Virus record (IMG/VR): IMGVR_UViG_2778261167_000009
DNA: 11,902 bases
Reading direction: 5' to 3' (one strand)
Source of the DNA: a virus
Taxonomy: Duplodnaviria > Heunggongvirae > Uroviricota > Caudoviricetes
Shown here: piece by piece, positions 1-11,902 of the stretch
Layout of the letters: the number at the start of each line of letters is the position of its first letter
How positions within the stretch are numbered: the first letter of the stretch is position 1
Notes under the pieces: generated by a model
What the model was told of the DNA's origin: nothing
Databases searched by the model: none
What the model saw: only the letters and a program-made list of their open reading frames with translations
Translations under genes and position numbers: made by a program

Positions 1-234
1 CTACATGTTTTCACATGACTGTTGCGTTGACCAATTGAATCTACAGGTTCGTATGTTGCGCATATCCACGCCGTTAAGCTCAATACCGTCACGGCGCATT
101 ACCTCAGCCACCACACGCGCGTAATTTTCGGCTATCACGCTGTCCGGCTGTGTAGCCTGTTCGTCAGGCTGCTGACTGATTCCGGTAATGCGGCGAATTA
201 TTTTTAGTAGATCAGTTTCAGTCATTCTCGTCAT
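1..234 (-). CDS. Hypothetical 77-aa protein immediately downstream of terL (possibly a head-completion or connector-type protein; function not recognised)
   Basis: Complete ORF; its ATG (232-234) overlaps the terL stop (231-233) in an ATGA arrangement, and its TAG stop is at 1-3. Same strand and operon as the packaging genes. Confidence 0.5.
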   Translation of the reverse strand: MTRMTETDLLKIIRRITGISQQPDEQATQPDSVIAENYARVVAEVMRRDGIELNGVDMRNIRTCRFNWSTQQSCENM

Positions 235-1892
235 ACCCCATCAAATGCCGCTAGTCGCTCTTTCTGGCTGTCGCTCATATCAAATGCAAATTCCTCATGC
301 TCAGCCTGGAATGTGCCAAACGCCATCAGCGCCGCAACGCTCGGGTCTATCTTGTTGGATGATTTTTTCTTGTTCGGCTTGATATTGGCGTTCGCGTCAC
401 TCTGCATCACAACATTACTCATTGACCAGGCCAGCACCGGATCACCACGATGCACAATCACCTTCCGGTTAACAAAAACCTCGAACGATTTCGCCGCCGG
501 ACTGAAACGAAGGTAGGTTTGAGGGAACGGCTCCACCTCAAAGCCTGCCCCCTGTAACTGCGTTCTCAGGTGCGTGGCGTTCCACGTATCAAAGCCCACC
601 AGCCTGATATTGAAATTCTCTGCATCCGCCATGATGTCATCACGGATACGGTCATAATCAATGCAGTCACCCGGTGTTGTGCGTATCCAGCCCGCCTTTG
701 CCCACTGGCGATAGATGGCGCGGTTTTTATTGGCGGGGTTCTGTAGCTGAAATTCCGGCAGATAATGACGAGAAACCAGCATAATGGTTTTACCAACCGG
801 AAAGGCATAGCACACGCTGGAGATGTCGCTTGTGGATGATAAATCAAGCCCCGCGTAACACTCCTGACCGTGTAAATCTTCCTCCGTGAACGTTCCGGCG
901 CACTCAGCCCATGCACCGTTACCCATCCACGGCGTAGCCCCCTGACACCAGATATTGAATCGCTTGGTGAGCATTTCCACCCACTGCGACGGAATACCCC
1001 GCGCTTTCTGGATGGTTGAGGCCAGTTTTTCACGATCTACGGAAACATCGATATTGGGATTCGCCTTTATCCACATCGCCGGATCGTCAACCTCGCTTTC
1101 ATCATCCAGCTCATAAATCAGAACGAACATGGATTCGTTCACCTCTTCACCATCCAGTATCTGGCAGCAATAGTCGTAGTGTTGTTTACAGGCTGAAACA
1201 ACGTTGCTCCCCGATGTGGTGATGGCAAATAACAGCCCCTCCGGGCGTGCCCCCATTCCCAGTTCAAGCGCGGAATAAACCCCGTTGTCAGGGTGCAGGT
1301 GATATTCATCCACAATGGCAAGACTCGGGTTTGTACCTTCAATGGTTGCTGCTTTTGCTGCCAGTGGCTTTAACAGACTGTTGGTTTTCGGGTGTATCAC
1401 CTTGTGTGCCTGAATATTTACCCGCTTTCGTAACGGTCGGGATAAAAGGCACATCTGACGCGCATCATCAAACACGATCCGCGCCTGATCACGACTCACG
1501 GCGGCGGTGTAAATATCCTGCTGCCCGTTTTCCATAACCAGAAACCAGTTAGCCAGGATAGCGGCGACCGTGGATTTGGCATTTTTTCGCGGTACTTCAA
1601 TGAATGCGCTGGTGTATTTGCGCCGTCCGGTGGCCTTAACCTTAAAGCCCAGGATGCACGCAAAGGCGAACTGCTGCCACGGCTCCAGCTCAATGGGGCT
1701 ACCGCGCATTGCGCCTTTTACGTGCGGACACACCCTGGAAAAGGCAATAAACCGCTCCACGACCTCCGGATCGAACGTGTAAAGGGGGTTTTCAAGGTCA
1801 GAAAAATACCGTTTAACGGCCTGTTTCAGTCGTTTACAGGCCGTAATTTTGCCGTTTTTTACGCCTTCTGCGTACTCATGCCAGGCGGTCAA
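231..1892 (-). CDS. terL: Terminase large subunit
   Basis: 553-aa translation has a typical TerL N-terminal ATPase region (KITACKRLKQAV..., IAFSRVCPHVKG, LEPWQQF) and C-terminal nuclease region. The only in-frame start before residue 61 is TTG at 1890-1892, preceded by a purine-rich SD-like stretch (GAGGAAGAGGA). It overlaps the terS 3' end by 17 nt. Confidence 0.9.
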   Translation of the reverse strand: MTAWHEYAEGVKNGKITACKRLKQAVKRYFSDLENPLYTFDPEVVERFIAFSRVCPHVKGAMRGSPIELEPWQQFAFACILGFKVKATGRRKYTSAFIEVPRKNAKSTVAAILANWFLVMENGQQDIYTAAVSRDQARIVFDDARQMCLLSRPLRKRVNIQAHKVIHPKTNSLLKPLAAKAATIEGTNPSLAIVDEYHLHPDNGVYSALELGMGARPEGLLFAITTSGSNVVSACKQHYDYCCQILDGEEVNESMFVLIYELDDESEVDDPAMWIKANPNIDVSVDREKLASTIQKARGIPSQWVEMLTKRFNIWCQGATPWMGNGAWAECAGTFTEEDLHGQECYAGLDLSSTSDISSVCYAFPVGKTIMLVSRHYLPEFQLQNPANKNRAIYRQWAKAGWIRTTPGDCIDYDRIRDDIMADAENFNIRLVGFDTWNATHLRTQLQGAGFEVEPFPQTYLRFSPAAKSFEVFVNRKVIVHRGDPVLAWSMSNVVMQSDANANIKPNKKKSSNKIDPSVAALMAFGTFQAEHEEFAFDMSDSQKERLAAFDGV

Positions 1893-2232
1893 GCTCGTCC
1901 TCTTCCTCTGTTTCCGGTGGATTTCTGCGGCGGCTTACCGGGTCAAAACCCAGCAAAGAAGCCATTTTGATCATTATTCTTTCCGCGTCAGCCTTTGCGC
2001 TCAGGGCGGGGTTTCTGCTCTCGCTGCCCTGACTGTTAACAATGCTGAACCCGCGCGTCGCAAGGTCTTCGACGGCTTTGCGGTATATGGAGTAGTTAAC
2101 ACAATACAGTTCCAGATTGCTCCAGTCGGCGGGGGTAAGGTCTTCCCGCCCGGAAAGCTGGCGCGATTTTTCCTTCCACTGCCTGACCGCGATTTCATCC
2201 AGGTAAGCGGGGGCTTTTGGTGGTCTTGCCAT
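1876..2232 (-). CDS. terS: Terminase small subunit, P27-family-like
   Basis: Translation from the ATG at 2230-2232 (MARPPKAPAYLDEIAVRQW...LELYCVNYSIYRKAVEDL...NPALSAKADAERIMIKMASLLGFDP) resembles P27-type small terminase subunits. The ORF-track extension to 2373 runs through a G-rich non-protein-like stretch and is not used. Confidence 0.8.
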   Translation of the reverse strand: MARPPKAPAYLDEIAVRQWKEKSRQLSGREDLTPADWSNLELYCVNYSIYRKAVEDLATRGFSIVNSQGSESRNPALSAKADAERIMIKMASLLGFDPVSRRRNPPETEEEDELDRLA

Positions 2233-2520
2233 GTTCTTTTTTCGCCCAATTATTTTCAAAAAAATTACCGTGCACAAAAATTTGAGGGGGCGGTCGGTGT
2301 CCGGTAGGGACGGTTTCGTCCTGAAAACCACCCCCACCCCCTCTGACGGCCTCACCAGCGATTGCGAAAACATTCCATGACCTCGCGGTCACGGTCGGTT
2401 AATCGCTTCGCTGTGGTGCGTTTTGTGCGCCCTGTCCTGTTGGCTTTGTGCTCTGTCTCCTGTGTCTTCCATGTGTCACGCTGCCTTATCAGTCCACGTA
2501 TCAGCCTGGTTTGCTCCTGT
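2233..2520. other. Candidate cos/packaging-site region between the HNH and terS genes
   Basis: 288-bp non-coding gap directly upstream of terS, containing G/C homopolymer tracts (gaggggg at 2284-2290, ccacccccaccccctc at 2327-2342), an inverted repeat gaggggg/ccccctc and a short hairpin (2307-2321). Position matches where HNH-dependent cos phages carry cos. Not verified. Confidence 0.3.
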
Positions 2521-2961
2521 TCAGTCATCATCGCCATACATCCAGTCGTTACGGTGTGCCGCCCGTTCTTCCTGCTCGCGATACATGCCCGCTTTACGGT
2601 TTGCTTTCGTGGCTGGATCTTCCCGTGTCGTCTTACGGTTGTGGCACGTCTGGCACAATGCCTGGTGATTCCACTCAGGCCAGAAGAGAACATCACCGCC
2701 GCCATTGATGGGAATGATGTGATCCACCACAAGAGCTGGTGTATAAATACCCTTAGCCAGACAACGCACGCATAACGGGTTTTTGCTCAGGTACAGGGCG
2801 CGGTATTTGTCCCACTGTCGGGAATACCCACGTGCGCGGCGGTGTCCCCGTCTGGCATCCTCTGCACGCCATGCAGCCCGCCTGTGCTCTTCACACTTGC
2901 CGGACTTCACGCGCTTATTACAGCCCGGCTCAGTGCATCGCCTTAATGGTTGCCACGGCAT
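2521..2961 (-). CDS. HNH endonuclease, packaging-associated
   Basis: 146-aa translation with cysteine pairs (CTEPGCNKRVKSGKCEEH, CVRCLAKG) and an HNH core (VVDHIIPINGGG...NHQALCQTCHNRKT). ATG at 2959-2961 shares one nucleotide with the connector stop. Located immediately upstream of terS. Confidence 0.9.
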   Translation of the reverse strand: MPWQPLRRCTEPGCNKRVKSGKCEEHRRAAWRAEDARRGHRRARGYSRQWDKYRALYLSKNPLCVRCLAKGIYTPALVVDHIIPINGGGDVLFWPEWNHQALCQTCHNRKTTREDPATKANRKAGMYREQEERAAHRNDWMYGDDD

Positions 2962-3263
2962 CAGTACACCCCCACATCACGATAAACCGACCAGAGCGCA
3001 GAAATAGCCATAGGCAGTTCCGAGTGCTCAACTGGTGAAACCGCTTCCCGGTTCTCGTACAGGAAAGCGATGTACATCAGGCAACCAACACGTATTGCCG
3101 GGGTAAATTCCAGGCCGTCTTCAAAACGTTTCCCGATATGCTTCTGGCAGGCTTCCAGCGCCGCATCGGTATATATTTGCAGAAGTTCAACCTCACCATA
3201 AAAATCATCATCAAGGCGAAGATGGGCCATTACTTCATTAAGCGTAATTCTGGATTCACTCAT
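2961..3263 (-). CDS. Head-tail connector/adaptor protein, gp6-like
   Basis: Translation from the ATG at 3261-3263 (MSESRITLNEVMAHLRLDDDFYGEVELLQIYTDAALEACQKHIGKRF...) fits the gp6-like connector pattern. RBS GGTG lies upstream. The ORF-track extension to 3350 overlaps the portal 3' end and is not used. Confidence 0.75.
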   Translation of the reverse strand: MSESRITLNEVMAHLRLDDDFYGEVELLQIYTDAALEACQKHIGKRFEDGLEFTPAIRVGCLMYIAFLYENREAVSPVEHSELPMAISALWSVYRDVGVY

Positions 3264-4470
3264 CTTTTTCACCTTTAATTTCCACAGTCTGCTTCCATGC
3301 CTGGCTGAACTCGTCACCACCTTCACGCGGCGGCATACCCTCACGCTCACGGGCTTCGTTCGGATTCATGATCCCGTTCTTAATCCCTTTCTCATACGTG
3401 GCATAACGTTCGGTGGGTGTGGCGCGTAATAAATCGGCTGAATCAAACTCAACCAGATAACGGGTACCAGGTACGGGAGAAGCCACCAGCAAAGCGGCCT
3501 TGATTTGCTGTTCGAAGTTCGCCAGCCATGGGCGCATTGTCATGGTCAGAAACGCGCGGCTTGCCTCGCTGAAATTGCTGTAGGTGCTGTTGCTGTATTC
3601 CTGCAGAAAAATAGGCGATACGTTGAACATGCGGGCGATGTCTTCAATGGAGAAGCGACGGGAGGCCAGCCATTCCGCATCCTGGTTACTCATTCCCAGT
3701 TGCTTGTAATCCATGCCCCCTTCAAGGATTGGCGTTTTTCCGGCATTTTTCGCCCCCTTGTAGCGTTCCAGAGCATCTAATGCCTGTTTACCTTTCACGC
3801 CGTCCAGCCATTCGCCTGACGTGATAATCCCTGCCGCCATCATGCCATCTTTCATAATGCTGGCTCCGTGGCGCTGTTGAGCAAGGCCAAGCCCAAGCGC
3901 CTCACGGCAAATCGTGACAGGGGAGCGCCCCAGAAAGCCATCATCCGAGGCATAGCGGAGATGCAGAACTTCTTCCTGTAAATACGTGCGCACCGTTCCT
4001 GTATAGGGTTCGGTGATGGTATAGCGGTATTTGTGTGCGCCTGTGCGTTCCGGTACAACACACCCCGGCGCATAAGGATGAAGTGATTTTGGCTGCCCGT
4101 CCTGCCCCCACTCAATAACCGCATAGGCGTTACCGTTCAGCAGGCAGTGACGCATCATTGTGCGTTTAAACTGGTAAGGTGTCTGGCACGAATTAGGCTG
4201 CTCATTCAGCAGAATATCTACCGGGTGACTGTCCAGCCATTCCCGCGCCTCCCTGCCCTTGTCATTACGTACCAGATACAGATAACACGGCATCGTGGCC
4301 ACCGCCTCAGCGATGACAGAAACCGCGTTCATCACTGCAGGCAATGATTCAGCCGTCCCGGCAGAAACATATTCTCCGGATCCGGTATTCGGTACGCCGG
4401 ACAGCGCCAGAAAATCATCAATGGACAGGTTACGCTGCTCGCTTTTTTTACGACTAAAAGGCCACCACAT
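3256..4470 (-). CDS. Portal protein, HK97 family
   Basis: About 404 aa from the ATG at 4468-4470 (MWWPFSRKKSEQRNLSIDDFLAL...), with portal-like core motifs (FSIEDIARMFNVSPIFLQEY, RPWLANFEQQ). The start lies 1 nt after the protease stop, suggesting coupling. The upstream extension to 4560 is not protein-like. Confidence 0.9.
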   Translation of the reverse strand: MWWPFSRKKSEQRNLSIDDFLALSGVPNTGSGEYVSAGTAESLPAVMNAVSVIAEAVATMPCYLYLVRNDKGREAREWLDSHPVDILLNEQPNSCQTPYQFKRTMMRHCLLNGNAYAVIEWGQDGQPKSLHPYAPGCVVPERTGAHKYRYTITEPYTGTVRTYLQEEVLHLRYASDDGFLGRSPVTICREALGLGLAQQRHGASIMKDGMMAAGIITSGEWLDGVKGKQALDALERYKGAKNAGKTPILEGGMDYKQLGMSNQDAEWLASRRFSIEDIARMFNVSPIFLQEYSNSTYSNFSEASRAFLTMTMRPWLANFEQQIKAALLVASPVPGTRYLVEFDSADLLRATPTERYATYEKGIKNGIMNPNEAREREGMPPREGGDEFSQAWKQTVEIKGEKDE

Positions 4471-4471
4471 A

Positions 4472-5032
4472 TCACAACCCCGCCAGCTCAGACCAGCGAT
4501 GGCGATTATTTCCTGTCGGACGTAATTCAGGGTGCTGTGCAAACAACGAACGGTGGGCAATCTCCACGCCAGATTCTGGATAAGCAGGCATCGACGTTAT
4601 TGTGATTTCACGGAGTTCAGCGGCGGTTACGGTACGCAAATACGGTTTTTGCGCGATACTCCACTCCTCGCATAATGCGCGAAAACCAAAGCTCATTCCT
4701 GTAATGTCGCCACGCTCCACCAGCGTAAGCACATCTTTTCCAAGCTGGGTATCCGGCGGTGTCAGTTCAAAACGTAACCCGGTGTTATCCTCAGTCAGTA
4801 CCAGAGTGCCGGATTTGGTGCGCCCCAGCAGTCGGGTATAGTCATGCTCATACAGGCAGCGCACATCATTACCCGCCGCCAGATAGTCAGCAAAAGCCCC
4901 CGGCGTGAACTGTTCGCGGAATTCGTCCCAGATAATTTCTGAAAGGCTGTTCCAGCGAACGGCATACCCCACCAGCTTTTTATTGCTGGCGGTCAGTTCA
5001 GATGTGCGGATTTCAAAATCGGTGTTTTTCAT
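4472..5032 (-). CDS. Prohead maturation protease, HK97 family (S78/U35-like)
   Basis: 186-aa translation (KKLVGYAVRWNSLSEII, FTPGAF, LYEHD, LGRTKSGTL, GDITGMSFGF). RBS GGAG sits 8 nt upstream of the ATG at 5030-5032. Confidence 0.9.
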   Translation of the reverse strand: MKNTDFEIRTSELTASNKKLVGYAVRWNSLSEIIWDEFREQFTPGAFADYLAAGNDVRCLYEHDYTRLLGRTKSGTLVLTEDNTGLRFELTPPDTQLGKDVLTLVERGDITGMSFGFRALCEEWSIAQKPYLRTVTAAELREITITSMPAYPESGVEIAHRSLFAQHPELRPTGNNRHRWSELAGL

Positions 5033-5053
5033 CGGTGTACTCCATAAAACTGA

Positions 5054-5074
5054 AAAAGGAGGCCGCAGCCTCCT
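5054..5074 (-). terminator. Terminator-like or attenuator hairpin between the capsid and protease genes
   Basis: On the minus strand: stem AGGAGGC, loop TGCG, stem GCCTCCT (plus 5057-5074), followed by a TTTT run, lying in the 54-bp gap after the major capsid stop. Could raise capsid transcript levels relative to downstream genes. Confidence 0.4.
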
Positions 5075-5086
5075 CCTTACTCATGA

Positions 5087-6256
5087 CTAGCCAGCTTTCA
5101 TTTCCAGAATTTTGATGGCGTTTGAATCCACCACACCACCGCCCAGATATTTATCCGTGTGGACCTTGTAGAATCCGGGTTCAGTAATGTTGTCCGGTCG
5201 GGTGCGAATCCCTGTTACATGATCAACGATGAAATAACCACGACTGAAATCGCCAACCGCTAGCGGTGCTTTTCCTGTGCCGATGTCCGGCATGGACTCC
5301 AAGCAGTAAACAGGACGACCAAGCAACATATCCGGCGCACCTTCTTTAAGGCTGTCGCGCCAGATATAATCGCCGTTCTCATTTTTCAGCTTCTGTAGTG
5401 TCCCTGCCGTGCCCGAGTTCATCACCCAGACGGCATTTTTGCGGTATTTCGCTTTCAGCTTGTAGAGAATGTCGATCAGTTCGTCCGCTGTAATGGCGGT
5501 TCCACTTGCCGCTACCATTTTTTCAATGGTGCCAAAAGCGCGGGTTTTGTCACTGGTCGCCGCACGGGTGTAAGCCATGAAGCCTTTCGGCTTGCCGTTA
5601 CCGTCGCCATTAACAAAATCATCCTCTTCGGTGCTGGCGAACGTGTCGGCAATTTCGGAGGATAACCAGCCCAGAATATCCACCTCTGAAAAATCTAGGA
5701 TTTCCTGCGTGGTTTTCGGGTAGGCGTAGATCGGATTCAGCTTGATGGTTACGCGTTCAATTTTCGGGGTGTTGGTTTCACTGCGTGCGCTGCCTTCTGT
5801 GCCTCGTCCTACAGTTGCGCCGCCAGTGGAAACCAGTTTCTGAAACTCATTTGATTTTGCAGTCTTCACGGTCGCGATCACGCGCATAACACTGTCATCC
5901 TGTAGCTGGCGCATGACTTCGCGATCAAGCTCAGGAATTACGGTATATCCGCCATCCCTGCCGCTGTCAGTGCTGGTGGACAGAGATCGCACATCTCCGG
6001 TTACGATGTAGTTACGCAATTCATCAGATGATAATTTCTGGATGCCCGTTCCTGGCTTGCTGCGTTCTTCATCAGCCACAGACTCGAGGCGGGAAATTTC
6101 TGTGTCGAGGGAGTCGGCTTTTGCACGCAGTTCATCAAACTGTTTGCCCTCGTCATCGTTCAGGCTGCGGTTTTCACTGTCGGCTTTTTCCAGCAGAGAT
6201 CGCATCTGGTTTTTCAGGGCGGTTTTTTGCTGGCGGAGTTCGATTAATTTCTTCAT
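5087..6256 (-). CDS. Major capsid protein, HK97 family, with N-terminal coiled-coil delta/scaffold domain
   Basis: 389-aa translation. The first ~100 residues are charged and coiled-coil-like (KKLIELRQQKTALKNQMRSLLEKADSENRSL...), followed by an HK97-type capsid core (GGYTVIPELDREVMRQL, FMAYTRAATSD, GRPVYCLESMP). Confidence 0.9.
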   Translation of the reverse strand: MKKLIELRQQKTALKNQMRSLLEKADSENRSLNDDEGKQFDELRAKADSLDTEISRLESVADEERSKPGTGIQKLSSDELRNYIVTGDVRSLSTSTDSGRDGGYTVIPELDREVMRQLQDDSVMRVIATVKTAKSNEFQKLVSTGGATVGRGTEGSARSETNTPKIERVTIKLNPIYAYPKTTQEILDFSEVDILGWLSSEIADTFASTEEDDFVNGDGNGKPKGFMAYTRAATSDKTRAFGTIEKMVAASGTAITADELIDILYKLKAKYRKNAVWVMNSGTAGTLQKLKNENGDYIWRDSLKEGAPDMLLGRPVYCLESMPDIGTGKAPLAVGDFSRGYFIVDHVTGIRTRPDNITEPGFYKVHTDKYLGGGVVDSNAIKILEMKAG

Positions 6257-6481
6257 GAAGGTTTTCTCGTATTGGTTAAGATTCAGGACGTGAAACCAAC
6301 ACGGAGGGAGCGCCGCCCGACACTCTCGGCATCTCGCAGATCAACCCGGCATCGCGCAGGGGGTCAGGCGGCATTGTGGCGGCTCACGTCTGAGTGCCAC
6401 GCTCCAACATATACATAAAAATCAGTATGTAAACACCTGTCAGTCAGACCGAACAACCACGAAAGAACACGAACAAATAAT

Positions 6482-6511
6482 TTACAAAAGAAGTAAACCA
6501 TGGCCTATTAT
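6482..6511 (+). promoter_or_regulatory. Putative sigma70 promoter for the AT-rich cargo gene
   Basis: TTACAA (6482-6487), 18-bp spacer, TATTAT (6506-6511), then RBS AAAGGA (6531-6536) and ATG at 6543. Pattern match only. Confidence 0.35.
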
Positions 6512-6542
6512 TGCTGTCTCTGACTACAACAAAGGACGCATC

Positions 6543-7049
6543 ATGAATTTAAGCGCAATGGTATACCCTGATACTTTCATAATTAATGGCGAATCATTCA
6601 GAGGTAAAAGAAACGCAAAAGAAAACAAGGTATTAATTCCATATACAAATGAACCGGAAGTAACTATTGGTCAACACATTATCCAGCGTGTCGGTAAAAA
6701 CGAGATAAATCTAAAAATTATAGATATGAAGTTGCTTCCCAATGGAACCCTCAGACAGGGAACCAATCATCCAAATATGTTGACTCTCTATATTGAAAAT
6801 ATCACGGGAAATGAACATATGACGCCAACTAAAAGTAATACATTTAACATTGGTTCAATTAGTGGTGATCAAGTGCAGATAGGTGAGCATAACCATATGC
6901 TGGTAAACATCAGCATCACTGAACTGGTTGAAAAAGTCGCTAAATCGGGGGATGTACAAGCCAAATCAGTATTAAAGCAGTTACTGGAAAACAGTACCGT
7001 TGCCAGCATTGTTGGGGCTGGCGCAAGTGCCCTAATAGGCTTACTGTAA
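6543..7049 (+). CDS. Hypothetical 168-aa protein, AT-rich cargo/moron gene; unrecognised N-terminal domain and C-terminal hydrophobic glycine-zipper-like tail
   Basis: The only long plus-strand ORF in the core, opposite to all flanking genes and visibly more AT-rich. Good RBS and its own promoter and terminator. Translation ends ...ENSTVASIVGAGASALIGLL. No family recognised. Confidence 0.7.
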   Translation: MNLSAMVYPDTFIINGESFRGKRNAKENKVLIPYTNEPEVTIGQHIIQRVGKNEINLKIIDMKLLPNGTLRQGTNHPNMLTLYIENITGNEHMTPTKSNTFNIGSISGDQVQIGEHNHMLVNISITELVEKVAKSGDVQAKSVLKQLLENSTVASIVGAGASALIGLL

Positions 7050-7051
7050 AA

Positions 7052-7086
7052 AAATGGCCTGGATTTTACCAGGCCTTTATTATTTT
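7052..7086. terminator. Bidirectional rho-independent terminator between convergent genes
   Basis: Stem GGCCTGG (7056-7062), loop ATTTTA, stem CCAGGCC (7069-7075), flanked by an A-run upstream and TTTATTATTTT downstream, so a U-tract follows the hairpin on both strands. Stop codons of the 6543-7049 gene and the 7085-7333 gene abut it. Confidence 0.6.
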
Positions 7087-7333
7087 ACCGTTTCACGGGA
7101 TCGCGCATTCTGCGCCTTATTTTCCACAGATATTCGATCATTGCTTCCACCTGCTCACGGTTGGTTGCGAAAATTTCCCCGGTCAGTGAGCTACGCAGAA
7201 AATCATGATGATCCACAAAAAACAACGCATCGGAAGAAAGCAGACGGCGATATTTTTTTGCTGTCATGGTTTCCAGATCATCAAAATCATGAAACTTTTT
7301 ATGTTGCTGGACTTCTTCAAATGTCACTGGCAT
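7085..7333 (-). CDS. Hypothetical 82-aa protein
   Basis: Translation from the ATG at 7331-7333 (MPVTFEEVQQHKKFHDFDDLETMTAKKYRRLL...), preceded by RBS AGAGGGG. The ORF-track extension to 7381 would overlap the SSB gene. No family recognised. Confidence 0.55.
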   Translation of the reverse strand: MPVTFEEVQQHKKFHDFDDLETMTAKKYRRLLSSDALFFVDHHDFLRSSLTGEIFATNREQVEAMIEYLWKIRRRMRDPVKR

Positions 7334-7349
7334 GTCCCCTCTGTTGTCG

Positions 7350-7775
7350 CTAAAACGGTATGTTGTCCCCGTACGGATCATCGTGCTGACCCGTCTGCTG
7401 TTTTGCCCTGTTCAGTGCGTCAGTCGCCTGGCTCTGCTGGCCTTTTTTGCCGTCCGGTCGCACCGTTCGCGCACTGATTACGCTGTCTGCGATAACCTGC
7501 CAGCCTTGCCGCGTTTCGCCGTTCTGGCCTGTCCACTGGCTTACCTGCATGTTACCCACCACGCTCACCAGTTCGCCTTTGTGGTGTTTTGCCAGTGCAT
7601 CGGCCTGTCTGCCAAACGCCAGAACAGAAAGCCACATCGTCACCGCACCATCATCAGCCTGACTGCATGGCAGGGGGACCGCCATACTTACCATCGCCAT
7701 TTGTGTACCCTTGCTGGTGGTCTTTAACTGTGGGTCATTTGTCAGCCGCCCGTAAGCGGCTATCTGTGCTGTCAT
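7350..7775 (-). CDS. ssb: Single-stranded DNA-binding protein (SSB-like OB-fold) with acidic C-terminal tip ...DNIPF
   Basis: 141-aa translation aligns by eye with bacterial SSB (IAAYGRLTNDPQLKTT..., WLSVLAFGRQADALAKHHKGELVSVVGNMQVSQWT...G..R) and ends DDPYGDNIPF, like the host SSB tip DDDIPF. Strong RBS GGAGGG; ATGA overlap with the upstream ORF. Confidence 0.8.
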   Translation of the reverse strand: MTAQIAAYGRLTNDPQLKTTSKGTQMAMVSMAVPLPCSQADDGAVTMWLSVLAFGRQADALAKHHKGELVSVVGNMQVSQWTGQNGETRQGWQVIADSVISARTVRPDGKKGQQSQATDALNRAKQQTGQHDDPYGDNIPF

Positions 7776-8017
7776 GATTCCATCCCTCCGGTGTTAACGT
7801 TGATGGTTGTCACCTGTTCCGCTTCGGCAATCTCCCGCTCTATCAGCGTGGCAAAATTTGCCGCCGCCGTGGTCATGAATGCGCTTATCAGTTCGGAATG
7901 TGCTTTCGCGTATCCTTCCCCGGCGTTGCGGTCGATGATTTTTATCGACACCCTTAACCAGTGTTCCGTCAAATCAAGGGCGTGCGATTGTGATTTTTTT
8001 GTGTGCTTCGCTGTCAC
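7772..8017 (-). CDS. Hypothetical 81-aa protein (GTG start), between ori and ssb
   Basis: ORF starts with GTG at 8015-8017 and has a weak SD. Its TGA overlaps the ssb ATG. No family recognised; could be shorter or non-coding. Confidence 0.35.
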   Translation of the reverse strand: MTAKHTKKSQSHALDLTEHWLRVSIKIIDRNAGEGYAKAHSELISAFMTTAAANFATLIEREIAEAEQVTTINVNTGGMES

Positions 8018-8063
8018 AGGCTTTATCTCACAGCAGTAAATTAAAATTTTTGCGTTTTAACCC

Positions 8064-8301
8064 TTCACCTGTTCACCTTTTGATATTTTCTCTTTTAATT
8101 CATAATGTTAAGGGGTGAACAGTTTCAAAAAAACTATTCACCAACTGTTCACCACTGTTCACCACTGTTCACCCTTGAAGCTCAATAAACAATCAAAAAG
8201 GTGAACAGTGAATAGTTTGGTGAACAGTTCATAAATAACTGTTCACCCTATAATATACTGATATAAAAGATATTTATGACAGGGTGAACAGTGGTGAACA
8301 G
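8064..8301. repeat. Iteron array, candidate origin of replication (P4-type TGTTCACC iterons)
   Basis: Ten exact copies of CTGTTCACC/GGTGAACAG in both orientations (8069, 8114, 8145, 8155, 8165, 8200, 8219, 8239, 8283, 8293) plus variants CTATTCACC (8134) and GTGAATAG (8208). Three are tandem at a 10-bp period (8144-8173). AT-rich spacers lie between them. Immediately 3' of the primase/helicase gene. Confidence 0.6.
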
Positions 8302-8314
8302 TTATTCCATAAGT

Positions 8315-10132
8315 TTAATTTTTGCTATCGTCATTAGTGACCGATACACATGATGGCATCCAGTCTTCTGATTCCTCCGTCAGTGTCACGTTTGAACGCA
8401 AACCGTGCTTCGTTTTCCGTTTCATATACTCCCTGCCATATTCCGCCATTGCCCCCGGCATATCTTTACCGAAGCGCGTCAGTGTTACAGGTTTACCAAA
8501 CCCATGTGCCCTCATATAAGCCAGATAGGCATGATAGAGATACCTGCGTGGGCTGAATGGCACAATTTCAGCATTACCCACTAACAGGCCATCACACATT
8601 ACCGACGCCATGAGATAGCCGCAGAAGTCCACCAGCGAATCCCCCTCTCGCTTTATCGCCAGTGCTTCTTCAGATTTCTGCTGCTCATATAACAGGCGTC
8701 TGGCTTCGTCCTGGTCAGCAAACCGTGTAAGCAGATGGCGAATCACTACCGCCAGCTCACCTTCTATTTTTTCCGCCAGCATTGGATCACGTTCGTTCTC
8801 CGGTACAACTTCCGAAAAATTGAATATCACCCGACGACGTGAGATCCCCCCGCTGCGGTCACTGAATGACATGGCGTTATTGTTAACCGCCAGCACTACT
8901 GCCGGAATACGTGTTGAGTAGGGGGCTTTGTGTTTCGGGTCAATTGCCACCTTGTCACCGCCTGTAATAGCCTTAATCCCTGCCCCATCACCAGCGTAGC
9001 GGGTCATATCCGGCATGATAATCAGCGAAAAGCCAACCACTAACGCGCGTTCCCTTGCATCTTCCAGCGCCTTCATGCTTGCCGATACTGTGTTGGCCTT
9101 ACCCGCCAGCATGGTGCAAATCTCCGCCATCACGCTTTTACCACTTCCCCCTGGACCTGTTACCTCAATGAATAACTGCCAGTCGTACCGGTTCGCCAGC
9201 ACCATGAATAATGCAGCCAGTACGCGATCCGCCTTGCGGTCATTCTCAGCCACCGAACGGCGTAACCACTTCCAGAAATTCGGCGCATGTGTTGCCAGCG
9301 TTTCCCCCTCTGCTGGTGGGCTGAAAGGTAATTCACTGGCAATTAACAACCAGTCGTTTTTGTTATGCTCCCGAAAATTACCTGTTCTGGTATCAAATAC
9401 CCCGTTACTGAATCCAATCAGGTTACGGGCTGTATTCCCCATTACAGGCAAACTTAACTTCATGGTATCGACCGCTGATTTAATAGCGTTCTGTGAATAG
9501 CTGATCTCCGCATCAATGAAAATCTGCGCCATAGCACGCTGTAACTCTTTATCCTGAACCGGCTCCCATACAACGCCGTTGTAATGGTGAACAGTGTCAG
9601 AGTCAGCATGAATCGCCAGTTCACCACCATAATGTGCCAGGAGAACTTCGCCGCGTTGACTTGCTCCCATCTGGTTAAGCGCCAGTGATGAAGCGTTATC
9701 GTCTTTTACCCGCTCTTTTTTCTTTACAGGCAGTTCAACTACCTTTTTCTTTTCCGCCAGCTCTCCCCGCTCACGCTCCAGATATTCGCGCCAGTTCTCC
9801 CGTTTCTGGCTGTGCATTCCTTCAGGGTAATAATCAGCATCCCTGACACCTGCCGCTGCCAGTTTCTGCCCGATGGTATTAACAAGCACCGGACGCAATA
9901 ACCCCGCCTGATAGAGACGCACGCGATAGCGTCCGTCCGGTACGATTTGCAGGTTGTCCAGTTCGGCAAGTTGTTGCTCTCCAAGCCAGACAGGTGGCAC
10001 GTTATCGCCTGCCAGTCGCCCGTCCTGTTCCTGCCACTGCTTCGCATGTGCCCACGCATCACTACCCGCAAAAATGATGACTTCCGTCATTTTGTCACGC
10101 GGCTGGTGTTTTAAATTTGGCGCTTTTTTCAT
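8315..10132 (-). CDS. Replication protein: P4 alpha-like primase/helicase (D5-N-like domain plus SF3-type P-loop NTPase)
   Basis: About 605 aa from the ATG at 10130-10132 (MKKAPNL...) with RBS GGAGAGAG. Walker A VTGPGGSGKS, Walker B-like LIIMPD, and a D5-N-like central region (NLIGFSNGVFDTRTGNFREH). The ATG overlaps the upstream ORF stop (ATGA). The ORF-track start at 10147 is GTG. Confidence 0.9.
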   Translation of the reverse strand: MKKAPNLKHQPRDKMTEVIIFAGSDAWAHAKQWQEQDGRLAGDNVPPVWLGEQQLAELDNLQIVPDGRYRVRLYQAGLLRPVLVNTIGQKLAAAGVRDADYYPEGMHSQKRENWREYLERERGELAEKKKVVELPVKKKERVKDDNASSLALNQMGASQRGEVLLAHYGGELAIHADSDTVHHYNGVVWEPVQDKELQRAMAQIFIDAEISYSQNAIKSAVDTMKLSLPVMGNTARNLIGFSNGVFDTRTGNFREHNKNDWLLIASELPFSPPAEGETLATHAPNFWKWLRRSVAENDRKADRVLAALFMVLANRYDWQLFIEVTGPGGSGKSVMAEICTMLAGKANTVSASMKALEDARERALVVGFSLIIMPDMTRYAGDGAGIKAITGGDKVAIDPKHKAPYSTRIPAVVLAVNNNAMSFSDRSGGISRRRVIFNFSEVVPENERDPMLAEKIEGELAVVIRHLLTRFADQDEARRLLYEQQKSEEALAIKREGDSLVDFCGYLMASVMCDGLLVGNAEIVPFSPRRYLYHAYLAYMRAHGFGKPVTLTRFGKDMPGAMAEYGREYMKRKTKHGLRSNVTLTEESEDWMPSCVSVTNDDSKN

Positions 10133-10428
10133 TTCTGCTCTCTCCACGCGGCAATCATGTTTTTCAGTTCCTGTAGTTTTTTATCCACATCCACACGTGA
10201 CACATGGTTATTTCTGGAAGGCGGTATTTCCCGCCGGAATCTGCAAATAAAGATCTCCACGTTCAGCGAGCTATGAAATGAATAGCCATCACGAATAAAG
10301 TACACACGGTCAAACATTATCGATTTTACTGTTACTCTGTTGCCGTTCTTATCCCGATAAATAGCGCCGGGGATAATTTTGGGATGTGCATAACCGCTGG
10401 CAGTCAAGCCAGATAAATACGTTCTCAT
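10129..10428 (-). CDS. Hypothetical 99-aa protein, translationally coupled to the primase/helicase
   Basis: Complete ORF with ATG at 10426-10428 and RBS GGGGA; TGA overlaps the primase ATG. No family recognised. Confidence 0.6.
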   Translation of the reverse strand: MRTYLSGLTASGYAHPKIIPGAIYRDKNGNRVTVKSIMFDRVYFIRDGYSFHSSLNVEIFICRFRREIPPSRNNHVSRVDVDKKLQELKNMIAAWREQK

Positions 10429-10434
10429 GATTAT

Positions 10435-10755
10435 TTATCCCCGATTTGAATCAGTATTCGCTTTCTTTATGGCATTTAATGCATCTGTGGCATTTTCAAT
10501 GGTGCACCGTAACGAAATATCAAAATGTCCAAGCATTGCCAGTAACAAACCGATATTACCCATATCAATGCGCATGGCCTTTTCGTCATATTCCTCATTT
10601 TCTGACGCATGCCACATCAGGCTACCAATTGACGCAACAGCCATTGATATATTGTCAGTAGCCCCATCCGCAGCGGAATAAACCTTTTTAGCAATATCAT
10701 GCTCACAGTTAAAATGCGGATTAATCAGGTACTGGTAATTTGACATATCAGGCAT
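10435..10755 (-). CDS. Hypothetical 106-aa protein
   Basis: Complete ORF with ATG at 10753-10755 and RBS AGGGGG; AT-rich. No family recognised. Confidence 0.6.
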   Translation of the reverse strand: MPDMSNYQYLINPHFNCEHDIAKKVYSAADGATDNISMAVASIGSLMWHASENEEYDEKAMRIDMGNIGLLLAMLGHFDISLRCTIENATDALNAIKKANTDSNRG

Positions 10756-10951
10756 GGCACACCCCCTGACGAATACGGGCGGCGAATACCATCACGCAGC
10801 CAGCCGGGGATTGCTGGCGTGCTTCCTGTTCGCTGGTGGCCACGATGTGAATCACGCGCGGTTGTGCCGTGCTCAGGGCGATAAAACGCCAGATGAATTT
10901 ATTCAGGTTGTGCGAGTCCCGCCCTTGCGGGTGTGTGGTATGATTTAACAT
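10748..10951 (-). CDS. Candidate 67-aa first gene of the leftward operon
   Basis: This is the C-terminal in-frame part of the spurious 306-aa ORF. ATG at 10949-10951 is preceded by GAGGT; stop at 10748-10750 overlaps the next gene start. Translation MLNHTTHPQGRDSHNLNKFIWRFIALSTAQPRVIHIVATSEQEARQQ... is plausible but unrecognised. Confidence 0.35.
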   Translation of the reverse strand: MLNHTTHPQGRDSHNLNKFIWRFIALSTAQPRVIHIVATSEQEARQQSPAGCVMVFAARIRQGVCHA

Positions 10952-11047
10952 AGCTACCTCGATACTTCTGCTATCGTTGGTGGTTAGAAGCCCGGTTAGT
11001 GTTAGCGCACTGCCGGGTTTCGTCGTTTCTGCACCTTGCATCAACAA

Positions 11048-11100
11048 GGTGTTAAACACCAATTTAAGCCTAGGTGTTAAACACGTCAAGTGTTGAACAC
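11048..11100. promoter_or_regulatory. Three palindromic operator-like sites overlapping a putative promoter for the plus-strand small-gene module
   Basis: GGTGTTAAACACC (11048-11060), GGTGTTAAACACG (11073-11085), GTGTTGAACAC (11090-11100). The last overlaps a -35-like TTGAAC (11093-11098), with 17-bp spacer and -10-like CATACT (11116-11121). GGTTAG direct repeats lie upstream (10982, 10994, 11000). Confidence 0.45.
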
Positions 11101-11150
11101 TTATTTTTTTTCCTGCATACTGCATTTGTTTTTTGTAAGGAGTACACAAC

Positions 11151-11330
11151 ATGGCGACAAAAGCAGTAAACGCAAAATCACAAACAGTTGCGGCAAGGGT
11201 TCCGCATGAAGTTATGAACAATGTTGAGGCGGTAAAAATGCCTGGTGAAAGTACAGGGCAGTTTGTAACAGCAGCATTAAAGCGAGAAGTTGAATACCGC
11301 CAGCATCGCAAGGCCAAAGAGCAGGAGTAA
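11151..11330 (+). CDS. Arc/MetJ-like ribbon-helix-helix DNA-binding protein, 59 aa
   Basis: Below the ORF-track size cutoff. Strong RBS AAGGAG (11137-11142) 8 nt before the ATG. Translation MATKAVNAKSQTVAARVPHEVMNNVEAVKMPGESTGQFVTAALKREVEYRQHRKAKEQE has a beta-strand then two helices in the RHH pattern. Confidence 0.6.
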   Translation: MATKAVNAKSQTVAARVPHEVMNNVEAVKMPGESTGQFVTAALKREVEYRQHRKAKEQE

Positions 11331-11387
11331 CCATCACCAGCGCCGTGGTGCGGTGAACTGTGGCGCACAGGGTTACAGGTATCTACG

Positions 11388-11567
11388 ATGACTGACAAAT
11401 CATTAAAGAAATTATCCTCATCCAAGAAAAAACAACGCAAAAATGCGGTAAACGAACATGAACCGGAGAGATTCGCACCATGTGCGTTTATCCTTGAGAA
11501 GTACCTTAAAGAGTATTCTAGGAAAATACGCTCATTGCAGGCATGGCAGCGAATCGAGCCAGACTGA
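11388..11567 (+). CDS. Hypothetical small basic protein, 59 aa
   Basis: Below the ORF-track cutoff. ATG at 11388 with weak SD (AGGT); translation MTDKSLKKLSSSKKKQRKNAVNEHEPERFAPCAFILEKYLKEYSRKIRSLQAWQRIEPD. Lies between the RHH gene and the plus-strand terminator. Confidence 0.4.
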   Translation: MTDKSLKKLSSSKKKQRKNAVNEHEPERFAPCAFILEKYLKEYSRKIRSLQAWQRIEPD

Positions 11568-11631
11568 TAGCATTGCCCACTAGCCGACAACCTGGTATTC
11601 TGGATATGCTCAAGTTTAGTGTTATGCCACT

Positions 11632-11660
11632 GGCGACCGCCCCCGGTCGCCTTTGTTTTA
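11632..11660 (+). terminator. Rho-independent terminator ending the plus-strand small-gene module
   Basis: Stem GGCGACCG, loop CCCC, stem CGGTCGCC (11632-11651), followed by TTTGTTTTA. It sits inside the 306-aa minus-strand ORF, arguing that ORF is not real. Confidence 0.6.
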
Positions 11661-11677
11661 TGTGTCATAGCTCCCCC

Positions 11678-11902
11678 CTAGGCTGCCTTACCTGAATTAA
11701 CGCGGTCACGGCTTTGCACCCAGTCCATAACTTCGGAAAGCAACCAGCCTACAGAACGCCCCCCAAGATTACGGCGAGACGGAAAGCCCCCTTTCTTCTC
11801 CAGTTCGTAGCGTGTAGTACGGCTGACGCCTGTTAACTTACGACATTCATCCTCACGAATTACGCGATCTGTTAGTGATTGAAATTGTGTATTTTGATTC
11901 AT
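11678..11902 (-). CDS. alpA: AlpA-family phage regulatory protein (winged-HTH activator/excisionase-like)
   Basis: 74-aa translation (IREDECRKLTGVSRTTRYELEKKGGFPSRRNLGGRSVGWLLSEVMDWVQSR) matches the AlpA pattern. The ATG is at the window edge, so the RBS and any upstream integrase are not visible. Confidence 0.85.
   Translation of the reverse strand: MNQNTQFQSLTDRVIREDECRKLTGVSRTTRYELEKKGGFPSRRNLGGRSVGWLLSEVMDWVQSRDRVNSGKAA

Follow-up and report, generated by a model that had tools for sequence, protein, structure and literature searches.

Sequence assignment of an Escherichia coli island with a single head-tail joining gene to the capsid-forming PICIs

The stretch of DNA analyzed here (11,902 nucleotides, hereafter the window; IMG/VR record IMGVR_UViG_2778261167_000009) carries a head and packaging module on its minus strand. 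The module was compared with that of EcCIEDL933, the prototype capsid-forming PICI (cf-PICI) of E. coli O157:H7 (Alqurainy et al., bioRxiv 10.1101/2022.09.08.507074; He et al., bioRxiv 10.1101/2025.02.11.637232), and identities to the EcCIEDL933 type are given with each gene. An HK97-fold major capsid protein (MCP; positions 5087-6256; PF05065, E = 3.5e-71; 64%) is followed by an HK97-type prohead serine protease of the S78 type (4472-5032; PF04586, E = 1e-45; 62%), a portal protein (3256-4470; PF04860, E = 6e-93; 81%), a gp6-like head-tail connector of the Ad1 adaptor class (2961-3263; PF05135, phrog_40, TIGR01560 E = 2.5e-20; 58%), and the HNH endonuclease of the packaging module (2521-2961; PF01844, phrog_144 E = 4e-45; 84%). 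Downstream are the P27-family small terminase TerS (1876-2232; PF05119, E = 4e-23; 88%) and the large terminase TerL (231-1892; TerL_ATPase and TerL_nuclease; 94% amino acid identity). The TerS start at 2232 is the RefSeq start in homologues, and a longer ORF is possible from 2373. The MCP matched the T=4 capsid of EcCIEDL933 (PDB 9GYI) with an E value of 1.7e-155 at about 63-64% identity, and five functionally tested essential residues of EcCIEDL933 as well as a 22-residue loop were conserved. The initial annotation, made from the sequence of the window, had listed exactly this HK97-type set from capsid to TerL, and each gene was confirmed by domain matches.

Between the HNH gene and terS, a 61-aa protein is encoded on the minus strand (2352-2537; phrog_3173). 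It is the positional and sequence orthologue of EcCIEDL933 hypothetical gene 1792, a number assigned by counting from capsid = 1786, and is 77% identical to a 60-aa gene between HNH and terS in L013. The minus-strand gap at 2233-2351 is non-coding and separates the HNH-side genes from terS, the position at which HK97-like HNH phages have cos; by position it is a candidate cos or terminase recognition region. This gap was about 80% identical to that of the EcCIEDL933 type, similar to the flanking genes, and contained a G-tract with an imperfect inverted repeat (fold z = -2.3).

The replication module is centered on a minus-strand gene (8315-10132) for a replication initiator/helicase, in which a P4-alpha-like SF3 helicase is joined to an origin-binding domain (D5_N, DUF5906, Pox_D5). 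The protein was 48% identical to residues 290-771 of P4 alpha, and its C-terminal domain matched the solved origin-binding domain of P4 alpha (1KA8; E = 1.8e-24). When it was compared with P4 alpha, no match to the P4 alpha primase domain was found in its first ~112 residues. Beside this gene lies the replication origin (8069-8301), which consists of 12 iterons with the core TGTTCACC, in both orientations, within an AT-rich gap. The sequence GGTGAACAG occurred there in 11 exact copies and one near copy; in the whole window it had 17 matches against 2.4 expected, and none of 200 shuffles reached 17. In phage P4, an octamer identical to the core TGTTCACC carries the annotation 'ori type 1 repeat'. 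A P4-alpha-type origin-binding helicase is thus located beside its cognate iterons. Of the P4 alpha-type primase/helicase with an iteron origin that had been proposed initially, the helicase, the origin-binding domain, and the iterons stood, and the P4 alpha primase domain did not. An 81-aa protein of phrog_1231 (7772-8017) and a single-stranded DNA-binding protein (SSB; 7350-7775; PF00436, E = 1e-16) are encoded next on the same strand.

At the regulatory end, the minus-strand gene at 11678-11902 encodes an AlpA regulator or excisionase-type HTH protein (PF05930, E = 4.8e-16; phrog_2790), as had been claimed. A YlcI/YnfO-family small protein is divergently transcribed from the plus strand (11151-11330; NF041551, E = 2e-16), and the divergent control region contains three copies of AGGTGTTAAACAC (11047-11100), a candidate operator. 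The minus strand further encodes an Icd-like small protein (10748-10951; NF033153, E = 5e-20; phrog_6196), a 106-aa protein of phrog_15327 (10435-10755), a DUF4222 protein (10129-10428; PF13973, E = 2e-18), and an 82-aa protein of phrog_1957 (7085-7333) with 45% identity to an EcCIEDL933-type gene. The PHROG of the Icd-like protein is labeled 'transcriptional repressor', whereas its NCBIfam describes it as cell-division-inhibitor-like. The island genes listed in the initial annotation are all on the minus strand. On the opposite strand, a cargo gene of low GC content (37%) encodes a 168-aa protein (6543-7049) that matched phrog_5789 only. No Pfam, NCBIfam, or PADLOC match was obtained for this protein, and its AF2 model (pLDDT 77) had no significant fold match; its homologues form 98 clusters across Gammaproteobacteria and are found elsewhere in prophage cargo spots.

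The last gene, on the minus strand after terL (1-234; phrog_1561, E = 7e-33, residues 4-63), encodes a 77-aa chimera of a conserved 93-aa protein and IS30H sequence. Positions 1-45 are an IS30H end: extended by the 31 bases that remain of the source contig, they were 100% identical over 76 nt to the ends of elements annotated as IS30-like IS30H. Position 46 is the exact point at which all E. coli homologues, the 25 best-matching complete genomes among them, depart from the window. Intact 93-aa orthologues were found in L001, L002, the EcCIEDL933 type (72% identity), and the PICI of L004. The gene had been described as reaching the window edge, which it does; it is not simply cut by that edge, however, but truncated by IS30H. 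The insertion is confined to one clone (L003, L005, and L006) and is absent in the 25 best-matching complete genomes. IS30H is roughly 1.2 kb long. Because it interrupts the last gene in the sequenced strain, the window's own copy may function poorly or be too large for its capsid.

An integrase and att direct repeats had been named as features to look for beyond the window. Contigs L005 and L006 were 100% identical to the whole window, and in L005 AlpA is followed by DUF6387, a tyrosine integrase, and then rcnR. This integrase (406 aa; Arm-DNA-bind_3 and Phage_integrase; phrog_1, E = 1e-65) is located ~1 kb beyond AlpA, outside the window. The borders of the island were read from near-identical copies, and the assemblies of the window's own copy break on the thiM side. 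Intact copies in complete E. coli genomes, 97-99% identical to the window, are bounded by the 14-bp repeat ATACGGGTATTTCT, which marks the two ends of the island between thiM and rcnR and is single-copy in the empty K-12 site. Between these repeats, the island measures 15,025 bp in TUM12357 and 15,142 bp in SMS-3-5, within the att-bounded size of about 10-18 kb given for cf-PICIs, and the window makes up ~80% of the ~15.0-kb island.

Matches to tail, holin, or lysin families were obtained for no gene of the window. The island genes (Pfam, PHROGs) and the RefSeq annotation of the complete island, as given in two genomes, likewise included neither tail nor lysis genes, in agreement with the initial annotation. 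Tail genes past the window edge, for which it had left room, were absent from the intact copies, in which the last gene is separated from thiM by ~700 bp and the element, 15.0 kb long, ends at the att repeat. It had likewise reported no lysogeny-repressor gene, and the 15.0-kb element is without a CI-type repressor. The tail, lysis, and immunity modules of a complete temperate tailed prophage were not present inside the att-bounded element.

The integrase, the att repeats, the absence of tail genes, and the gene order and orthology shared with EcCIEDL933 support the capsid-forming PICI-type element that had been suggested. It is highly probable that the window is the AlpA-to-terL part of a ~15.0-kb E. 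coli cf-PICI with its own tyrosine integrase and a 14-bp thiM/rcnR site. The published proteobacterial order of cf-PICIs, capsid-protease-portal-head connectors and then hnh-terS-terL, is that of the window, which has its own capsid, protease, portal, HNH, TerS, and TerL as well as an AlpA-type regulator and a replication module (pri-rep and ori). Capsid, portal, and TerL were all orthologous to those of EcCIEDL933. Since the packaging proteins are orthologous to those of this tested prototype, the element is, judged from its sequence, a member of a known and widespread family, the cf-PICIs. The head module was found in 534 of 5,426 complete E. coli genomes, chromosomal every time, and the compact layout recurs across many genera. 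Records of the phage collection with MCP identity >60% were only satellite-sized or fragmentary, apart from one 106-kb record (a possible chimera), and the MCP identity of tailed phages in 50,697 records was never above 37%. The initial annotation had overlooked that this family has been described before and is common, as well as the IS30H insertion and the absence of a head closure gene; the replication protein without the P4 alpha primase domain also goes beyond it.

cf-PICIs are expected to have two head-tail joining genes ('adaptor' and 'connector' of He et al.; head closure and gp6-like), and the gp6-like connector is the sole one present here. A tblastn search for a head closure (TIGR01563) homologue found none in the window or in the island of L001, L002, and L005, and gave only chance-level matches (E > 0.5) in the chromosomal flank of L001. 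With the portal stop overlapping the connector start, a head closure gene would not fit between the two. In the nine-gene packaging module of EcCIEDL933, every single-gene mutation abolished transfer, except that of hypothetical gene 1792. The head closure gene belongs to that module but is found nowhere in the island, so that the two mechanisms must differ; most likely, the stopper, too, is taken from the helper in the stopper-less lineage. Under the published SatelliteFinder model, 10 of 11 core components suffice for an element of 'Type B', and the lack of one joining gene therefore does not exclude membership. The stopper-less layout was found in about 156 of the 534 E. coli carriers (~29%), a sampled figure derived from identity bands, and also in 10 of 70 scorable loci of other species and genera, which fall into about eight distinct positions in the trees of portal and connector. 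The 106-aa phrog_15327 gene was commoner in stopper-less relatives (9/14 versus 11/72), a comparison confounded by relatedness.

It is conceivable, but unlikely, that the element is a cf-PICI by descent and no longer a working satellite, namely a chromosomal relic without stable, tail-competent heads. The missing head closure gene would fit such a relic, given the loss of transfer in all EcCIEDL933 module mutants but that of gene 1792, and so would IS30H, which truncates a conserved last gene and would lengthen by its own size a genome that is fitted to a small capsid. However, the frequency of the stopper-less layout among E. coli carriers and its recurrence in other genera and at several places on the trees argue against this explanation, as does the restriction of IS30H to one clone. 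In addition, the packaging ORFs are all intact: the seven packaging genes of the stopper-less clade showed dN/dS values of 0.00-0.31 and zero stop codons, which indicates purifying selection and not relic-like evolution.

An ordinary HK97-like prophage or its remnant, with tail and lysis genes outside the window or deleted, is very improbable. The head and packaging genes are phage-type, the source contig ends after terL, and the window alone is compatible with tail genes beyond. In complete genomes, on the other hand, thiM and the att repeat leave no such space; the left module (int, alpA, P4-alpha-like replication protein, and iterons) is PICI-type and recurs at 98.7% identity in a PICI that forms no capsid and occupies the same att site; the same compact layout is found in many genera; and no tailed phage approaches the MCP. 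A P4-like satellite, which would divert the capsid assembly of its helper instead of building a capsid itself, is scarcely credible: AlpA, the P4 alpha-like replication protein, and the shared iteron octamer agree with it, but the Pfam and PHROG scans of island genes gave no match to Sid, Psu, Delta, or Epsilon, P4 is without the MCP, protease, portal, and TerL that the island has, and P4 depends on P2-type helpers, not on HNH-cos phages.

A cf-PICI of this kind would, by homology with EcCIEDL933, be activated through alpA by a resident HK97-like helper with HNH and cos packaging, and the island would then excise and replicate from the iteron origin. Its own capsid, protease, and portal would build small heads, probably T=4 and ~47 nm, and its own HNH-TerS-TerL complex would cut and package the island DNA, probably at a cos site upstream of terS. 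The filled heads would join helper-made tails via the gp6-like connector. Helper induction, island-encoded small capsids, and helper-tail dependence have been shown for EcCIEDL933 only; for the present island, induction, small capsids, tail hijacking, and helper identity are predicted from that prototype, with the 63% MCP identity and the conserved essential residues as indirect support.

Compared with HK97, HK106, and HK022, which use HNH-dependent cos packaging, the island shares the HK97-fold MCP, S78 protease, portal, gp6-like connector, HNH, P27-family TerS, and TerL. Unlike these phages, it lacks tail, lysis, immunity, and head closure genes, its genome is about one third of theirs, and its gene order is permuted, with the capsid genes preceding the terminase genes. 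With P4 it shares the alpha-type helicase/origin-binding domain, the identical type 1 iteron core TGTTCACC, and an AlpA-family gene (P4 ORF88), whereas it lacks sid, psu, delta, epsilon, cI, and the alpha primase domain and has its own capsid and terminase genes. L004, a non-capsid-forming PICI considered here together with the classical Gram-negative PICIs (EcCICFT073 type), has the same integrase, DUF6387, AlpA, control region, replication protein, and thiM/rcnR att site, and is 98.7% identical to window positions 7996-11902; that the left part of cf-PICIs can equal that of PICIs has already been noted in the literature. In contrast, the full capsid, portal, and TerL set is replaced in L004 by a 637-aa protease-capsid fusion and a DUF1441 TerS-like protein. 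The SatelliteFinder PICI model treats portal and head-tail connector/adaptor profiles as 'forbidden', terL is one of the cfPICI-specific core genes, and the island has a portal, a connector, and terL.

The island differs from EcCIEDL933 in its att site (thiM/rcnR versus phoQ/roxA), in its replication protein (P4-alpha-like D5_N/DUF5906 versus DUF927, homologous over ~140 residues only), in its plus-strand 168-aa cargo gene (versus PerC), and in the lack of the SPP1-gp16-type head closure gene (112 aa, TIGR01563) that EcCIEDL933 has between portal and connector; the window copy differs additionally by IS30H in the last gene. Otherwise the two elements are alike in size (about 15 kb), in their left order (int, alpA, Icd-like, DUF4222, replication protein, ori, and SSB), and in their right order (capsid, protease, portal, connector, HNH, small hypothetical, terS, terL, and the 93-aa gene). 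The integrases are 67% and the AlpA proteins 69% identical, and eight of the nine packaging genes of EcCIEDL933, the head closure gene excepted, have orthologues here in the same order with 58-94% identity.

All genes of the window judged to be real, except two, were found on the minus strand. In transcription order, the early part consists of AlpA (11902-11678; PF05930, E=4.8e-16), an Icd-like protein (10951-10748), a 106-aa protein, a DUF4222 protein, and a 605-aa replication protein (10132-8315; D5_N, DUF5906, and Pox_D5), followed by an AT-rich gap of 250 bp and by genes for an 81-aa protein, an SSB, and an 82-aa protein. The head and packaging genes begin with the major capsid protein (MCP; 6256-5087) and continue with an S78 prohead protease, the portal, a gp6-like connector, HNH, a 61-aa protein, TerS, and TerL (1892-231), after which a 77-aa ORF terminates at base 1. 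The two plus-strand genes are a divergent YlcI/YnfO-family gene (11151-11330) and a 168-aa gene of low GC content (37%; 6543-7049). Each component of the regulator, head, and packaging set listed in the initial annotation was therefore recovered by family match, and no window gene matched tail, holin, or lysin families in family profile searches. A 306-aa ORF at 10748-11668 on the minus strand spans the control region and is annotated as a gene in a public assembly (GCA_003298705.1); because of its overlap with the genuine small genes and its lack of any match, it is almost certainly spurious. The intergenic gap separating the divergently transcribed Icd-like and YlcI/YnfO genes contains AGGTGTTAAACAC three times (11047-11100), forming a candidate operator for an island regulator.

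The AT-rich gap that follows the replication gene contains 11 exact copies and one near copy of GGTGAACAG in both orientations (8069-8301). Across the whole window, 17 matches to GGTGAACAG were found versus 2.4 expected, and none of 200 shuffles attained this number. TGTTCACC, the core of this iteron, is identical to the octamer that carries the annotation 'ori type 1 repeat' in the P4 genome; there, ori and crr together contain 11 copies versus 0.36 expected. The replication protein showed 48% identity with P4 alpha over alpha residues 290-771, and its C-terminal domain matched the solved origin-binding domain of alpha (1KA8, E=1.8e-24). This likeness begins at approximately residue 113 and comprises the helicase and the origin-binding domain, whereas the first ~112 residues, which stand in place of the alpha primase domain, gave no match when aligned with that domain. 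Therefore, of the P4 alpha-type primase/helicase with an iteron origin proposed earlier, the helicase, the origin-binding domain, and the iterons hold, and the name primase is unproven.

Two contigs, L005 (GCA_003298705.1) and L006, were 100% identical to the window, including its junction with an IS30H element. Beyond AlpA, L005 carries a DUF6387 gene and a gene for a 406-aa tyrosine integrase, and then rcnR. The copies in complete genomes sit between thiM and rcnR, with 98.7% (TUM12357) and 97.5% (SMS-3-5) identity to the window. When the empty K-12 site was aligned with an island-bearing site, a 14-bp overlap was seen, and the overlapping sequence, ATACGGGTATTTCT, has a single copy in K-12 and recurs at each of the two island junctions. 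The resulting element lengths are 15,025 bp (TUM12357) and 15,142 bp (SMS-3-5). No tail, lysis, or CI-type immunity genes are annotated inside the element in either genome. Insertion into a tRNA gene was rejected, because the window contains no tRNA gene and the att site is intergenic. The integrase and att direct repeats anticipated outside the window are thus present, and the tail, lysis, and repressor genes that would make the element an ordinary prophage are absent from the att-bounded copies, so that its interpretation as a satellite withstood both comparisons.

The capsid protein matched PDB 9GYI (E=1.7e-155), which is the T=4 capsid of EcCIEDL933, the prototype capsid-forming PICI (cf-PICI) of E. 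coli O157:H7 (Alqurainy et al., bioRxiv 10.1101/2022.09.08.507074; He et al., bioRxiv 10.1101/2025.02.11.637232). The gene order of the window is the same as that of an EcCIEDL933-type island in an O157:H7 genome, with amino acid identities of 94% (TerL), 88% (TerS), 84% (HNH), 81% (portal), 77% (61-aa protein), 64% (MCP), 62% (protease), and 58% (connector). In EcCIEDL933, mutation of five capsid residues lowered or abolished transfer, and a 22-residue loop sets this capsid apart from that of HK97; the window MCP conserves the five residues and the loop. The island also has all the features by which published cf-PICIs are defined, namely a length of 10-18 kb, an integrase, modules for regulation and replication, and an exclusive packaging module, with neither lytic genes nor a complete tail module. 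Its gene order likewise agrees with that published for proteobacterial cf-PICIs. The MCP also matches the RcGTA capsid, and a GTA interpretation was rejected in view of the integrase, the att sites, the origin, and the HNH-cos-type packaging genes. Profile comparison, through the orthology of the packaging proteins and the 9GYI match, together with the integrase, the att repeats, and the lack of tail genes, supports the capsid-forming PICI interpretation of the initial annotation. The island belongs to a known and common cf-PICI family, of which it is a new, uncharacterised representative. As first stated, the finding amounts to the rediscovery of a family that was described in 2022-2023 and has already been catalogued in about a thousand genomes; the value of the island lies in being a clean, well-bounded example in which the att site, origin, packaging module, and cargo gene are all mapped.

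The 77-aa protein was located on contig NTPA01000031.1 (GCA_002463585.1), in which the window begins 31 bases from the contig end. All E. coli homologues part from the window precisely at position 46, and window positions 1-45 together with the last 31 bases of the contig were 100% identical to the end of IS30H. It is therefore apparent that the 77-aa ORF is an IS-truncated form of a conserved 93-aa gene and that the assembly breaks at the IS. The ORF does end at base 1, as had been noted, but it is cut by IS30H and not merely by the window edge: the insertion deletes the last 31 codons (residues 63-93) and substitutes 15 IS-derived codons. IS30H is approximately 1.2 kb long, and its insertion would lengthen the element by that much, to a predicted total of about 16.2 kb. 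In contig L003 the end of IS30H occupies 10190-10265, and the junction occurs in three assemblies, coinciding with contig ends; since the allele is found in at least three assemblies, it appears clonal. The intact 93-aa gene is presumably functional, because it is retained in EcCIEDL933-type islands (72% identity) and in a non-capsid-forming PICI at the same att site.

In this latter PICI (L004, 8231-15745; GCA_054471895.1), located at the thiM|rcnR att site, the int-DUF6387-alpA-replication module is 98.7% identical to window positions 7996-11902. Its packaging module differs, containing a 637-aa ClpP-type protease/capsid fusion and a DUF1441 TerS-like protein beside the 93-aa gene. The two islands, one a classical PICI and the other a cf-PICI, differ by a module swap.

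Of 5,426 complete E. coli genomes, 534 carried the head module, in every case in the chromosome, with identities of at least 95% in 111, 80-90% in 45, and 60-80% in 378. Among 50,697 phage records, MCP identity above 60% was confined to satellite-sized records, one fragment, and one 106-kb Klebsiella record, and reached at most 37% in tailed phages. Of the records carrying the module (accessions for this group: LR881103.1, OR544139.1, and PQ569648.1), 'Escherichia phage vB_KppS-Ant' (16.5 kb) and 'Pasteurella phage Pmp8' (15.3 kb) resemble cf-PICIs that were submitted under phage names. In the 106-kb 'Klebsiella phage P12620-1', the module occupies the extreme end of the record, which may therefore be an assembly chimera.

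By homology with EcCIEDL933, an HK97-like, HNH-dependent cos-type helper would switch on alpA, and the island would excise via its own integrase and replicate from the iteron origin with the alpha-like helicase and SSB. Small heads would then be assembled from its own MCP, protease, and portal, filled with island DNA by its own HNH-TerS-TerL, and joined to helper tails through the island connector. The 119-bp gap that precedes terS (2233-2351) probably contains the cos site. This gap is 80% conserved versus 83-87% in its neighbours, and its predicted fold is modestly better than those of shuffles (z=-2.3); because the gap is conserved no more than its flanks and the fold is modest, the placement is a positional guess.

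The 168-aa cargo gene (6543-7049, plus strand) had no PADLOC, Pfam, or NCBIfam match. The AF2 model of its product (pLDDT 77) has a beta-barrel at the N-terminus and helices at the C-terminus, joined by a disordered linker, and gave no significant fold match. The family comprises 98 clusters from Enterobacterales, Pseudomonas, Shewanella, and Xanthomonas. A Pseudomonas homologue occupies a cargo spot of a P2-like prophage beside a HEPN protein, and it is from this neighbourhood only that a defence role is suggested.

EcCIEDL933-type and ZH063-type islands have two genes between the portal and HNH genes, encoding a 112-aa head closure protein, or stopper (TIGR01563, gp16_SPP1, E=7.7e-15), and the gp6-like connector. 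In the window, by contrast, the portal stop codon overlaps the connector start, and the connector stands alone between portal and HNH. A tblastn search with the head closure protein found nothing in the copies L002 and L005, and gave chance-level matches only in the window (one, E=2.8) and in the chromosomal flank of L001 (two, E>0.5). The island of E. coli KFu019, which belongs to the 80-90% identity group and has a different integrase and insertion site, also has no head closure gene, and the stopper-less layout accounts for about 29% of the E. coli head-module carriers. Eighty related loci from other species were inspected, 70 of which were scorable for the portal-to-HNH distance. The distance was bimodal: most loci measured about 630-660 bp and contained both genes, as did three longer ones (723-1,124 bp), whereas ten, from Xenorhabdus (2), Symbiopectobacterium (2), Pantoea (2), Yersinia, Leclercia, Erwinia, and Gilliamella, measured 267-374 bp and contained the connector only. 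In neighbour-joining trees of the connector and portal, stopper-less elements fell in about eight separate places, indicating that this state arose repeatedly. All seven packaging genes of the stopper-less clade are intact, with dN/dS of 0.00-0.31, which argues that the module is still functional.

Gene-family enrichment in stopper-less elements gave no convincing candidate for a replacement, the analysis being swamped by spurious antisense ORFs and by the shared ancestry of the four E. coli copies. The sole real enriched gene encodes the 106-aa early protein, which was rejected as an implausible stopper. In two Symbiopectobacterium loci (L069, 11951-12376; L070, 8173-8598), which are stopper-less in other respects, a 141-aa ORF after HNH shows remote similarity (25% identity) to head closure proteins, suggesting that the gene may have been relocated or replaced there; no such ORF follows HNH in the window. 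In Xenorhabdus sp. TCT-1 (L062, 9989-11455), the portal and the gp6-like connector form one continuous ORF, owing to natural fusion or to a frameshift introduced in sequencing.

The KFu019 island (L014, 4265-20972) lies between the terL halves of an HK97-like prophage equipped with portal, capsid, connector, and head closure genes of its own, and only an imperfect repeat of ~17 nt was found at its junction. The head closure protein of this prophage is 52-64% identical to those of cf-PICIs, which makes borrowing from a helper plausible. It is probable that stopper-less elements rely on the helper not only for the tail but also for the stopper. More broadly, we propose tentatively, and with the odds somewhat against it, that they form a recurrent cf-PICI sub-class whose whole head and packaging module is under purifying selection and which, if transfer-competent, must either obtain both stopper and tail from the helper or attach tails with no stopper at all.

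In the EcCIEDL933 packaging module, mutating each gene abolished transfer, gene 1792 excepted. SatelliteFinder assigns cfPICIs with 10 of 11 core markers to 'Type B' (459 of 969 elements), its text being silent on the missing marker, and our literature search found no paper linking cf-PICIs with a missing head closure gene. Autonomous, DNA-retaining tail-less capsids have been described for KpCIDSM30104 and EcCIEDL933; if the proposal is true, stopper-less tail-less capsids could not be such particles. For known cf-PICIs, theft of 'only tails' has been described, with tail specificity, and thereby cross-species spread, governed by their adaptor/connector pair; under the same proposal, it is the connector-stopper interface, not the stopper-tail interface, that would determine helper range. 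A recurrent, selected lineage without one neck protein would represent a second form of piracy, in which dependence is greater, and would allow the neck interface that governs helper range to be identified by simple genetics. The lack of a stopper gene is what chiefly sets this island apart from EcCIEDL933 and is its sole feature worth experiment.

Follow-up and report, generated by a model that had tools for sequence, protein, structure and literature searches.

Capsid-forming phage satellites (cf-PICIs) build their own small HK97-type capsids and take only tails from a helper phage. The use of own small capsids and helper tails for transfer was shown experimentally for EcCIEDL933 (Alqurainy et al., bioRxiv 10.1101/2022.09.08.507074), and the known helpers include HK022-like phages. 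The elements are abundant and cross species as tail-less capsids, and the timing and balance of their capsid production is of real interest. The SatelliteFinder scheme (PMC10085698) admits elements with 9-10 of 11 components.

Identity of the element

The window, by which we mean the whole 11,902 nt stretch analysed here (IMGVR_UViG_2778261167_000009), contains the head-and-packaging operon of an E. coli cf-PICI. E. coli genomes carry an integrase/AlpA/primase island that matches it at 98.7% identity over 11.9 kb, and 53 complete E. coli genomes have a match to at least 80% of it. The near-identical copy is a ~14 kb island sited between thiM and rcnR that encodes a tyrosine integrase, an AlpA-type regulator, and a primase. 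In TUM12357 the integrase lies ~1 kb past the window end; the window itself stops within the alpA-side region. The genes relevant here are:

11678-11902, minus strand: AlpA regulator (PF05930 Phage_AlpA, 4.8e-16)
8315-10147, minus strand: primase-replicase (D5_N, DUF5906, and Pox_D5 matches)
5087-6256, minus strand: major capsid protein, HK97 fold, 389 aa, first gene of the operon (PF05065, 3.5e-71; labelled "phage major capsid protein" by RefSeq in the 98.7%-identical island)
4472-5032, minus strand: prohead serine protease (S78), 186 aa (PF04586, 1.2e-45)
3256-4470, minus strand: portal, 404 aa from the ATG at 4470, the RefSeq start (PF04860, 6e-93)
2961-3263, minus strand: head-tail connector (HK97 gp6 / Ad1 type), 100 aa (PF05135; phrog_40 "head-tail adaptor Ad1", 8e-30)
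2521-2961, minus strand: HNH endonuclease, 146 aa (PF01844, 8.8e-10)
2352-2537, minus strand: small conserved gene, 61 aa (phrog_3173, 6e-27, full length; a RefSeq CDS in the near-identical island)
2233-2351, minus strand: non-coding spacer of 119 nt between the HNH side and TerS, probable cos site (virion-end alignment)
1876-2232, minus strand: TerS (P27 / Terminase_4 type), 118 aa (PF05119, 4e-23; RefSeq 118-aa product)
231-1892, minus strand: TerL, 553 aa, TTG start (PF20441, 2.7e-51; PF03354, 4e-26)
1-234, minus strand: small ORF after TerL, 77 aa (phrog_1561, 7e-33, profile positions 1-60 of 93)

The cf-PICI components of the SatelliteFinder scheme found in the window are the AlpA-type regulator, primase-replicase, capsid, protease, portal, connector, HNH, TerS, and TerL. 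The element is like other cf-PICIs in its D5-type primase, HK97-type capsid, and S78 protease, and in having no tail or lysis genes: in the near-identical island, the stretch from the integrase to thiM has no annotated tail, lysis, or holin genes, and no tail or holin matches occur among the scanned window ORFs. Its likeness to the prototype EcCIEDL933 is by published description. Unlike most of its relatives, it has no head-tail adaptor. This gene is found in 53 of 81 loci, in most relatives between portal and connector, and the window has no homologue of the 112-aa adaptor of one of them, L003 (best tblastn E-value 4.4), so that the element would be a 10-of-11-component variant in the SatelliteFinder scheme.

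Gene order and junctions

On the minus strand, the operon runs capsid, protease, portal, connector, HNH, 61-aa gene, cos, TerS, TerL, and small ORF. Pfam matches bear out the strand, the gene identities, and the order from capsid to TerL given in an earlier note on this DNA; a misassigned strand or frame for the capsid gene, which that note named as fatal to its reading, does not apply, given the correct strand and the PF05065 match. Not one of the 80 related loci, from three bacterial orders (Enterobacterales, Pasteurellaceae, Orbaceae), departs from this order. The cf-PICI literature gives exactly this order (Alqurainy et al. 10.1101/2022.09.08.507074; He et al. 10.1101/2025.02.11.637232; SatelliteFinder PMC10085698), and Alqurainy et al. 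(bioRxiv 10.1101/2022.09.08.507074) write of "different genetic organisations" relative to the helper phage.

HK97, HK022, and ST64B instead have TerS, TerL, portal, protease, and capsid, the order that the earlier note had called usual for HK97-like phages. This canonical order is kept in true phages with related capsids (at most 37% identity); the closest true-phage capsids are only ~37% identical to that of the window. HK97 and HK022 (NC_002167, NC_002166) share the same protein families, and HNH, cos, TerS, and TerL are contiguous in them as in the window. In HK97 the sequence continues from the capsid gene into adaptors and tail genes, whereas the window has capsid and portal exchanged on either side of the protease, and its head genes precede HNH and cos rather than following TerL. 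The synteny comparison that the note had proposed finds the canonical order in HK97, HK022, and ST64B and the capsid-first order in all 80 related loci, so that "non-canonical" holds against HK97, HK022, and ST64B but not among cf-PICIs. The capsid-first order is a fixed, published cf-PICI layout and no oddity of this locus. A rearrangement or assembly artefact peculiar to the window sequence, for which nothing more than the contrast with HK97 speaks, is refuted by the E. coli genome matches and the 80 loci in other genera as well as by the published order, and we give it practically no chance. As the order is the family norm, the textbook cf-PICI picture, and a hairpin like the one described below has long been annotated in HK97, we regard the finding as real but ordinary.

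The earlier list of genes had missed the 61-aa gene and the 119-nt cos spacer. The 61-aa product has an RDRExxECFRNR motif at its C-terminus, and the gene has tblastn matches in 22 loci of many genera with indels in frame. TerS, formerly taken as 165 aa, was an over-extended ORF; per RefSeq it starts at the ATG at 2232. The small ORF after TerL is 93 aa long in its family and 77 aa in the window, where bases 1-45 diverge from the near-identical island.

Portal and connector overlap by 8 nt, connector and HNH by 1 nt (ATGA), the HNH end and the 61-aa gene by 17 nt, TerS and TerL by 17 nt, and TerL and the 77-aa ORF by 4 nt. The stop/start overlaps previously listed are all present except that of protease and portal, a 1-nt gap (TGAtATG) that becomes an overlap only with an upstream TTG start, which RefSeq does not use. 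The abutting and overlapping genes 3′ of the capsid gene suit translational coupling. Only two non-coding gaps occur there, the hairpin spacer and the cos spacer. In the latter a G-rich GGGGGTGGGGGTGGTTTTCAGGAC ends at ~2318. LR881103, a linear virion genome, aligns by its right end to window positions 2396-2318, and its TerS begins 22 nt from the left end, which suggests a cos cleavage position within the 2233-2351 spacer.

The hairpin after the capsid gene

Between capsid and protease, the window contains the following feature:

5046-5078, minus strand: terminator-like hairpin (stem-loop 5078-5053 plus U-run)

The stem-loop and U-run placed by the earlier note at 5054-5074 is real, with the stem-loop at 5078-5053. 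It reads AAGGAGGAGGC-UGCG-GCCUCCUUUUU, then CAGUUUU; A-U and G-U pairs extend a core of GGAGGC-UGCG-GCCUCC (5073-5058), which is followed by UUUUUCAGUUUU. There are 11 pairs (5 G-C), a 4-nt loop, and UUUUU, and this 5-U run is accompanied by a second U-run. This form is confined to the minus strand, since the plus-strand complement lacks a T-run. The hairpin begins 8 nt past the capsid stop and ends 20 nt ahead of the protease ATG, and the protease has its own GGAG ribosome site downstream, 7 nt 5′ of the ATG. It has the anatomy of an intrinsic terminator: a GC-rich stem-loop with an immediate U-run, intergenic, on the transcribed strand.

The fold by itself is ordinary (z = -1.4); its significance comes from conservation. 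A hairpin occurs in the capsid-protease spacer of 139 of 151 elements (92%), in 59 distinct sequences, and, when distinct spacers of 30 nt or longer are counted, in 97 of 100 versus 15% of shuffles. Loops vary freely among relatives and stems are kept, and both the window lineage and L026 show compensatory changes from G-C to A-U; since GGGG/CCCC hardly varies, the stem offers little covariation. In the Proteus lineage another, longer hairpin takes this position. A GGAGUCC at the protease start is conserved immediately 3′ of the hairpin. The spacer is 32-54 nt long in relatives and 1-18 nt in some. Twelve of the 151 elements (8%) have no hairpin, five of them with a mere 18-nt spacer, and the U-run directly 3′ of the stem is 3 U or shorter in 61 of the 139 hairpins (44%).

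In HK97, gene 5 is directly followed by GGGCGGG-GAAA-CCCGCCC-UUUU, which the HK97 record labels "terminator, putative" (5192-5213); in ST64B, an analogous GGGGCGC-UGAAC-GGCGCCCC follows the capsid gene. Like HK97, the window has a terminator-like hairpin directly 3′ of the major capsid gene. Since HK97 has the canonical order, the hairpin is not a consequence of the capsid-first order. In T7, T-phi is an incomplete intrinsic terminator just 3′ of the major capsid gene (gene 10); it enriches capsid message but lets some transcription run on to genes whose products are required in smaller amounts. T-phi works on T7 RNA polymerase and not on the host enzyme, and the genes are unrelated, so the likeness is one of design only.

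Putative promoter and structured leader

Upstream of the capsid gene, we predict three further elements:

7056-7075, both strands: bidirectional terminator-like hairpin, GGCCTGG-loop-CCAGGCC, with T-runs on both strands (scan)
6406-6433, minus strand: putative sigma-70 promoter (TTTACA, 16 nt, TATGTT; consensus scan)
6254-6408, minus strand: structured 5′ leader of the capsid gene, ~150 nt (fold, RNAalifold, covariance model R1)

The 7056-7075 hairpin closes the upstream replication operon and a plus-strand accessory gene. Because the upstream operon ends there and a divergent gene lies between, the packaging operon must have a promoter of its own, and by this anatomy it appears to have both its own promoter and a structured leader. 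The likely promoter is at 6406-6433, with a predicted transcript start that roughly coincides with the first base of helix P1 in the leader. Its predicted -10 region, ATGTATATCTT, is at least 90% conserved in 113 distinct leaders; overall, the consensus scan finds fewer sites than in shuffles.

The leader consists of P1 (6400-6376, GUGGCACUCAGACGUGAGCCGCCAC), P2 (6372-6312), a C-rich linker, and P3 (~6296-6260), which ends 4 nt 5′ of the ATG. Its minimum free energy is -60.7 kcal/mol (z = -3.2). In the alignment (RNAalifold, covariance model R1), 96.5% of cells are paired versus ~40% in slid controls, and 14 pairs have changed on both sides. The P1 motif is found at most 260 nt upstream of the cf-PICI capsid gene in 78 of 80 IMG/VR contigs. 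The leader matches no Rfam family and has no sequence similarity to putL of HK022, and R1 has no match in HK022, HK97, or ST64B. It is a well-supported, unnamed, cf-PICI-specific RNA structure, and the most novel item here, just outside the range that the earlier note covered.

Like the put RNAs of HK022 (PMC9378689), the leader has two stem-loops that would be transcribed right after the promoter; unlike them, it has a third helix beside the start codon. The Rfam, R1, and putL results show no sequence or structure homology of the leader to putL/putR. The cf-PICI papers compared make no mention of the hairpin, the leader, or the cos spacer. New here are this map of cis-elements in the operon (probable promoter, leader, post-capsid hairpin, and cos spacer) and the extra small gene.

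Possible functions of the hairpin and leader

Capsid protein is needed in hundreds of copies, and portal, connector, and terminase in about a dozen or fewer. We think it probable that the cf-PICI packaging operon has its own promoter and leader and that the post-capsid hairpin raises the ratio of capsid to downstream message. A transcript would start at this promoter and pass through the structured leader into the capsid gene and the hairpin, a Rho-independent-type stem-loop positioned as in HK97. There the hairpin may stop part of the polymerases or, alternatively or additionally, shield the capsid segment from exonucleases at its 3′ end, so that enrichment of capsid mRNA by partial termination or by 3′-end protection is plausible. 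The attenuator idea fits the anatomy and conservation of the hairpin. The weak U-runs and the hairpin-less elements together indicate that efficient termination is not essential to the family, and because the stem is short (7 strong pairs) and only 8 nt past the stop, a terminating ribosome could hinder its formation.

If the leader, acting as put does in HK022, or an antiterminator from the helper phage made the polymerase terminator-resistant, there would be no attenuation and the hairpin would act only post-transcriptionally, as a 3′ exonuclease barrier or as a processing site with a stabilising effect on the capsid segment. A hairpin of this kind lies within the late operon of HK97, which is Q-antiterminated as in lambdoid phages. 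Weak U-runs in many relatives and the conserved two-helix leader, beginning like putL at about +1 of the predicted transcript, also favour such a polymerase. Among distinct spacers, those of elements that have the leader show U-runs of at least 4 more often (36 of 66) than those of elements that lack it (10 of 34), although phylogeny confounds this trend, most of the leader-less set being Xenorhabdus. The dissimilarity of the leader to putL and the absence of R1 matches in the three phages argue against such a polymerase, as does the absence of antitermination from the cf-PICI reports compared, and on balance we find this reading unlikely.

A mainly translational role, in which the hairpin parts capsid and protease ribosome traffic and the protease and its coupled genes start at a lower rate from the weaker GGAG, we hold to be very unlikely. 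This is the sole head-module junction that neither abuts nor overlaps, and the conserved GGAGUCC just past the hairpin would serve such a role; the frequent U-run would not be needed for it, and the hairpin-less elements, with capsid and protease 1-18 nt apart, indicate that separation is not required. The 5-U run and second U-run of the window could also make the hairpin a full terminator, with a second promoter driving the protease onward. The U-run lies just 20 nt from the protease ATG, the consensus scan finds no promoter-like site there, and the short spacers of relatives leave no room for one, so we judge a full terminator extremely improbable.

Across genera, the sequence of helix P1 hardly changes while proteins of the element itself diverge by 25-35%, a contrast that points to a conserved host partner. 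The leader might be a cis-acting regulatory RNA that sets read-through of the post-capsid terminator, and hence the capsid:portal:terminase ratio, either by put-like modification of the polymerase or by serving as target for a factor of the helper or host; we consider this quite unlikely.

Two conserved RNA structures flank the capsid cistron, the leader on its 5′ side and the hairpin on its 3′ side.

Gene content and order

By ORF scan, the flagged region has long ORFs on the minus strand only. The Pfam assignments of the packaging genes are unambiguous, and the gene identities and strand given in the earlier note are right.

Packaging genes in the order of transcription
5087-6256, minus: major capsid protein (PF05065, 3.5e-71)
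4472-5032, minus: prohead serine protease S78 (Pfam, 1.2e-45)
3256-4470, minus: portal protein (Pfam, 6e-93)
2961-3263, minus: gp6-like head-tail connector (Pfam)
2521-2961, minus: HNH endonuclease (Pfam)
1876-2232, minus: small terminase TerS, Terminase_4 (Pfam)
231-1892, minus: large terminase TerL, with ATPase and nuclease domains (Pfam)

Upstream of these, on the same strand, are genes for SSB, a D5-type primase, a DUF4222 protein, and an AlpA-family regulator. Across its whole length the window is 98.7% identical to an E. coli TUM12357 island flanked by thiM and rcnR; beyond the window that island encodes a tyrosine integrase, and it lacks tail and lysis genes. The gene content of the window is that of a capsid-forming phage-inducible chromosomal island (cf-PICI), a phage satellite that builds small capsids itself and borrows only tails from its helper. 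The small ORF after TerL (1-234, minus) has 77 amino acids in the window versus 93 in the phrog_1561 family and in the near-identical island. No alignment to that island is found for bases 1-45 of the window, suggesting that the element was joined to a different variable region downstream at a recombination breakpoint.

The capsid-first order, described in the earlier note as non-canonical, does differ from that in the HK97, HK022, and ST64B records, which all run TerS, TerL, portal, protease, capsid. Relative to HK97, the window has the head genes ahead of HNH, and its capsid and portal genes have traded places on either side of the protease. The true phages closest in capsid sequence are of the ST64B type, with only ~37% identity. 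We collected 80 loci with capsid relatives, one genome per species, from Enterobacterales, Pasteurellaceae (Testudinibacter), and Orbaceae (Gilliamella, Frischella). In all those of sufficient length to be assessed, capsid, protease, portal, connector, HNH, TerS, and TerL share one strand in this order, in most cases preceded by alpA and the primase. The founding cf-PICI paper already describes the organization as unusual and unlike that of the helper phage (Alqurainy et al., bioRxiv 10.1101/2022.09.08.507074). The order is thus real, but it is the published norm of the family and not a peculiarity of this locus. LR881103, a 16.5-kb record deposited as a phage, is a linear-form relative of the element that begins 22 nt before TerS and stops just past the HNH region. 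If its ends are packaged termini, the virion DNA would have HK97-like termini, with TerS/TerL at the left and HNH at the right.

Gene junctions and the cos region

The earlier observation as a whole is confirmed, with small corrections to the protease/portal gap, the length of TerS, and the gene count (a 61 amino acid gene was missed).

Junctions of the operon
Capsid / protease: 54-nt gap
Protease / portal: 1-nt gap (TGAtATG)
Portal / connector: 8-nt overlap
Connector / HNH: 1-nt overlap
HNH / 61-aa gene: 17-nt overlap
61-aa gene / TerS: 119-nt gap
TerS / TerL: 17-nt overlap
TerL / 77-aa ORF: 4-nt overlap

Stop/start overlaps had been proposed at several of these junctions. They are present at portal/connector, connector/HNH, TerS/TerL, and TerL/77-aa ORF, but the RefSeq ATG of the portal gene leaves a gap after the protease. 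The TerS ORF of 165 amino acids was over-extended; the RefSeq product has 118, and the N-terminal 47 codons of the longer ORF fall in the non-coding cos region. The RefSeq-annotated 61 amino acid gene (2352-2537, minus), situated between HNH and cos, has a full-length match to phrog_3173. It is conserved at the protein level, with in-frame indels, in 22 loci of many genera and has a C-terminal RDRExxECFRNR motif. A packaging accessory role would be a guess from its cos-adjacent position. The terminator-like site at 2394-2375 sits within its coding sequence and is probably no terminator.

Positions 2396-2318 of the window align with the right terminus of LR881103, so the 119-nt gap (2233-2351) probably holds cos; a G-rich GGGGGTGGGGGTGGTTTTCAGGAC on the minus strand of this spacer ends at ~2318. 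Given these spacings, the 6.2-kb operon has only two non-coding spacers, that of the hairpin and that of cos.

A head-tail adaptor gene (~112 amino acids) occurs between portal and connector in 53 of 81 loci. It is absent from the window at this junction (3256-3263) and from about ten complete loci of several genera. Since adaptor and connector determine tail compatibility according to the literature, adaptor-less islands may use different tails.

A conserved hairpin follows the capsid gene

The stem-loop and U-run noted after the capsid gene are present, and the case for them is conservation across relatives. The minus-strand hairpin begins 8 nt past the capsid stop codon and reads AAGGAGGAGGC-UGCG-GCCUCCUUUUU (5078-5053), followed by CAGUUUU. 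Five of the six pairs in its core are G-C (GGAGGC/GCCUCC), and an extra A-U pair brings the stem to seven strong pairs. It is strand-specific, with no T-run on the plus-strand complement. The protease ribosome site, GGAG, is downstream of the hairpin and 7 nt ahead of the ATG. The fold alone is unexceptional (z = -1.4 in a 63-nt context), and the window contains 22 terminator-like sites versus 11.8 in shuffles, roughly a twofold excess.

Conservation was assessed in 151 elements that carry capsid and protease, drawn from 80 genome loci, 80 IMG/VR contigs, and the window after leaving out incomplete pairs. Per-sequence detection finds a GC-rich hairpin in the capsid-protease spacer of 139, in 59 distinct sequences; among distinct spacers of at least 30 nt it is found in 97 of 100, versus 15% of shuffles. 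The loops vary (UUCG, UGCG, UACG, UAUCGC, CACAAC, GAAAA, UAUAU) while stems are retained, and the stem shows compensatory G-C to A-U changes in the window lineage and in the related locus L026. Three Proteus loci (L045, L053, L058) have, instead of the usual GGGGC/GCCCC hairpin, a longer one of unrelated sequence, GGGGCGUUCCUG...CAGGAGCGCUCUUUUU; its position is unchanged, and structure persists where sequence does not. RNAalifold gives just 4 consensus pairs with little covariation for this spacer: GGGG/CCCC hardly varies, and in some rows of the MAFFT alignment the 5' arm is displaced by one column. Per-sequence detection with a shuffle control was used instead. Directly after the stem, 78 of the 139 hairpins have 4-6 U and 61 have three or fewer. 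Nine of the 12 elements with no detectable hairpin have spacers of 1-18 nt, and three have spacers of 44-57 nt.

Similar hairpins occur in phages. In HK97, GGGCGGG-GAAA-CCCGCCC-UUUU begins 6 nt after the capsid gene and is labeled "terminator, putative" in GenBank, with like annotations after the portal and major tail genes; ST64B has GGGGCGC-UGAAC-GGCGCCCC after its capsid gene. Judged from these records, a post-capsid hairpin is common in HK97-type modules of either gene order. As HK97 and ST64B have the canonical order, the hairpin is not a product of the capsid-first arrangement; it adds one more example to a known class of signal.

A structured leader precedes the capsid gene

Strong conservation across genera marks the 230 nt ahead of the capsid ATG, which include a predicted promoter and a structured RNA leader with three helices (P1 to P3).

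Features upstream of the capsid gene
6487-6473, minus: conserved box TTGTAAATTATTTGT (conservation)
6433-6406, minus: promoter-like pair TTTACA, 16 nt, TATGTT (consensus scan and conservation)
6254-6408, minus: leader of ~150 nt (fold, covariation)
6400-6376, minus: P1, GUGGCACUCAGACGUGAGCCGCCAC, nearly invariant
6372-6312, minus: P2, sequence highly variable, pairing kept
~6296-6260, minus: P3, ends 4 nt before the ATG

The window leader folds at -60.7 kcal/mol (z = -3.2). Two P1 pairs co-vary in three genome loci (GUGACACUCCG.CGGGAGCCGUCAC), a C-rich linker separates P2 from P3, and the 3' arm of P3, ending so close to the ATG, overlies the expected position of the ribosome-binding site. A covariance model built from 26 leaders (R1) gives 33 full-length matches of 84-146 bits and four weak ones of 11-19 bits. 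The full-length matches all end at the capsid start codon, bar one downstream of a protease gene. That copy (locus L043, 3213-3364, 117 bits) is in a ~1.9-kb insertion between protease and portal, and could stem from a rearrangement or from a partial second element.

In the R1 alignment, which is fitted to the model and so favors the structure, 96.5% of cells are paired versus 35-48% in slid controls, and fourteen pairs change on both sides. None of 500 shuffles reaches any of five measures. An independent MAFFT and RNAalifold run finds 10 leader pairs with compensatory change, and G-U pairs favor the capsid-sense strand. At least 120 IMG/VR stretches contain the P1 motif; of the 80 examined, 78 have it no more than 260 nt ahead of a cf-PICI capsid gene, and the remaining two are cut off. 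In most elements of Xenorhabdus/Photorhabdus, Gilliamella, and Testudinibacter, the upstream region is AT-rich and differs from this one, so the leader is lineage-specific and not essential to the lifestyle.

The leader could be a 5'-terminal stabilizer, a translational control element acting through P3, or a polymerase modifier like the put antiterminator RNAs of HK022. Homology to put RNA was rejected: R1 has no match in HK022, HK97, or ST64B, and the putL sequence, once located, is unrelated, leaving the put RNAs as an analogy only. No LexA box or nut boxA/boxB was seen by eye in the promoter and leader. An Rfam search of 4900-6600 (E-value up to 10) returned only chance snoRNA and lncRNA matches, so neither leader nor hairpin belongs to a known family. 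The cf-PICI papers covered by our literature search say nothing of terminators, hairpins, promoters, or leaders, and the map of cis elements therefore appears undescribed within the searchable literature. The leader may be the one item that deserves follow-up.

Possible function of the hairpin

A separate promoter is expected for the packaging operon, since a terminator (7056-7075) closes the replication operon upstream and a divergent gene (6543-7049) lies in between. Transcription would pass the capsid gene first. At the hairpin some polymerases would stop, or the stem would shield the 3' end of a processed capsid message, or both, and the remaining polymerases would enter a chain of abutting, potentially translationally coupled genes. 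Capsid message would then be in excess over that for portal, connector, HNH, and terminase, which fits copy-number needs. From anatomy and conservation, we lean towards the hairpin raising capsid message in this way, through partial termination, 3'-end protection, or both; attenuation, as the earlier note proposed, is plausible.

The main rival holds that the polymerase is terminator-resistant, so that the hairpin never terminates and acts only on RNA stability. We consider this unlikely. Leader presence and U-run strength show a weak trend that is confounded by phylogeny, and literature searches on PICI antitermination and packaging-operon transcription found nothing relevant. It is improbable that the hairpin instead serves to uncouple translation. 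A full stop, with a downstream promoter serving the later genes, is more improbable still, as the protease ATG follows the U-run by only 20 nt. Partial termination or 3'-end protection is the reading we prefer.

Neighboring regions

The divergent plus-strand gene at 6543-7049 is AT-rich (37% GC) and encodes a 168 amino acid protein of phrog_5789 with no Pfam match. It occupies the variable slot preceding the packaging operon, where immune systems have been reported in cf-PICIs, and is followed by the terminator at 7056-7075, which is bidirectional. Between alpA and an Icd-like gene, ~700 nt (10950-11677) are mostly non-coding on the minus strand, and a 306 amino acid ORF listed there is probably spurious. 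The interval holds a small plus-strand gene of the YlcI/YnfO family and a strong plus-strand terminator (11632-11651), and it may be a regulatory region of the island.

Follow-up and report, generated by a model that had tools for sequence, protein, structure and literature searches.

The window, by which we mean the whole 11,902-nucleotide stretch of DNA analysed here, is a capsid-forming PICI (cf-PICI) of E. coli, a phage satellite. All of its relevant genes lie on the minus strand. Pfam matches identify a D5-type primase (10147-8315), a major capsid protein (6256-5087), a prohead protease (5032-4472), a portal protein (4560-3256) and a head-tail connector (3350-2961), and Pfam finds no tail or lysis genes in the window. 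Published cf-PICIs are defined as islands of 10-18 kb that carry an integrase, a replication module, a capsid-protease-portal-connector set and an hnh-terS-terL set, and that lack tail and lysis genes (10.1101/2025.02.11.637232). In Proteobacteria, the capsid, protease, portal and connector genes come first in these elements and are followed by hnh-terS-terL (10.1101/2022.09.08.507074, 10.1101/2025.02.11.637232). The Pfam matches and the annotated gene context place both sets in the element studied here, again without tail or lysis genes. In E. coli EA2, a copy that is 99.6% identical is located between fis and yhdJ and has a tyrosine integrase at its far end. The region spanning the HNH gene and terS occurs in 534 of 5426 complete E. 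coli genomes (~10%), is chromosomal every time, and shares 81% DNA identity with EcCIEDL933, the prototype cf-PICI, as carried by strain EDL933.

The packaging module begins with an HNH endonuclease gene (2521-2961, minus strand; Pfam HNH, E = 8.8e-10; annotated as an HNH endonuclease by PGAP), whose 146-aa product is a homologue of HK97 gp74 (36% identity, E = 6e-17) and shares 38% identity with the HNH protein of SfIV. At the other end of the module, terL (231-1892, minus strand) encodes a 553-aa HK97-type large terminase that is recognized by Pfam TerL_ATPase and TerL_nuclease and matches the HK97 TerL structure, PDB 6Z6D, with E = 7.6e-43. These two relationships bear out the HK97-like arrangement that a preliminary description of this DNA had suggested. 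Between the two genes, terS (1876-2232, minus strand; Pfam Terminase_4, E = 4e-23; phrog_83) encodes a 118-aa small terminase of the P27 family, to which phiE125 gp1 and the TerS of SfIV also belong. The protein is 85% identical to the TerS of KpCIDSM30104/Ant and 34% identical to that of phiE125. It has no detectable relationship to HK97 gp1, so the analogy between the TerS sites of the two elements is weak. The terS start at ATG 2232 agrees with both PGAP and the Ant annotation, and sequence conservation sets in at this codon. In the window, the terS frame is also open upstream as far as ATG 2373, which has GAGG 7 nt before it, giving an ORF that spans the whole cos region; the Pfam match to the P27-family small terminase falls within this ORF (2373-1876). 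We rejected the 165-aa terS that would begin at ATG 2373, as relatives do not conserve the added stretch and have stop codons in it.

The preliminary description held that the HNH gene lies directly upstream of terS, across a non-coding gap of 288 bp. The HNH ORF does end at 2521 and terS does start at 2232, with the HNH gene on the upstream side, but the two are separated by a small conserved gene (2352-2537, minus strand) that overlaps the 3' end of the HNH gene by 17 nt. The true intergenic gap is therefore the 119 bp from 2351 to 2233, and it is this part that is non-coding; positions 2537-2352 encode a 61-aa protein rich in arginine and lysine, which is annotated by PGAP (CDS WP_001251188.1), matches phrog_3173 (E = 6e-27) and has an open frame in relatives. 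The protein has no Pfam match. Of 187 related loci, about 173 have its ORF intact at a length of 50-63 codons, and they encode 82 distinct protein variants with a conserved C-terminus (...RDREVMECFRNR), and conservation is highest at codon position 2, intermediate at position 1 and lowest at position 3. The small proteins of relatives fall into two length classes, of ~54 and 60-61 aa, with a common C-terminal RDRE(V/L)(M/R)ECFRNR. Pasteurella Pmp8 is without the small gene, the Xenorhabdus loci are missing the C-terminal motif upstream of the G-run, and Acinetobacter phage AbIPP1 has an unrelated small ORF in the same position.

Read along the minus strand, the 119-bp gap can be divided into five parts. 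An upstream block (2343-2318), GAGGGGGTGGGGGTGGTTTTCAGGAC, consists of a G-run followed by TTTTCAGGAC. A hypervariable spacer of ~20 nt (2317-2297), GAAACCGTCCCTACCGGACAC, includes a small hairpin, and is succeeded by a C-rich core (2296-2287) that we predict, from the contig ends of relatives, to form a 10-nt 3' cohesive end, 5'-CGACCGCCCC-3'. Next comes a downstream block (2286-2250), CTCAAA TTTTT GTGCACGG TAATTTTTTT GAAAATAA, or CTCAAATTTTTGTGCACGGTAATTTTTTTGAAAATAA in full, and finally a variable stretch (2249-2233) leads up to the terS ATG. The homopolymer tracts noted previously, GGGGGTGGGGG (2341-2331) and CCCCC (2290-2286), are present, as is a 10-nt inverted repeat, GAGGGGGCGG / CCACCCCCTC, whose arms at 2284-2293 and 2334-2343 are 90% complementary. 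The hairpin GGAC...GTCC is likewise present in the window; we discarded it as a functional feature because its pairs are not kept in relatives. The motif GGGGNGGGGG occurs once in the 11.9 kb, against 0.10 occurrences expected.

To compare these parts across relatives, we gathered related loci by three independent routes: IMG/VR was scanned for exact patterns of the G-run block, metagenomes were scanned with the downstream block, and one genome per species was scanned by TerS protein alignment alone. To keep selection bias out, each block was scored in the loci that the other block had retrieved. The upstream block (2343-2318) reaches a mean pairwise identity of 0.92 and positions 2298-2250 reach 0.88, with values of 0.86-0.90 for the downstream block itself; for comparison, terS third codon positions score 0.65-0.68, the spacer (2317-2299) 0.64-0.66 and the stretch before the ATG 0.56. 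Both blocks are conserved to the level of terS codon positions 1 and 2, and the spacer to the level of its third positions. As judged from these comparisons, the two non-coding blocks are under strong purifying selection and the spacer drifts neutrally. The loci selected only on TerS, which come from more than 20 genera, tell the same story: their upstream regions, 73 of them unique, represent Klebsiella, Citrobacter, Serratia, Proteus, Xenorhabdus, Photorhabdus, Erwinia, Gilliamella, Pasteurellaceae and others, and the G-run appears in 65 of the 73 and a T-run of 6 or more in 69. The architecture is also retained in Pasteurella Pmp8 and Acinetobacter phage AbIPP1. Within the downstream block, the T7/A-tract at 2264-2258 is, by analogy, a candidate for the TerS-binding (cosB-like) part of the site.

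Conserved non-coding blocks just ahead of terS and terL could also be transcriptional signals, terminating or attenuating transcription past the small gene or serving as a promoter for terS-terL, with the G-run and C-run pairing in the mRNA ahead of AAAUUUUU. The gap folds modestly better than shuffled sequences (z about -2.3), and in the predicted RNA fold 2343-2334 pairs with 2293-2284, with AAAUUUUU next. The complementarity of the two runs is kept in 119 unique sequences, and among the weak terminator-like hits that are all a terminator scan returned is a site at 2349-2334. Against this explanation, a loop of 40 nt and an AAA between the stem and the U-run are atypical for intrinsic terminators. 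RNAalifold and pair counts over the 119 sequences detected no compensatory change in the stem formed by the G-run and C-run: there is hardly any variation in either arm, and the changes that do occur are one-sided, from G-C to G-U. Since compensatory changes are lacking, the complementarity speaks neither for nor against a structure. A promoter scan found no sigma-70-like promoter on the minus strand, and an Rfam scan of 2100-2650 gave no match. Finally, the layout of the gap recurs at the mapped genome ends of HK97 and phiE125, and a transcriptional signal would not account for the 69 bp and 10 nt that are missing from the linear DNA of two relatives; both points are described below. We therefore consider a transcriptional role for the blocks improbable, though it is the best surviving of the alternatives to a cos site.

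Phages with HNH-assisted terminases have, as a textbook feature, their cos site in the interval from HNH to terS. The ends of relatives' DNA point to one in this gap. The record LR881103 (vB_KppS-Ant) is a 16.5-kb SPAdes contig assembled from virion DNA, obtained from phage preparations on K. pneumoniae DSM 30104, and is >99% identical to a region of the DSM 30104 genome (PMC8006926). The record ends with ...GGTTTTCAGGAC (...GGGGTGGGGGAGGTTTTCAGGAC) and starts 22 nt before the terS ATG. Compared with the chromosome of the host ATCC 13883, exactly 69 bp of the gap are missing from it, and a 99.5% identical IMG/VR locus agrees; the missing bases comprise the spacer, the core and the downstream block, and include the predicted nick site. 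Because a permuted or circular template would have assembled through the gap, the template of this assembly was presumably linear. The nicked, cohesive tips of a linear molecule may be lost in tagmentation libraries, a library type that we suppose for this record. The gap could in principle instead reflect a coverage dropout at a homopolymer-rich spot rather than the ends of molecules, and the publication gives no description of how the ends were determined (PMC8006926). Ant was published as a filamentous ssDNA phage derived from a prophage (PMC8006926); it encodes a capsid protein, portal, protease, HNH, TerS and TerL, and is a cf-PICI. Its ends are identical to the K. pneumoniae ATCC 13883 chromosome, and it appears to correspond to KpCIDSM30104, as the host strain is the same. 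A 2.3-kb gene after its terL is annotated as a tape measure protein, and the window has nothing comparable.

A second relative places the ends more finely. The IMG/VR contig 3300022664_000095 (15,518 bp; loci L351 and L094) is collinear with Ant from end to end, in the same permutation, and has no terminal overlap. It starts at CTCAAATTTTT (CTCAAATTTTTACGC..., CTCAAATTTTTACGCACGG...), 60 nt before terS, and ends with ...GCAAGGCAC (...CAGGACAAAACCCAAGCCGCAAGGCAC), 10 nt upstream of its start point. In relatives whose sequence spans this junction, exactly 10 nt lie between the two end points in 51 of 52 cases and 9 nt in the remaining one. The commonest junction 10-mer in relatives is CACCCGCCCC, and in window-type elements it is CGACCGCCCC. 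A loss of 10 nt fits the blunting of a 10-nt 3' overhang during end repair. A 5' overhang is disfavoured, since fill-in would duplicate 10-12 nt at both contig ends and 10 nt are missing instead. The 10-nt figure comes from a single metagenomic contig, and its 3' polarity is deduced from the loss of bases rather than from library chemistry. Weak support comes from a draft-genome contig (L071), which terminates no more than 1 nt from the right duplex end predicted here. We restricted this analysis to the unit-length contig with two facing ends: over ~200 IMG/VR and metagenome loci, only 3-4 true contig ends fall in the gap, which by a rough estimate is about the level expected by chance.

That low tally, together with the reduced Illumina coverage of homopolymer-rich sequence, is what favours a second alternative, in which the contig breaks are assembly artefacts at the G/C and T homopolymers, the blocks are kept as a site for a regulator or replication protein, and the true cos lies elsewhere in the island. 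Two independent unit-length assemblies of identical permutation, Ant and 3300022664_000095, nonetheless break here and nowhere else, one of them with a loss of exactly 10 nt, and the same region assembles readily in the integrated copies of hundreds of genomes; we regard this explanation as slightly less probable still than a transcriptional one. Headful (pac) packaging, with the region acting as a pac recognition site at which cuts are imprecise, has a precedent in the TerS-encoding pac-type SaPIs (cited in 10.1101/2022.09.08.507074) but is very improbable here: pac predicts permuted, redundant DNA, whereas the unit-length linear contig has fixed ends, zero terminal redundancy and exactly 10 nt missing, an HK97-type TerL coupled to an HNH gene is a combination tied to cos cleavage, and cohesive-end concatemers have been reported for KpCIDSM30104 (10.1101/2025.02.11.637232). 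Even taken together, these three alternatives to a cos site are unlikely, and none of them explains unit-length linear DNA that is broken only in the gap.

Two further phage records yielded no information on ends. Klebsiella phage P12620-1 (PQ569648; L003/L005), considered as a second virion record, proved to be a chimeric assembly: its 106.5-kb 'complete genome' joins ~90.6 kb of phage to ~15.9 kb of cf-PICI, with a junction inside the terS start and the end of the record inside the small gene. The record of Acinetobacter phage AbIPP1 starts at the terS ATG and has been re-ordered, and it served for motif conservation only.

In the order and spacing of short motifs, the gap also recalls cos sites that have been characterized in phages. 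In the HK97 record, a G9 run near the right end (...GGGGGGGGG) is followed by 32 nt, GAC and CGCCGCCAAA, and the record starts with GTTTGAATTTAACGC...CCCGATTTTTTT. HK97 has a 10-nt 3' overhang, whose sequence is not given, and its TerS binds at +15 to +29, a region with a C:G pair and an A-tract (PMC11331095); cleavage is stimulated by gp74 (PMC9410871). Like the site proposed here, HK97 cos is flanked by an HNH gene, at the right genome end, and by terS, at the left, in an element with homologous TerL and HNH proteins. Its G-run stands ~42 nt before the top-strand cut, the cut falls in a C-rich core of the GACCGCC type, and a T-run (A-tract) comes shortly before terS; the 10-nt 3' overhang would be a further likeness, being a prediction in our element. 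The two differ in that their TerS proteins are unrelated in sequence, the spacing from core to T-run is shorter in the window, the window has the extra small gene between HNH and cos, and it is a tail-less satellite of ~15 kb compared with a phage of 40 kb.

The Burkholderia phages phiE125, phi1026b and phi644-2 have 10-nt 3' extensions, with 5'-CGCCCGCTTC-3' at the right end, a sequence confirmed for phiE125 (PMC2920897). The phiE125 record ends and starts in the layout ...GGGGAGGGGGG, 32 nt, GAC|CGCCCGCTTC|GTCGAATTTTCACGC. This phage shares with the window a P27-family TerS and a G-run, which in phiE125 lies 42 nt before the cut, and its cut 6 nt before TTTT(C)ACGC takes the same position as the predicted cut before CTCAAA TTTTT. 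Its overhang begins directly after GAC, whereas the predicted overhang in the window begins 3 nt earlier relative to the GACCGCC core, and its record has no adjacent HNH gene annotated at the right end. In Gordonia phage Zirinka, judged by its record ends only, a G-run is followed by 42 nt up to the record end, and the record starts with GCTCGCTTTTTACACGC. HK97, phiE125 and Zirinka all show a distance of 42 nt from the end of the G-run to the top-strand cut, with a T-run plus ACGC 6-7 nt beyond the cut; the corresponding distances in the window are 41 nt from the G-run to the predicted nick and 6 nt (CTCAAA) from there to TTTTT. This resemblance consists of ordered short motifs and was noticed post hoc. 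Pairwise alignment of the gap with HK97 cos is not significant: of 2000 shuffles, 805 attained the local score and 70 the global one. Two observations depart from the pattern. The distance from the CGCC core to the T-run is 4 nt less in enterobacterial cf-PICIs than in phiE125, HK97 and Pmp8 (window positions 2281-2296 compared), so that anchoring the site on GAC|CGCC would move the predicted nicks by 4 nt, and the SfIV record starts ~17 nt upstream of the analogous position, which does not fit the cut proposed here.

The resemblance to lambda cos (cosQ-cosN-cosB) is one of logic, with a nicking site that is flanked, beside terS, by a site for terminase binding and, on the last-packaged side, by an upstream element. 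Lambda has a 12-nt 5' overhang, the opposite polarity to that predicted here, uses gpNu1 and IHF, lacks an HNH protein and has an unrelated TerS. The window, for its part, has a P27 TerS and an HNH gene, and bases at the contig ends of its relative are missing rather than duplicated. Among cf-PICIs, EcCIEDL933 and KpCIDSM30104 (Penades laboratory) match the window in family, gene order and packaging module, and KpCIDSM30104 / vB_KppS-Ant has the same cos blocks. The window differs from them in allele group: its spacer, its variant of the small gene and its pre-ATG region are its own.

Gene context, purifying selection, the ends of relatives' DNA inside the gap and the shared motif layout together lead us to conclude that the 119-bp gap between the small gene and terS very probably holds the cos site of this cf-PICI, a conclusion drawn from comparative sequence data. 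The earlier proposal of a cos in the interval from HNH to terS is thereby supported and can be narrowed, with the putative cos elements confined to 2343-2250. The exact nicks are less certain than the site itself; we think it reasonably likely that they fall at 2287/2286 on the minus strand and 2297/2296 on the plus strand.

We propose that upon induction the island would replicate as concatemers, by analogy with HK97. The island's own P27 TerS would bind the A/T-tract block just upstream of terS (~2286-2250), and TerL, aided by HNH, would nick the two strands in staggered fashion ~54 nt ahead of the terS ATG. Nicking at 2287/2286 (minus) and 2297/2296 (plus) would leave 10-nt 3' cohesive ends, 5'-CGACCGCCCC-3', the polarity being that suggested by the relative's contig. 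DNA would then enter the island's own small capsids terS first, with terL next, then the genes for integration and replication and then those for the capsid, until packaging is brought to a halt by the next cos, leaving a right end that carries the HNH gene, the small gene and the G-run block. The preliminary description had the packaged genome running from terS to the HNH gene. The orientation stands, with two refinements: the predicted start lies 54 nt before terS, and the predicted end lies past the small gene and the G-run block rather than at HNH itself. The assignment of proteins to blocks in this model, including TerS binding, is made by analogy and is putative.

A more tentative extension of this model concerns the G-run block, whose presumed role in cos may be a distinct one. 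Its fixed position 41-42 bp upstream of the nick raises the possibility, which we hold to be a minority one, that it is an undescribed cos sub-site common to HNH-dependent terminases from Actinobacteria (Zirinka) to Proteobacteria (HK97, phiE125 and cf-PICIs), where it could dock HNH or TerL, or serve as a termination signal of the cosQ kind, four helical turns from the cut. As part of the same proposal, the adjacent phrog_3173 protein of enterobacterial cf-PICIs could assist at cos as an accessory factor and contribute to restricting packaging to the satellite; any function for this 61-aa protein is, for now, conjecture. As the layout is common to HK97, phiE125 and an actinophage, our comparison suggests that the geometry of HNH-assisted terminase cutting is old and conserved, with the TerS-binding part being variable.

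That a cf-PICI should have a cos site is already known in outline and is no surprise. These elements are reported to use their own HNH-TerS-TerL for packaging (10.1101/2022.09.08.507074), and their DNA is reported to have cohesive ends (10.1101/2025.02.11.637232); the cf-PICI literature that we found mentions cos and gives no map of it. What is new is the probable location of the site to the base from public data, and this novelty is modest; the G-run at a fixed distance in distant phage groups and the small gene beside cos are the only parts that may be new in themselves. cf-PICIs are widespread and move between species in their own capsids. A cos defined at base level would provide the minimal cis element for making any plasmid transferable by cf-PICI particles, a marker for finding complete elements in viromes, and a substrate with which to test how a satellite terminase discriminates its own DNA from that of its helper.

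Two minor observations concern the same sequences elsewhere. The 10-mer GACCGCCCCC, which is also found in the cos core, has a second copy on the plus strand at 11629-11648, giving two matches in the window against 0.08 expected. This copy sits inside a perfect palindrome with 7-bp arms, GGCGACC GCCCCC GGTCGCC, near the start of a 306-aa ORF (11668-10748), and is probably unrelated to packaging, because it has no G-run or T-run context. In Xenorhabdus, the terS and cos module is present in many copies, on at least 8 contigs in X. kozodoii DSM 17907 and at least 6 in X. innexi DSM 16336; since many short contigs break near the module, these insect pathogens seem to carry islands of this kind in multiple copies.

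What the first reader, a model, noticed from the sequence alone, without database searches (positions are those of the whole stretch)
6257..6420. GC-rich structured leader with tandem direct repeats upstream of the capsid gene
Between the cargo gene promoter and the capsid start lies a GC-rich stretch that contrasts with the AT-rich flank. It holds two copies of CGGCATCNCGCAG 20 bp apart (6327-6340 and 6347-6360) and distal complementary segments (GGAGCG/CGCTCC) that could form a long-range stem. This could be a late-promoter activator site, a structured 5' UTR controlling capsid translation, or an alternative packaging recognition site.
Basis: seen in the sequence. Interest (0 to 1): 0.4.

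Follow-up and report, generated by a model that had tools for sequence, protein, structure and literature searches.

The report
Satellite capsid gene's structured leader RNA
The GC-rich stretch is most likely the transcribed leader of the capsid gene of a capsid-forming phage satellite (cf-PICI): a three-hairpin RNA, kept almost unchanged across many enterobacterial genera and not described before, that probably gates capsid production, while the "direct repeats" are two small neighbouring hairpins at the tip of its variable middle stem.

Summary
The window is an E. coli capsid-forming PICI with all core genes on the minus strand. Positions 6257-6420 lie inside a 233-bp non-coding block (6257-6489) upstream of the capsid gene (5087-6256, minus strand). 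This block is kept whatever cargo sits beside it.

Read on the minus strand, the block holds:
- a conserved sigma-70-like promoter (TTTACA-16-TATGTT, 6433-6406);
- P1, a 25-nt hairpin (6400-6376) at the predicted transcript start, identical in at least 140 of 147 leaders;
- P2, a long stem in which all 10 pairs covary;
- a C/U-rich linker;
- P3, whose 3' strand is the A-rich region just before the AUG.

They occur only in some lineages.

The 3' half of P1 is also complementary over 12 bp to the 5' strand of P3, with one compensatory change. The two pairings cannot both form, which suggests a conformational switch on capsid translation. The trigger is unknown.

There is no Rfam match and no literature hit. 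The leader is absent from related satellites in Xenorhabdus, Gilliamella and Pasteurellaceae, so it is not a packaging site. The activator-site reading is not supported.

The parts
6473..6487 (-). Conserved upstream box TTGTAAATTATTTGT, about 88-74 nt upstream of P1. It marks the left edge of the variable cargo slot and is a candidate regulator site for the packaging promoter.
   Evidence: Single exact copy in the window. It is the highest-information block upstream of the promoter in 90 distinct upstream sequences, at fixed distance. It is kept in Xenorhabdus and Pasteurellaceae islands that lack the leader. Homology among E. coli islands ends at about 6489.
6406..6433 (-). Sigma-70-like promoter: -35 TTTACA (6433-6428), 16-nt spacer, -10 TATGTT (6411-6406). 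The predicted start is at or within 1-2 nt of 6400.
   Evidence: Consensus scan. TTT of the -35 and TAT.TT of the -10 carry 1.4-2.0 bits at fixed distance from P1 in 90 sequences. Terminators separate it from upstream genes. No transcript mapping exists, so the promoter is inferred.
6376..6400 (-). P1: 5'-terminal hairpin GUGGCACUCAGACGUGAGCCGCCAC (5 bp, bulged A, 4 bp, loop GACG, CC bulge).
   Evidence: All 9 pairs are paired in 81 of 81 distinct leaders, 3 of them with compensatory changes (G-C to A-U twice, A-U to C-G). Loop variants are almost absent.
6380..6391 (-). Segment Y (AGACGUGAGCCG): the loop plus 3' strand of P1, also complementary to segment Z.
   Evidence: The 12-bp Y:Z helix is 97.1% paired across 81 leaders, against 25-53% when slid. 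One pair changes U-A to G-C in the variant lineage. Duplex energy is -17.5 kcal/mol, reached by 12 of 1000 shuffles.
6312..6372 (-). P2: long variable hairpin. The outer stem is GCCGCCUGAC (6372-6363) with GUCGGGCGGC (6321-6312). The apex is modular.
   Evidence: 10 of 10 outer pairs show compensatory changes and 95.7% of cells are paired. RNAalifold predicts it. At least 8 unrelated stem sequences occur.
6347..6359 (-).
   Evidence: Homologous tandem modules occur in other P2 classes (GCUGC-GAGAA-GUAGC plus CUGC-GAGAC-GCAG), where the closing pair covaries C-G / A-U / U-G. The same apex occurs in L220, which belongs to the other P1 lineage.
6327..6339 (-). P2b: second copy of the repeat, CUGC-GAGAU-GCCG.
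   Evidence: As for P2a.
6303..6311 (-). C/U-rich single-stranded linker (GCUCCCUCC), always pyrimidine-rich and variable in sequence.
   Evidence: Alignments A2 and A3. It is unpaired in the folds.
6287..6298 (-). Segment Z (UGGUUUCACGUC): near-invariant box that forms the 5' strand of P3 and is complementary to Y.
   Evidence: Invariant or nearly invariant columns in A2. The only clade difference, A to C, matches the U to G change in Y, and that position is a bulge in P3.
6260..6277 (-). 3' partners of Z. One is a window-subgroup decoy, AACCAAUACG (6277-6268). The other is segment W, ACGAGAAAACC (6270-6260), the A-rich, Shine-Dalgarno-poor region just 5' of the AUG.
   Evidence: P3 (Z:W) is 98.3% paired in 81 leaders, with only U-A to U-G type changes. 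It is in the minimum-free-energy fold of most leaders. In the window the decoy stem, 10 bp at -9.7 kcal/mol, is preferred.
5087..6256 (-). Major capsid protein gene (HK97-type), the first gene of the packaging module and the gene served by the leader.
   Evidence: RefSeq annotation of the identical locus. The covariance model hits always end at this ATG.
5053..5078 (-). Terminator-like hairpin plus U run just after the capsid stop codon: AAGGAGGAGGCUGCGGCCUCCUUUUU.
   Evidence: Scan. A GC hairpin followed by a U run occurs at the same place, with different sequences, in nearly all of 100 distinct islands.

Best explanation
The region is the 5' untranslated leader of the capsid mRNA of a capsid-forming PICI. 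The packaging module has its own sigma-70-type promoter (6433-6406).

The transcript is predicted to begin at or next to the first base of the invariant hairpin P1. It continues through a long stem of free sequence (P2). A pyrimidine-rich linker follows, then a hairpin (P3) whose 3' strand is the A-rich, Shine-Dalgarno-poor ribosome-binding region of the capsid gene.

The loop and 3' strand of P1 (Y) can instead pair with the 5' strand of P3 (Z). The RNA can therefore exist as P1+P3, with the ribosome site occluded, or as Y:Z, with the ribosome site free. My reading is that this is a cis-acting conformational switch. It sets how much capsid protein is made, and through translation-coupled protection it may also set how much mRNA survives. 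An unknown factor that recognises the invariant P1 would flip it. A 5'-terminal hairpin together with the terminator hairpin after the gene would also stabilise the message.

Shown here:
- the conservation of the element;
- the helices and their covariation;
- the strand;
- the fixed position before the capsid AUG;
- the mutual exclusivity and near-equal stability of the two pairings.

Inferred, not shown:
- the promoter and transcript start;
- the effect on translation;
- the existence and identity of a trigger.
For: Identity of the window. It is 100% identical to an E. coli island with the gene order int, alpA-type, primase, ssb, capsid, protease, portal, HNH, terS, terL.

Conservation. The non-coding block 6257-6489 is kept in 153 of 172 matching E. 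coli genomes, next to different neighbouring genes.

P1. The 25-mer is exact in at least 120 viral contigs and in at least 12 genera.

Structure:
- RNAalifold predicts P1 and P2.
- On the MAFFT alignment, 95.3% of cells are paired, against 36-48% when slid, and 0 of 500 shuffles reach the observed values.
- On the covariance-model alignment, 97.9% are paired. P1 has 3 covarying pairs, P2 has 10 of 10, and P3 is 98.3% paired.
- G-U pairs occur in P2 and P3. They would be A-C mismatches on the other strand.

Alternative helix. Y:Z is 97.1% paired over 12 bp. The only clade-specific change in Z is the exact complement of the change in Y, and it sits at a position that is bulged in P3. Cognate Y:Z duplexes are -17.5 and -17.4 kcal/mol, against -14.0 and -14.7 for mixed pairs. 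Only 12 of 1000 shuffles reach the observed energy.

Energies. P1 plus P3 gives -24.4 kcal/mol. Forcing Y:Z costs on average +5.2 kcal/mol and lowers the number of paired bases in -16..+3 from 13.0 to 8.4.

Placement. The covariance model finds the leader only directly upstream of capsid ATGs, in 22 of 80 capsid-homolog loci.

Promoter. The conserved positions sit at fixed spacing from P1. Terminators isolate the unit from upstream genes.

Related islands without the leader have a short, unstructured, A-rich, SD-less leader. This fits an initiation region that must be single-stranded.
Against: There is no experimental transcript start, and no expression or structure-probing data.

P3 and Y:Z are nearly invariant. 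Their support is conserved complementarity plus one compensatory event in what may be a single lineage split, not repeated independent covariation.

In the window's own subgroup, Z pairs best with a subgroup-specific decoy. The AUG-proximal region is then largely open in the minimum-free-energy fold, so occlusion is weak here: 10 versus 8 paired bases.

P1+P3 is favoured in nested folding, and the pseudoknotted alternative could not be scored.

No trigger was found. No complementary partner is conserved elsewhere in the island, and no RNA-binding protein was identified.

The invariance of P1's unpaired bases and 5' strand is not explained by the switch alone.

Symmetric changes in an inverted repeat could also reflect a palindromic DNA site.
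Confidence: 0.5

Rival explanations
1. A static leader with no switching. P1 is a 5'-terminal protective hairpin. With the terminator hairpin after the capsid gene, it makes a long-lived, highly expressed monocistronic capsid mRNA. P2 is an insulating spacer, and the pyrimidine-rich linker is a ribosome standby site. The Y:Z complementarity has no function.
For: P1 lies at the predicted 5' end with no single-stranded overhang. A hairpin plus U run directly after the capsid stop is conserved. P1 is in the minimum-free-energy fold of 64 of 67 leaders. In the window subgroup the initiation region is open anyway. That 5'-terminal hairpins protect E. coli mRNAs such as ompA is my own knowledge.
Against: A stabiliser needs only a stem. 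It does not need an invariant 25-mer with fixed loop and bulges. This model does not explain the 12-bp Y:Z complementarity, the matched A to C change at a position bulged in P3, or why the initiation region is paired in most lineages.
Confidence: 0.2
2. A processive antitermination RNA, put-like or nut-like. The nascent P1-P2 RNA binds the transcribing RNA polymerase, alone or with a factor that recognises the pentaloop hairpins. The polymerase then reads through the terminator after the capsid gene into protease, portal and terminase.
For: Two stem-loops begin at the transcript start, as for HK022 putL (PMC9378689). A conserved terminator-like hairpin follows the first gene of a roughly 6-kb module. 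Extreme invariance of P1 across genera would fit a highly conserved host partner such as RNA polymerase. The P2a and P2b loops (G-N-G-A-N) recall GNRA-like boxB pentaloops (own knowledge).
Against: There is no similarity to the HK022 early region. The best covariance-model score is 4 bits at E=2.2 with filters off, and blastn against phages finds only satellite-like records. The P2 apex with the pentaloops is not conserved across the family. No N-like arginine-rich protein is evident. The model does not explain Z, W or Y:Z. Partial read-through of one terminator needs no special device.
Confidence: 0.1
3. A DNA-level regulatory site. The direct repeats or the imperfect palindrome of P1 bind a repressor or activator of the packaging promoter.
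For: The repeats are 20 bp apart, two helical turns, and are non-random. P1 is an imperfect inverted repeat at about +1 to +25. Its changes are symmetric, which a dimeric DNA-binding protein could also impose.
Against: The repeats are lineage-specific and lie +42 to +74. P2 is conserved only as pairing, with G-U pairs valid on one strand. P1 is asymmetric, with an A bulge on one side and a CC bulge on the other. Y:Z and Z:W are direct-sense complements and not palindromes.
Confidence: 0.06
4. A packaging (cos/pac) recognition site of the satellite.
For: It lies at the start of the packaging module, and P1 is invariant in sequence with partial dyad symmetry.
Against: It is absent from 58 of 80 loci with homologous capsids, including cf-PICI-like islands of Xenorhabdus, Photorhabdus, Gilliamella and Pasteurellaceae that keep the promoter and box. 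Most of it varies freely in sequence. In HK97-type systems cos lies next to the HNH and terS genes (own knowledge), that is, about 4 kb away here.
Confidence: 0.02
5. A leader-derived small RNA. A P1-P2 fragment is released and acts in trans on helper-phage or host transcripts.
For: The 5' domain is stable and compact, and its sequence is invariant across hosts.
Against: There is no terminator or known processing site after P2. No conserved target was seen in the island. The invariant parts are explained at least in part by cis pairing.
Confidence: 0.05

Closest known systems
Four-segment leader attenuators (trp-type 1:2/2:3/3:4; ermC/cat translational attenuation)
   Same: Four ordered segments (X, Y, Z, W) in which the middle pairing (Y:Z) excludes both outer ones. 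The last hairpin hides the ribosome-binding region, as in ermC (own knowledge; pairings shown).
   Different: There is no leader peptide and no room for one, since X is at the predicted 5' end. A large hairpin (P2) is inserted between segments 2 and 3. P3 has no U run, so the output is not transcription termination. The trigger is unknown.
Phage mRNA conformational switches on translation (lambda cIII alternative structures; Mu mom leader opened by Com)
   Same: A phage-type gene whose initiation region is closed or open depending on alternative folding of its own leader. In those systems a protein shifts the balance (own knowledge).
   Different: There is no sequence relation. No Com-like zinc-finger protein or other partner was found. 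Here the anti-occluding strand is itself locked in a 5' hairpin.
HK022 put RNA
   Same: Two stem-loops made immediately after the promoter and an apparently host-directed invariant part. Terminators lie downstream.
   Different: No similarity by covariance model or blastn. put is about 70 nt with a triplex in stem I (PMC9378689). Here the second stem is free in sequence, and a third hairpin involves the ribosome site.
lambda-type nut boxB hairpins
   Same: P2a and P2b are 4-5 bp stems with five-base loops starting G-N-G-A, formally GNRA-like pentaloops, in tandem.
   Different: They are present in only some P2 classes. No conserved boxA and no N-like gene were found. In the window both stems carry a U-C mismatch.
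5'-terminal stabiliser hairpins (ompA-type) and standby-site leaders (tisB-type)
   Same: A hairpin flush with the 5' end, and a single-stranded pyrimidine-rich tract between two stable hairpins upstream of a structured start region.
   Different: Those elements are not sequence-invariant, and they have no built-in competitor strand for the start-region hairpin.
Rfam families (release 15, 4227 models)
   Same: None.
   Different: No match over 6200-6560 even at E up to 10 with permissive filters. The only hit is a chance snoRNA match on the other strand.

Membership tests
Any described RNA family (Rfam 15) | Score at or above the family's gathering threshold | tested here: not met
   The whole window at E<=1 gives only a sub-threshold SymR hit elsewhere. 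The region 6200-6560 at E<=10 gives only snoR120, 22 bits against a gathering score of 55, on the + strand.
cis-regulatory structured 5' UTR (generic kind) | Lies between a promoter and the start codon on the coding strand | tested here: inconclusive
   Its position directly 5' of the capsid ATG on the same strand holds in every case. The promoter is a conserved consensus match only, with no mapped transcript start.
cis-regulatory structured 5' UTR (generic kind) | Secondary structure conserved through compensatory changes | tested here: met
   P1 has 3 of 9 pairs and P2 has 10 of 10 pairs with double changes. 97.9% of cells are paired, against 35-52% when slid. The same holds on the unfitted MAFFT alignment.
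Translational switch / attenuator | Ribosome-binding region paired in one conformer and freed by a mutually exclusive alternative helix | tested here: inconclusive
   Z:W and Y:Z share the Z strand, and both are conserved. Energies are within about 5 kcal/mol. Covariation rests on one event, and occlusion is weak in the window's subgroup.
Translational switch / attenuator | A signal (ribosome stalling, ligand, protein, RNA, temperature) that shifts the equilibrium | not testable with these tools
   There is no leader ORF. No conserved trans partner was found in the island. No candidate protein was identified.
HK022 put antiterminator RNA | Sequence and structure similarity to putL/putR | tested here: not met
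   Covariance model R1 over HK022 24-34 kb with filters off gives a best score of 4 bits at E=2.2. blastn of the leader against 50,697 phage records finds only 3 satellite-like records.
HK022 put antiterminator RNA | Two stem-loops just downstream of the promoter, with terminators downstream to be bypassed | tested here: met
   P1 and P2 begin at the predicted start. A conserved terminator-like hairpin follows the capsid gene. This is an architectural resemblance only.
HK022 put antiterminator RNA | Factor-independent read-through that depends on the beta' zinc-binding domain | not testable with these tools
   This needs terminator-reporter assays and rpoC mutants.
lambda-type nut site | boxA plus a boxB hairpin conserved across relatives, with a cognate N protein | tested here: not met
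   The pentaloop hairpins occur in only some P2 classes. No conserved boxA was found. No N-like ORF or family hit was found.
cos/pac packaging site | Present in all elements that use the same packaging machinery | tested here: not met
   It is absent in 58 of 80 capsid-homolog loci, including satellite-like islands that keep the same promoter and box.
Activator-dependent late promoter (upstream repeats as binding sites) | Conserved repeats located upstream of the core promoter | tested here: not met
   The repeats lie downstream of the predicted start and are lineage-specific. The conserved upstream element is the TTGTAAAT box, a single copy.

The most novel reading that the evidence does not exclude
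The invariant P1 hairpin is a docking site for a conserved host machine (RNA polymerase, the 30S subunit or an RNase) or for a helper-phage product. The leader would then be a new class of satellite-encoded sensor or antiterminator RNA. It would time or license capsid-operon expression independently of the known AlpA induction step, for example by coupling satellite capsid production to the helper's late phase, when tails become available.
Probability: 0.15. Interest if true: 0.75.

Novelty: new variant of a known kind. Interest (0 to 1): 0.5.

Why it matters
Capsid-forming PICIs build their own capsids and take only tails from helper phages. How their packaging module is expressed has not been addressed in the papers I could read.

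This work defines a discrete expression unit: box, promoter, leader, capsid gene and terminator. Its leader RNA is among the most conserved sequences of these mosaic elements, across at least a dozen genera, and the unit sits at the boundary where cargo (defence) genes are swapped.

If the switch model holds, it gives a direct handle on when and how much satellite capsid is made. It also gives a compact, host-portable regulatory RNA for engineering, and a 25-nt signature for finding these satellites in genomes and viromes. If the model is wrong, the extreme invariance of P1 still needs an explanation.

Tried and rejected
- Rfam scans of the window and of the region found nothing. ARAGORN found no tRNA-like element.
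- A literature search for the invariant sequences found nothing relevant. The cf-PICI papers do not mention the leader, its promoter or a cos position.
- Natural variants of the P1 loop are almost non-existent: 1 contig with A12 to G and 0 with a C13 change. Independent covariation for Y:Z could therefore not be obtained.
The only real variants were from the one lineage already seen.
- I looked for a trans partner in the window. The only notable hit is a 13-nt perfect complement of Z inside the capsid ORF (5769-5781). It is subgroup-specific, and its 9-nt core encodes a conserved peptide, so I treat it as coincidence.
- I looked for a candidate regulator. The 82-aa protein encoded just upstream (phrog_1957) has no Pfam, NCBIfam or PDB relative, and its AlphaFold model is unusable at pLDDT 51.
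- A sigma-54 promoter reading of TGGCAC in P1 was rejected by eye, because there is no GC element at the -12 spacing.
- A sigma-dependent pause element in P1 was rejected, because there is no -10-like hexamer.
- A riboswitch aptamer is unlikely. The largest domain (P2) is free in sequence, and the conserved bases lie in the helices that compete.
Full report
**Context**

The window is 100% identical to a chromosomal island of E. coli TUM12357. On the window's minus strand the island reads: integrase, DUF6387, HTH (alpA-type), Icd-like, DUF4222, primase, small ORFs, SSB, an 82-aa ORF, then major capsid, prohead protease, portal, head-tail connector, HNH, terS and terL. This is the gene plan of a capsid-forming PICI (bioRxiv 10.1101/2022.09.08.507074).

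A single AT-rich ORF of unknown function (6543-7049, + strand, phrog_5789) sits between the replication and packaging modules. The cf-PICI papers place variable, presumably defence, genes in that slot. The finding therefore lies upstream of the capsid gene (5087-6256, minus strand) and must be read right to left.

**The observation**

- The GC contrast is real: 0.56 against about 0.36.
- The two 13-mers are at 6327-6339 and 6347-6359, 12 of 13 identical and 20 nt apart. Only 1 of 2000 dinucleotide shuffles gives such a repeat.
- GGAGCG and CGCTCC exist and pair in the single-sequence fold. The minus-strand RNA folds at -60.7 kcal/mol, z = -2.9. The plus strand folds less well, z = -1.7.

**Extent and conservation**

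blastn of 6257-6542 against 5,426 complete E. coli genomes finds 172 genomes. In 153 of them the match covers 6257-6489 and stops there, whatever lies beyond. The neighbour can be a cargo gene on either strand, a ProQ/FinO gene, or small ORFs.

An alignment of six diverse islands showed blocks of very different behaviour. The sharpest block, GTGGCACTCAGACGTGAGCCGCCAC (6400-6376, minus strand), is:
- unique in the window.

An unbiased set was retrieved through the capsid protein from one genome per species. In it the 25-mer is exact in Enterobacter, Kluyvera, Pluralibacter, Citrobacter, Rahnella, Kosakonia, Pantoea, Erwinia, Winslowiella, Pectobacterium, Rosenbergiella and Serratia, always 120-146 nt before the capsid ATG.

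**Anatomy (capsid-sense strand)**

Anchoring 90 distinct upstream sequences on the 25-mer gives three conserved elements at fixed spacing:
- a TTGTAAAT box at -87 to -81;
- TTT(A/T)C at -33 to -29;
- TAT(C/G)TT at -11 to -6.

This is a sigma-70-like promoter: in the window, TTTACA-16-TATGTT at 6433-6406. Its predicted start falls at or within 1-2 nt of the first G of the 25-mer.

Upstream genes are cut off by terminator-like hairpins. These lie either before the box or between the box and the -35 element. In the window, a bidirectional terminator at 7056-7075 does this. The capsid unit therefore needs its own promoter.

Downstream of the start come five parts:
- P1, the 25-mer: 5 bp, a bulged A, 4 bp, loop GACG and a CC bulge.
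- P2, a stem of 10-12 bp with at least eight unrelated sequences, for example GGCCGUUUAAUC/GAUUAAACGGCC, GUCCACCUGG/CCAGGUGGAC and GCCCGCCCCG/CGGGGGCGGGC. Its apex is modular.
- A pyrimidine-rich linker.
- The near-invariant box (G)CUGGUUUCACGUC, called Z.
- About 16-20 variable nt, then ACG(A)GAAACCA, called W, 3-5 nt before the AUG.

**Structure tests**

RNAalifold on 67 distinct leaders predicts P1 and P2.

Pair counts on the MAFFT alignment:

| Helix | Result |
|---|---|
| P1 | 9 of 9 pairs always paired, 3 with double changes |
| P2 | 9 of 10 pairs with double changes |
| P3 (Z:W) | 93% paired |
| Whole structure | 95.3% paired, 36-48% when slid, 0 of 500 shuffles reach any observed measure |

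A covariance model built from this alignment finds the element in 22 of 80 capsid-homolog loci and nowhere else in them.

On the model-fitted alignment of 81 distinct leaders, which by construction leans towards the structure, the figures are:

| Helix | Result |
|---|---|
| P1 | 100% paired |
| P2 | 10 of 10 pairs covarying |
| P3 | 98.3% paired |
| Whole structure | 97.9% paired |

The one-sided changes in P2 and P3 are U-A to U-G or G-C to G-U. These keep pairing only in RNA of the capsid-sense strand.

P1 variants come from three sources and all keep the hairpin:
- Leclercia: GUGACACUCCGGCGGGAGCCGUCAC.
- Two Serratia loci and 16 viral or metagenome loci: ...CCGACGGG...
- Xenorhabdus: AUGGC...GCCAU.

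On the RNA strand the repeats read CUGC-GCGAU-GCCG and CUGC-GAGAU-GCCG. In the commonest P2 class the apex is a three-way junction with two adjacent small hairpins of the same design, for example GCUGC-GAGAA-GUAGC and CUGC-GAGAC-GCAG. Their loops are G-N-G-A-N, and the closing pair covaries C-G, A-U or U-G.

Other classes have one different hairpin instead. The window-type apex also appears in L220, which carries the other P1 lineage.

The repeats are therefore a tandem pair of small hairpins in a swappable, non-essential-looking part of P2. They are not a family-wide feature. They lie about +42 to +74, which is not where an activator would bind.

**A competing helix**

In the lineage where P1 changes CUCA/UGAG to CUCC/GGAG, the Z box changes from GGUUUCACGUC to GGUUUCCCGUC in every one of 16 or more loci.

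The changed A to C in Z is complementary to the changed U to G in the P1 3' strand. That position is an unpaired bulge in P3. P1's loop and 3' strand (AGACGUGAGCCG, called Y) are complementary to CUGG-U-UUCACGUCU over 12 bp with one bulge.

- The helix is 97.1% paired across 81 leaders, against 25-53% when slid.
- The Y:Z duplex is -17.5 kcal/mol, reached by 12 of 1000 shuffles of the downstream segment.
- Cognate pairs are about 3 kcal/mol better than mixed pairs.
- P1 (-11.4) plus P3 (-13.0) totals -24.4 kcal/mol.
- In nested folding, forcing Y:Z costs +5.2 +/- 2.5 kcal/mol. It lowers pairing in -16..+3 of the AUG from 13.0 to 8.4 bases.

A pseudoknot that keeps the outer P1 stem could not be scored.

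Thus X:Y (P1), Y:Z and Z:W (P3) form the classic 1:2 / 2:3 / 3:4 arrangement, with W as the initiation region.

W is purine- and A-rich with at most a 3-nt Shine-Dalgarno match. Islands without the leader have a short, unstructured, A-rich leader ending AAAAACACCAUG. This fits initiation that depends on single-strandedness.

**Caveats**

- P3 and Y:Z are almost invariant, so the covariation evidence for them rests on one coordinated change.
- In the window's own subgroup, Z pairs best with a subgroup-specific decoy (CGUGUUGGUU with AACCAAUACG, 6303-6294 and 6277-6268, -9.7 kcal/mol). The AUG-proximal bases are then largely open.
- The promoter is a prediction.
- Nothing explains the invariance of P1's 5' strand, bulges and loop beyond the part that pairs with Z.
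- No trigger was found.

**Distribution argues against a packaging site**

Most Xenorhabdus and Photorhabdus loci keep the TTGTAAAT box, a terminator-like hairpin and a CATGGTGTTAAAT promoter region, but have only about 45 nt of AT-rich leader. Some Xenorhabdus and Photorhabdus loci, and the Gilliamella loci, carry unrelated structured leaders in the same slot. Pasteurellaceae satellite-like loci have a short hairpin only. Loci in true phage context have coding sequence upstream.

One of the unrelated leaders (L187, L189) again shows a 5' segment able to pair either with an internal segment or with an RBS-proximal segment. This hints that gating the capsid start is a recurrent solution.

**Comparison with known systems**

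- No Rfam family matches, and no paper contains the sequences.
- GenBank phages hit only through three satellite-like records.
- HK022 put RNA shares the 'two stem-loops right after the promoter' layout (PMC9378689). A conserved terminator-like hairpin does follow the capsid gene. The covariance model, however, finds nothing in the HK022 early region, and put-type function would not explain Z, W and Y:Z.
- boxB-like pentaloops are not conserved in the family, and no N-like gene is present.

**Verdict**

The finding is a real, strongly conserved and previously undescribed leader RNA of the cf-PICI capsid operon. The repeats and the GGAGCG/CGCTCC stem, which drew attention, are lineage-specific details. 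The conserved core is P1, Z and W together with the promoter and box.

The most likely mechanism is a bistable leader that controls access to the capsid start codon and stabilises the message. My confidence is about 0.5 for the switch and higher, about 0.85, for 'structured cis-acting leader RNA'.

Noticed in passing
window 6473-6487 (-): Invariant box TTGTAAATTATTTGT at a fixed distance of about 88 nt upstream of the predicted capsid-operon start. It is conserved even in Xenorhabdus and Pasteurellaceae islands that lack the leader. It coincides with the point where homology between islands breaks and cargo genes begin. It may be a regulator site or a recombination boundary.
   Followed up: partly
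window 5053-5078 (-): Strong terminator-like hairpin plus U run immediately after the capsid stop codon and before the protease gene. A GC hairpin plus U run occurs at the same place, with different sequences, in nearly all related islands. This implies a mostly monocistronic capsid mRNA, with read-through supplying the other packaging genes.
   Followed up: partly
window 7056-7075 (both strands): Bidirectional terminator-like hairpin (GGCCTGGATTTTACCAGGCC) between the convergent cargo ORF and the 82-aa ORF. It ends the replication-module transcript before the packaging module.
   Followed up: no
window 7088-7333 (-): An 82-aa protein of unknown function (phrog_1957) is the last gene before the cargo slot. 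A homologue lies upstream of the leader in 108 fetched loci, including two without P1. It has no Pfam, NCBIfam or PDB relative, and its AlphaFold model has pLDDT 51. It is a possible regulator of the packaging unit, but nothing links it to that role yet.
   Followed up: partly
L156, L187, L189 (Xenorhabdus/Photorhabdus) and L160, L175, L181 (Gilliamella), the ~150-200 nt before the capsid ATG: Unrelated structured leaders occupy the same slot behind the same type of promoter. In L187 and L189 a 5' segment, ACAUGUAGG, can pair either with CCUGCAUG or with the RBS-proximal CCUACAUG. This would be a second, independent switch-like design.
   Followed up: partly
window 10952-11024 (+): Sub-threshold Rfam match to the SymR antitoxin RNA (33.6 bits, gathering score 61, E=0.003). 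It lies in the divergent regulatory region between the Icd-like gene and a YlcI/YnfO-like gene.
   Followed up: no
window 5769-5781: The capsid mRNA contains GUGAAACCAACAC, a perfect 13-nt complement of the Z region of its own leader. Only the 9-nt core GAAACCAGC recurs in other islands, where it encodes a conserved E-T-S peptide, so this is probably coincidence.
   Followed up: yes
window 6543-7049 (+): The cargo ORF (168 aa, GC about 0.35, phrog_5789) has no Pfam or NCBIfam match. It lies in the slot where cf-PICIs are reported to carry defence genes. Other islands carry DUF3775, ProQ/FinO or other genes there.
   Followed up: partly
L164 (Xenorhabdus kozodoii), 3215-3364: A leader copy lies downstream of the capsid match that fetched this locus. 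This implies a second, tandem satellite or capsid gene on the same contig. Several Xenorhabdus genomes hold many such islands.
   Followed up: no

Follow-up and report, generated by a model that had tools for sequence, protein, structure and literature searches.

A cargo gene of a capsid-forming PICI encodes a candidate one-protein abortive-infection effector with a RHIM-like segment

The window, that is, the whole 11,902-nt stretch of DNA analyzed here, is a capsid-forming PICI (cf-PICI) satellite that carries a gene for a 168-aa protein at 6543-7049 on the plus strand. The product combines a predicted beta-barrel, a RHIM-like motif and a membrane-seeking tail, and its gene is AT-rich and occupies a variable slot, which together make it a candidate for a cell-death defence that consists of one protein; no such defence has been described in enterobacteria. 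We hypothesize that the protein acts alone as an effector of the abortive-infection type: once triggered, RHIM-like assembly would cluster its membrane tails. We assign this reading a probability of roughly 45%.

The nature of the window is evident from its gene content. ORFs and Pfam matches revealed an AlpA-type regulator as well as primase/replication, capsid, protease, portal, head-tail connector, HNH, TerS and TerL genes. In E. coli TUM12357, the full island lies between thiM and rcnR and contains an integrase gene and all expected cf-PICI genes. Published work defines cf-PICIs by the lack of a tail module and of lysis genes and by a size of about 10-18 kb. The island at locus L001 spans ~14.7 kb, from 'hypothetical/terL' to the integrase, and its annotation includes neither tail nor holin genes. 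An Rfam search of the window found no RNA family.

The 168-aa gene is horizontally acquired cargo in a cf-PICI hotspot located between the capsid gene and the replication genes, a slot that is empty in sister islands. When the window was compared with the sister cf-PICI L002 by blastn, homology was found at 6051-6489 and 7069-7341, and the intervening 579 bp (6490-7068, 38.2% GC) corresponded to only 27 bp in L002. This accessory cassette is bordered on one side by an invariant backbone element (...ATAATTTACAAAA) and on the other by the flank with the terminator and an 82-aa gene. The gene was present in 51 of the 131 E. coli genomes having the same left flank, in agreement with the original prediction of cargo that stands alone at a variable junction. 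The check that had been suggested for a variable hotspot, a survey of 80 related cf-PICI-like loci, showed opposite-strand cargo in the slot of about a third of them. This cargo includes defence candidates, namely DRT UG17+SLATT (E = 5e-161 and 2e-57) and PDC-M18A/B. He et al. (bioRxiv 10.1101/2025.02.11.637232) describe the flanks of the cf-PICI packaging operon as variable and as 'expected to encode immune systems'. However, the slot can also hold non-defence cargo (Hcp+GH19, YopJ, an outer-membrane protein), and its location by itself is therefore no proof that the gene serves in defence.

The RefSeq annotation of E. coli TUM12357 contains an identical ORF call (6543-7049), labelled as a hypothetical protein, so that the predicted plus-strand gene for a 168-aa protein stands. 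Its GC content is 37.9% compared to 50.6% in the rest of the window, its GC3 is 35.7% compared to 56% for the capsid gene, and the 507-nt segment with the lowest GC content of the whole sequence begins at 6401. The predicted AT-richness applies to the cassette as a whole (38% versus 51% GC). Two further statements did not hold. The gene is not the only one on the plus strand, since RefSeq places a YlcI/YnfO-family gene on this strand of the same island (window positions 11151-11330). In addition, the convergent 82-aa gene had been proposed as a possible partner; it corresponds to phrog_1957, forms part of the island backbone and shows 94% conservation in L002, where the cassette is missing. 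Because it is kept in islands without the cassette, this partner was ruled out. The 82-aa gene has an Imm15 match in Pfam that lies below the threshold.

The gene had also been credited with its own promoter-like elements, which proved to be weak. TTTACA (6481-6486) and TATTAT (6506-6511) are found on the plus strand, with a poor spacing of 19 nt, and a consensus scan upstream of the ORF did not find a sigma-70-like promoter on this strand. The -35-like TTTACA is part of the backbone and lies outside the cassette; the sequence ATTTACAA is invariant in seven cf-PICIs and is present at the empty site, too. The other two signals are as described: a good ribosome-binding site, AAAGGA (6531-6536, plus strand), lies 6 nt before the ATG, and homologous loci have a purine-rich GGGGGA at the equivalent position. 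Downstream of the ORF, a bidirectional intrinsic terminator consists of the hairpin GGCCTGG/CCAGGCC (7056-7075), flanked by an A-run (7050-7055) and a T-run (7076-7085). This hairpin is strong (dG -17.5 kcal/mol, z = -5.1 versus shuffled sequences) and was detected on both strands. The cassette gene is probably expressed alone from the resident island.

The protein had been thought to match no family. This applies to Pfam, NCBIfam and PADLOC, but not to PHROGs, where it matches phrog_5789 (function unknown) from end to end. None of the families in the PADLOC-DB 2.0.0 defence models matched at E <= 1, a Foldseek search against BFVD and PDB gave no match at E <= 0.001, and phmmer searches of PDB sequences with the full protein and with its C-terminal module yielded only noise. 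The family is widespread, with 98 homologues of about 168 aa and 254 representatives in a library of 1.84 billion proteins. A single family member matches EAD10 (E = 0.0096). In the literature searched, on phrog_5789, on cf-PICI accessory genes and on RHIM-like proteins in phages or enterobacteria, the family is not described.

Residues 1-90 (6543-6812, plus strand) are predicted to form a small beta-barrel domain, a putative sensor or binding domain. Neither homology to Phage_HCP (PF05521, head-closure/stopper) nor a position in the head-tail joining module was found. The barrel resembles PilZ at the fold level only, and an assignment as a PilZ c-di-GMP receptor was rejected, since the motifs RxxxR and (D/N)xSxxG are absent (R20-G-K-R23, D61-M-K-L-L-P-N-G) and there is no Pfam PilZ match. 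Two amphipathic helices, indicated by AF2 (residues 125-135 and 138-149) and by hydrophobic moments, occupy residues 125-150 (6915-6992, plus strand); their conserved residues are S135, D137, A140, K141, L144, L148 and N150.

The protein ends with the hydrophobic helix STVASIVGAGASALIGLL (residues 151-168, 6993-7046, plus strand), a putative tail anchor or membrane-inserting helix. As the original prediction stated, this is a hydrophobic tail rich in small residues: no other stretch of the protein is as hydrophobic (Kyte-Doolittle mean 1.76-1.91 over 17-18 residues), and a ladder of A154, G158, S162 and G166, plus G160, forms a small-xxx-small pattern across four turns. It is also the best-conserved part of the protein, with a mean pairwise identity of 76% compared to 67% for the motif and 55% for the N-terminal domain. 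The tail is always found at the extreme end of the protein, and 115 of 156 family proteins end exactly 19 residues past a conserved Asn. Its 17-18 residues are of borderline length for a membrane span. Strict transmembrane glycine zippers, which Kim and colleagues reportedly defined in 2005, follow the patterns (G,A,S)xxxGxxxG or GxxxGxxx(G,S,T). The ladder fits neither of them, and the tail matches no Pfam Gly-zipper family. Neither a signal peptide nor a second transmembrane segment was detected in the 168-aa protein.

The RHIM-like segment TFNIGSISGDQVQIGEHNHMLVNIS lies between the barrel and the helices (residues 100-124, 6840-6914, plus strand) and was identified by alignment, profile comparison and hhalign. 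Its core VQIG (residues 111-114, nt 6873-6884) conforms to the tetrad (I/V)-Q-(I/V/L)-G of RHIM (Pfam PF12721). I103, Q112, G114 and N117 are invariant in alignment A1, and Q112 and G114 do not vary among 35 homologues or among 91 motif windows. When a motif profile of the whole family (A2) was searched against 177,635 PDB sequences, only seven matches were obtained, all of them RIPK1, RIPK3 or viral RHIM fibril chains, with E values of 1.2e-4 for RIPK1, 0.008 for the viral RNR-like RHIM and 0.02-0.035 for RIPK3. A profile of the close subfamily likewise found solely RIPK1 and RIPK3 chains, at non-significant E values of 0.06-1. The 168-aa protein has no match to Pfam RHIM at E <= 0.01 and does not reach the gathering threshold of 20 bits; eight of ten distant full-length homologues exceed it (20.1-25.2 bits). 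RHIM is the only Pfam family that matches recurrently (15 of 139 representatives at E <= 0.01). By hhalign, the gene's family aligns over its full length with the proteins that pass the RHIM threshold (97% probability, E = 1e-10 to 2e-11). Some of the distant homologues already carry an RHIM-containing name at NCBI, and one of the aligned proteins is a Pandoraea protein that is named 'RIP homotypic interaction motif-containing' there.

At the level of single residues, 10 of 17 positions are identical between the RIPK1 core and the 168-aa protein, given a 2-residue insertion, and the core of the latter reads G-D-Q-VQIG and not G-phi-Q-phi-G. The segment is N/Q/G/S-rich and beta-prone. AF2 draws short beta-hairpins for residues 102-124, with pLDDT values of 44-52 in the RHIM-like segment. 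Since RHIM-like motifs are short and N/Q/G-rich, the resemblance could also be explained by convergence. The segment had not been noted in the original prediction.

The RHIM-like segment, the two amphipathic helices and the 18-residue tail constitute a C-terminal module that is joined to at least 17 unrelated N-terminal regions. A profile of this module, searched against an index of 5.8 billion proteins, returned fragments only and no informative fusions. The family was found in Entero-, Pseudomonas-, Vibrio-, Shewanella-, Xanthomonas- and Pandoraea-type genomes, where it is frequently carried by satellites and prophages, and it occupies the same slot in cf-PICIs of Serratia, Klebsiella, Enterobacter, Kluyvera, Pluralibacter, Winslowiella and Rosenbergiella. 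In contexts other than satellites, the gene immediately follows AbiTii (L098), PDC-S31 (L009) and PDC-S60 (L006), and in one P2-like prophage it is located in the end region with a subtilase (L003). In lambdoid phages it takes moron positions, in one case after Rz and in another, on the opposite strand, between Q and the lysis genes. Other cf-PICIs (L017, L026, L100-103) carry tandem pairs of 245-255 aa and 168-170 aa proteins that share the motif, with the two genes only 4 bp apart in Klebsiella (L100). These tandem pairs resemble amyloid-signalling gene pairs.

It is the RHIM-like motif, together with the modular build of the family, that lends plausibility to a concrete mechanism, and we infer the following course from expression to anti-phage effect. 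A single chain would act as sensor, switch and effector, by means of the interchangeable beta-barrel N-domain, the amyloid-prone RHIM-like segment and the amphipathic helices with the hydrophobic C-terminal helix, respectively. In an uninfected cell, the protein would be monomeric and harmless, and either soluble or tail-anchored. Upon infection, a phage-derived ligand, probably multimeric, would gather the N-domains, which would then nucleate cross-beta (RHIM-type) self-assembly. This assembly would pack the C-terminal helices densely in the inner membrane and permeabilize it. The infected cell would die or stall ahead of phage release, in other words undergo abortive infection, and the satellite-carrying clone would be protected.

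Other explanations have to be weighed against this effector model. The protein could be a membrane-anchored moron that works without amyloid, by superinfection exclusion or a block of DNA entry, with the beta segment as an ordinary oligomerization hairpin and the tail as a permanent anchor. A hydrophobic helix of fixed length at the extreme C-terminus, the moron positions in temperate phages and satellites, the short hairpins drawn by AF2 and the sub-threshold RHIM score of the gene's own subfamily are all consistent with this idea. However, the confidence of AF2 is very low in the hairpin region, the motif profile picks RHIM fibrils alone from the PDB, and distant homologues score above the Pfam RHIM threshold. 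N-domains that can be exchanged on a constant C-terminal module also fit sensor/effector logic better than a fixed entry blocker, and we consider the moron explanation unlikely. The protein could also be a small membrane toxin, a lysis-timing or an addiction factor, holin- or bacteriocin-like and without infection sensing. Such a role would suit the small-residue hydrophobic tail, the lack of lysis genes of their own in cf-PICIs and the one distant homologue directly past the lysis cassette of a lambdoid phage. Nevertheless, the protein has neither a signal peptide nor a second transmembrane segment, no adjacent co-varying antitoxin or immunity gene was found, and the gene lies on the strand opposite to the late operon. 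Nor would one expect a simple membrane toxin to have an N-domain that is large, conserved and interchangeable, and we regard this role as very improbable.

Viral RHIM proteins such as M45 and ICP6 poison RIPK1/RIPK3 assemblies. By analogy, the 168-aa protein might be an anti-defence decoy that co-assembles with a host amyloid-signalling immune system and blocks it, thereby allowing replication of the satellite or its helper. The location of the gene on mobile elements (satellites, prophages and phages) and the viral RNR-like RHIM chain among the PDB matches are in line with this possibility, and RHIMs are known from published work as a means of counter-defence in viral and bacterial pathogens. 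Yet a host system of the RHIM/BASS3 type is not known in Enterobacterales, and BASS motifs were found almost exclusively in multicellular bacteria (Dyrka et al. 2020, bioRxiv 10.1101/2020.01.06.895854). Moreover, a decoy would not need a conserved membrane tail, the neighbours of the gene are defence candidates rather than anti-defence clusters, and its orientation suits expression from the resident island and not from induced operons. We regard a decoy as improbable. The least probable explanation, to which we give very little credence, is a function in the satellite life cycle, in which a stopper-like N-domain binds helper necks, tails or portals at the membrane and either interferes with helper assembly or favours tail capture by cf-PICI capsids. 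It would agree with the reliance of cf-PICIs on hijacked tails and with the lack, in this island, of the Phage_HCP gene carried by other cf-PICIs. However, 61% of the sister islands, themselves also without HCP, do not have the gene, it occurs in chromosomal, prophage and phage contexts without a satellite, and hhalign to a cf-PICI HCP gave a probability of 0.3%.

If the proposed mechanism holds, this family of ~170-aa proteins would provide a minimal and genetically tractable model for the control of a membrane effector by a cross-beta switch, and RHIM-type signalling would have its origin pushed into the conflict between phages and bacteria. A wider and more doubtful version, which we put forward tentatively, is that a necroptosis-type RHIM motif serves in unicellular Proteobacteria, their phages and their satellites as the switch of one-component, RHIM-amyloid-gated killers, and that their interchangeable N-domains each recognize a different phage structure. 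The barrel of the 168-aa protein could then imitate a head-closure protein and detect the assembly of necks or portals. Such recognition would nucleate cross-beta polymerization, by which the C-terminal small-xxx-small helices are driven into the membrane, and the paired genes of the Klebsiella and Enterobacter cf-PICIs would represent a split sensor/effector form. In that case, RHIM-based cell-death signalling would extend down to mobile elements of E. coli. The accessory hotspot of cf-PICIs, which has been little studied, also gains a concrete cargo family.

RHIM amyloid signalling is central to necroptosis. The 168-aa protein shares with metazoan and viral RHIMs (RIPK1, RIPK3, ZBP1, TRIF; M45/ICP6) the core (I/V)Q(I/V)G followed by x-x-N-x-(M/L/Q), but it has a 2-residue insertion before the tetrad and scores below the Pfam threshold. 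The flanking domains are entirely different, with no kinase, Z-alpha or TIR domain. In bacteria, RHIM-related motifs were thought to be limited to multicellular Actinobacteria and Cyanobacteria, where they are paired with NLRs (Dyrka et al. 2020, bioRxiv 10.1101/2020.01.06.895854). The BASS3 Bell-NLR systems are likewise bacterial, have an RHIM-related phi-Q-phi-G core, in some cases with a Pfam RHIM annotation, and link the motif to a predicted membrane-targeting helical region. However, their motif is situated at the C-terminus of the Bell protein and at the N-terminus of the adjacent NLR, and they occur in multicellular bacteria only. The phrog_5789-type family, in contrast, is found in unicellular Gamma- and Betaproteobacteria and in mobile elements, has no NLR or Bell domain, and combines variable N-terminal globular domains with a C-terminal hydrophobic tail. 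BASS systems carry the same motif on two adjacent genes; no second motif-bearing ORF was found in the window or within +-10 kb at 15 loci (L001-L015). Nor is there a Bell/Babybell domain with an N-terminal hydrophobic helix, as the N-terminus of the 168-aa protein is a predicted beta-barrel and its helix is C-terminal. Because no motif-bearing partner was found, the one-component model departs from every characterized amyloid-signalling system.

In E. coli, the amyloid-controlled membrane effectors Bab/Agp execute abortive infection (Ibarlosa et al., bioRxiv 10.1101/2024.11.07.622273). They were the first such case reported in this species, in 2024, and form one two-gene system with a different motif. 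Compared by description and not by sequence, Bab/Agp (ECOR25, BASS11) and the 168-aa protein both come from E. coli and from a mobile element or defence island. Both combine a short amyloid-type motif with a small helical membrane-targeting part that includes a glycine-bearing hydrophobic helix, and for each of them, damage to the membrane and abortive infection are proposed as the result. They differ in order, since the helix of Bab is N-terminal and its motif C-terminal, whereas the 168-aa protein has the reverse arrangement with an internal motif. Bab also requires the adjacent 1094-aa sensor Agp with the same motif, while the window has no such partner, and the motif of Bab is BASS11 instead of RHIM-like. 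Fungal HET-S/HELLP proteins, built from a HeLo/HeLL domain plus a prion or PP motif, unite an amyloid switch and a membrane-inserting cell-death helix in one polypeptide, as we propose for the 168-aa protein. The fungal effectors, however, need a separate NLR or a prion template as a trigger, have an N-terminal transmembrane helix and a C-terminal motif, and share neither sequence nor fold with it. Finally, although the candidate cassette matches no PADLOC model, unlike known defence cargo of satellite and prophage hotspots, it resembles the cargo of PICI, P4 and P2 hotspots in being a self-contained, AT-rich and oppositely oriented cassette in a variable slot.

The window covers the greater part of a capsid-forming phage-inducible chromosomal island (cf-PICI). 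Its minus strand carries the packaging genes for TerL, TerS, HNH, head-tail connector, portal, HK97-type protease and major capsid protein and, after the capsid gene, those for SSB, a D5_N/Pox_D5 primase, DUF4222, an Icd-like protein and AlpA (ORFs and Pfam). E. coli TUM12357 has a near-identical island between thiM and rcnR; this copy encodes a tyrosine integrase, and its annotation lists neither tail nor lysis genes. The gene content of both agrees with the published cf-PICI definition. Between HNH and portal, the window (2961-3263) and the sister cf-PICI without the cassette, L002, have only a Phage_connect_1 gene; an extra Phage_HCP (head-closure) gene is found there in Serratia, Klebsiella and metagenomic cf-PICIs (fetched loci L013 6399-6734, L099 5385-5720 and L100 4644-4982). 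A 306-aa minus-strand ORF at 10748-11668 is probably spurious; in this region, RefSeq has an Icd-like gene (~204 nt) and a YlcI/YnfO-family gene at 11151-11330 (+). The ~0.9 kb separating the replication genes from AlpA are sparse in annotated coding sequence and may be regulatory, and a second AT-rich trough (8001-8400, 36.5% GC), in non-coding sequence upstream of the primase gene, may be an origin or a promoter.

The 168-aa ORF at 6543-7049 (+) is real, and RefSeq calls the same ORF, as hypothetical. The original prediction described it as more AT-rich than its neighbours; no other part of the window is as AT-rich (37.9% GC versus 50.6% elsewhere), and its GC3 is 35.7%, compared with 56% in the capsid gene. 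The predicted ribosome-binding site (AAAGGA, 6 nt upstream of the ATG) and bidirectional terminator were recovered as well: a hairpin at 7056-7075 (-17.5 kcal/mol, z = -5.1) lies between an A-run and a T-run, with terminator calls on both strands. The claim that the gene has its own promoter proved weak. A consensus scan detected no σ70-like sites on the plus strand, the proposed elements TTTACA (6481-6486) and TATTAT (6506-6511) are spaced by 19 nt, and TTTACA belongs to the invariant backbone element ATAATTTACAA, also found at empty sites and in distant cf-PICIs. The capsid-proximal intergenic region 6400-6489 is itself conserved across distant cf-PICIs (also L002 5001-5086, in the alignment of these regions), with the invariant blocks ATATACAT..., G.AAA and ATAATTTACAA. 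The sole promoter-like site called by the scan lies here on the minus strand (TTTACA-16-TATGTT, 6433-6406), and the region probably serves the packaging operon as its regulated promoter or operator. The insertion point of the cassette directly follows the invariant TTTACAA(AA).

Comparison with L002 delimits the cassette: homology extends across 6051-6489 and starts again at 7069, the intervening 579 bp of the window being replaced by 27 bp in L002. The 86-bp left flank was found in 131 of 5,426 complete E. coli genomes, 51 of which contain the gene. The convergent 82-aa gene, previously suggested as a partner, lies on the backbone side of the indel (phrog_1957) and also occurs in L002, and so is not a partner of the 168-aa gene. 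A 98-aa reading of the convergent ORF (7085-7381, -) has a sub-threshold match to Pfam Imm15 (E = 0.004, 17.6 bits versus a cutoff of 22.9); RefSeq and phrog_1957 favour the shorter form starting at M17.

Whether the slot between the capsid and replication genes is a hotspot, a question raised with the original prediction, was assessed in 80 cf-PICI-like loci retrieved via the capsid protein. The slot is variable: about one third of the loci with enough flank have between one and three ORFs on the opposite strand immediately upstream of the capsid gene. Among its cargo are a DRT UG17 reverse transcriptase with a SLATT effector in Xenorhabdus (L033 3662-5559), PDC-M18A/B in Citrobacter (L020 3085-4642), a T6SS Hcp with a GH19 chitinase-like enzyme in Erwinia (L025 4616-5682), a YopJ-family acetyltransferase in Xenorhabdus (L056 3093-3992) and an outer-membrane protein. 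The family studied here occupies the slot in 6 of the 80 loci and, as found via homologues, in Serratia, Klebsiella and metagenomic cf-PICIs. The flanks of cf-PICI packaging operons have been described as variable and 'expected to encode immune systems' (He et al., bioRxiv 10.1101/2025.02.11.637232). In Photorhabdus temperata (L076 5106-5715), the slot family gene is split into two ORFs (N-part 102 aa, C-part 58-74 aa), apparently a frameshifted pseudogene.

We found 98 homologues of ~168 aa, all annotated as hypothetical, in Enterobacterales, Pseudomonas, Shewanella, Xanthomonas and Azomonas; a literature search for the family found no description. Among 1.84 billion representatives, a profile search gave 254 matches, many of which resemble the family only across the last ~75 residues. 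Their N-terminal regions are unrelated: across 164 proteins, BLAST separates at least 17 types, one of them a zinc ribbon and several others helical. Mean pairwise identity within the close family is 76% in the C-terminal tail, 67% in the central segment, 64% in the helices, 55% in the N-domain and 33% in the linker. Homologues also occur in 16-17-kb 'non-mobilizable plasmids' of K. pneumoniae (CP018459.1, 16,971 bp; NZ_CP069874.1, 15,995 bp), in phage record OR850982.1 (3.8 kb) and at the end of the 106-kb 'Klebsiella phage' record PQ569648.1 (L010), where the neighbouring genes follow a cf-PICI-like order (portal, protease, capsid, cargo, primase). Such entries may represent cf-PICIs that were circularised or co-assembled and submitted under a plasmid or phage label.

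The invariant core of the entire family is phi-N-I-x-x-phi-x-G-x-x-(V/I)-Q-(I/V)-G-x-x-N-x-(Q/M). The starting clue to its nature was a sub-threshold match of one distant member to Pfam RHIM (PF12721), an amyloid switch motif. A whole-family profile, built from 91 non-redundant windows of 26 residues, was run against the complete set of 177,635 distinct PDB sequences; each of the seven matches was a RHIM fibril chain: RIPK1 (8ib0, 9m6m; E = 1.2e-4), a viral RNR-like RHIM (E = 0.008), RIPK3 (0.02-0.035) and RIPK1 chain 9hr9 (0.23). A profile of the close subfamily alone again matched only RIPK1 and RIPK3 chains, but with E = 0.06-1. RHIM was the sole Pfam family to recur among 139 representatives (15 members at E <= 0.01); eight of ten distant members exceed its gathering threshold, and the 168-aa protein itself falls under it. 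Some relatives are named 'RIP homotypic interaction motif-containing protein' by NCBI (e.g., Pandoraea WP_023596881.1). With these, hhalign aligned the family over ~140 columns including the barrel (probability 97%, E = 1e-10 to 2e-11), placing S-G-D-Q-VQIG of the 168-aa protein on N-S-Q-G-(V/I)QIG with a two-residue gap. By sequence comparison, the central segment is RHIM-like.

AF2 predicted a confident beta-barrel at residues 10-86 (pLDDT ~90), a low-confidence beta-hairpin region at 92-122 (pLDDT 44-52) and helices at 125-135, 138-149 and 151-167. Foldseek with this model gave no significant matches in PDB or BFVD. Comparison with a cf-PICI Phage_HCP gave an hhalign probability of only 0.3%, and the PilZ motifs are absent; we regard the N-domain as a small split barrel of generic type. 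Hydropathy of the protein peaks in the tail, STVASIVGAGASALIGLL (Kyte-Doolittle mean 1.76-1.91), which carries the ladder A154/G158/S162/G166 and, in 115 of 156 family proteins, closes the protein at a constant distance from the conserved Asn. The proposed glycine-zipper tail holds as a hydrophobic, small-residue C-terminal helix; strict glycine-zipper patterns were not matched. For a transmembrane span the helix is short, and it is most safely described as a 'membrane-seeking small-residue helix'.

Outside satellites, AbiTii is followed after 25 bp by a zinc-ribbon variant in a metagenome contig, the family gene follows PDC-S31 and PDC-S60 candidates in Xanthomonas and Shewanella, and in Pseudomonas a subtilase accompanies it at the accessory end of a P2-like prophage. 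A Pfam-RHIM-positive member has a Dam/HigBA neighbourhood; in lambdoid phages, one member follows Rz and another, encoded on the opposite strand, separates Q from the lysis genes. The Xanthomonas and Shewanella homologues lie within long runs of small same-strand ORFs, mostly without Pfam match (L008/L009 7800-19500; L006/L007 10000-15000), with weak Tdi1_C and DUF4431 matches; the Xanthomonas run is downstream of a 1370-aa Laminin_G_3 protein. The layout is reminiscent of an array of immunity or defence genes.

No second motif-bearing ORF was found within ±10 kb in the window or 15 loci. In Enterobacter soli, Winslowiella and Klebsiella cf-PICIs, a 245-255-aa protein precedes the 168-170-aa family gene (L100-L103 8230-9510; L017 4428-5779; L026 4452-5738), with a gap of 4 bp in Klebsiella (L100). 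This partner has a different N-domain (with LRGDGFxFPEKK) and carries the RHIM-like motif as well; the Klebsiella and Enterobacter soli versions have a degenerate motif and a polar tail in place of the hydrophobic one.

Of the readings considered, a defence-type cargo protein is the best supported; in its sensor-switch-effector layout, the N-domain would act as sensor, the RHIM-like segment as switch and the membrane-seeking part as effector, all in one chain. Expression, membrane insertion, fibril formation, a trigger and a phenotype are each something we infer beyond the sequence relationships. Alternatively, the protein could be a non-amyloid membrane moron or exclusion protein, or a small membrane toxin; it could also be a RHIM decoy acting against host immunity, or a satellite assembly or interference factor.

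For the defence-type reading, precedents of amyloid-controlled membrane effectors are fungal HET-S and HELLP, Bell/BASS of filamentous bacteria and Bab/Agp of E. coli, and the tandem motif-sharing cf-PICI pairs recall amyloid-signalling gene pairs. Compared with these systems, the 168-aa protein has a reversed domain order, an internal motif, no NLR or TGP partner and, across its family, interchangeable N-domains. Owing to these four differences, we do not file it under BASS or Pfam RHIM, and call it a putative new variant form of amyloid-gated cell-death effectors.

Follow-up and report, generated by a model that had tools for sequence, protein, structure and literature searches.

A short SSB gene beside the candidate replication origin of a capsid-forming PICI of Escherichia coli

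[quoted passage not shown] Nevertheless, in a quarter of complete E. coli genomes a satellite supplies a second SSB gene, which is under purifying selection and lies beside the presumed origin of its island, and the carriers include the experimentally tractable prototype EcCIEDL933. The locus described here therefore raises the question of why a satellite able to use the host SSB keeps its own, a question that stands equally for plasmid-borne ssb genes. The gene lies on a stretch of viral DNA of 11,902 nucleotides (hereafter the window; IMG/VR record IMGVR_UViG_2778261167_000009), whose features are collected in Table 1.

Table 1. Position of ssb, of the parts of its product and of the neighbouring replication features in the window
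Feature	Position	Strand	Description
ssb	7350..7775	-	141 aa plus stop codon, ATG start; identical to WP_096925741.1
OB-fold ssDNA-binding domain (predicted)	7467..7775	-	residues 1-103; AF2, Foldseek, BLASTP, alignment conservation
Disordered linker	7380..7466	-	residues 104-132, 29 aa; charged, weakly basic; indel-variable among homologues
C-terminal tip DPYGDNIPF	7353..7379	-	residues 133-141; presumed docking motif for SSB-interacting proteins
orf81	7772..8017	-	small helical protein; directly upstream of ssb; sequence, homologues, AF2
orf82	7085..7333	-	small ORF closing the orf81-ssb-orf82 unit; annotated in the B1W1 island (L001); phrog_1957; 45% homologue in the F6667 island (L004)
Probable terminator of the replication operon	7056..7075	.	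G+C-rich hairpin with T runs on both strands; after orf82
Probable island origin (candidate)	8060..8305	.	11 GGTGAACAG iterons, 10 exact, in both orientations around AT-rich DNA
Primase-helicase	8315..10132	-	D5_N, DUF5906 and Pox_D5 domains; P4-family primase C-terminus
DUF4222 protein	10129..10428	-	always immediately upstream of the replicase in the compared islands

The ORF at 7350-7775 encodes a genuine, selectively maintained SSB of the bacterial type. The initial annotation had described an ORF of 141 aa ending in ...DDPYGDNIPF, and this is what is read from the minus strand; RefSeq holds the identical protein under the name 'single-stranded DNA-binding protein'. The product clears the curated cut-offs of both Pfam SSB PF00436 (E=1.2e-16, 61.1 bits against a cut-off of 26) and TIGR00621 (64.6 bits against 53.95), which identifies it as a bacterial-type SSB, and it matched PHROG 44, 'single strand DNA binding protein', with E=2e-38. 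When PDB sequences were searched the best match was the Thermus protein 2CWA (E=3.8e-12), E. coli 1EQQ was found at E=1.7e-5, and the sole protein other than an SSB was a catalase at E=0.05.

An SSB-type OB-fold had also been proposed, with alignment and structure prediction against bacterial and phage SSBs suggested as a check. Both were carried out, and the Pfam and TIGR00621 matches, the AlphaFold2 (AF2) model and the Foldseek search all support the OB fold and an SSB identity. The AF2 model, built with 43 homologues, displays a confident barrel over residues 1-103 (block mean pLDDT 71-91) with strands at 2-11, 16-19, 25-35 and 45-54, a helix at 55-62 and strands at 69-82 and 88-101; the helix lies between strands 3 and 4 of the OB-fold beta-barrel, which it caps. 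All 50 PDB matches listed by Foldseek were bacterial SSBs (best E=1.7e-09, TM 0.77, target-normalised), and 7YM1 and 5XGT were 29-30% identical to the island protein. The best sequence and structure matches of the OB domain are Firmicute and Thermus SSBs (B. subtilis SsbA 6BHW, S. aureus SsbA 5XGT and Thermus 2CWA). These proteins and the SSBs of Gram-positive phages are distant relatives that belong to other hosts and other types of element.

E. coli SSB (P0AGE0; 1EQQ/1EYG) resembles the island protein in having an OB fold, a disordered tail and an acidic-aromatic ...D-x-I-P-F tip. The two OB domains are 24% identical by BLASTP, and the L23 loop of the island protein is 3 residues shorter. 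Three of the four aromatic positions that stack on ssDNA in E. coli SSB (W40, W54, F60 and W88) are kept: in the BLASTP alignment W54, F60 and W88 correspond to W48, F54 and W81, which are 90-100% conserved among homologues, whereas W40 is replaced by a conserved cysteine, C37. In the same alignment H55 becomes L49. The island protein probably binds ssDNA, and it may do so with high affinity as a homotetramer of four OB folds, as bacterial-type SSBs do.

The tail (residues 104-141) has pLDDT values below 50 in the AF2 model, which indicates disorder. For comparison with the architecture of E. coli SSB (PMC7145534) the tip was taken as the last 9 residues, as in the host protein, and this sets the linker at residues 104-132. 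The initial annotation had presented the linker as the usual Gly/Pro/Gln-rich one reduced to about 25 residues. It is indeed short, with 29 residues where E. coli SSB has 56, and the earlier figure was roughly right, but its composition is not that of a merely shortened Gly/Pro/Gln linker: Gly, Pro and Gln together make up 34% of it as against 66% in E. coli SSB, and 8 of its 29 residues are charged as against 3 of 56. Close homologues have a 13-aa deletion or insertions of 8-9 aa in the linker and nonetheless keep ...D-x-I-P-F, a behaviour expected of a flexible tether bearing a functional docking motif. Across the 43 homologues D137 and F141 never vary, and I139 and P140 reach 90% conservation or more. 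A tally of tips among 120 hits likewise showed IPF to be conserved.

Like the E. coli tip MDFDDDIPF, the island tip has a terminal Phe (Phe141), a penultimate Pro (Pro140), an Asp at position -5 (Asp137) and an aromatic residue at -7. It differs at -4 and -6, where Asn and Gly stand in place of the Asp or Glu of host SSB and of the wider clade, and thus has 2 acidic residues among the last 9 as against 4 in E. coli. RecO, PriA, chi and PriC are all bound by the nine-residue tip of E. coli SSB by itself (PMC7145534). Its partners accommodate the terminal Phe in a pocket, the carboxylate at a basic lip and the Asp residues along a basic ridge (PMC10164576), and charging or shortening the E. coli linker alters cooperativity, accessibility of the tip and access of partners (PMC7145534). 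It is plausible, judging from the residues kept and lost, that the island SSB has a working tip of altered affinity; as no more than 2 of the last 9 residues are acidic, affinity for host partners could be weak.

A variant of the tip was observed in the PICI of E. coli O157:H7 F6667 (locus L004), whose SSB (9898-10308, WP_000126695.1) ends in ...DDISF. This is the penultimate Pro-to-Ser change of E. coli ssb-113, which greatly weakens partner binding (PMC10164576). The exact ...DDISF sequence occurs in at least 1000 contigs and is fixed in a widely sequenced O157:H7 lineage, while a sister allele (L002), 98% identical to the ...DDISF copy, retains ...DDIPF. The fixation of ...DDISF in O157:H7 indicates that a working tip is not universally required.

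Pairwise comparison of divergent island copies gave an omega of 0.13-0.23 on the OB domain at dS of 0.4-0.9, which denotes purifying selection and rules out a pseudogene or decaying gene; in the alignable part of the tail, too, dN/dS stayed below 0.4 in all comparisons that allowed dS to be estimated. When 1.84 billion representative sequences were searched exhaustively, 331 proteins with E <1e-10 were returned. Among the best 150 of these 331, 120 were at least 115 aa long; 47 of these end in Pro-Phe, with a median length of 143 aa and the tip consensus P-F-D-D-[DE]-I-P-F. On this sequence evidence, short length and the IPF tip are ancestral traits of a wide clade of mobile-element SSBs, and being clade-wide they represent neither an adaptation of the island in the window nor a recent copy of host ssb. 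Two descriptions in the initial annotation are corrected accordingly. The protein called a compact, island-encoded SSB is short, but its compactness is the norm of the clade and the gene is not specific to this island. Similarly, the tip resembles that of the host in its IPF end, aromatic -7 and Asp -5, as had been claimed, but it was not kept from the host, being ancestral to a clade whose OB domain, in the island protein, has the low identity to host SSB given above.

Other origins of the gene were considered and rejected. Derivation from the host is ruled out by that same 24% identity of the OB domain and by the higher scores of Thermus and Firmicute SSBs in the PDB sequence search. Acquisition from a known coliphage is ruled out as well, since none of 50,697 phage records reached 60% identity; the best phage hits listed were SSBs of Staphylococcus, Streptococcus and Geobacillus phages at ~30% identity. 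The plasmid hits of at least 60% identity that we inspected were PICI-like loci. A distant member of the clade was seen on a metagenome contig of 16.4 kb (L008), whose cargo comprises an integrase, a RepA-like AAA_25 helicase, Dam and a short SSB (51% identical, FDDAIPF tip). This contig repeats itself perfectly in tandem every 9605 bp, which suggests that the element of ~9.6 kb is probably circular.

The initial annotation had taken the carrier of the gene for a satellite. This proved correct, and more specifically the gene layout and the match to EcCIEDL933 identify the element as a capsid-forming PICI (cf-PICI), a phage satellite of E. coli. The genes of the window are arranged in the order TerL, TerS, HNH, head-tail connector, portal, prohead protease and HK97 capsid, followed by orf168 on the plus strand and then by orf82, SSB, orf81, a gap, primase-helicase, DUF4222, small ORFs and AlpA. 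An island of ~13 kb between clpS and cspD in E. coli B1W1 (L001) carries an ssb copy that is 99.5% identical; it has a tyrosine integrase and is devoid of tail and lysis genes, a gene content that corresponds to cf-PICI architecture. Between them the window and the B1W1 island present the features by which cf-PICIs are recognized, namely an integrase, AlpA, a primase, HK97 head genes of their own, TerS/TerL, no tail or lysis genes and a size of ~13 kb. The prototype EcCIEDL933 sits between phoQ and roxA in EDL933 and has the same layout as the window island, with TerL DNA that is ~92% identical.

Within this element ssb belongs to a replication module that reads DUF4222, primase-helicase, probable iteron origin, orf81, SSB, orf82 and terminator. 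The gap between the primase and orf81 measures 300 bp with a GC content of 0.33 and houses the candidate origin. GGTGAACAG has 17 matches in the whole window against 2.4 expected, a number reached by none of 200 shuffles, and the gap fits the published layout in which the PICI origin lies downstream of pri (PMC10111431). The B1W1 island has one 10-bp iteron copy fewer in a tandem run (two, against three at 8145-8173 of the window), indicating that iteron number varies between near-identical islands.

The TGA stop codon of orf81 overlaps the ATG of ssb as ATGA and a GGAGGG Shine-Dalgarno sequence lies 8 nt upstream of the ssb start, so translation of the two genes is probably coupled. A search for a sigma-70-like promoter upstream of orf81 found none, which suggests that orf81, ssb and orf82 are probably read through from the early operon. 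In L002, L004 and L006 the gene directly upstream of ssb is an orf81 homologue with 76-81% identity, and orf81 accompanies ssb in 5 of 7 related loci as well as in the window. The family is narrow, comprising 153 hypothetical proteins, and all the listed hits that carry an organism name come from Escherichia, Shigella or Citrobacter. Searches of Pfam, NCBIfam and PADLOC gave no match to orf81, and the AF2 model displays only a helical hairpin of low confidence (pLDDT 66). The orf81 product may be a partner of SSB.

Residues 1-~123 of the primase (9760-10132, minus strand) share 55-76% identity with the N-termini of replicases that are otherwise different. These are RepA-family helicase and DUF927 replicases of other islands (for example 11789-12157 in L004 and 12489-12797 in L005). 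The first 100-123 residues had no match in Pfam and residues 1-154 none among PDB sequences. As this N-terminal domain is shared though the iterons differ, it is a shuffled domain and not the part that reads the iterons.

The distribution of ssb was then compared with that of the cf-PICI. Of 5426 complete E. coli genomes, 1309 hold the ssb DNA, with as many as six places in one genome, and it carries an annotation as SSB there, whereas TerL of the cf-PICI type of the window is found in 534. This gap is explained by the presence of ssb in other contexts, which were sampled at lower identity. In O157:H7 F6667 the gene lies in a classical PICI, whose RepA-family helicase is accompanied by a lambda-like capsid gene and TerS; a second context is an IS-decayed island whose replicase is of the DUF927 type; and L006 is a PICI with ssb inserted in the capsid gene of a lambdoid prophage. 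The idea that ssb is specific to capsid-forming islands is thus ruled out by its occurrence in classical and helper-embedded PICIs and by the two genome counts. In L006 the major capsid gene is split into pseudogene halves at 4772-5560 and 16869-17114 and the island holds a DUF262/HEPN pair, a configuration that corresponds to the 'helper-embedded PICI' type of PMC10111431. A scan of genome contigs with peptide patterns derived from the SSB alignment recovered a single locus, in E. albertii, the patterns being too narrow.

In seven islands, including EcCIEDL933 and another cf-PICI, we found the same order of DUF4222, replicase, AT-rich iteron gap, orf81 (when present) and SSB. The replicases of ssb-bearing islands are of three types (D5/DUF5906, DUF927 and RepA-family helicase) and the islands have four different iterons (GGTGAACAG, GGTAGACA, TGGGACAAG and AAAAGTGAGG), with SSBs that are 65-87% and orf81 products that are 76-81% identical. 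The recurrence of one cassette with differing replicases and iterons indicates that SSB belongs to a generic module, and the three replicase types and four iterons rule out that it is the specific partner of one initiator. Not all PICIs carry ssb, and some islands are devoid of orf81. At the phoQ/roxA site two O157:H7 strains hold different islands, a classical PICI with TerS only in F6667 (L004) and a cf-PICI with a DUF927 replicase and a full HK97 head module in EDL933 (L007). Their integrases are nearly the same and their HTH regulators identical, which shows that modules have been exchanged behind a shared end for integration and regulation.

The closest known relative is the SSB of EcCIEDL933 (WP_000126692.1, E. 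coli O157:H7 EDL933), which shares 65% identity and the OB domain with the island protein and ends in DDPYGDGIPF. As in the window, DUF4222, replicase, origin gap, small ORF and SSB are followed there by the capsid module; the differences lie in a linker of 24 aa that is an indel variant, in a DUF927 replicase in place of D5/DUF5906 and in other iterons. Among the genes of Gram-negative PICIs, 'Primase, SSB and DUF5906' have been assigned to the Replication category, and they colocalise with mapped origins (PMC10111431, 2023). Our search of the cf-PICI literature found no mention of ssb, the mutations described there being in packaging genes only, and our search of the literature on PICI ssb found no experiment. 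The gene already has its annotation and figures in the literature among the replication genes of satellites, and its identification is correct but ordinary; beyond correct annotation the finding matters little.

What the gene does for the island is best accounted for, we believe, by a role in the island's own replication: the SSB probably coats ssDNA, recruits host replisome and restart factors through its tip and adds SSB capacity during co-replication with the helper. After induction ssb would be transcribed with the early and replication genes and its translation coupled to that of orf81. The OB domain would then coat ssDNA exposed by the island primase-helicase at the adjacent iteron origin, and the ...D-x-I-P-F tip, on its short flexible tether, would dock host SSB-interacting proteins, for example the chi subunit of Pol III and PriA. 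Through the docked SSB-interacting proteins the host replisome would come to copy the island, and SSB capacity would be augmented while helper phage and island replicate together. The analysis shows SSB family membership, the fold, a disordered tail, tip conservation, purifying selection and a fixed position beside origin and replicase; ssDNA binding, oligomeric state, the contacts between tip and partners, the timing of expression and any benefit to replication are inferred. Support of its own replication was one of the two roles suggested in the initial annotation, and it fits the fixed position of ssb beside the presumed island origin and the replicase. If such a benefit is real, ssb would add a layer of replication support or of resource competition to the biology of satellite, helper and host.

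The other role suggested at the outset was competition. The island SSB could divert host SSB-interacting proteins or helper replication and recombination proteins, or coat helper ssDNA non-productively, and so bias resources to the satellite. Satellites commonly interfere with their helpers, the tip is conserved, the charged linker is unlike that of the host, in which linker changes have the effects described above (PMC7145534), and for one phage SSB-like protein that bears a C-tip a disturbance of host ssDNA metabolism has been proposed (10.64898/2026.04.29.721553). We nevertheless regard interference as unlikely, for ssb lies in the replication module and not among packaging or interference genes, it travels with origin and replicase across islands of differing packaging strategy, and with its less acidic tip it should be a poor competitor of host SSB.

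Still less probable is a role away from the fork, in which the SSB would shield satellite ssDNA from host nucleases or modulate a defence that senses SSB or ssDNA. Phage SSB-like proteins with a C-tip do trigger a defence system (10.64898/2026.04.29.721553), PICIs often carry defence cargo, of which the DUF262/HEPN pair of L006 is an example, and the SSBs of plasmid leading regions act at entry of the element (PMC9849209). A parallel is Ssb^F of the F plasmid, like the island SSB a mobile-element paralogue with a host-compatible tip that persists despite an essential host ssb, and it partially complements chromosomal ssb mutations (PMC9849209). Ssb^F acts at the entry of transferred ssDNA in conjugation (PMC9849209) and is not close in sequence, whereas island ssb lies beside a probable theta-type iteron origin in a satellite packaged as dsDNA. 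Since terminase would package cf-PICI DNA as dsDNA, no ssDNA stage is expected at entry, and the synteny of ssb is with replicase and origin. PADLOC gave no hits for SSB or its small neighbours, and on that ground the idea of ssb as a defence gene in its own right was rejected.

The gene could also be a dispensable passenger, that is a functional SSB that hitch-hikes with the replication module and brings no measurable benefit as host SSB suffices. The cell contains plenty of SSB of its own, which other satellites and lambdoid phages use. Many PICIs are devoid of ssb and some of orf81 (ssb being found in 1309 genomes, with PICIs sampled in part), and the ssb-113-like allele is fixed in O157:H7. 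Against this stand the strong purifying selection over dS of up to 0.9, the retention of the tip across linker indels and the survival of the cassette through repeated module shuffling, and we consider a passenger improbable.

A more specialised form of the replication role is conceivable, to which we give little weight. Its less acidic tip and short charged tether may make the PICI SSB, instead of a simple spare copy of host SSB, a hub that selects a subset of host partners, it may dock the N-terminal domain of ~100-120 residues common to PICI replicases that are otherwise unrelated (D5/DUF5906, DUF927 and RepA-type), and with co-translated orf81 it might form a portable 'replisome adaptor' cassette. 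Were this so, any island initiator could capture the host polymerase, and the ...ISF protein of O157:H7 would be a natural tip-dead variant.

Some minor observations concern the rest of the window. An Rfam search of the window gave no match. The mechanical ORF list includes an ORF of 306 aa at 10748-11668 (minus strand) that is absent from the annotation of a near-identical genome, where the same stretch is occupied by a short minus-strand Icd-like gene and, on the plus strand, by YlcI/YnfO with a small ORF; the 306-aa ORF is probably spurious. Lastly, orf168 (6543-7049, plus strand, GC 0.37) stands alone on the plus strand where the replication and capsid modules adjoin. It had no match in Pfam, NCBIfam or PADLOC, only phrog_5789 of unknown function, and it may be accessory cargo, with the bidirectional hairpin at 7056-7075 as its boundary.

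Follow-up and report, generated by a model that had tools for sequence, protein, structure and literature searches.

Satellite phage P4 replicates independently of the host proteins DnaA and DnaG. Its alpha protein binds type I iterons, its minimal origin, ori1, comprises 123 bp, and a second binding site, crr, is required in cis. Iterons are also found in plasmids, where they commonly serve both replication and regulatory roles. In the GenBank record of P4, the features annotated as "ori type 1 repeat" fall within ori (9310-9413) and crr (4291-4590), and they correspond to the octamer TGTTCACC or close variants of it.

A related type of origin has been described for PICIs, in which ori lies directly 3' of pri-rep and contains two sets of iterons around an AT-rich region (PMC6092414). 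A rep-ori fragment of the classical PICI EcCICFT073 supports plasmid replication, and the loss of either rep or ori abolishes it (PMC6092414). Two preprints on capsid-forming PICIs (cf-PICIs) make no mention of an origin or of iterons.

Here, we analyzed an 11,902-nt stretch of viral DNA (IMG/VR record IMGVR_UViG_2778261167_000009), referred to below as the window, and found that the 297-bp gap at 8018-8314 is very probably the vegetative replication origin of a cf-PICI, composed of two inverted P4-type units and bound by the replication protein Rep. An origin of this kind is already known; what the analysis adds is the side-by-side architecture of P4 ori- and crr-type units, the specificity classes of iterons among relatives and the doubt cast on the primase assignment of Rep.

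Host island and replication module

The window encodes a capsid protein and a portal protein (Pfam Phage_capsid and Phage_portal), a large terminase, a single-stranded DNA-binding protein (SSB) and Rep. A 98%-identical copy in E. coli A65EC (L001) forms an ~14-kb island between yphF and yphG, which contains genes for an integrase, an HTH regulator, an Icd-like protein, DUF4222, Rep and SSB as well as the capsid, protease, portal, head-tail connector, HNH, TerS and TerL genes; the RefSeq annotation of this island includes the whole set from capsid to TerL and shows no tail or lysis genes. The island matches the published criteria for cf-PICIs (PMC10085698): judged on the near-identical A65EC copy, its size is within 10-18 kb, it has an integrase and modules for regulation and replication, and it carries its own set of genes from capsid to TerL without those for tail or lysis. 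A relative deposited as a phage record, vB_KppS-Ant (16.5 kb, source given as "induced prophage"), shows 76.6% nucleotide identity over ~45% of the window and carries the same array 3' of its primase gene. The replication module of the window comprises the following genes:

7350-7775, minus strand: SSB (Pfam SSB, E=1.2e-16), with the same gene order in L001 and EcCICFT073
7772-8017, minus strand: 81-aa ORF (phrog_1231, no assigned function), directly after the origin, in a position that is occupied in EcCICFT073 too
8315-10132, minus strand: Rep initiator, 605 aa (Pfam D5_N, DUF5906, Pox_D5)
10129-10428, minus strand: DUF4222 gene, overlapping the start of rep, in the same position as in EcCICFT073 (L079 36946-37245)

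The SSB is encoded by the island itself and is part of its replication module. In P4, a small gene, ORF106 (DUF5375; cnr), is located directly upstream of alpha. It has no sequence similarity to the DUF4222 gene, and neither of the two ORFs upstream of rep (a 106-aa ORF and the DUF4222 ORF) showed similarity to P4 ORF106 (Cnr). Further upstream, only the C-terminal part of a 306-aa ORF at 10748-11668 (from about residue 216 on; NCBIfam 258-301) matches Icd-like and repressor families. In A65EC, the RefSeq annotation shows nothing but a 204-nt Icd-like gene at the corresponding position, and the 306-aa ORF is probably not one gene.

Iteron array downstream of rep

Eleven exact copies of the iteron CTGTTCACC occur in the 11.9-kb window, compared to 0.10 expected by chance, as estimated from 200 dinucleotide-preserving shuffles of the window, none of which gave more than one copy. 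Ten of the 11 are clustered within 8069-8301, five per strand:

8069, 8145, 8155, 8165, 8239, plus strand: starts of exact CTGTTCACC copies
8114, 8200, 8219, 8283, 8293, minus strand: starts of exact CTGTTCACC copies
8018-8314, no strand: whole intergenic origin region, between rep and the 81-aa ORF in the ORF list

The copies at 8145, 8155 and 8165 form a tandem triplet with a period of 10 bp, and four more iterons are degenerate, with one to two mismatches. Three of these start at 8062, 8135 and 8207; the fourth, starting at 8055, is weak. The whole array is intergenic and begins 14 bp past the stop codon of rep, in a region (8020-8340) where the G+C content drops to 22-35% versus 50-55% in the flanking genes. 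Neither another cluster of iterons nor another comparable, rep-associated AT-rich non-coding region was found in the entire 14-kb island. Scanning of 7700-8500 for sigma-70 promoter and intrinsic terminator consensus sequences returned none. No DnaA boxes were found within or beside the array, which fits the independence of P4 from the host initiator.

A preliminary description of this DNA had pointed to at least ten exact repeats in both orientations, including three in tandem at a helical-turn period, to AT-rich stretches between them and to the position of the array directly 3' of the replication gene, and all of these features are present, the two main AT-rich stretches being 8078-8113 (81% A+T) and 8248-8282 (80% A+T). 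It had also stated, correctly, that the octamer is that of the P4 type I iterons, since matches to TGTTCACC coincide with the annotated P4 repeats in both ori and crr, and that PICIs place ori just downstream of the replication gene, as is the case both in the published definition (PMC6092414) and in EcCICFT073.

The array is carried by 607 of 5426 complete E. coli genomes. The tandem block at 8145-8173 varies in copy number, with three copies in the window versus two in A65EC and ETEC-2264, and two in every complete E. coli genome among the matches listed (291-nt match to a 301-nt query). The gain of this 10-bp iteron looks rare and was probably a slippage event.

Two-unit architecture of the array

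The earlier reading of the region as an iteron array was right as to the repeats, which are real, but not as to their forming a single set: the array is two inverted copies of one unit, resembling P4 ori and crr placed side by side. In each unit, two iterons are followed by an ~35-bp spacer (80% A+T) and a single inverted iteron; 12 bp further on come two to four closing iterons that are about one helical turn apart. The features of the two units are as follows:

8190-8305, minus strand: rep-proximal unit, homologue of the ori core, from alignment to the P4 ori core
8293-8301 (-), 8283-8291 (-), 8239-8247 (+), 8219-8227 (-), 8200-8208 (-): proximal iterons; degenerate iteron at 8207-8214 (-)
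8248-8282, no strand: proximal spacer, candidate DNA-unwinding element, 35 bp, 80% A+T
8174-8199, no strand: central spacer between the inverted units, 26 bp, 73% A+T
8040-8175, plus strand: rep-distal unit, crr-like, from alignment to the proximal unit and the P4 crr unit
8069-8077 (+), 8114-8122 (-), 8145-8153 (+), 8155-8163 (+), 8165-8173 (+): distal iterons
8062-8069 (+), 8135-8142 (+): degenerate distal iterons
8078-8113, no strand: distal spacer, 36 bp, 81% A+T, containing ttctcttttaatt

Aligned with the proximal unit in reverse complement, the distal unit (8040-8180) shows 76% identity (z=12.6), and the approximate dyad centre is near 8180. The symmetry is also apparent as an inverted repeat, I1, with 54-nt arms at 8091-8144 and 8217-8270 that are 74% complementary. 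At its outer edge, the distal unit carries an A/T tract (aaaattttt).

Comparison with P4 ori and crr

Comparison with P4 ori and crr, a check put forward in the preliminary description, was performed by orientation-aware global alignments of the units with shuffle controls. The iteron octamer TGTTCACC is identical in P4 and in the array, which contains multiple type I iterons of this sequence in both orientations. The proximal unit is identical to the P4 ori core (P4 9300-9420) at 87 of 112 positions (78%, z=16-17) and is oriented in the same way with respect to the replication gene. The offsets of its iterons, counted from the rep side, are 0/10/53/74/93 versus 0/10/53/75/86/96 in P4 ori. The layout of the ori core, with six iterons at approximately helical spacing and an AT-rich stretch of ~35 bp, is present, the sixth iteron being degenerate. 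Both alignment and layout thus make the proximal unit equivalent to P4 ori.

Against a 120-bp unit of P4 crr, the distal unit shows 78% identity (z=10), and it aligns just as well with P4 ori in reverse complement (z=14). Its AT-rich spacer scores z=4.6-4.7 against the crr spacers versus z=-0.9 to 2.5 against the ori spacer, and it has ttctcttttaatt in common with P4 crr. Within P4, ori and crr also align with each other when one of them is inverted (z=8.6). Mismatched pairings of units reach z=4-8 only. The correspondence of the distal unit to crr is not a clean one, as the specific resemblance to crr is confined to its spacer and outer flank. A clean fusion of crr and ori, suggested by strand-blind alignment, was dropped, because the orientation-aware alignment shows that the distal unit, read as its reverse complement, is ori-like as well.

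The position of the array, directly 3' of rep, is that of P4 crr, which is located directly 3' of the alpha gene. On the other hand, P4 ori and crr are ~4.7 kb apart, whereas the two units in the window are contiguous with 26 bp between them, and the bipartite arrangement with ori and crr separated by kilobases is not found here. Moreover, P4 crr is a tandem duplication of a 120-bp unit, whereas the window has one crr-like unit that abuts an ori-like unit, and the t-alpha terminator of P4 has no equivalent detected between rep and the array. In a P4-like locus of Erwinia rhapontici (L016), TGTTCACC clusters were observed at 1052-1144 and 7508-7610, ~3 kb upstream and ~2 kb downstream of the alpha-like gene, which corresponds to the split arrangement of ori and crr.

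The array also shares features with the iteron-containing theta origins of plasmids, namely directly repeated binding sites for the initiator at helical period, an adjacent AT-rich unwinding element and an initiator encoded alongside. It differs from them in that the initiator is itself an SF3 helicase, in that there is no DnaA box in or next to the array, and in that its iterons are 8-9 bp long and present in both orientations, whereas those of plasmids are direct repeats of ~20 bp.

Rep protein

From its N to its C terminus, Rep comprises a domain of ~130 aa without assigned function, D5_N, an SF3 helicase and a winged-helix domain for origin binding. The winged-helix domain spans approximately aa 497-593 when counted from the ATG at 10132, which corresponds to aa 502-598 of the 610-aa ORF starting with GTG. 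Rep is 48% identical to residues 290-771 of P4 alpha, comprising the helicase and the C-terminal domain, and its last ~100 residues match the crystallized origin-binding domain of P4 alpha (PDB 1ka8, E=1.8e-24). Rep has both the SF3 helicase and the C-terminal winged helix that the cognate initiator of a P4-type origin would carry.

The preliminary description had named the neighbouring protein a primase/helicase. A P4-type primase domain was not found: residues 1-117 of Rep have no similarity to the primase region of alpha, residues 1-175 matched no Pfam family, and the zinc motif and EGYATA/TOPRIM region of an alpha-type N-terminal primase are absent from Rep. The database name "DNA primase family protein" derives from TIGR01613, a model of the helicase part, which Rep matches below the cut-off. 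The label "primase" is thus unproven for Rep, and since its N-terminal domain is not recognizable as a primase, the self-priming initiator model of P4 may not transfer to it.

Origin of EcCICFT073

A functionally proven counterpart of the array is found in EcCICFT073, which is located in the chromosome of CFT073 and has the gene order DUF4222, rep, 288 bp, small ORF and SSB, the same as that around rep and the array in the window. Its Pri-Rep is 49% identical to Rep and has the same four-part architecture, including the N-terminal domain, and its origin has the same two-unit map of iterons. As in the PICI-type origin, the array of the window lies directly 3' of the pri-rep gene, and each of its units has a set of iterons on either side of an AT-rich stretch. 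The two origins differ in their iterons, which are of the CTGTCTACC type in EcCICFT073 versus CTGTTCACC in the window, and in the variable segment of the binding domain, RKVKGVTQTN versus KRKTKHGLRSN; the elements differ as well, EcCICFT073 being a classical PICI and that of the window a capsid-forming one. The array is thus a homologue of the proven EcCICFT073 origin, with the iteron specificity of P4.

Covariation of iterons and the Rep binding domain in relatives

Relatives were sought in one genome per species, and 58 of the 72 related loci obtained were analyzed. In those that carry their array 3' of the gene, the two-unit map is kept while the iteron core varies by lineage, and nearly all copies in each array bear the core of their own lineage. 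Protein alignment revealed one segment in the C-terminal domain of Rep with a class-specific sequence for each class of iteron. The classes, with their segments where one was assigned, are as follows:

TGTTCACC core: window, Klebsiella, Citrobacter, Raoultella, Pluralibacter and P4; segment KRKTKHG-[IL]RSNVTL (KRKTKHG-LRSNVTL in the window, KRHTKQG-IQTNLTL in P4)
TGTCTACC core: E. ruysiae, Kluyvera georgiana and Enterobacter hormaechei; segment R[AK][KQ]CT[KR]GPDKGR.I[TS]NVLL, with a five-residue insertion
TGTCCGCC or TGTCCACC core: Serratia; segment of the TGTCCGCC class, KAESKKKATRGRIQSNITL
TGTGCACC core: Proteus
CTCTCTACC core: Symbiopectobacterium; segment TRCIKGV-TQTNVQL
GATGTATAG-type core: Xenorhabdus and Photorhabdus; segment of the Xenorhabdus type, RTKKG-YSYNVEL

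The E. ruysiae locus (L006) is a case in point: its Rep is 98% identical to that of the window in the helicase and 70% identical in the binding domain, where the segment compared is RAKCTKGPDKGRVITNV versus KRKTKHGLRSNV in the window, and its iterons differ, a pattern that would look like a swapped specificity cassette. Judged by the usual topology of this fold and by its position after the third helix, the variable segment is expected to form the beta-hairpin wing; a single-sequence structure model of the binding domain was unreliable (pLDDT 37). Part of this covariation could stem from physical linkage, the array being directly adjacent to the 3' end of the gene. On its own, however, linkage does not account for the coordinated change of at least ten sites in each array within an unchanged layout.

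The spacers behave differently in the two units. The equivalent of the proximal spacer is 35-40 nt long with 60-92% A+T in all 14 relatives mapped (71-92% except in the Symbiopectobacterium locus, L051), irrespective of the class of iteron. EcCICFT073 and L051 have a GC-rich distal spacer (42-43% A+T), whereas their proximal spacer has 60-78% A+T. In these two loci (L079 39170-39225 for EcCICFT073), the distal spacer contains a short perfect inverted repeat (ttactggc...gccagtaa) and takes the place of the AT-rich crr-like spacer of the window.

Proposed mechanism and alternative explanations

The proposal of the preliminary description that the array is an origin bound by the adjacent protein is supported by the homology to P4 ori and crr, the 1ka8-like domain, the covariation of the iterons with one segment of this domain, and the experimentally proven replicon of EcCICFT073, which has the same module. 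Replication of the island could then proceed as follows: (i) the C-terminal winged helix of Rep would recognize the iteron CTGTTCACC; (ii) Rep bound on both flanks of the proximal AT-rich spacer would allow the ring of the SF3 helicase to assemble; (iii) the helicase would melt the spacer, leading to theta replication after induction and excision of the island; and (iv) the island SSB, encoded just downstream, would coat the unwound strands. The distal unit would serve as a crr-like second site for the binding of Rep, adjoining ori in this island. We infer the binding of Rep, the melting of the proximal spacer and the role of the distal unit. The proximal spacer is the most likely site of melting, because it has 60-92% A+T in every lineage mapped, whereas EcCICFT073 and Symbiopectobacterium have a GC-rich distal spacer; 8078-8113 is therefore less likely to be a universal melting site.

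The roles of the two units could also be assigned in another way. If both were equivalent sites for helicase loading, with one Rep hexamer at each spacer, two opposed helicases would give bidirectional replication, as in SV40 and papillomavirus, and the requirement of P4 for crr would reflect the need for a second loading unit. The 76% identity of the inverted units and the repeat I1 are in line with this arrangement, as are the matching spacers of the window island and its closest relatives (35-36 bp, 80-81% A+T) and the inverted relationship between P4 ori and crr (z=8.6), and we regard it as a real, if minority, possibility. It is at odds with the GC-rich distal spacers (42-43% A+T) of EcCICFT073 and L051, which show that the units are not equivalent in all lineages. 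A larger departure would be to view the iterons as mainly regulatory, acting in copy-number control or handcuffing, in incompatibility or in read-through into the ORF and SSB genes, with the start site located elsewhere. Plasmid iterons often have both roles. Moreover, rep is not separated from the genes that follow by a terminator, so that Rep bound to the iterons could influence read-through. We nevertheless consider this explanation improbable, given that the region has no promoter-like site, that the island offers no other iteron cluster or comparable rep-associated AT-rich non-coding region, and that the homologous region of EcCICFT073 is needed in cis for replication (PMC6092414).

Since the island encodes HNH, TerS and TerL, a packaging site must exist somewhere, and the array might be such a cos or pac site, or a recombination site, instead of an origin. 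This is very unlikely: the repeats match the replication iterons of P4 and not cos, they covary with the DNA-binding domain of Rep, they are ~6 kb away from terS, and the same array is present in EcCICFT073, which has no annotated large terminase. Hardly any weight can be given to a simple repeat without function, arisen by chance or slippage. Slippage does occur, as the tandem triplet is polymorphic (three versus two copies), but ten copies compare with 0.1 expected, and layout and spacing are kept from E. coli to Symbiopectobacterium and P4 despite different iterons, a degree of conservation that refutes this reading. The explanation that we favour thus remains an origin in which Rep would act on the proximal, ori-type unit.

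Possible cross-recognition with P4 and wider significance

The finding of an identical iteron together with a P4-like segment of the binding domain in this cf-PICI lineage raises the question of cross-recognition between the two kinds of satellite. Tentatively, P4 alpha and Rep might recognize each other's origins, resulting in cross-activation or in titration of the initiator and incompatibility of the replicons, an idea to which we attach a rather low probability. If it were true, (i) the classes of iteron and binding-domain specificity observed in relatives would represent an escape from cross-talk, and (ii) cross-talk could contribute to the low co-occurrence of P4-like and cfPICI satellites, which are reported to be found together in E. 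coli less often than expected (PMC10085698).

The results locate the origin of a satellite that is very common in E. coli and tie the replication module of PICIs and cf-PICIs directly to the P4 replicon, with identical binding sites; the split ori and crr of P4 appear here as an adjoining pair. The current understanding of these elements is not overturned. The matched variants of iterons and binding domains constitute a natural data set on DNA recognition by this winged-helix domain, and such specificity variants could guide the design of orthogonal satellite-based vectors.

Other iteron-like sequences and matches

An Rfam search of 7600-8700 returned matches at 8061-8299 to hairpins of plant microRNAs (MIR821 and others), scoring 38 bits versus a gathering threshold of 249; these were rejected as artefacts of the inverted repeats. 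The 11th exact iteron lies at 9586-9594 inside the rep ORF, where it encodes T-V-H-H, and a one-mismatch copy is found at 9618-9625, also within the coding sequence of rep. The exact copy at 9586 is present in A65EC and absent in the TGTTCACC-type relatives L004-L009, in which the total count per locus equals the count downstream of the gene, and it is probably coincidental. Three further iteron-like octamers with one mismatch each (TGATCACC, TGCTCACC and TGTTTACC) occur on the minus strand inside 46 bp at 6864-6909, within a 168-aa ORF at 6543-7049 (phrog_5789, no assigned function).

Follow-up and report, generated by a model that had tools for sequence, protein, structure and literature searches.

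Small genes upstream of the primase in an Escherichia coli satellite: a probable P4-type replication operon with a candidate antisense-gated kil leader

The region between positions 10129 and 10951 of the DNA analysed here (a stretch of 11,902 nucleotides, hereafter the window) probably constitutes the part nearest the promoter in the replication operon of a capsid-forming PICI (cf-PICI) from E. coli. Its organisation would follow that of the left operon of P4 (vis, eta/kil, epsilon, orf151, cnr, alpha), with a kil leader apparently gated by an antisense RNA and followed by exchangeable cassettes. Gram-negative PICIs have been described as AlpA-activated, with no account of how their replication genes are silenced or of the small genes found between alpA and the primase, and the link to the kil/icd leader logic of P4 and P1 turns this part of the element into a testable model of silencing and induction. 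The model would also account for the way in which cassettes located between an Icd-like gene and a primase have surfaced as phage-triggered cell-death loci, and it marks the variable small-gene slot, which includes the RgdR family that affects virulence gene expression in EHEC, as a place to seek satellite-helper and satellite-host factors.

By its gene set, the window belongs to a satellite, the cf-PICI of an E. coli strain, in agreement with the preliminary description; it carries alpA, primase, ssb, capsid, protease, portal, connector, HNH, TerS and TerL genes, and the annotation of the nearest genome places an integrase just beyond the window edge. In that genome a 98.7%-identical island, annotated by PGAP, lies between thiM and rcnR. 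A cf-PICI is defined by int, alpA and rep together with its own capsid, protease, portal, connector and terminase, in an island of approximately 15 kb (bioRxiv 10.1101/2022.09.08.507074), and the PGAP annotation of the nearest island contains this gene set. The alpA gene (11678–11902, minus strand; PF05930, 58.8 bits) lies upstream of the operon and belongs to the family of PICI master activators (PMC11773190; bioRxiv 10.1101/2022.09.08.507074). At the other end of the operon is a D5/P4-type primase-helicase (8315–10132, minus strand, with boundaries from PGAP) that has D5_N, DUF5906 and Pox_D5 domains and matches TIGR01613 below the cut-off; its likely start is the ATG at 10132, which is preceded by an SD-like GGAGAG. 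The ORFs flanking ssb, previously grouped with the small genes as a similar uncharacterised set, match the uncharacterised families phrog_1231 and phrog_1957, and the 81-aa ORF beside ssb is 68% identical to the gene at the same place in Sakai Sp7. PchE was compared as a possible relative of the ORF after ssb and was rejected.

Three small ORFs on the minus strand precede the primase, as first reported: 10748–10951 (67 aa), 10435–10755 (106 aa) and 10129–10428 (99 aa), with identical boundaries annotated by PGAP in the nearest genome. Their ribosome binding sites are good ones (SD-like GAGG, GGGGG and GGGGA, respectively), and the last ORF is coupled to the primase through ATGA. Other elements of the preliminary description need qualification. 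Overlapping stop and start codons occur at the 67/106 junction, where the overlap is 8 nt (ATGCCTGA), whereas the 106-aa and 99-aa ORFs are separated by a 6-nt gap. The AT-richness ascribed to the string holds for two ORFs, with 40.5% and 43.3% GC against 51.0% in the primase, but the 67-aa ORF, at 57.8% GC, lies above the primase. As for the statement that none of the three belongs to a recognisable family, it applies to the 106-aa ORF, which has no match in Pfam or NCBIfam, and fails for the other two, which are Icd-like (NF033153) and DUF4222 (PF13973) proteins. A search of the small proteins for anti-phage defence genes in PADLOC gave no matches.

The same layout is constant across 22 related loci: an Icd-like ORF, a start codon that overlaps its stop, a set of shuffled small cassettes and a replication protein, which may be a D5/P4-type primase, an AAA_25 helicase or another protein. 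The stop/start overlap after the Icd-like ORF is present in all 22 loci; it measures 8 nt in 18 of them, where it is preceded by an internal GGAGG or GGGGG, and 4 or 11 nt in the other four. The genes in the middle form a shuffled pool of families, of which the 106-aa family occurs in 10 loci and DUF4222 in 8.

The 67-aa ORF (10748–10951) has the SD GAGG and an ATG start and is the first translated gene 3' of an internal promoter. It scores 71.4 bits on NF033153 (phage_ICD_like; cut-off 25) over residues 19–62 and matches phrog_6196 (E 2.6e-43), while kil of P4, located within the old 'cI ORF137', scores 73.9 bits on the same model; a search of the PDB with the Icd profile gave nothing. On these family matches, the 67-aa protein is the counterpart of P4 kil and a member of the Icd-like family. 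Expression of P1 icd is known to inhibit cell division or kill the cell, and P4 kil has been called 'the lethal gene'. The 67-aa protein is probably toxic or division-inhibiting. Its pN/pS in the IMG/VR loci, 0.75, is unreliable, as the alleles are of unequal length and were not realigned. This first gene is better read as the regulated leader of the operon and a toxin than as an accessory protein.

The notion that the 67-aa ORF is a free-standing gene does not hold, since its frame stays open for 306 codons, back to an ATG at 11668 that has its own SD (GGGGGGAG-ct-ATG) and lies 10 nt past the alpA stop. The 67-aa ORF thus forms the 3' end of a longer, eta-like ORF (10748–11668, minus strand, 306 aa). 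Across this region of the window the three frames contain 0, 14 and 18 stops. Among the 22 diverse loci, 14 have an Icd frame free of stops over 220–400 codons, while each of the other frames has 8–25 stops, and the first ATG of the long frame usually has a strong SD; gene callers report the frame as a protein of 304–427 aa. The frame is open for at least 130 codons in 56 of the 71 IMG/VR loci uncut by a contig end, and in P4 the corresponding frame is open for 218 codons. One apparent argument was dropped: the stretch that overlaps the YlcI-type gene (51–66 codons) remains open in 28–76% of synonymous shuffles per locus, and the constraints on the YlcI protein alone could keep it open. The case for the long frame rests on the whole 220–400 codons and on its SD and ATG.

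Within this long frame lies a sigma-70-like promoter (TTGACG-17-TAAATT, 11061–11089, minus strand), identified by consensus match only, that would give rise to the kil-to-primase transcript; the other loci carry a corresponding TTGAC box at this position. Three operator-like palindromes, GTGTT(T/C)AACAC (11047–11100), flank the -35 box, lie between the -35 and -10 and coincide with the transcript start, and other loci have different repeated palindromes at the corresponding places. A divergent gene of the YlcI/YnfO family (11151–11330, plus strand, 59 aa; NF041551, 59.6 bits, cut-off 30) is located antisense inside the eta-like ORF, an arrangement found in most loci and always in the same phase. 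Its product is a candidate repressor that might act on these sites.

A candidate cis-antisense RNA was found on the plus strand at 10952–11035. It consists of a first hairpin with an anti-SD loop, a second, terminator-like hairpin and a U-rich tail, and it is complementary to the SD and leader of kil. Its fold has a z-score of -4.7. Across 17 loci, compensatory changes affect 12 of the 21 pairs and the covariation is 0.403 against 0.183, with none of 500 shuffles as high. The pairing also distinguishes the strands: 95.2% of alignment cells are paired on the antisense strand, with 46 G-U, compared with 82.2% and 0 G-U on the kil strand. A covariance model of our own, R1, scores 77.4 bits at 10958–11046 and also matches loci outside its training set. 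The putative promoter of the RNA is a -10-like box alone (TATGAT), inside kil codons 3–6, and the U-tract of the second hairpin is modest in the window (5 T in 10).

In Rfam, the window has a match to SymR (RF01809) of 33.6 bits (E 0.003), below the gathering threshold of 61 bits, and three other loci have sub-threshold SymR matches of 28.7–35.9 bits, likewise at this site and on this strand. The RNAs that would be expected from P4, C4/P4 CI (RF01695) and isrK/seqA (RF01394), are absent from the window at E <= 1, the scan giving only symR, and neither C4 nor isrK reaches the gathering threshold in four other loci of the lineage; in P4 and the P4-like locus L014, C4 scores 75–78 bits and isrK 61–62 bits. 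It appears from these comparisons that an opposite-strand, two-hairpin RNA covering the kil ribosome binding site occupies the place of the C4/CI RNA of P4, as a candidate RNA family not in Rfam.

Taken together, these features suggest how the operon might work. The kil ribosome binding site would be held in a small hairpin, complementary to the loop of the short opposite-strand RNA, and kil translation from the internal promoter (11089–11061, with its three palindromic operators) would normally be blocked. The 106-aa ORF begins within the region of the kil stop codon, and the C-terminal codons of kil provide its SD. Blocking kil would thereby shut down the 106-aa, DUF4222 and primase genes as well, by translational coupling and probably by Rho polarity. 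Once a helper phage has induced alpA, translation of transcripts that enter from upstream would begin at the ATG at 11668 and run along the entire 306-codon frame, and this translation would bypass the antisense-controlled kil start, as eta does in P4. For P4, the kil/eta mechanism, in which translation of eta bypasses the controlled start of kil, was reportedly described by Forti and colleagues in 1999. A bypass of this type cannot be universal, because approximately 21% of close relatives have no long open frame. In this scheme the second and third genes, coding for the 106-aa and DUF4222 proteins, would be exchangeable cassettes.

The 106-aa protein (10435–10755, minus strand), whose gene is coupled to kil by the overlap described above, has matches in PHROG only (phrog_15327, E 1e-71); nothing was found in Pfam, NCBIfam, PADLOC, a PDB sequence search or a tblastn search against 50,697 phage records. 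The family is very small, with only 21 clusters recovered by a profile search among 1.84 billion representatives, and its members are found in satellites and one prophage. An AlphaFold2 model (pLDDT 80.9) has helices at residues 19–51 and 58–104 and predicts with confidence that the protein folds as a helical hairpin. The structure-based homology search advocated in the preliminary description was run and yielded no informative neighbour: with Foldseek, two models of the protein gave no match below E 0.5 in the PDB or BFVD. EsxB, occludin, UvsY and TraM were set aside as homologues, being generic helical hairpins with E >0.5. P4 epsilon was likewise rejected (hhalign probability 0.1; no match to Pfam PF25738 'Derepression', on which epsilon itself, as a control, scores 170 bits).

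The 99-aa protein (10129–10428, minus strand) scores 65.9 bits on PF13973 (DUF4222; gathering score 27) and is 32% identical over all 99 residues to RgdR/ECs1581 of Sakai Sp7. On this evidence it belongs to the RgdR family, and its part in the operon would be that of a cassette encoding a small regulator. Its dN/dS is 0.18–0.26. The DUF4222 profile gave nothing in the PDB, a tblastn search of the protein against phages gave nothing at E <= 0.01, and P4 Cnr (DUF5375) was discarded as a homologue after giving no BLASTP alignment at E <= 100. RgdR behaves like a transcriptional regulator with pleiotropic effects that binds DNA weakly; for the activation of type III secretion it depends on an RGD motif at residues 20–22, and a variant carrying CGD there gave no activation (PMC3378721). 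It activates LEE1 and represses motility, an effect on motility that persists for the variants of strains lacking LEE (PMC3378721; PMC10877973). In the 99-aa protein the corresponding residues are P20-G21-A22.

Different roles can be considered for these small ORFs, including none at all. Their small size, and for the 106-aa ORF the missing Pfam and NCBIfam match, would suit chance open frames, an explanation that we regard as extremely improbable: in IMG/VR, all 77 of 77 loci have an intact 106-aa ORF (pN/pS 0.36 over 53 alleles) and 74 of 75 have an intact 99-aa ORF (pN/pS 0.45), homologues in other genera conserve the length at 23–40% identity, and there are also the ribosome binding sites, the coupling and, for the 106-aa protein, a confident structure model. 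Conservation of this kind identifies the small ORFs as real genes. The preliminary description regarded the slot as a site of helper-related functions, and P4 does place epsilon (helper derepression), orf151 and cnr there; the 106-aa protein has no similarity to epsilon, but for it a helper-sensing role is plausible. The protein may be a factor directed at the helper or another phage, binding a phage or host protein as an epsilon-like anti-repressor, a sensor or an interference function, a suggestion that we consider tentative. Its gene sits right after kil, with the 8-nt coupling of P4 epsilon and P1 ant, and in a lambdoid prophage one family member adjoins a repressor of the CI type; hairpins of two helices typically serve as protein-binding modules, and the two small ORFs in the equivalent slot of the ECOR61 system are suppressor hits for cell death triggered by a phage protein. 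Those two ORFs come from other families, however, and the 106-aa protein has neither similarity to the 'Derepression' family, nor a PADLOC match, nor an informative structural neighbour. Because members of the family accompany replication proteins that are unrelated to one another (a D5-type primase or an AAA_25 helicase), the most likely target is a host or phage partner.

This same independence of replicon type speaks against the proposal that the cassettes are replication accessories, in which the primase-helicase (its loading, origin binding or copy number) would be under the influence of DUF4222, and perhaps also of the 106-aa protein, in the manner of Cnr and alpha. Cnr, encoded at the equivalent place in P4, is said to be a modulator of alpha, according to the work of Ziegelin and colleagues in 1997. 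The DUF4222 gene is coupled to the primase by ATGA both here and in Sp7, it adjoins the primase in 75 of 77 close relatives, and in the diverse set it is restricted to loci with D5/P4-type primases (8/8). That association is not significant, since 16 of the 22 loci carry such a primase; besides, DUF4222 is unlike Cnr/DUF5375, RgdR acts as a pleiotropic transcriptional regulator, and in one locus (L020) the order is DUF4222, 106-aa gene, primase. An accessory role in replication is rather unlikely. Less likely again is that the DUF4222 gene is a moron, an RgdR-like regulator directed at the host that alters LEE/type III secretion or motility and is irrelevant to the satellite cycle: RgdR is encoded at this position in the O157 prototype of the cf-PICIs (OI-51/Sp7), but the identity is just 32%, PGA stands in place of RGD at 20–22, and coupling this close to the primase suggests that the gene is expressed only on induction.

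Beyond this element, it is conceivable, if doubtful, that cf-PICIs and related enterobacterial satellites hold their replication operon silent by means of a new two-part module that replaces the CI RNA of P4. The module would comprise a SymR-like cis-antisense RNA that blocks the kil/Icd leader and a divergent YlcI-type repressor acting on element-specific palindromes, and the 106-aa family would represent a new effector that binds phage or host and is released only when the gate opens.

The layout follows a known type, and what is new is confined to its details. With the P4 left operon it shares an AlpA/Vis-type gene upstream, a kil/Icd-like ORF of approximately 65 aa nested in a longer frame, an 8-nt overlap of the kil stop with the start of the next gene (in P4, the GTG of epsilon), and a string of small ORFs that ends in a D5/P4-type primase-helicase. 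The differences lie in the contents: epsilon, orf151 and cnr in P4 are replaced by an unrelated 106-aa family and DUF4222, and the C4/CI and isrK/seqA RNAs by a covarying RNA on the opposite strand; in addition, the window has a YlcI-type gene antisense in the long frame, beside palindromic operators. The CI RNA of P4 acts through premature termination of the replication operon (PMC4825925). In the immI operon of P1 (c4 RNA, icd, ant1/ant2), the first gene also belongs to the Icd family, its translation is regulated by an RNA and it leads to a downstream effector, but c4 is a processed same-strand RNA (Rfam C4) and an antirepressor lies downstream, as opposed to the cis-antisense candidate, small cassettes and primase described here.

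The closest parallel for the RNA is the type I toxin-antitoxin system SymE/SymR of E. coli, in which a short two-hairpin RNA lies opposite the 5' end of a toxic gene, over its SD and start. SymR is the sole Rfam model that matches the candidate RNA, and it does so in four loci, each time at one site and on the correct strand; the scores (29–36 bits) are far under 61, and, in place of a protein of the SymE family, the presumed target is the Icd-like leader of a replication operon. RgdR (ECs1581, from EHEC O157 OI-51 / Sp7 / EcCIEDL933) is the nearest equivalent of the third gene, being a DUF4222 protein of 99 aa encoded directly upstream of a satellite primase with a 4-nt overlap, although the genes from the Icd-like one to RgdR encode 61, 63 and 80 aa in Sp7, compared with one 106-aa gene here. 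Finally, the prophage-encoded superinfection exclusion system of ECOR61 (Silas et al.) differs in its slot, which by the published coordinates fits the Sp7-type ORFs of 61 and 63 aa and not the 106-aa family. Cassettes located between an Icd-like gene and a primase in ECOR61 and ECOR15 kill cells upon expression of a phage protein, with the Icd-like protein as the likely effector. In ECOR61 six linked genes are needed for cell death, again with the Icd-like protein as the likely effector, and the small ORFs in the slot between Icd and primase are required for phage-triggered death (bioRxiv 10.1101/2023.04.06.535777). What that system and the window have in common is an Icd-like gene, overlapping small ORFs and a DNA primase.

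The three open reading frames on the minus strand ahead of the primase, of 67 aa (10748-10951), 106 aa (10435-10755) and 99 aa (10129-10428), are genuine genes, with the sizes and ribosome-binding sites given in the preliminary description. In IMG/VR, the 106-aa ORF is intact in 77 of 77 loci (53 alleles, pN/pS 0.36) and the 99-aa ORF, a member of DUF4222, in 74 of 75 (pN/pS 0.45); pairwise dN/dS is 0.18-0.26 for DUF4222, 0.19 for the 106-aa ORF (most divergent pair) and 0.06 for the primase. Directly upstream of the 106-aa ORF there is always an Icd-like ORF (77 loci), and directly downstream DUF4222 in 75 of the 77. The overlapping stop and start codons described earlier are found at the first junction, where the 67-aa and 106-aa ORFs share 8 nt (ATGCCTGA), but not at the second, where the 106-aa and 99-aa ORFs are 6 nt apart; the end of the 99-aa ORF and the start of the primase do have ATGA in common. 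Likewise, the higher AT content relative to the primase (51.0% GC) is a property of the 106-aa (40.5%) and 99-aa (43.3%) ORFs and not of the 67-aa ORF (57.8%). The statement that none of the proteins belongs to a recognised family survives for the 106-aa ORF, whose only family match is PHROG 15327 (no assigned function), whereas the 67-aa ORF is Icd-like and the 99-aa ORF matches Pfam DUF4222 with 65.9 bits (cut-off 27). Two of the three proteins can be placed in named families, and one of these families includes a characterised member, which makes the finding more ordinary than a set of "unknown proteins".

The 106-aa ORF has no match in Pfam, NCBIfam, PADLOC or the PDB, and its profile retrieved 21 clusters from 1.84 billion representative proteins, approximately 10 of which are full-length relatives (roughly 100 aa, 23-40% identity). 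An AlphaFold2 model built with relatives in the alignment confidently predicts an antiparallel two-helix hairpin (pLDDT 80.9; helices 19-51 and 58-104), for which structure searches gave no specific neighbour. Among the related loci, a lambdoid prophage (L010, 4678-5291) has a distant member, overlapped by a 108-aa ORF, just downstream of a CI-type repressor (HTH and S24 peptidase), and the family is therefore not limited to satellites.

All the large genes of the window are on the minus strand: alpA (11678-11902), the D5/P4-type primase-helicase (8315-10132) and, downstream and in this order, ssb, HK97-type capsid, prohead protease, portal, head-tail connector, HNH endonuclease, TerS and TerL, the complement of genes by which capsid-forming PICIs are defined (bioRxiv 10.1101/2022.09.08.507074). 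An E. coli island between thiM and rcnR is 98.7% identical to the entire window and has a tyrosine integrase directly past alpA, and the DNA of the three-ORF stretch is present in 1463 of 5426 complete E. coli genomes. The int-alpA stretch of satellites lies outside the present window; in two related loci it holds the Rfam int-alpA RNA motif RF02996 (L016, 2153-2218; L025, 1803-1868). With regard to the ORFs that flank ssb, the 81-aa ORF upstream of it (7772-8017, minus) is 68% identical to ECs1586, which has the same position in the Sakai prophage Sp7. The ORF after ssb (7085-7381, minus) has 82 aa according to PGAP and 98 aa counted from the first ATG; PchE has that position in Sp7, and the ORF was rejected as its relative, the two being unrelated. 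Between the capsid and replication modules, on the opposite strand, a very AT-rich 168-aa ORF (6543-7049, plus; about 36% GC) matches phrog_5789 (E 1e-85), has no match in Pfam or PADLOC, and looks like an accessory "moron" gene.

The region was compared across 22 loci, namely the window, P4, Sp7, three metagenome loci and 16 species-representative genomes across Enterobacterales. In 18 loci the ORF that follows the Icd-like gene begins 8 nt ahead of the Icd stop (4 or 11 nt in the others), and the coding sequence for the Icd C-terminus supplies a GGAGG/GGGGG motif in front of this start. Between the Icd-like ORF and the gene for the replication protein stand shuffled combinations from a small pool of families: the 106-aa family in 10 of the 22 loci, DUF4222 in 8, and several others of 50-140 aa. 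Sixteen loci encode a D5/P4-type primase as their replication protein and 4 an AAA_25 helicase; the 106-aa family accompanies both types, while DUF4222 is confined to D5/P4-type primase loci, mostly directly upstream, an association that is not significant at these numbers. Cassette exchange is consistent with the low GC of the 106-aa and DUF4222 genes, and also with the comparison with the nearest genome (L002, 98.7% identical overall), in which identity drops to 93.3% in the DUF4222 gene (10129-10428) against 97.8-100% in the flanking genes, a dip that suggests a local recombination patch.

The Icd-like gene, kil, is the end of a much longer frame, which in the window comprises 306 open codons from GGGGGGAG-ct-ATG at 11668, 10 nt past the alpA stop. 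RefSeq annotates only the short 67-aa ORF, with ylcI on the opposite strand; gene callers that report the long frame give it 304-427 aa. The Icd frame is stop-free over 220-400 codons in 14 of the 22 loci, with 8-25 stops in each other frame, and a strong SD usually precedes its first ATG. Among 71 IMG/VR loci, those truncated by a contig end left out, it is open over at least 130 codons in 56 and closed at about 100 in 15 (~21%). Within the frame, antisense to it, is a gene of the YlcI/YnfO family (11151-11330, plus), in a constant phase that makes the wobble positions of both genes coincide; the stretch that overlaps ylcI could, taken alone, be open by chance, but the entire long frame could not. 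A 59-aa ORF of phrog_21027 (11388-11567, plus; no assigned function) is also antisense inside the frame, and a GC-rich hairpin at 11632-11651 (GGCGACCG-CCCC-CGGTCGCC, with a T-run after it on the plus strand) resembles a terminator for this ORF and accounts for the N-terminal "KTKA" conserved among the long ORFs.

Upstream of the kil start, all 17 lineage loci carry two hairpins and then a T-rich tract, read opposite to kil; in the window this structure occupies 10952-11046 (plus), antisense to the kil ribosome-binding site. RNAalifold gives 21 pairs for the 17 loci, 12 of them with compensatory changes, and the covariation score is 0.403 vs 0.183 in shuffles (0 of 500 as high); in slid controls about 40% of cells pair. 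Read as the antisense strand, the structure has 95.2% of cells paired, 46 of them as G-U; read as the kil strand, these positions are 82.2% paired with no G-U, those 46 cells becoming A-C mismatches. Because the G-U pairs fit the antisense strand only, the transcribed strand is the plus strand of the window. The loop of hairpin 1 contains CUCC, complementary to the kil SD, a U-rich tail stands 3' of hairpin 2, and a -10-like box (TATGAT, TATGCT or TAGACT) lies within kil codons 3-6, ~7 nt from the predicted 5' end. A covariance model of the candidate RNA (R1) scores 77.4 bits in the window (10958-11046, plus) and, on untrained loci, 76-80 bits (L001, L012, L029 and a second L026 copy) or 38 bits (L028, L030); it has no match in P4. 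Of the Rfam models, only SymR (the antisense antitoxin of symE) responds; its hits in 4 loci share position and strand and reach 29-36 bits vs a threshold of 61, and SymR is treated as a working analogue with no family assignment. P4 and a P4-like E. albertii locus have Rfam C4 (CI RNA) and isrK upstream of kil, and neither is found in the window or in 4 other searched loci of its lineage.

A TTGACG-17-TAAATT promoter lies upstream of the two-hairpin region, and at 11047-11100 the palindrome GTGTT(T/C)AACAC occurs three times, bracketing the operon promoter beside the divergent YlcI/YnfO gene. Other loci have repeated palindromes of different sequence at the same positions. The palindromes look like element-specific operators, and their differences from locus to locus suggest element-specific immunity. 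The N-terminus of the YlcI/YnfO protein reads, by eye, like a ribbon-helix-helix strand, and the divergent YlcI-type protein possibly acts at the palindromes.

The analysis establishes the family memberships, the gene architecture, the signals for coupling, the open frame, and the structure and strand of the RNA; expression of the RNA, repression, polarity, toxicity and the roles of the cassettes are inferred. In the quiescent island, operators would hold the internal promoter down and escaping transcripts would be neutralised by pairing of the antisense RNA with the kil SD hairpin, leaving kil untranslated and the coupled downstream genes silent too. A helper phage, known to induce alpA (PMC11773190; bioRxiv 10.1101/2022.09.08.507074), would thereby elicit upstream transcription, translated through the long frame, whose ribosomes would reach the kil stop unhindered by the antisense RNA and restart at the 106-aa gene, with DUF4222 and the ATGA-coupled primase farther down the same operon. 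Other systems lend this scheme support: in P4, the CI RNA brings about termination in the replication operon (PMC4825925), and cells die when a phage protein perturbs the Icd-like-to-primase cassettes of ECOR61 (bioRxiv 10.1101/2023.04.06.535777) or of a P4 prophage.

In Sp7 (O-island 51, EcCIEDL933) the order is Icd-like (65 aa), 61 aa, 63 aa, 80 aa, ECs1581 and primase. ECs1581 is RgdR, a DUF4222 protein of 99 aa that activates LEE1 and lowers motility (PMC3378721; PMC10877973), and it shares 4 nt with the beginning of the primase gene, just as its counterpart does in the window. The 99-aa protein of the window is 32% identical to RgdR over its full length and has PGA in place of RGD; judging by these sequences, it is therefore a family member and not an orthologue.

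In P4, the ORF whose historical label is "cI gene product (AA 1-137)" matches the Icd-like model with its C-terminal 48 residues (73.9 bits), which explains the "transcriptional repressor" label of the PHROG families matched by the 67-aa ORF. P4 kil is a 65-codon ORF at position 8365 (AGGAGG-N7-ATG), and the GTG start of epsilon overlaps its stop in GTGCGTAA. It is reportedly the end of a longer ORF, eta, whose translation from an upstream promoter is said to prevent Rho-dependent termination; the nested kil-like ORF of the window agrees with this arrangement. The P4 order (vis, eta/kil, epsilon (Pfam "Derepression"), orf151, ORF106/cnr, alpha) and that of the window (alpA, long ORF/kil-like, 106 aa, DUF4222, primase) have their plan in common, but the middle genes are unrelated. 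The arrangement is thus a variant of the P4 left operon, and what is new is the small 106-aa family, the widespread eta-like frame that overlaps an antisense ylcI gene, and a candidate cis-antisense RNA that takes the place of the CI RNA of P4.

Follow-up and report, generated by a model that had tools for sequence, protein, structure and literature searches.

What holds the replication and packaging genes of a Gram-negative phage satellite in check until a helper phage arrives, and is part of the answer encoded in a short gap between two of its divergent genes? The founding paper on the Gram-negative PICIs left the existence of a repressor unclear and called the contrast with the Gram-positive islands 'a mystery' (PMC6092414), so the remark of an earlier, sequence-only reading of the DNA studied here, that no master repressor has been described for islands of this kind, holds. 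That reading had proposed that the gap is a genetic switch with repressor operators and, possibly, activator sites. We find it likely that the gap keeps the leftward replication and packaging operon locked by two layers of control, repression by a ribbon-helix-helix (RHH) protein and a SymR-type antisense RNA.

The window, that is, the whole stretch of 11,902 nucleotides that was analysed, is an E. coli capsid-forming PICI (cf-PICI, a phage satellite) read in reverse. A 99.9% identical island in strain TUM12357 lies between rcnR and thiM, with the integrase gene to the right of alpA, and 1522 of 5426 complete E. coli genomes match parts of a 941-bp query around the gap. From the integrase side, the genes run int, DUF6387, alpA, the RHH gene (on the other strand) and then icd-like through the primase to terL, and the prototype island EcCICFT073 has this order too. 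The leftward operon encodes, in sequence, an Icd-like protein, a hypothetical protein, DUF4222, a P4-type primase, SSB, capsid, protease, portal, HNH, TerS and TerL. Its first product matches NCBIfam NF033153 (phage_ICD_like, E = 4.6e-20), in agreement with the RefSeq annotation of the 99.9% identical locus, and is probably toxic. Between alpA and this operon lies a short plus-strand unit, made up of the RHH gene and a downstream 59-aa ORF that is probably co-transcribed with it. The alpA gene, which has the orientation of the leftward operon and encodes the known activator of Gram-negative PICIs (PMC6092414), is convergent with this unit, and the terminator between the two has a U-run on the plus strand only. 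The features are collected in the table.

Features of the control region and its neighbours (window coordinates; promoters and RNA starts are predictions)
Feature	Position	Strand	Basis or remark
Icd-like (host cell-division inhibitor-like) protein, 67 aa	10748..10951	-	heads the leftward replication/packaging operon
Predicted extended -10 (TGgTATGAT) of the antisense RNA, inside the first Icd-like codons	10936..10944	+	read from the sequence
SymR-like cis-antisense RNA, ~75-80 nt, two hairpins, U-rich tail	10952..~11030	+	Rfam, covariation, reciprocal homology
Predicted 5'-terminal hairpin of the leftward mRNA (CACCUUG/CAAGGUG), includes half of O1	11032..11051	-	minus-strand fold
O1 (copy 1), GGTGTTAAACACC	11048-11060		directly downstream of the leftward -10; spans the predicted leftward start
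Leftward promoter P_L: -35 TTGACG (11089-11084), 17-bp spacer, -10 TAAATT (11066-11061)	11061..11089	-	promoter scan, predicted
O2 (copy 2), GGTGTTAAACACg / operator GGTGTTAAACACG	11073-11085		fills the P_L spacer, touches the P_L -35
O3 (copy 3), AGTGTTGAACACT	11089-11101		overlaps the P_R -35, abuts the P_L -35
Rightward promoter P_R of the RHH gene: TTGAAC (11093-11098), 17-bp spacer, CATACT (11116-11121)	11093..11121	+	read from the sequence, predicted
YlcI/YnfO-family protein, 59 aa, proposed repressor	11151..11330	+	RHH-type fold
59-aa ORF downstream of the RHH gene	11388..11567	+	62-aa homologue at the equivalent position in EcCICFT073
Intrinsic terminator of the rightward unit, GGCGACCGCCCCCGGTCGCC then TTTGTTTT	11632..11659	+	terminator scan and sequence
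alpA	11678..11902	-	Pfam PF05930 Phage_AlpA, E = 4.8e-16

The gap had been described as some 200 bp of non-coding DNA. The size stands, as 199 bp (10952-11150) lie between the start of the Icd-like gene (10951, minus strand) and that of the small plus-strand gene (11151), whereas the term non-coding does not, as the left 75-80 bp correspond to a structured RNA. The right part holds two divergent promoters, both of them consensus predictions. The TTGA of the P_L -35 is invariant in 19 aligned loci, and its -10, weak in the window, is TATAGT-like in most relatives. P_R matches the consensus at 8 of 12 positions, which places it under the promoter-scan threshold, and its -10 is kept as TATACT in relatives. 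That conservation makes plausible the earlier suggestion that the third palindrome lies over the -35 of the RHH promoter. The dyad of the predicted hairpin at the 5' end of the leftward mRNA is kept in relatives with other sequence, as judged by eye from the alignment.

The sequence GTGTTNAACAC occurs exactly three times in the window (at 11049, 11074 and 11090), and no further copy was found in the rest of the window or in the whole island plus 14-kb flanks. With about 0.5 occurrences expected per whole window of 11.9 kb, three within 52 bp are far beyond chance. The spacings between O1, O2 and O3 (25 and 16 bp) do not correspond to an integral number of helical turns. The three near-identical palindromes of the sequence-only reading are therefore real as three exact cores, while copies 1 and 2, taken as 13-mers, differ (GGTGTTAAACACC versus GGTGTTAAACACg). 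Their palindromic character is incidental, as most relatives have non-palindromic repeats that all run in one direction. Elsewhere in the island, including the neighbourhoods of alpA and int, no extra operators were found.

The small protein encoded to the right of the sites is the candidate ligand. It matches NCBIfam YlcI_YnfO_N (E = 2.3e-16), and its predicted model matches ribbon-helix-helix folds, with a strand-helix-helix arrangement of about 45 residues. In the AF2 monomer, residues 13-16 form a short helix and no strand, so that the ribbon itself is not seen; a helix in place of the strand is common for RHH monomers. Relatives were found across the Enterobacterales, and in their alignment the G32-E33-S34 turn and R16 are invariant while residues 11-15 are hypervariable; positions 12 and 14 are among the most variable and positions 13, 15 and 17 are hydrophobic, a pattern of turn and strand like that of RHH proteins. 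If the segment is an RHH ribbon, residues 12 and 14 would face the DNA. The window protein matched no Pfam family at E < 0.01; its 35 relatives matched no RHH family of Pfam above threshold and gave only a few weak matches to PSK_trans_fac, CB_ParB_C and DUF7557 of the RHH clan; and neither a PDB profile search nor Foldseek with the 59-aa protein returned a match. A tblastn search of the protein against 50,697 phage genomes also gave no match, and thus no sign of a close helper-phage homologue that could cross-talk. The context of the K-12 YlcI (beside the cos/nohD region of DLP12) was considered and set aside as too distant to inform the window protein. Named beside the 59-aa protein are TacA1, TacA2, Rv0298, the PutA RHH domain on its operator, CopA_SO and AmrZ, and also HicB, SvtR, VapB12, ParD2, omega and NikR.

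Comparison across islands connects this protein with the sites. A scan of one genome per species yielded 31 loci encoding relatives, to which EcCICFT073 and the O157:H7 island were added, and sites were compared in 25 related islands from about 12 genera. Nearly every locus retains the same scaffold, namely the invariant TTGA, a distance of 17-18 bp to a TATAGT-like -10, an AT-rich stretch and a TATACT rightward -10. On this scaffold, a motif of 11-13 bp recurs three times at fixed positions, at about -102, -77, and -32 or -61 from the ATG (25 loci), and O1 and O2 bracket the TTGA-to--10 arrangement of P_L in all of them. In the window the third site overlaps the -35 of the rightward promoter; in most relatives it falls on the -10/+1 of that promoter instead, and two loci (L003 and L004) have sites in both places. 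The promoter hexamers are conserved; the sites between them change from locus to locus, and they change in concert within each locus, forming at least nine sequence classes that are each tied to a variant of the protein's beta-strand. Thus, SQT[VLI]AARV goes with the site GTGTT[AG]AACAC, SKKLEARV or SRKLEARV with GTGTCAGCCAC, SQSLKSRV or SQALKARV (the latter in EcCICFT073; together SQ[SA]LK[SA]RV) with GTGTGGCCCAC, SQKLQARA with GTGGA[CA]TCCAC, SKRFDVRV with GTGTCGGACAC, SQKTSVRI with GTG[GA][TC]GGACAC, SQKMSARV with CTGGCACCCA and SQKIQARA with CTGGATTCCAG. Distances between sites correlate with distances between beta-strands (Mantel r = 0.64, p = 2e-4), also when the remaining protein is controlled for (partial Mantel r = 0.58, p = 2e-4), whereas the remaining protein shows no correlation with the sites once the beta-strand is given (r = 0.007, p = 0.43), although such statistics overstate independence because the compared loci are related. 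The pairing of strands with sites predicts that residues 12 and 14 set specificity, and that a change from T,A to K,E at these positions would shift the preference from GTGTTAAACAC to GTGTCAGCCAC.

The left part of the gap is of a different nature. An Rfam search at an E-value threshold returned a single meaningful hit: on the plus strand, the family SymR (RF01809) aligns over its full length, model positions 1-77, at 10952-11024 with 33.6 bits (E = 3.3e-4); this score is under the gathering threshold of 61 bits, and Rfam at gathering thresholds found nothing in the window. RNAalifold on the aligned segment of 24 loci returned two hairpins; 96.5% of cells pair, and compensatory changes occur at 16 of the 26 pairs. 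None of 500 shuffles reached any of these measures, a count that, with loci related to one another, overstates independence, and slid controls paired at 35-47%. The RNA of the window folds with an MFE of -37.2 kcal/mol (z = -5.5). A covariance model (R1) built from island loci only, without symR, matched K-12 at positions 3834-3924 (plus strand) of the locus (L033) in which symR is annotated at 3836-3912, with 35 bits and E = 2.8e-6, and also EcCICFT073 (53.5 bits) and the O157 island (42.9 bits), both outside its training set. Judged by these searches in both directions, the RNA and the SymR antitoxin RNA of E. coli K-12 are homologues. Its promoter is predicted within the first Icd-like codons, and its start at about 10952, 7 nt past the -10 and beside the Icd-like start codon. 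The geometry of K-12 symR is equal (TAGAAT, 7 nt, then +1 AGUCAU), and a TAnnnT element is present at the corresponding -10 position in all relatives.

The RNA is complementary to the 5' UTR and the Shine-Dalgarno sequence of the Icd-like mRNA (complement of CCTC, 10957-10960). Its target is the Icd-like gene and not symE, and no LexA box was found in 10952-11150, where the RHH sites occupy the place of the LexA box of symE. This assignment also disposes of the GGTTAG repeats, which had been read as three direct repeats and possible activator sites. Only two copies are exact (10982 and 10994), the third being TGTTAG, and two are fewer than the mean of 3.6 expected by chance in the window; they belong to stems of the SymR-like RNA, namely the 3' half of hairpin 1 and a portion of the 5' stem of hairpin 2, and are not activator sites. 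As for other Rfam families, relatives have the int-alpA RNA only, elsewhere in the island, and the int-alpA RNA motif was not found upstream of alpA in the window's island.

Several other explanations of these sites deserve consideration. That palindromes and repeats arose by chance in an AT-rich intergenic region might be argued from the chance-level GGTTAG motif and from the 13-mer, which with up to three mismatches is not enriched across the window; the density of exact cores and, above all, an arrangement that is conserved over about 12 genera while its sites change in concert refute a chance origin of the GTGTTNAACAC sites, whose probability we regard as negligible. The sites could instead be bound by another island protein, as elements for AlpA or as iterons for the primase or replication initiator. 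AlpA is a known regulator of such islands, short repeats near replication genes are often iterons, and activator sites in the gap had been suggested by the sequence-only reading. The mosaic structure of the islands rules out both binders. Between the window and EcCICFT073 the leftward region is 94% identical, the operator region 57% and the RHH gene 61%, and the site classes differ; between the window and an Edwardsiella island (L002) the corresponding values are 72%, 90% and 91%, and the two share one site class. Two Xenorhabdus islands (L027 and L010) encode AlpA proteins that are 95.7% identical, yet their sites differ, each set matching its own RHH allele, and leftward regions that are 91-94% identical carry three different site classes. 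The site class always matches the RHH allele. Operators and RHH gene therefore form one exchangeable cassette that is independent of AlpA and of the leftward genes, and neither AlpA nor the Icd-like protein nor the primase can be the cognate binder; in addition, the published PICI origin lies downstream of pri-rep (PMC6092414). With this evidence we consider binding by another island protein extremely unlikely, and the earlier repressor-operator reading is borne out: sites that co-vary with the beta-strand of the RHH protein, travel with its gene and cover the P_L core and the P_R -35 strongly support, at the level of sequence comparison, that the three sites are operators of the RHH protein.

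A binder of this identity could still serve only itself. The RHH protein might be a self-contained autoregulator, for example an antitoxin paired with the downstream 59-aa ORF in a type II toxin-antitoxin system, with all sites acting on its own promoter and the operon driven solely by read-through from alpA. Only E. coli-type islands carry such an ORF, however, whereas islands of other genera have the complete set of sites and lack it; searches of Pfam and NCBIfam, toxin families included, returned no match for it, and the RHH-type protein has no sizeable C-terminal toxin-binding extension. Moreover, the invariant leftward -35 and -10 bracketed by O1 and O2 would be purposeless if only the rightward promoter were regulated, and we hold pure autoregulation to be improbable. 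For the RNA, the corresponding alternative is that the conserved hairpins at 10952-11030 belong to the leader of the leftward mRNA itself, for instance as an attenuator or as a fold that sequesters the ribosome-binding site. The complementary strand can form the same helices, although weaker, and in relatives outside E. coli the loop region of the complement of hairpin 1 contains the Shine-Dalgarno sequence. Against this stands the strand preference, with 105 G-U pairs on the plus strand versus 1 on the minus strand and 96.5% versus 79.7% of cells paired, together with the homology to an experimentally known RNA of the plus sense and the -10 element placed as in K-12 symR. A leader function is thus a very improbable account of the conserved structure.

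Our preferred reading remains a lock with two layers, one at transcription and one at translation. In the first layer, the divergently encoded RHH protein would bind its three 11-13-bp sites; since O2 fills the P_L spacer and O1 covers the start, bound protein would exclude RNA polymerase from P_L, and O3 on the P_R -35 would provide negative autoregulation of the RHH gene. In the second layer, the SymR-type RNA would be transcribed rightward from the predicted promoter inside the first Icd-like codons. Any leftward mRNA that slips past repression has a leader and Shine-Dalgarno sequence to which this RNA is perfectly complementary, and pairing would keep the Icd-like protein from being translated or cause the mRNA to be cleaved, just as SymR acts on symE. 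In the resting island, RHH protein on O1 and O2 would thus keep P_L shut while a constitutive RNA neutralises escaped leader, so that the probably toxic Icd-like protein would not be made.

Induction would be set off by the helper phage, which switches alpA on. Helper phages are known to do so, AlpA activates its own transcription, induction depends on it, and overexpressing it sets off excision and replication (PMC6092414; cf-PICI preprints). In P. aeruginosa, AlpA is an antiterminator (PMC7969949, PMC9371919). From this, the convergent arrangement of alpA and the terminator with its U-run on the plus strand only, we infer an AlpA-driven antisense read-through: transcripts from alpA would run leftward, antisense to the RHH gene, with the result that less RHH protein would be made and transcription would extend into the operon. 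As the RHH protein is diluted, P_L would fire and its mRNA would come to outnumber the antisense RNA. With AlpA necessary and its overexpression enough for induction, the RHH protein cannot be the sole control. The term master repressor, used in the sequence-only reading, is therefore too strong for a protein that has no sites near alpA or int; at most, it could hold the replication and packaging operon. It is possible, although on balance doubtful, that the missing maintenance (immunity) system of Gram-negative PICIs in general, EcCICFT073 and cf-PICIs included, consists of the YlcI-family RHH protein plus the SymR-like RNA, with a cassette in at least nine exchangeable classes and a switch that the helper flips via AlpA-driven, possibly antiterminated transcription silencing the RHH gene. 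If that were true, the classes would resemble lambdoid immunity regions, and several islands could share one cell without cross-repression.

Taken singly, neither the RHH repressor with its operators nor the SymR-type antisense RNA is a new kind of element; what appears to be undescribed is how the two are combined, where they sit in these satellites, and that the cassette has diversified into many specificity classes. No repressor and no SymR-type RNA for such islands was found in the searchable literature, and literature searches on YlcI/YnfO/DUF3950, on SymR in satellites and on an RHH protein or repressor in EcCICFT073 returned nothing relevant. A later survey of the organisation of Gram-negative PICIs covers Bro-zone proteins and C4/isrK RNAs and neither the 59-aa protein nor SymR, and a cf-PICI preprint describes the gene downstream of alpA as variable and of unknown function. 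Gram-negative PICIs and cf-PICIs are widespread carriers of virulence and defence genes whose regulation is known only through AlpA. The present analysis names a candidate repressor, maps its putative operators to the base pair, predicts two specificity residues and adds an RNA layer to satellite control. Because the RHH/operator/RNA module is also present in the laboratory prototype EcCICFT073, it is directly testable with existing strains. An off-switch with specificity classes would also be useful in practice for engineered PICI 'drones'. Finally, the finding that the leader/antisense cassette of K-12 symE-symR has relatives heading satellite replication operons bears on the origin of this type I toxin-antitoxin system.

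The closest known system is symE-symR itself, in which SymE of K-12 is SOS-induced and SymR (RF01809) is its cis-antisense RNA. The island RNA is homologous to SymR in sequence and structure, and in both systems the RNA starts beside the start codon of its target, covers the Shine-Dalgarno sequence and leader, and is followed just past its terminator by the target promoter with repressor sites, so that the logic of repressor plus antisense RNA is shared. They differ in that the island target is Icd-like and heads a long replication and packaging operon of a mobile element, in that RHH sites replace the LexA boxes, and in that the island RNA scores below the Rfam gathering threshold.

Other systems resemble the island in logic. 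In the plasmid pMV158, the RHH repressor CopG and antisense RNA II act on copG-repB in copy-number control, and there, too, an RHH repressor and an antisense RNA curb a replication operon at the levels of transcription and translation; CopG is encoded within the operon that it represses, whereas the island repressor gene is divergent, and the plasmid system has no sequence relationship to the island. In the immI region of P22, the RHH repressors Arc and Mnt act at the overlapping divergent promoters Pant and Pmnt. Small RHH proteins, operators over back-to-back promoters, autoregulation and control of the lytic side are common to both, although P22 has two RHH proteins with one operator each and the island one protein with three sites; sequence homology between Arc or Mnt and the island protein was not detectable in Pfam and PDB profile searches. 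The immI region of P1, where C4 antisense RNA controls icd-ant, and the related CI RNA of P4 offer a parallel on the RNA side, as a small RNA curbs an icd-type gene at the head of an operon of a temperate element. C4 and CI, however, arise by processing of the sense transcript and have their target sites upstream, whereas the island RNA would be a true cis-antisense RNA. Rfam gave no C4 or isrK match in 10600-11902; such matches have been reported in some Gram-negative PICIs (PMC10111431). Among satellites, the natural counterpart is Stl (Rpr) of the Gram-positive SaPIs and PICIs, a larger HTH repressor that governs the entire island and loses its activity on binding a helper-phage protein (PMC6092414), whereas the island protein is a 59-aa RHH protein without sites near alpA or int, in an island whose known trigger acts via AlpA. 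In placement the two are alike, as the island gene, like that of Stl, lies between the int side and the replication module, is divergent from the operon and exists in allelic variants (PMC6092414).

The number of operator sites upstream of the RHH gene, which encodes the proposed repressor of the YlcI/YnfO family, varies within one site class, since two related loci (L003 and L004) carry four sites of the window's class upstream of their RHH genes, where the rightward promoter bears one site on its -35 and another on its -10/+1, and this last site is lost in the window. The same control region is predicted to supply the start of the leftward mRNA with a 5'-terminal hairpin, in which half of O1, one of the predicted operators, is contained. 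A dyad is retained at this position in relatives, the sequences differing, and the hairpin could serve as a 5' stabiliser or as a further regulatory site. A terminator scan also reported a weak terminator-like hairpin composed of the O1 palindrome and the downstream TTGTTGATGC (11048-11060, minus strand), a call that is probably incidental to the palindrome.

Features in the window and in related islands
Feature	Locus and position	Strand	Basis
ORF of 168 aa, between the replication and capsid genes	window, 6543-7049	+ (opposite to the surrounding operon)	
5'-terminal hairpin of the leftward mRNA, CACCUUG/CAAGGUG, 7-8 bp	window, 11032-11051	minus	predicted
ORF of 59 aa, 3' of the RHH gene	window, 11388-11567	+	
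int-alpA RNA, RF02996	L003, 5853-5921	minus	Rfam
int-alpA RNA, RF02996	L005, 5893-5961	minus	Rfam
int-alpA RNA, RF02996	L007, 5966-6038	minus	Rfam
int-alpA RNA, RF02996	L021, 5519-5587	minus	Rfam

The terminator of the rightward unit (11632-11659, plus strand) has a U-run on the plus strand only, so transcripts of the convergent alpA gene (11678-11902, minus strand) could pass it and continue antisense to the RHH gene, onward toward the leftward operon. Directly upstream of the alpA start codon, the 99.9% identical island of strain TUM12357 (L001, 15163-15210, alpA strand) carries a GC-rich hairpin with a trailing U-run (GCCCTCG...CGAGGGTGTTTTT), which looks like a terminator ahead of alpA; the segment falls just past the right end of the window. 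The Rfam int-alpA RNA has no match at this place. Four related islands from other genera carry that motif with scores exceeding its gathering threshold, some way off from the control region.

The larger ORF in the table, annotated as hypothetical in L001, is possibly accessory cargo. The smaller, which matches no family, has a 62-aa homologue at the equivalent place in the prototype island EcCICFT073 (ERFAPCAF...LKEY...SLQxWQRxEPD) and is missing from the islands of other genera.

A more distant, K-12 YlcI-like branch of the family (...IRFP...NFSAWV...) includes K-12 ylcI itself (L036, 6252-6446) and a member in Klebsiella pneumoniae ATCC 13883 (L029), the latter with repeated sites of its own (GGTGCACCCCCAC / GGTGGGGGTACAC). 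The Klebsiella member still occupies the island context of the other loci, whereas K-12 YlcI adjoins the cos/nohD region of DLP12.

Follow-up and report, generated by a model that had tools for sequence, protein, structure and literature searches.

In satellite phage P4, the long open reading frame (ORF) eta begins at the end of vis, the alpA homolog, with its ATG overlapping the vis stop codon, and contains in frame the nested 65-aa kil gene, which has its own Shine-Dalgarno sequence (SD). The promoter PLE lies inside this ORF, and small genes and then the primase gene follow the nested gene. Translation of eta prevents termination (summarised in PMC10111431). P4 immunity is exerted by a sense-strand CI RNA with seqA and seqC sites, and no protein repressor is known there. 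A small RNA also acts in the immI regions of phages P1 and P7 (c4, icd, and ant), where c4, located on the same strand upstream of icd, blocks the ribosome-binding site of an Icd-family division inhibitor; Biere, Citron and Schuster reportedly found in 1992 that translation of P1 icd is needed for downstream expression. In the SymR/SymE system, an RNA of about 77 nt arises from inside the first codons of its target, which encodes an AbrB-like protein, is antisense to the start codon and SD of that target, and forms two hairpins. Among protein regulators, Arc and Mnt of P22 immI (about 53-60 aa) consist of an N-terminal ribbon, a helix, a G-x-S turn, and a second helix, and control divergent promoters via short repeated operators. 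In SaPIs, the gene of the repressor Stl/Rpr is divergent from the replication operon and keeps the island quiescent (PMC6092414). AlpA is an activator that is sufficient to induce the prototype island EcCICFT073 (PMC6092414), and in our literature search no repressor was reported for Gram-negative PICIs.

The window analyzed here, a DNA stretch of 11,902 nucleotides, is, as judged from its genes, a capsid-forming PICI (cf-PICI), a phage satellite of E. coli: the RefSeq annotation of locus L001, which is 99.9% identical to the window, contains int, alpA, and primase genes together with the island's own capsid, protease, portal, connector, HNH, terS, and terL genes. Its alpA product was 48% identical to P4 Vis. 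The prototype island EcCICFT073 has the same module as the window (table 1), and the gene order, with the icd-like gene, a divergent ORF1, and a convergent alpA, was kept in most of 59 related loci from many Enterobacterales genera. The convergence of alpA with small plus-strand genes and the lack of a minus-strand terminator after alpA had both been predicted from the DNA letters, and both were borne out; the terminator scan found no strong candidate on that strand, its only matches being two weak 5-pair hairpins far downstream of alpA (11206-11189 and 11060-11048). The PGAP annotation of this same stretch exists in at least four mutually incompatible versions.

The long minus-strand ORF of the window resembled P4 eta in its position beside alpA, from which it is separated by a 9-nt gap instead of an overlapping start, and in its nested Icd-like gene of 67 aa with an SD of its own. 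Between these two points it crosses, in antisense, the terminator, ORF2, ORF1, the operators, and the RNA element, before running in frame into the Icd-like gene. It also contains a promoter, P_L, identified as a consensus match only, and the nested gene, whose stop codon overlaps the start of the next gene (10755), is followed by small genes and then primase. The family model NF033153 matched both P4 Kil (E=1.6e-21) and the Icd-like gene of the window; a tblastn comparison of the window with P4 found no similarity outside alpA/vis, and the relationship to Kil was seen via the family HMM only. Phage_ASH (PF10554) matched P4 Eta (E=4e-23) and gave no match in the window ORF or in three relatives. 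Unlike P4, the window has a predicted ribbon-helix-helix gene with its operators and a cis-antisense RNA within the long ORF, encoded on the other strand.

Table 1. Positions of the genes and predicted control elements, counted from the first nucleotide of the window
Feature	Position	Strand	Evidence or sequence
Nested Icd-like gene, P4 Kil family, 67 aa	10748..10951	-	NF033153, E=4.6e-20; annotated in RefSeq
SD of Icd-like gene	10957-10960	-	GAGG, 5 nt upstream of ATG
Eta-like long ORF, 306 codons	10748..11668	-	ORF list; starts 9 nt past alpA stop, with AGGGGGGAG upstream
Two-hairpin small RNA, ~80 nt, conserved (predicted)	10949..11033	+	Covariance model R1
Operator (predicted)	11047-11059	.	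AGGTGTTAAACAC; repeat-based search
Operator (predicted)	11072-11084	.	AGGTGTTAAACAC; repeat-based search
Operator (predicted)	11088-11100	.	AAGTGTTGAACAC; repeat-based search
P_L, leftward promoter (predicted)	11061..11089	-	TTGACG-17-TAAATT; consensus match in promoter scan; inside long ORF
P_R, rightward promoter of ORF1 (predicted)	11093..11121	+	TTGAAC-17-CATACT; read from sequence
SD of ORF1	11137-11142	+	AAGGAG, 8 nt upstream of ATG
ORF1, 59-aa YlcI/YnfO-family protein	11151..11330	+	NF041551; predicted Arc-like ribbon-helix-helix repressor
ORF2, 59-aa basic helical small protein	11388..11567	+	phrog_21027, E=5e-30
Intrinsic terminator of ORF1-ORF2 transcript	11632..11661	+	GGCGACCG-CCCC-CGGTCGCC then TTTGTTTTAT
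alpA, 74 aa, upstream activator gene	11678..11902	-	Phage_AlpA, E=4.8e-16

ORF1 had been predicted as a 59-aa plus-strand gene behind a strong SD, and this was confirmed; it had also been called unannotated, which was wrong, as RefSeq lists it as WP_000201462.1, a YlcI/YnfO family protein. In agreement with that name, NF041551 (YlcI/YnfO) scored 59.6 bits over residues 9-50, above its cut-off of 30 (E=2.3e-16). Third-position periodicity cannot separate the strands, as both overlapping frames have their wobble positions in common; variation at codon positions 1 and 2 was compared instead, together with BLOSUM scores and stop censuses. In the plus frame, the entropies of the three codon positions were 0.82, 0.60, and 1.38, position 2 being the most conserved, and the BLOSUM score per site reached 2.83 compared with 2.24 in the antisense frame. 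Amino-acid identity was higher in the plus than in the antisense frame in 78% of 1431 pairs, dN/dS was lower in the plus frame, and the SD and start codon were conserved in relatives. By these comparative measures, selection acts on the ORF1 protein in the plus frame.

The ORF1 product looks like an Arc-type ribbon-helix-helix protein, in line with the original prediction. It resembles Arc and Mnt in its length and in its predicted order of ribbon, helix, G-x-S turn, and helix; Arc was the sole match in a profile search of the PDB (E=0.84, below significance), and hhalign aligned the ribbon and helix A of the two proteins over 27 columns (probability 45%, E=2e-4). The AF2 monomer model showed helices at residues 19-28 and 35-58, joined by a loop with G32-E-S34 (pLDDT about 91), and these predicted helices fit the ribbon-helix-helix fold; the N-terminal strand was not formed in the monomer, and a Foldseek search of the PDB with this model returned no usable match. 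ORF1 nevertheless differs from Arc and Mnt in that the similarity stays below significance, that its predicted operators are three copies of GTG-N5-CAC, and that the gene lies antisense inside another ORF.

These three copies are spread over the predicted divergent promoters P_L and P_R, an arrangement that would be comparable with the control of divergent promoters by Arc and Mnt. They were found by a repeat search, since a search for even-length palindromes misses such 11-nt sites. The -35 element of P_L (CGTCAA on the plus strand) was invariant in alignment A4 and across genera, and the spacer of this promoter, which is predicted to drive the icd-like and primase operon, contains the middle operator. 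P_R is one match short of the promoter-scan threshold; its -10 element was conserved and reads TATACT in most relatives. Across 59 related islands of many Enterobacterales genera, the core of the operator switched together with ORF1 residues 10-16: the ribbons KSQALKAR and KSQSLKSR paired with the core GTGTGGCCCAC, KSKKLEAR with GTGTCAGCCAC, KSQMTTVR with GTGTATTTCAC, KSQQLNAR with GTGAATCGCAC, and KSQTVAAR with GTGTTAAACAC. This co-variation across genera indicates, by comparison alone, that the ribbon residues read the repeated operator bases, and provides strong comparative evidence for ORF1 as a repressor. From these data we infer binding and repression, and ORF1 very probably is the DNA-binding repressor of the satellite island; the earlier suggestion of an island repressor module was thus supported for this gene. 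As with Stl/Rpr of SaPIs, the gene diverges from the replication operon, and its product would keep the island quiescent, but the protein type is unrelated and int and alpA lie on the strand opposite to the repressor; induction, in contrast to that of Stl/Rpr, would involve read-through from the activator gene alpA and not a known anti-repressor. Later papers name the YlcI/YnfO gene merely as an accessory "prophage-associated protein" (PMC13612085), and we found no paper giving it a role. A tblastn search of 50,697 phage records with ORF1 and ORF2 gave no match at E<=1e-3, the queries being too short for this database.

On the same strand, a predicted RNA element is antisense to the start codon, SD, and leader of the icd-like gene. 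Covariance model R1 found it in 63 of 65 sources; in its alignment, 96.8% of cells were paired and 18 pairs showed double changes. G-U pairs outnumbered A-C pairs by 182 to 10, which assigns the structure to the plus strand and led us to reject a minus-strand leader of the P4 CI kind. A putative -10 element, TATGAT, was located at 10939-10944 with TG at 10936-10937 and suggests a promoter for the RNA. Like SymR, the element would start inside the first codons of its target, cover the start codon and SD, and fold into two hairpins, although here the target is an Icd/Kil-family protein. SymR (RF01809) was also its sole Rfam family match, with 33.6 bits (E=0.003) in the window and 39.1, 30.0, and 27.6 bits in relatives; these recurring scores of 27-39 bits lie far below the gathering score of 61 and do not make the element a member of that family. 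As in P1 and P7, we propose that the small RNA blocks the ribosome-binding site of an Icd-family division inhibitor, but c4 is encoded on the same strand and upstream, whereas the RNA of the window is cis-antisense. Neither the window nor 11 relatives had a match to Rfam C4 or isrK at E<=1; therefore, the RNA part differs from that of P4.

On balance, we favor the proposal that both strands of the region are read and form a genetic switch composed of the ORF1 repressor, the antisense RNA, and the eta-like frame. P_R would express ORF1 (in Escherichia also ORF2), with the transcript stopping at the terminator beside alpA, and the ORF1 repressor would bind the three operators, shut off P_L, and regulate its own promoter. 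P_L would drive the operon of the icd-like, DUF4222, and primase genes, and the short plus-strand RNA would pair with the P_L leader and keep the Kil/Icd-type division inhibitor from being translated. Once alpA is switched on by a helper phage, transcription would read through into the long frame because no terminator intervenes; translation of the long frame, in an anti-polarity role, would shield the transcript against both premature termination and the antisense RNA, and the read-through would run head-on into repressor expression and deliver the replication operon. More tentatively, and with less than even confidence, we suggest that the missing master repressor of Gram-negative PICIs is ORF1, encoded wholly antisense within an eta-like frame that is selected for translation and not for sequence, and that alpA read-through together with translation overrides both the repressor and the cis-antisense RNA that would guard the Kil-type gene. 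If true, this would be a conserved gene-within-gene switch read on both strands, and the model would provide a concrete route from alpA induction to replication. The module is present in the tractable EcCICFT073 and in many Enterobacterales genera; therefore, the repressor hypothesis is directly testable.

The long frame had originally been considered oddly composed and thought merely to hide the small genes. The composition is indeed odd (Cys, 4.9%; His, 4.6%; Asp+Glu, 5.2%), and the first 239 residues in the window matched no Pfam or NCBIfam family, as would be expected if the 306-aa ORF were a chance shadow that is never translated and only the two small plus-strand genes mattered. It would also fit a shadow that the wobble positions of ORF1 and ORF2 are also those of the minus frame, that the probability of an open frame given the proteins is about 0.25 for ORF1 and 0.6-0.9 for ORF2, and that the shadow of K-12 ylcI is open as well, though over only 90 codons. 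However, the hiding of genes as its sole role was unsupported: the 3' 67 codons are the annotated Icd-like gene, and the frame was open in relatives far beyond chance, over 309-530 codons in 12 of 13 E. coli copies and over 200-400 codons in most of the 59 distant loci. In all of these E. coli copies and distant loci it joined the Icd-like gene in phase, and it starts beside alpA with an SD, as P4 eta does. Most relatives were free of stops over about 200 nt of promoter and operator DNA and over 100-500 nt past ORF1, the other two minus frames having 5-8 times more stops. In 51 dereplicated loci, gathered by ORF1 similarity and not by the minus frame, the in-phase stops numbered 38 upstream of ORF1 (290 and 267 in the other two minus frames), 0 inside ORF1 (143 and 196), and 38 downstream of it (190 and 175). 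The minus frame was stop-free in all 62 distinct ORF1 genes, compared with 27.4 expected; none of 289 His or Gln codons in ORF1 followed a T-ending codon, although T makes up 21% of third positions, so that the context T followed by CA, a stop codon in the minus frame, was wholly avoided. These comparisons make a mere shadow improbable: by the stop counts, selection keeps the long frame open, and it is not an artefact. Its translation is likely, which would not make the plus-strand genes false. In about 8 of the 51 relatives, in-phase stops occurred in the intergenic stretch; therefore, not every relative requires an open frame. The region is also a statistically clean bacterial case in which selection holds an antisense frame open over a functional gene, with bearing on the debate over antisense overlapping genes and on annotation. 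Selection might act on the sequence of the long protein as well, with ORF1 overprinted within a functional Eta/Bro-network protein in true dual coding. The C-terminus is a real Icd/Kil domain, P4 eta has been treated as a Bro-network gene (PMC10111431), EcCICFT073-type copies carry an N-terminal Bro-N-like remnant, "ISESGFYKLI" (Bro-N, E=0.069), and PGAP sometimes annotates BRO-N pseudogenes here. We nonetheless consider this unlikely, given the 239 residues without a family match, N-terminal parts that could not be aligned between genera except for the antisense of the terminator, and amino-acid constraint that, within ORF1, sits in the plus frame. In the one Xenorhabdus group tested, N-terminal dN/dS was no better in phase than in the other frames, with about 15 differences only. 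Stop depletion together with no clear N-terminal amino-acid selection fits a frame in which translation matters and sequence does not; such absence of selection is also expected of a non-functional frame.

The rightward transcript can likewise be read in more than one way. A second, basic 59-aa gene and a clean terminator had been predicted on this strand, and both were found; ORF2 contains 15 Lys+Arg against 8 Asp+Glu residues and, contrary to its description as unannotated, is a hypothetical protein in some genomes and belongs to a described PHROG (table 1). It was intact in 13 E. coli copies, its dN/dS was about 0.17-0.22 in the plus frame against 0.30-0.44 in the antisense frame in most pairs, and its coding signal was weakly better in the plus frame; the AF2 model was helical (pLDDT 69.5). 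ORF2 is thus probably a real gene. It is common for RHH antitoxins to be autoregulatory and to be encoded ahead of a small toxin gene, and ORF1 and ORF2 share one transcript and the same frame with a fixed 57-nt spacer, which would suit a type II toxin-antitoxin or interference pair of an RHH antitoxin and a small basic toxin. We give this idea very little credence, and the antitoxin-like or interference module of the original prediction fared no better, since ORF2 homologs were confined to Escherichia: all 59 non-Escherichia loci lacked ORF2, whereas ORF1, the operators, the RNA, and the synteny persisted there, so that a conserved partner toxin co-occurring with the antitoxin was not found and ORF1-ORF2 is not an obligate two-gene unit. 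With ORF2 as the query, a profile search over 1.8 billion representatives returned only 10 matches, none beyond close relatives, and a search of genome contigs with the ORF2 alignment gave 88 pattern matches, of which 0 were confirmed. Moreover, ORF2 had no toxin-family match in Pfam, NCBIfam, or PHROGs, and the operators lie on the promoter of the replication operon and not only on that of the pair. The terminator, one-directional because the minus strand has no U-run, was invariant among diverged E. coli copies; its position was conserved while the intervening sequence varied, and its antisense translation ("KTKA..GRQ") was seen again in other genera where the long ORF begins. This conserved position, together with a transcript that covers nearly all of the N-terminal part of the long ORF in antisense and ends just short of its start codon, could mean that the rightward RNA works chiefly by long antisense pairing with the alpA read-through mRNA and that the ORF1 protein is incidental. 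Such a role for the protein is highly improbable in view of the plus-frame coding signature of ORF1 and its conserved SD and start codon, and the co-variation of ORF1 with its operators is explained only by a DNA-binding protein. Antisense action of the transcript and repression by ORF1 are not mutually exclusive.

The window matches, at 99.9% identity, a chromosomal island of E. coli located between thiM and rcnR. RefSeq genes on its minus strand encode an integrase, a DUF6387 protein, an AlpA-type HTH protein, an Icd-like protein, a hypothetical 106-aa protein, DUF4222, a primase, SSB, the major capsid protein, a prohead protease, a portal protein, a head-tail connector, an HNH protein and the small and large terminase subunits; a capsid-forming PICI phage satellite has this set of genes. 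Only a few genes of the island lie on the plus strand, ORF1 and ORF2 among them; the gene of WP_024226529.1 is one of the few others opposing the main transcription direction. At 10748-10755, the 106-aa gene begins with an ATG that overlaps the stop shared by the icd-like gene and the long minus-strand ORF (ATGCCTGA), and the same kind of overlap joins DUF4222 and primase, which suggests a single translationally coupled chain from alpA into the replication genes.

As originally predicted, ORF1 and ORF2 were both present as 59-codon plus-strand genes (in the same frame as each other), with a strong Shine-Dalgarno sequence (AAGGAG, 11137-11142) 8 nt upstream of the ORF1 ATG and a clean terminator (GGCGACCG-CCCC-CGGTCGCC followed by TTTGTTTTAT); ORF2 is preceded by a weak AGG only. 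The terminator is unchanged in diverged E. coli copies and has no U-run on the opposite strand. The predicted convergence with alpA also held, and the scan for minus-strand terminators after alpA gave only two weak 5-pair hairpins far downstream. The two genes had been called unannotated, which was incorrect: ORF1 is WP_000201462.1 in RefSeq, a YlcI/YnfO family protein (NF041551, E=2e-16), and ORF2, which matches phrog_21027 (E=5e-30), carries the label hypothetical protein in some genomes. The observation was partly confirmed, and its interpretation was partly supported. PGAP handled this stretch inconsistently, annotating ORF2 in some genomes and omitting it in others; further calls were BRO-N pseudogenes lying antisense to ORF2 and an antisense "hypothetical protein" of 187 aa. 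In the E. coli copies of 10748-11668 (L002-L013), the Icd-like protein was variously given 67, 104, 134, 158 or 184 aa, and the annotations extended to 134-184 aa run across ORF1.

Features of the alpA-icd region and one further plus-strand gene
Feature	Position	Strand	Remarks
Hypothetical protein WP_024226529.1, 168 aa	6543-7049	plus	RefSeq; between capsid and SSB genes
Icd-like gene	10748-10951	minus	last 67 codons of long ORF; NF033153, E=5e-20; own conserved SD
Long minus ORF	10748-11668	minus	306 aa
Two-hairpin RNA element (putative)	10949-11033	plus	antisense to icd-like start codon and SD
Candidate operators, three copies of AGGTGTTAAACAC	11047-11059, 11072-11084, 11088-11100		repeats spanning both promoters
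P_L, predicted leftward promoter	11089-11061	minus	TTGACG-17-TAAATT; promoter scan
P_R, predicted rightward promoter	11093-11121	plus	TTGAAC-17-CATACT
ORF1	11151-11330	plus	59 aa
ORF2	11388-11567	plus	59 aa
Terminator	11632-11661	plus	
alpA	11678-11902	minus	Phage_AlpA, E=5e-16; convergent with ORF1-ORF2

The wobble positions of ORF1 and ORF2 are those of the minus ORF, and therefore third-position periodicity cannot separate the strands. Codon-position entropies in the plus frame, calculated over 54 distinct ORF1 genes, were 0.82, 0.60 and 1.38, the most conserved position being plus-frame position 2, which is minus-frame position 1. Amino-acid identity was higher in the plus frame than in the minus frame in 78% of ORF1 pairs, the BLOSUM score per site was 2.83 versus 2.24, and pairwise dN/dS was lower in the plus frame. 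ORF1 is a genuine gene that probably encodes an Arc-like repressor. A PDB profile search with 28 homologues returned one match, the Arc repressor, at a nonsignificant E=0.84; hhalign aligned the ribbon and helix A with those of Arc (E=2e-4, probability 45%), and the AF2 model (pLDDT 79.6) placed helices at 19-28 and 35-58, joined by a loop with G-E-S. Foldseek with this model gave nothing informative. The strongest evidence came from the operators in the related loci, 59 of which, retrieved for their ORF1 similarity, came from Edwardsiella, Pectobacterium, Yersinia, Xenorhabdus, Klebsiella, Serratia, Providencia and other genera. A GTG-N5-CAC motif was typically present in three copies at similar positions in the analysed loci, and its core switched with ORF1 residues 10-16, such that distant genera with the same residues had the same core. 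Repressor-operator specificity types show this pattern, which, judged from sequence comparison, would be explained only by a DNA-binding protein.

The repressor role proposed for ORF1 was well supported; the other proposal, that ORF1 and ORF2 form a toxin-antitoxin pair, is unlikely. ORF2 was intact in 13 of 13 E. coli copies at a constant 57 nt after ORF1, with a conserved core (ERFAPCAFxLEKFLKEY), and its dN/dS in most pairs was approximately 0.17-0.22 in the plus frame versus 0.30-0.44 in the minus frame; other measures barely separated the strands. Its homologues were found only in Escherichia: neither tblastn of ORF2 nor a search for an analogous second ORF after ORF1 found any in the 59 other loci. 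AF2 modeled a basic tail and a long helix (pLDDT 69.5). ORF2 is probably a lineage-specific accessory gene, and ORF1 is not obligately paired with it.

The long minus ORF had been dismissed for its odd make-up, and its translation does contain many Cys and His and few acidic residues; however, the dismissal was contradicted by its Icd-like 3' end, by the open frame in relatives and by stop depletion. In the E. coli copies (72-99% nucleotide identity), the frame was open for 309-530 codons in 12 of 13, beginning where alpA, or a neighbouring ant/BRO gene, stops and ending with icd, always in the phase of icd, and most of the 59 distant loci had a 200-400-codon open frame in the same phase. Given the ORF1 and ORF2 proteins, a shadow frame would quite often be open by chance (probability approximately 0.25 for ORF1 and 0.6-0.9 for ORF2). 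In 51 dereplicated loci, stops in the in-phase minus frame versus the other two minus frames numbered 38 versus 290 and 267 in the 200 nt upstream of ORF1, 0 versus 143 and 196 inside it, and 38 versus 190 and 175 in the 150 nt downstream; the open flanks exceed the shadow effect. The in-phase frame was stop-free in 62 of 62 distinct ORF1 genes (the codon usage of the family itself predicts 27.4), and 0 of 289 His/Gln codons followed a T-ending codon, a context that would create an in-phase minus-frame stop, even with T at 21% of third positions. Since ORF1 similarity was the basis for gathering the loci, their choice does not account for the open minus frame. In K-12 ylcI, which lies in a lambdoid prophage without an icd neighbour, the shadow frame is open for 90 codons only. 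The 306-aa ORF is not a mere artefact. Its N-terminal part showed no conservation between genera, the antisense of the terminator excepted, no Pfam domain in the window and no clear amino-acid-level selection; EcCICFT073-type copies carry a weak Bro-N remnant there. The plus-strand terminator (11632-11668 region; L042-L060) was kept across genera, always at the first codons of the long ORF, where its antisense translation reads "KTKA..GRQ", and the DNA between it and ORF1 varied from approximately 100 to 500 nt.

This layout is the same as that of phage P4 eta/kil, apart from three differences. The old "cI ORF" frame of P4 reaches up to an ATG cluster overlapping the vis stop, giving Eta (approximately 199 aa), with Kil (65 aa) nested behind its own SD. 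P4 Kil and the 67-aa Icd-like protein match the same NCBIfam model (E=1.6e-21 and 4.6e-20), and AlpA is 48% identical to P4 Vis. P4 has a constitutive promoter inside eta, Kil is a truncated product, and eta translation from the upstream promoter prevents termination (PMC10111431). Unlike P4, the window has no C4 or isrK RNA and no Phage_ASH domain, and it has a predicted protein repressor gene on the opposite strand. The arrangement combines a predicted Arc-type switch with P4 eta/kil-type nested genes, as a conserved gene-within-gene on opposite strands.

A putative plus-strand RNA element adjoins the icd-like start codon. No Rfam family matched it at threshold; the one Rfam match in the window was SymR (10952-11024, plus strand; 33.6 bits, E=0.003, below the gathering score of 61), and weak SymR matches recurred in relatives. 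A covariance model built from the E. coli copies located the element in 63 of 65 sources and not in P4; in every case it shared the strand of ORF1 and lay upstream of that gene, beside the icd-like start. In an alignment fitted to this model, which favours structure, 96.8% of cells were paired versus 34-44% with partners slid, and double changes occurred at 18 pairs, values reached by 0 of 500 shuffles. G-U outnumbered A-C (182 versus 10), indicating that the RNA works on the plus strand. A U-rich tail follows the second hairpin, and a -10-like TATGAT/TATGCT/TAGACT lies at the right distance within the first icd codons. The predicted RNA would cover the icd-like start codon, the SD and most of the P_L leader.

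The same module is present in EcCICFT073, the prototype Gram-negative PICI (NC_004431.1 1377930-1384000), as alpA, ORF2 (WP_000130015.1), ORF1 (WP_000190587.1), operators (GTGTGGCCCAC), the RNA element and the Icd-like gene, and the frame between alpA and the icd stop is open there for 433 codons. Later literature named the ORF1-family gene only as accessory (PMC13612085), and we otherwise found no discussion of a repressor in later PICI literature. We proposed a composite two-strand switch, which we regard as reasonably probable. In quiescence, the repressor made from P_R would shut P_L and regulate itself, and the antisense RNA would block leaky translation of the Kil-type protein. Upon induction, the helper phage would turn on alpA, as shown for EcCICFT073 (PMC6092414), transcription would read through alpA, and the long frame would be translated from its own SD, 9 nt past alpA. 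This translation might protect the transcript from termination and displace the antisense RNA, while convergent transcription would work against repressor expression; expression would then run on into the overlapping 106-aa gene and the primase operon. We place more confidence in ORF1 as a repressor and in selection on the open frame than in the composite model, and less in the anti-polarity mechanism.

An isrN match (Hfq-binding RNA; plus strand, 152.7 bits) was strong at 1907-2049 of L067, approximately 1 kb from an ORF1 homologue; this contig is labelled Martelella alba, an alphaproteobacterium, and carries an enterobacterial-type island, which may reflect contamination. Long ORF1 variants (100-108 aa; L011 1219-1524, L012 1235-1540, L013 1069-1374, and also L055, L062 and L067) have a 42-residue insertion ahead of the conserved RRKAKEQE tail, with the antisense frame open throughout the insertion. 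This tail and its stop (11304-11330) are near-invariant in the E. coli copies, and an alternative ORF2 C-terminus likewise ends in (D)VKEQE-stop (L007 2129-2149, L010 and L012). The shared KEQE-stop ends could reflect a recombination junction, or else a signal at the nucleotide level that includes AGGAG.
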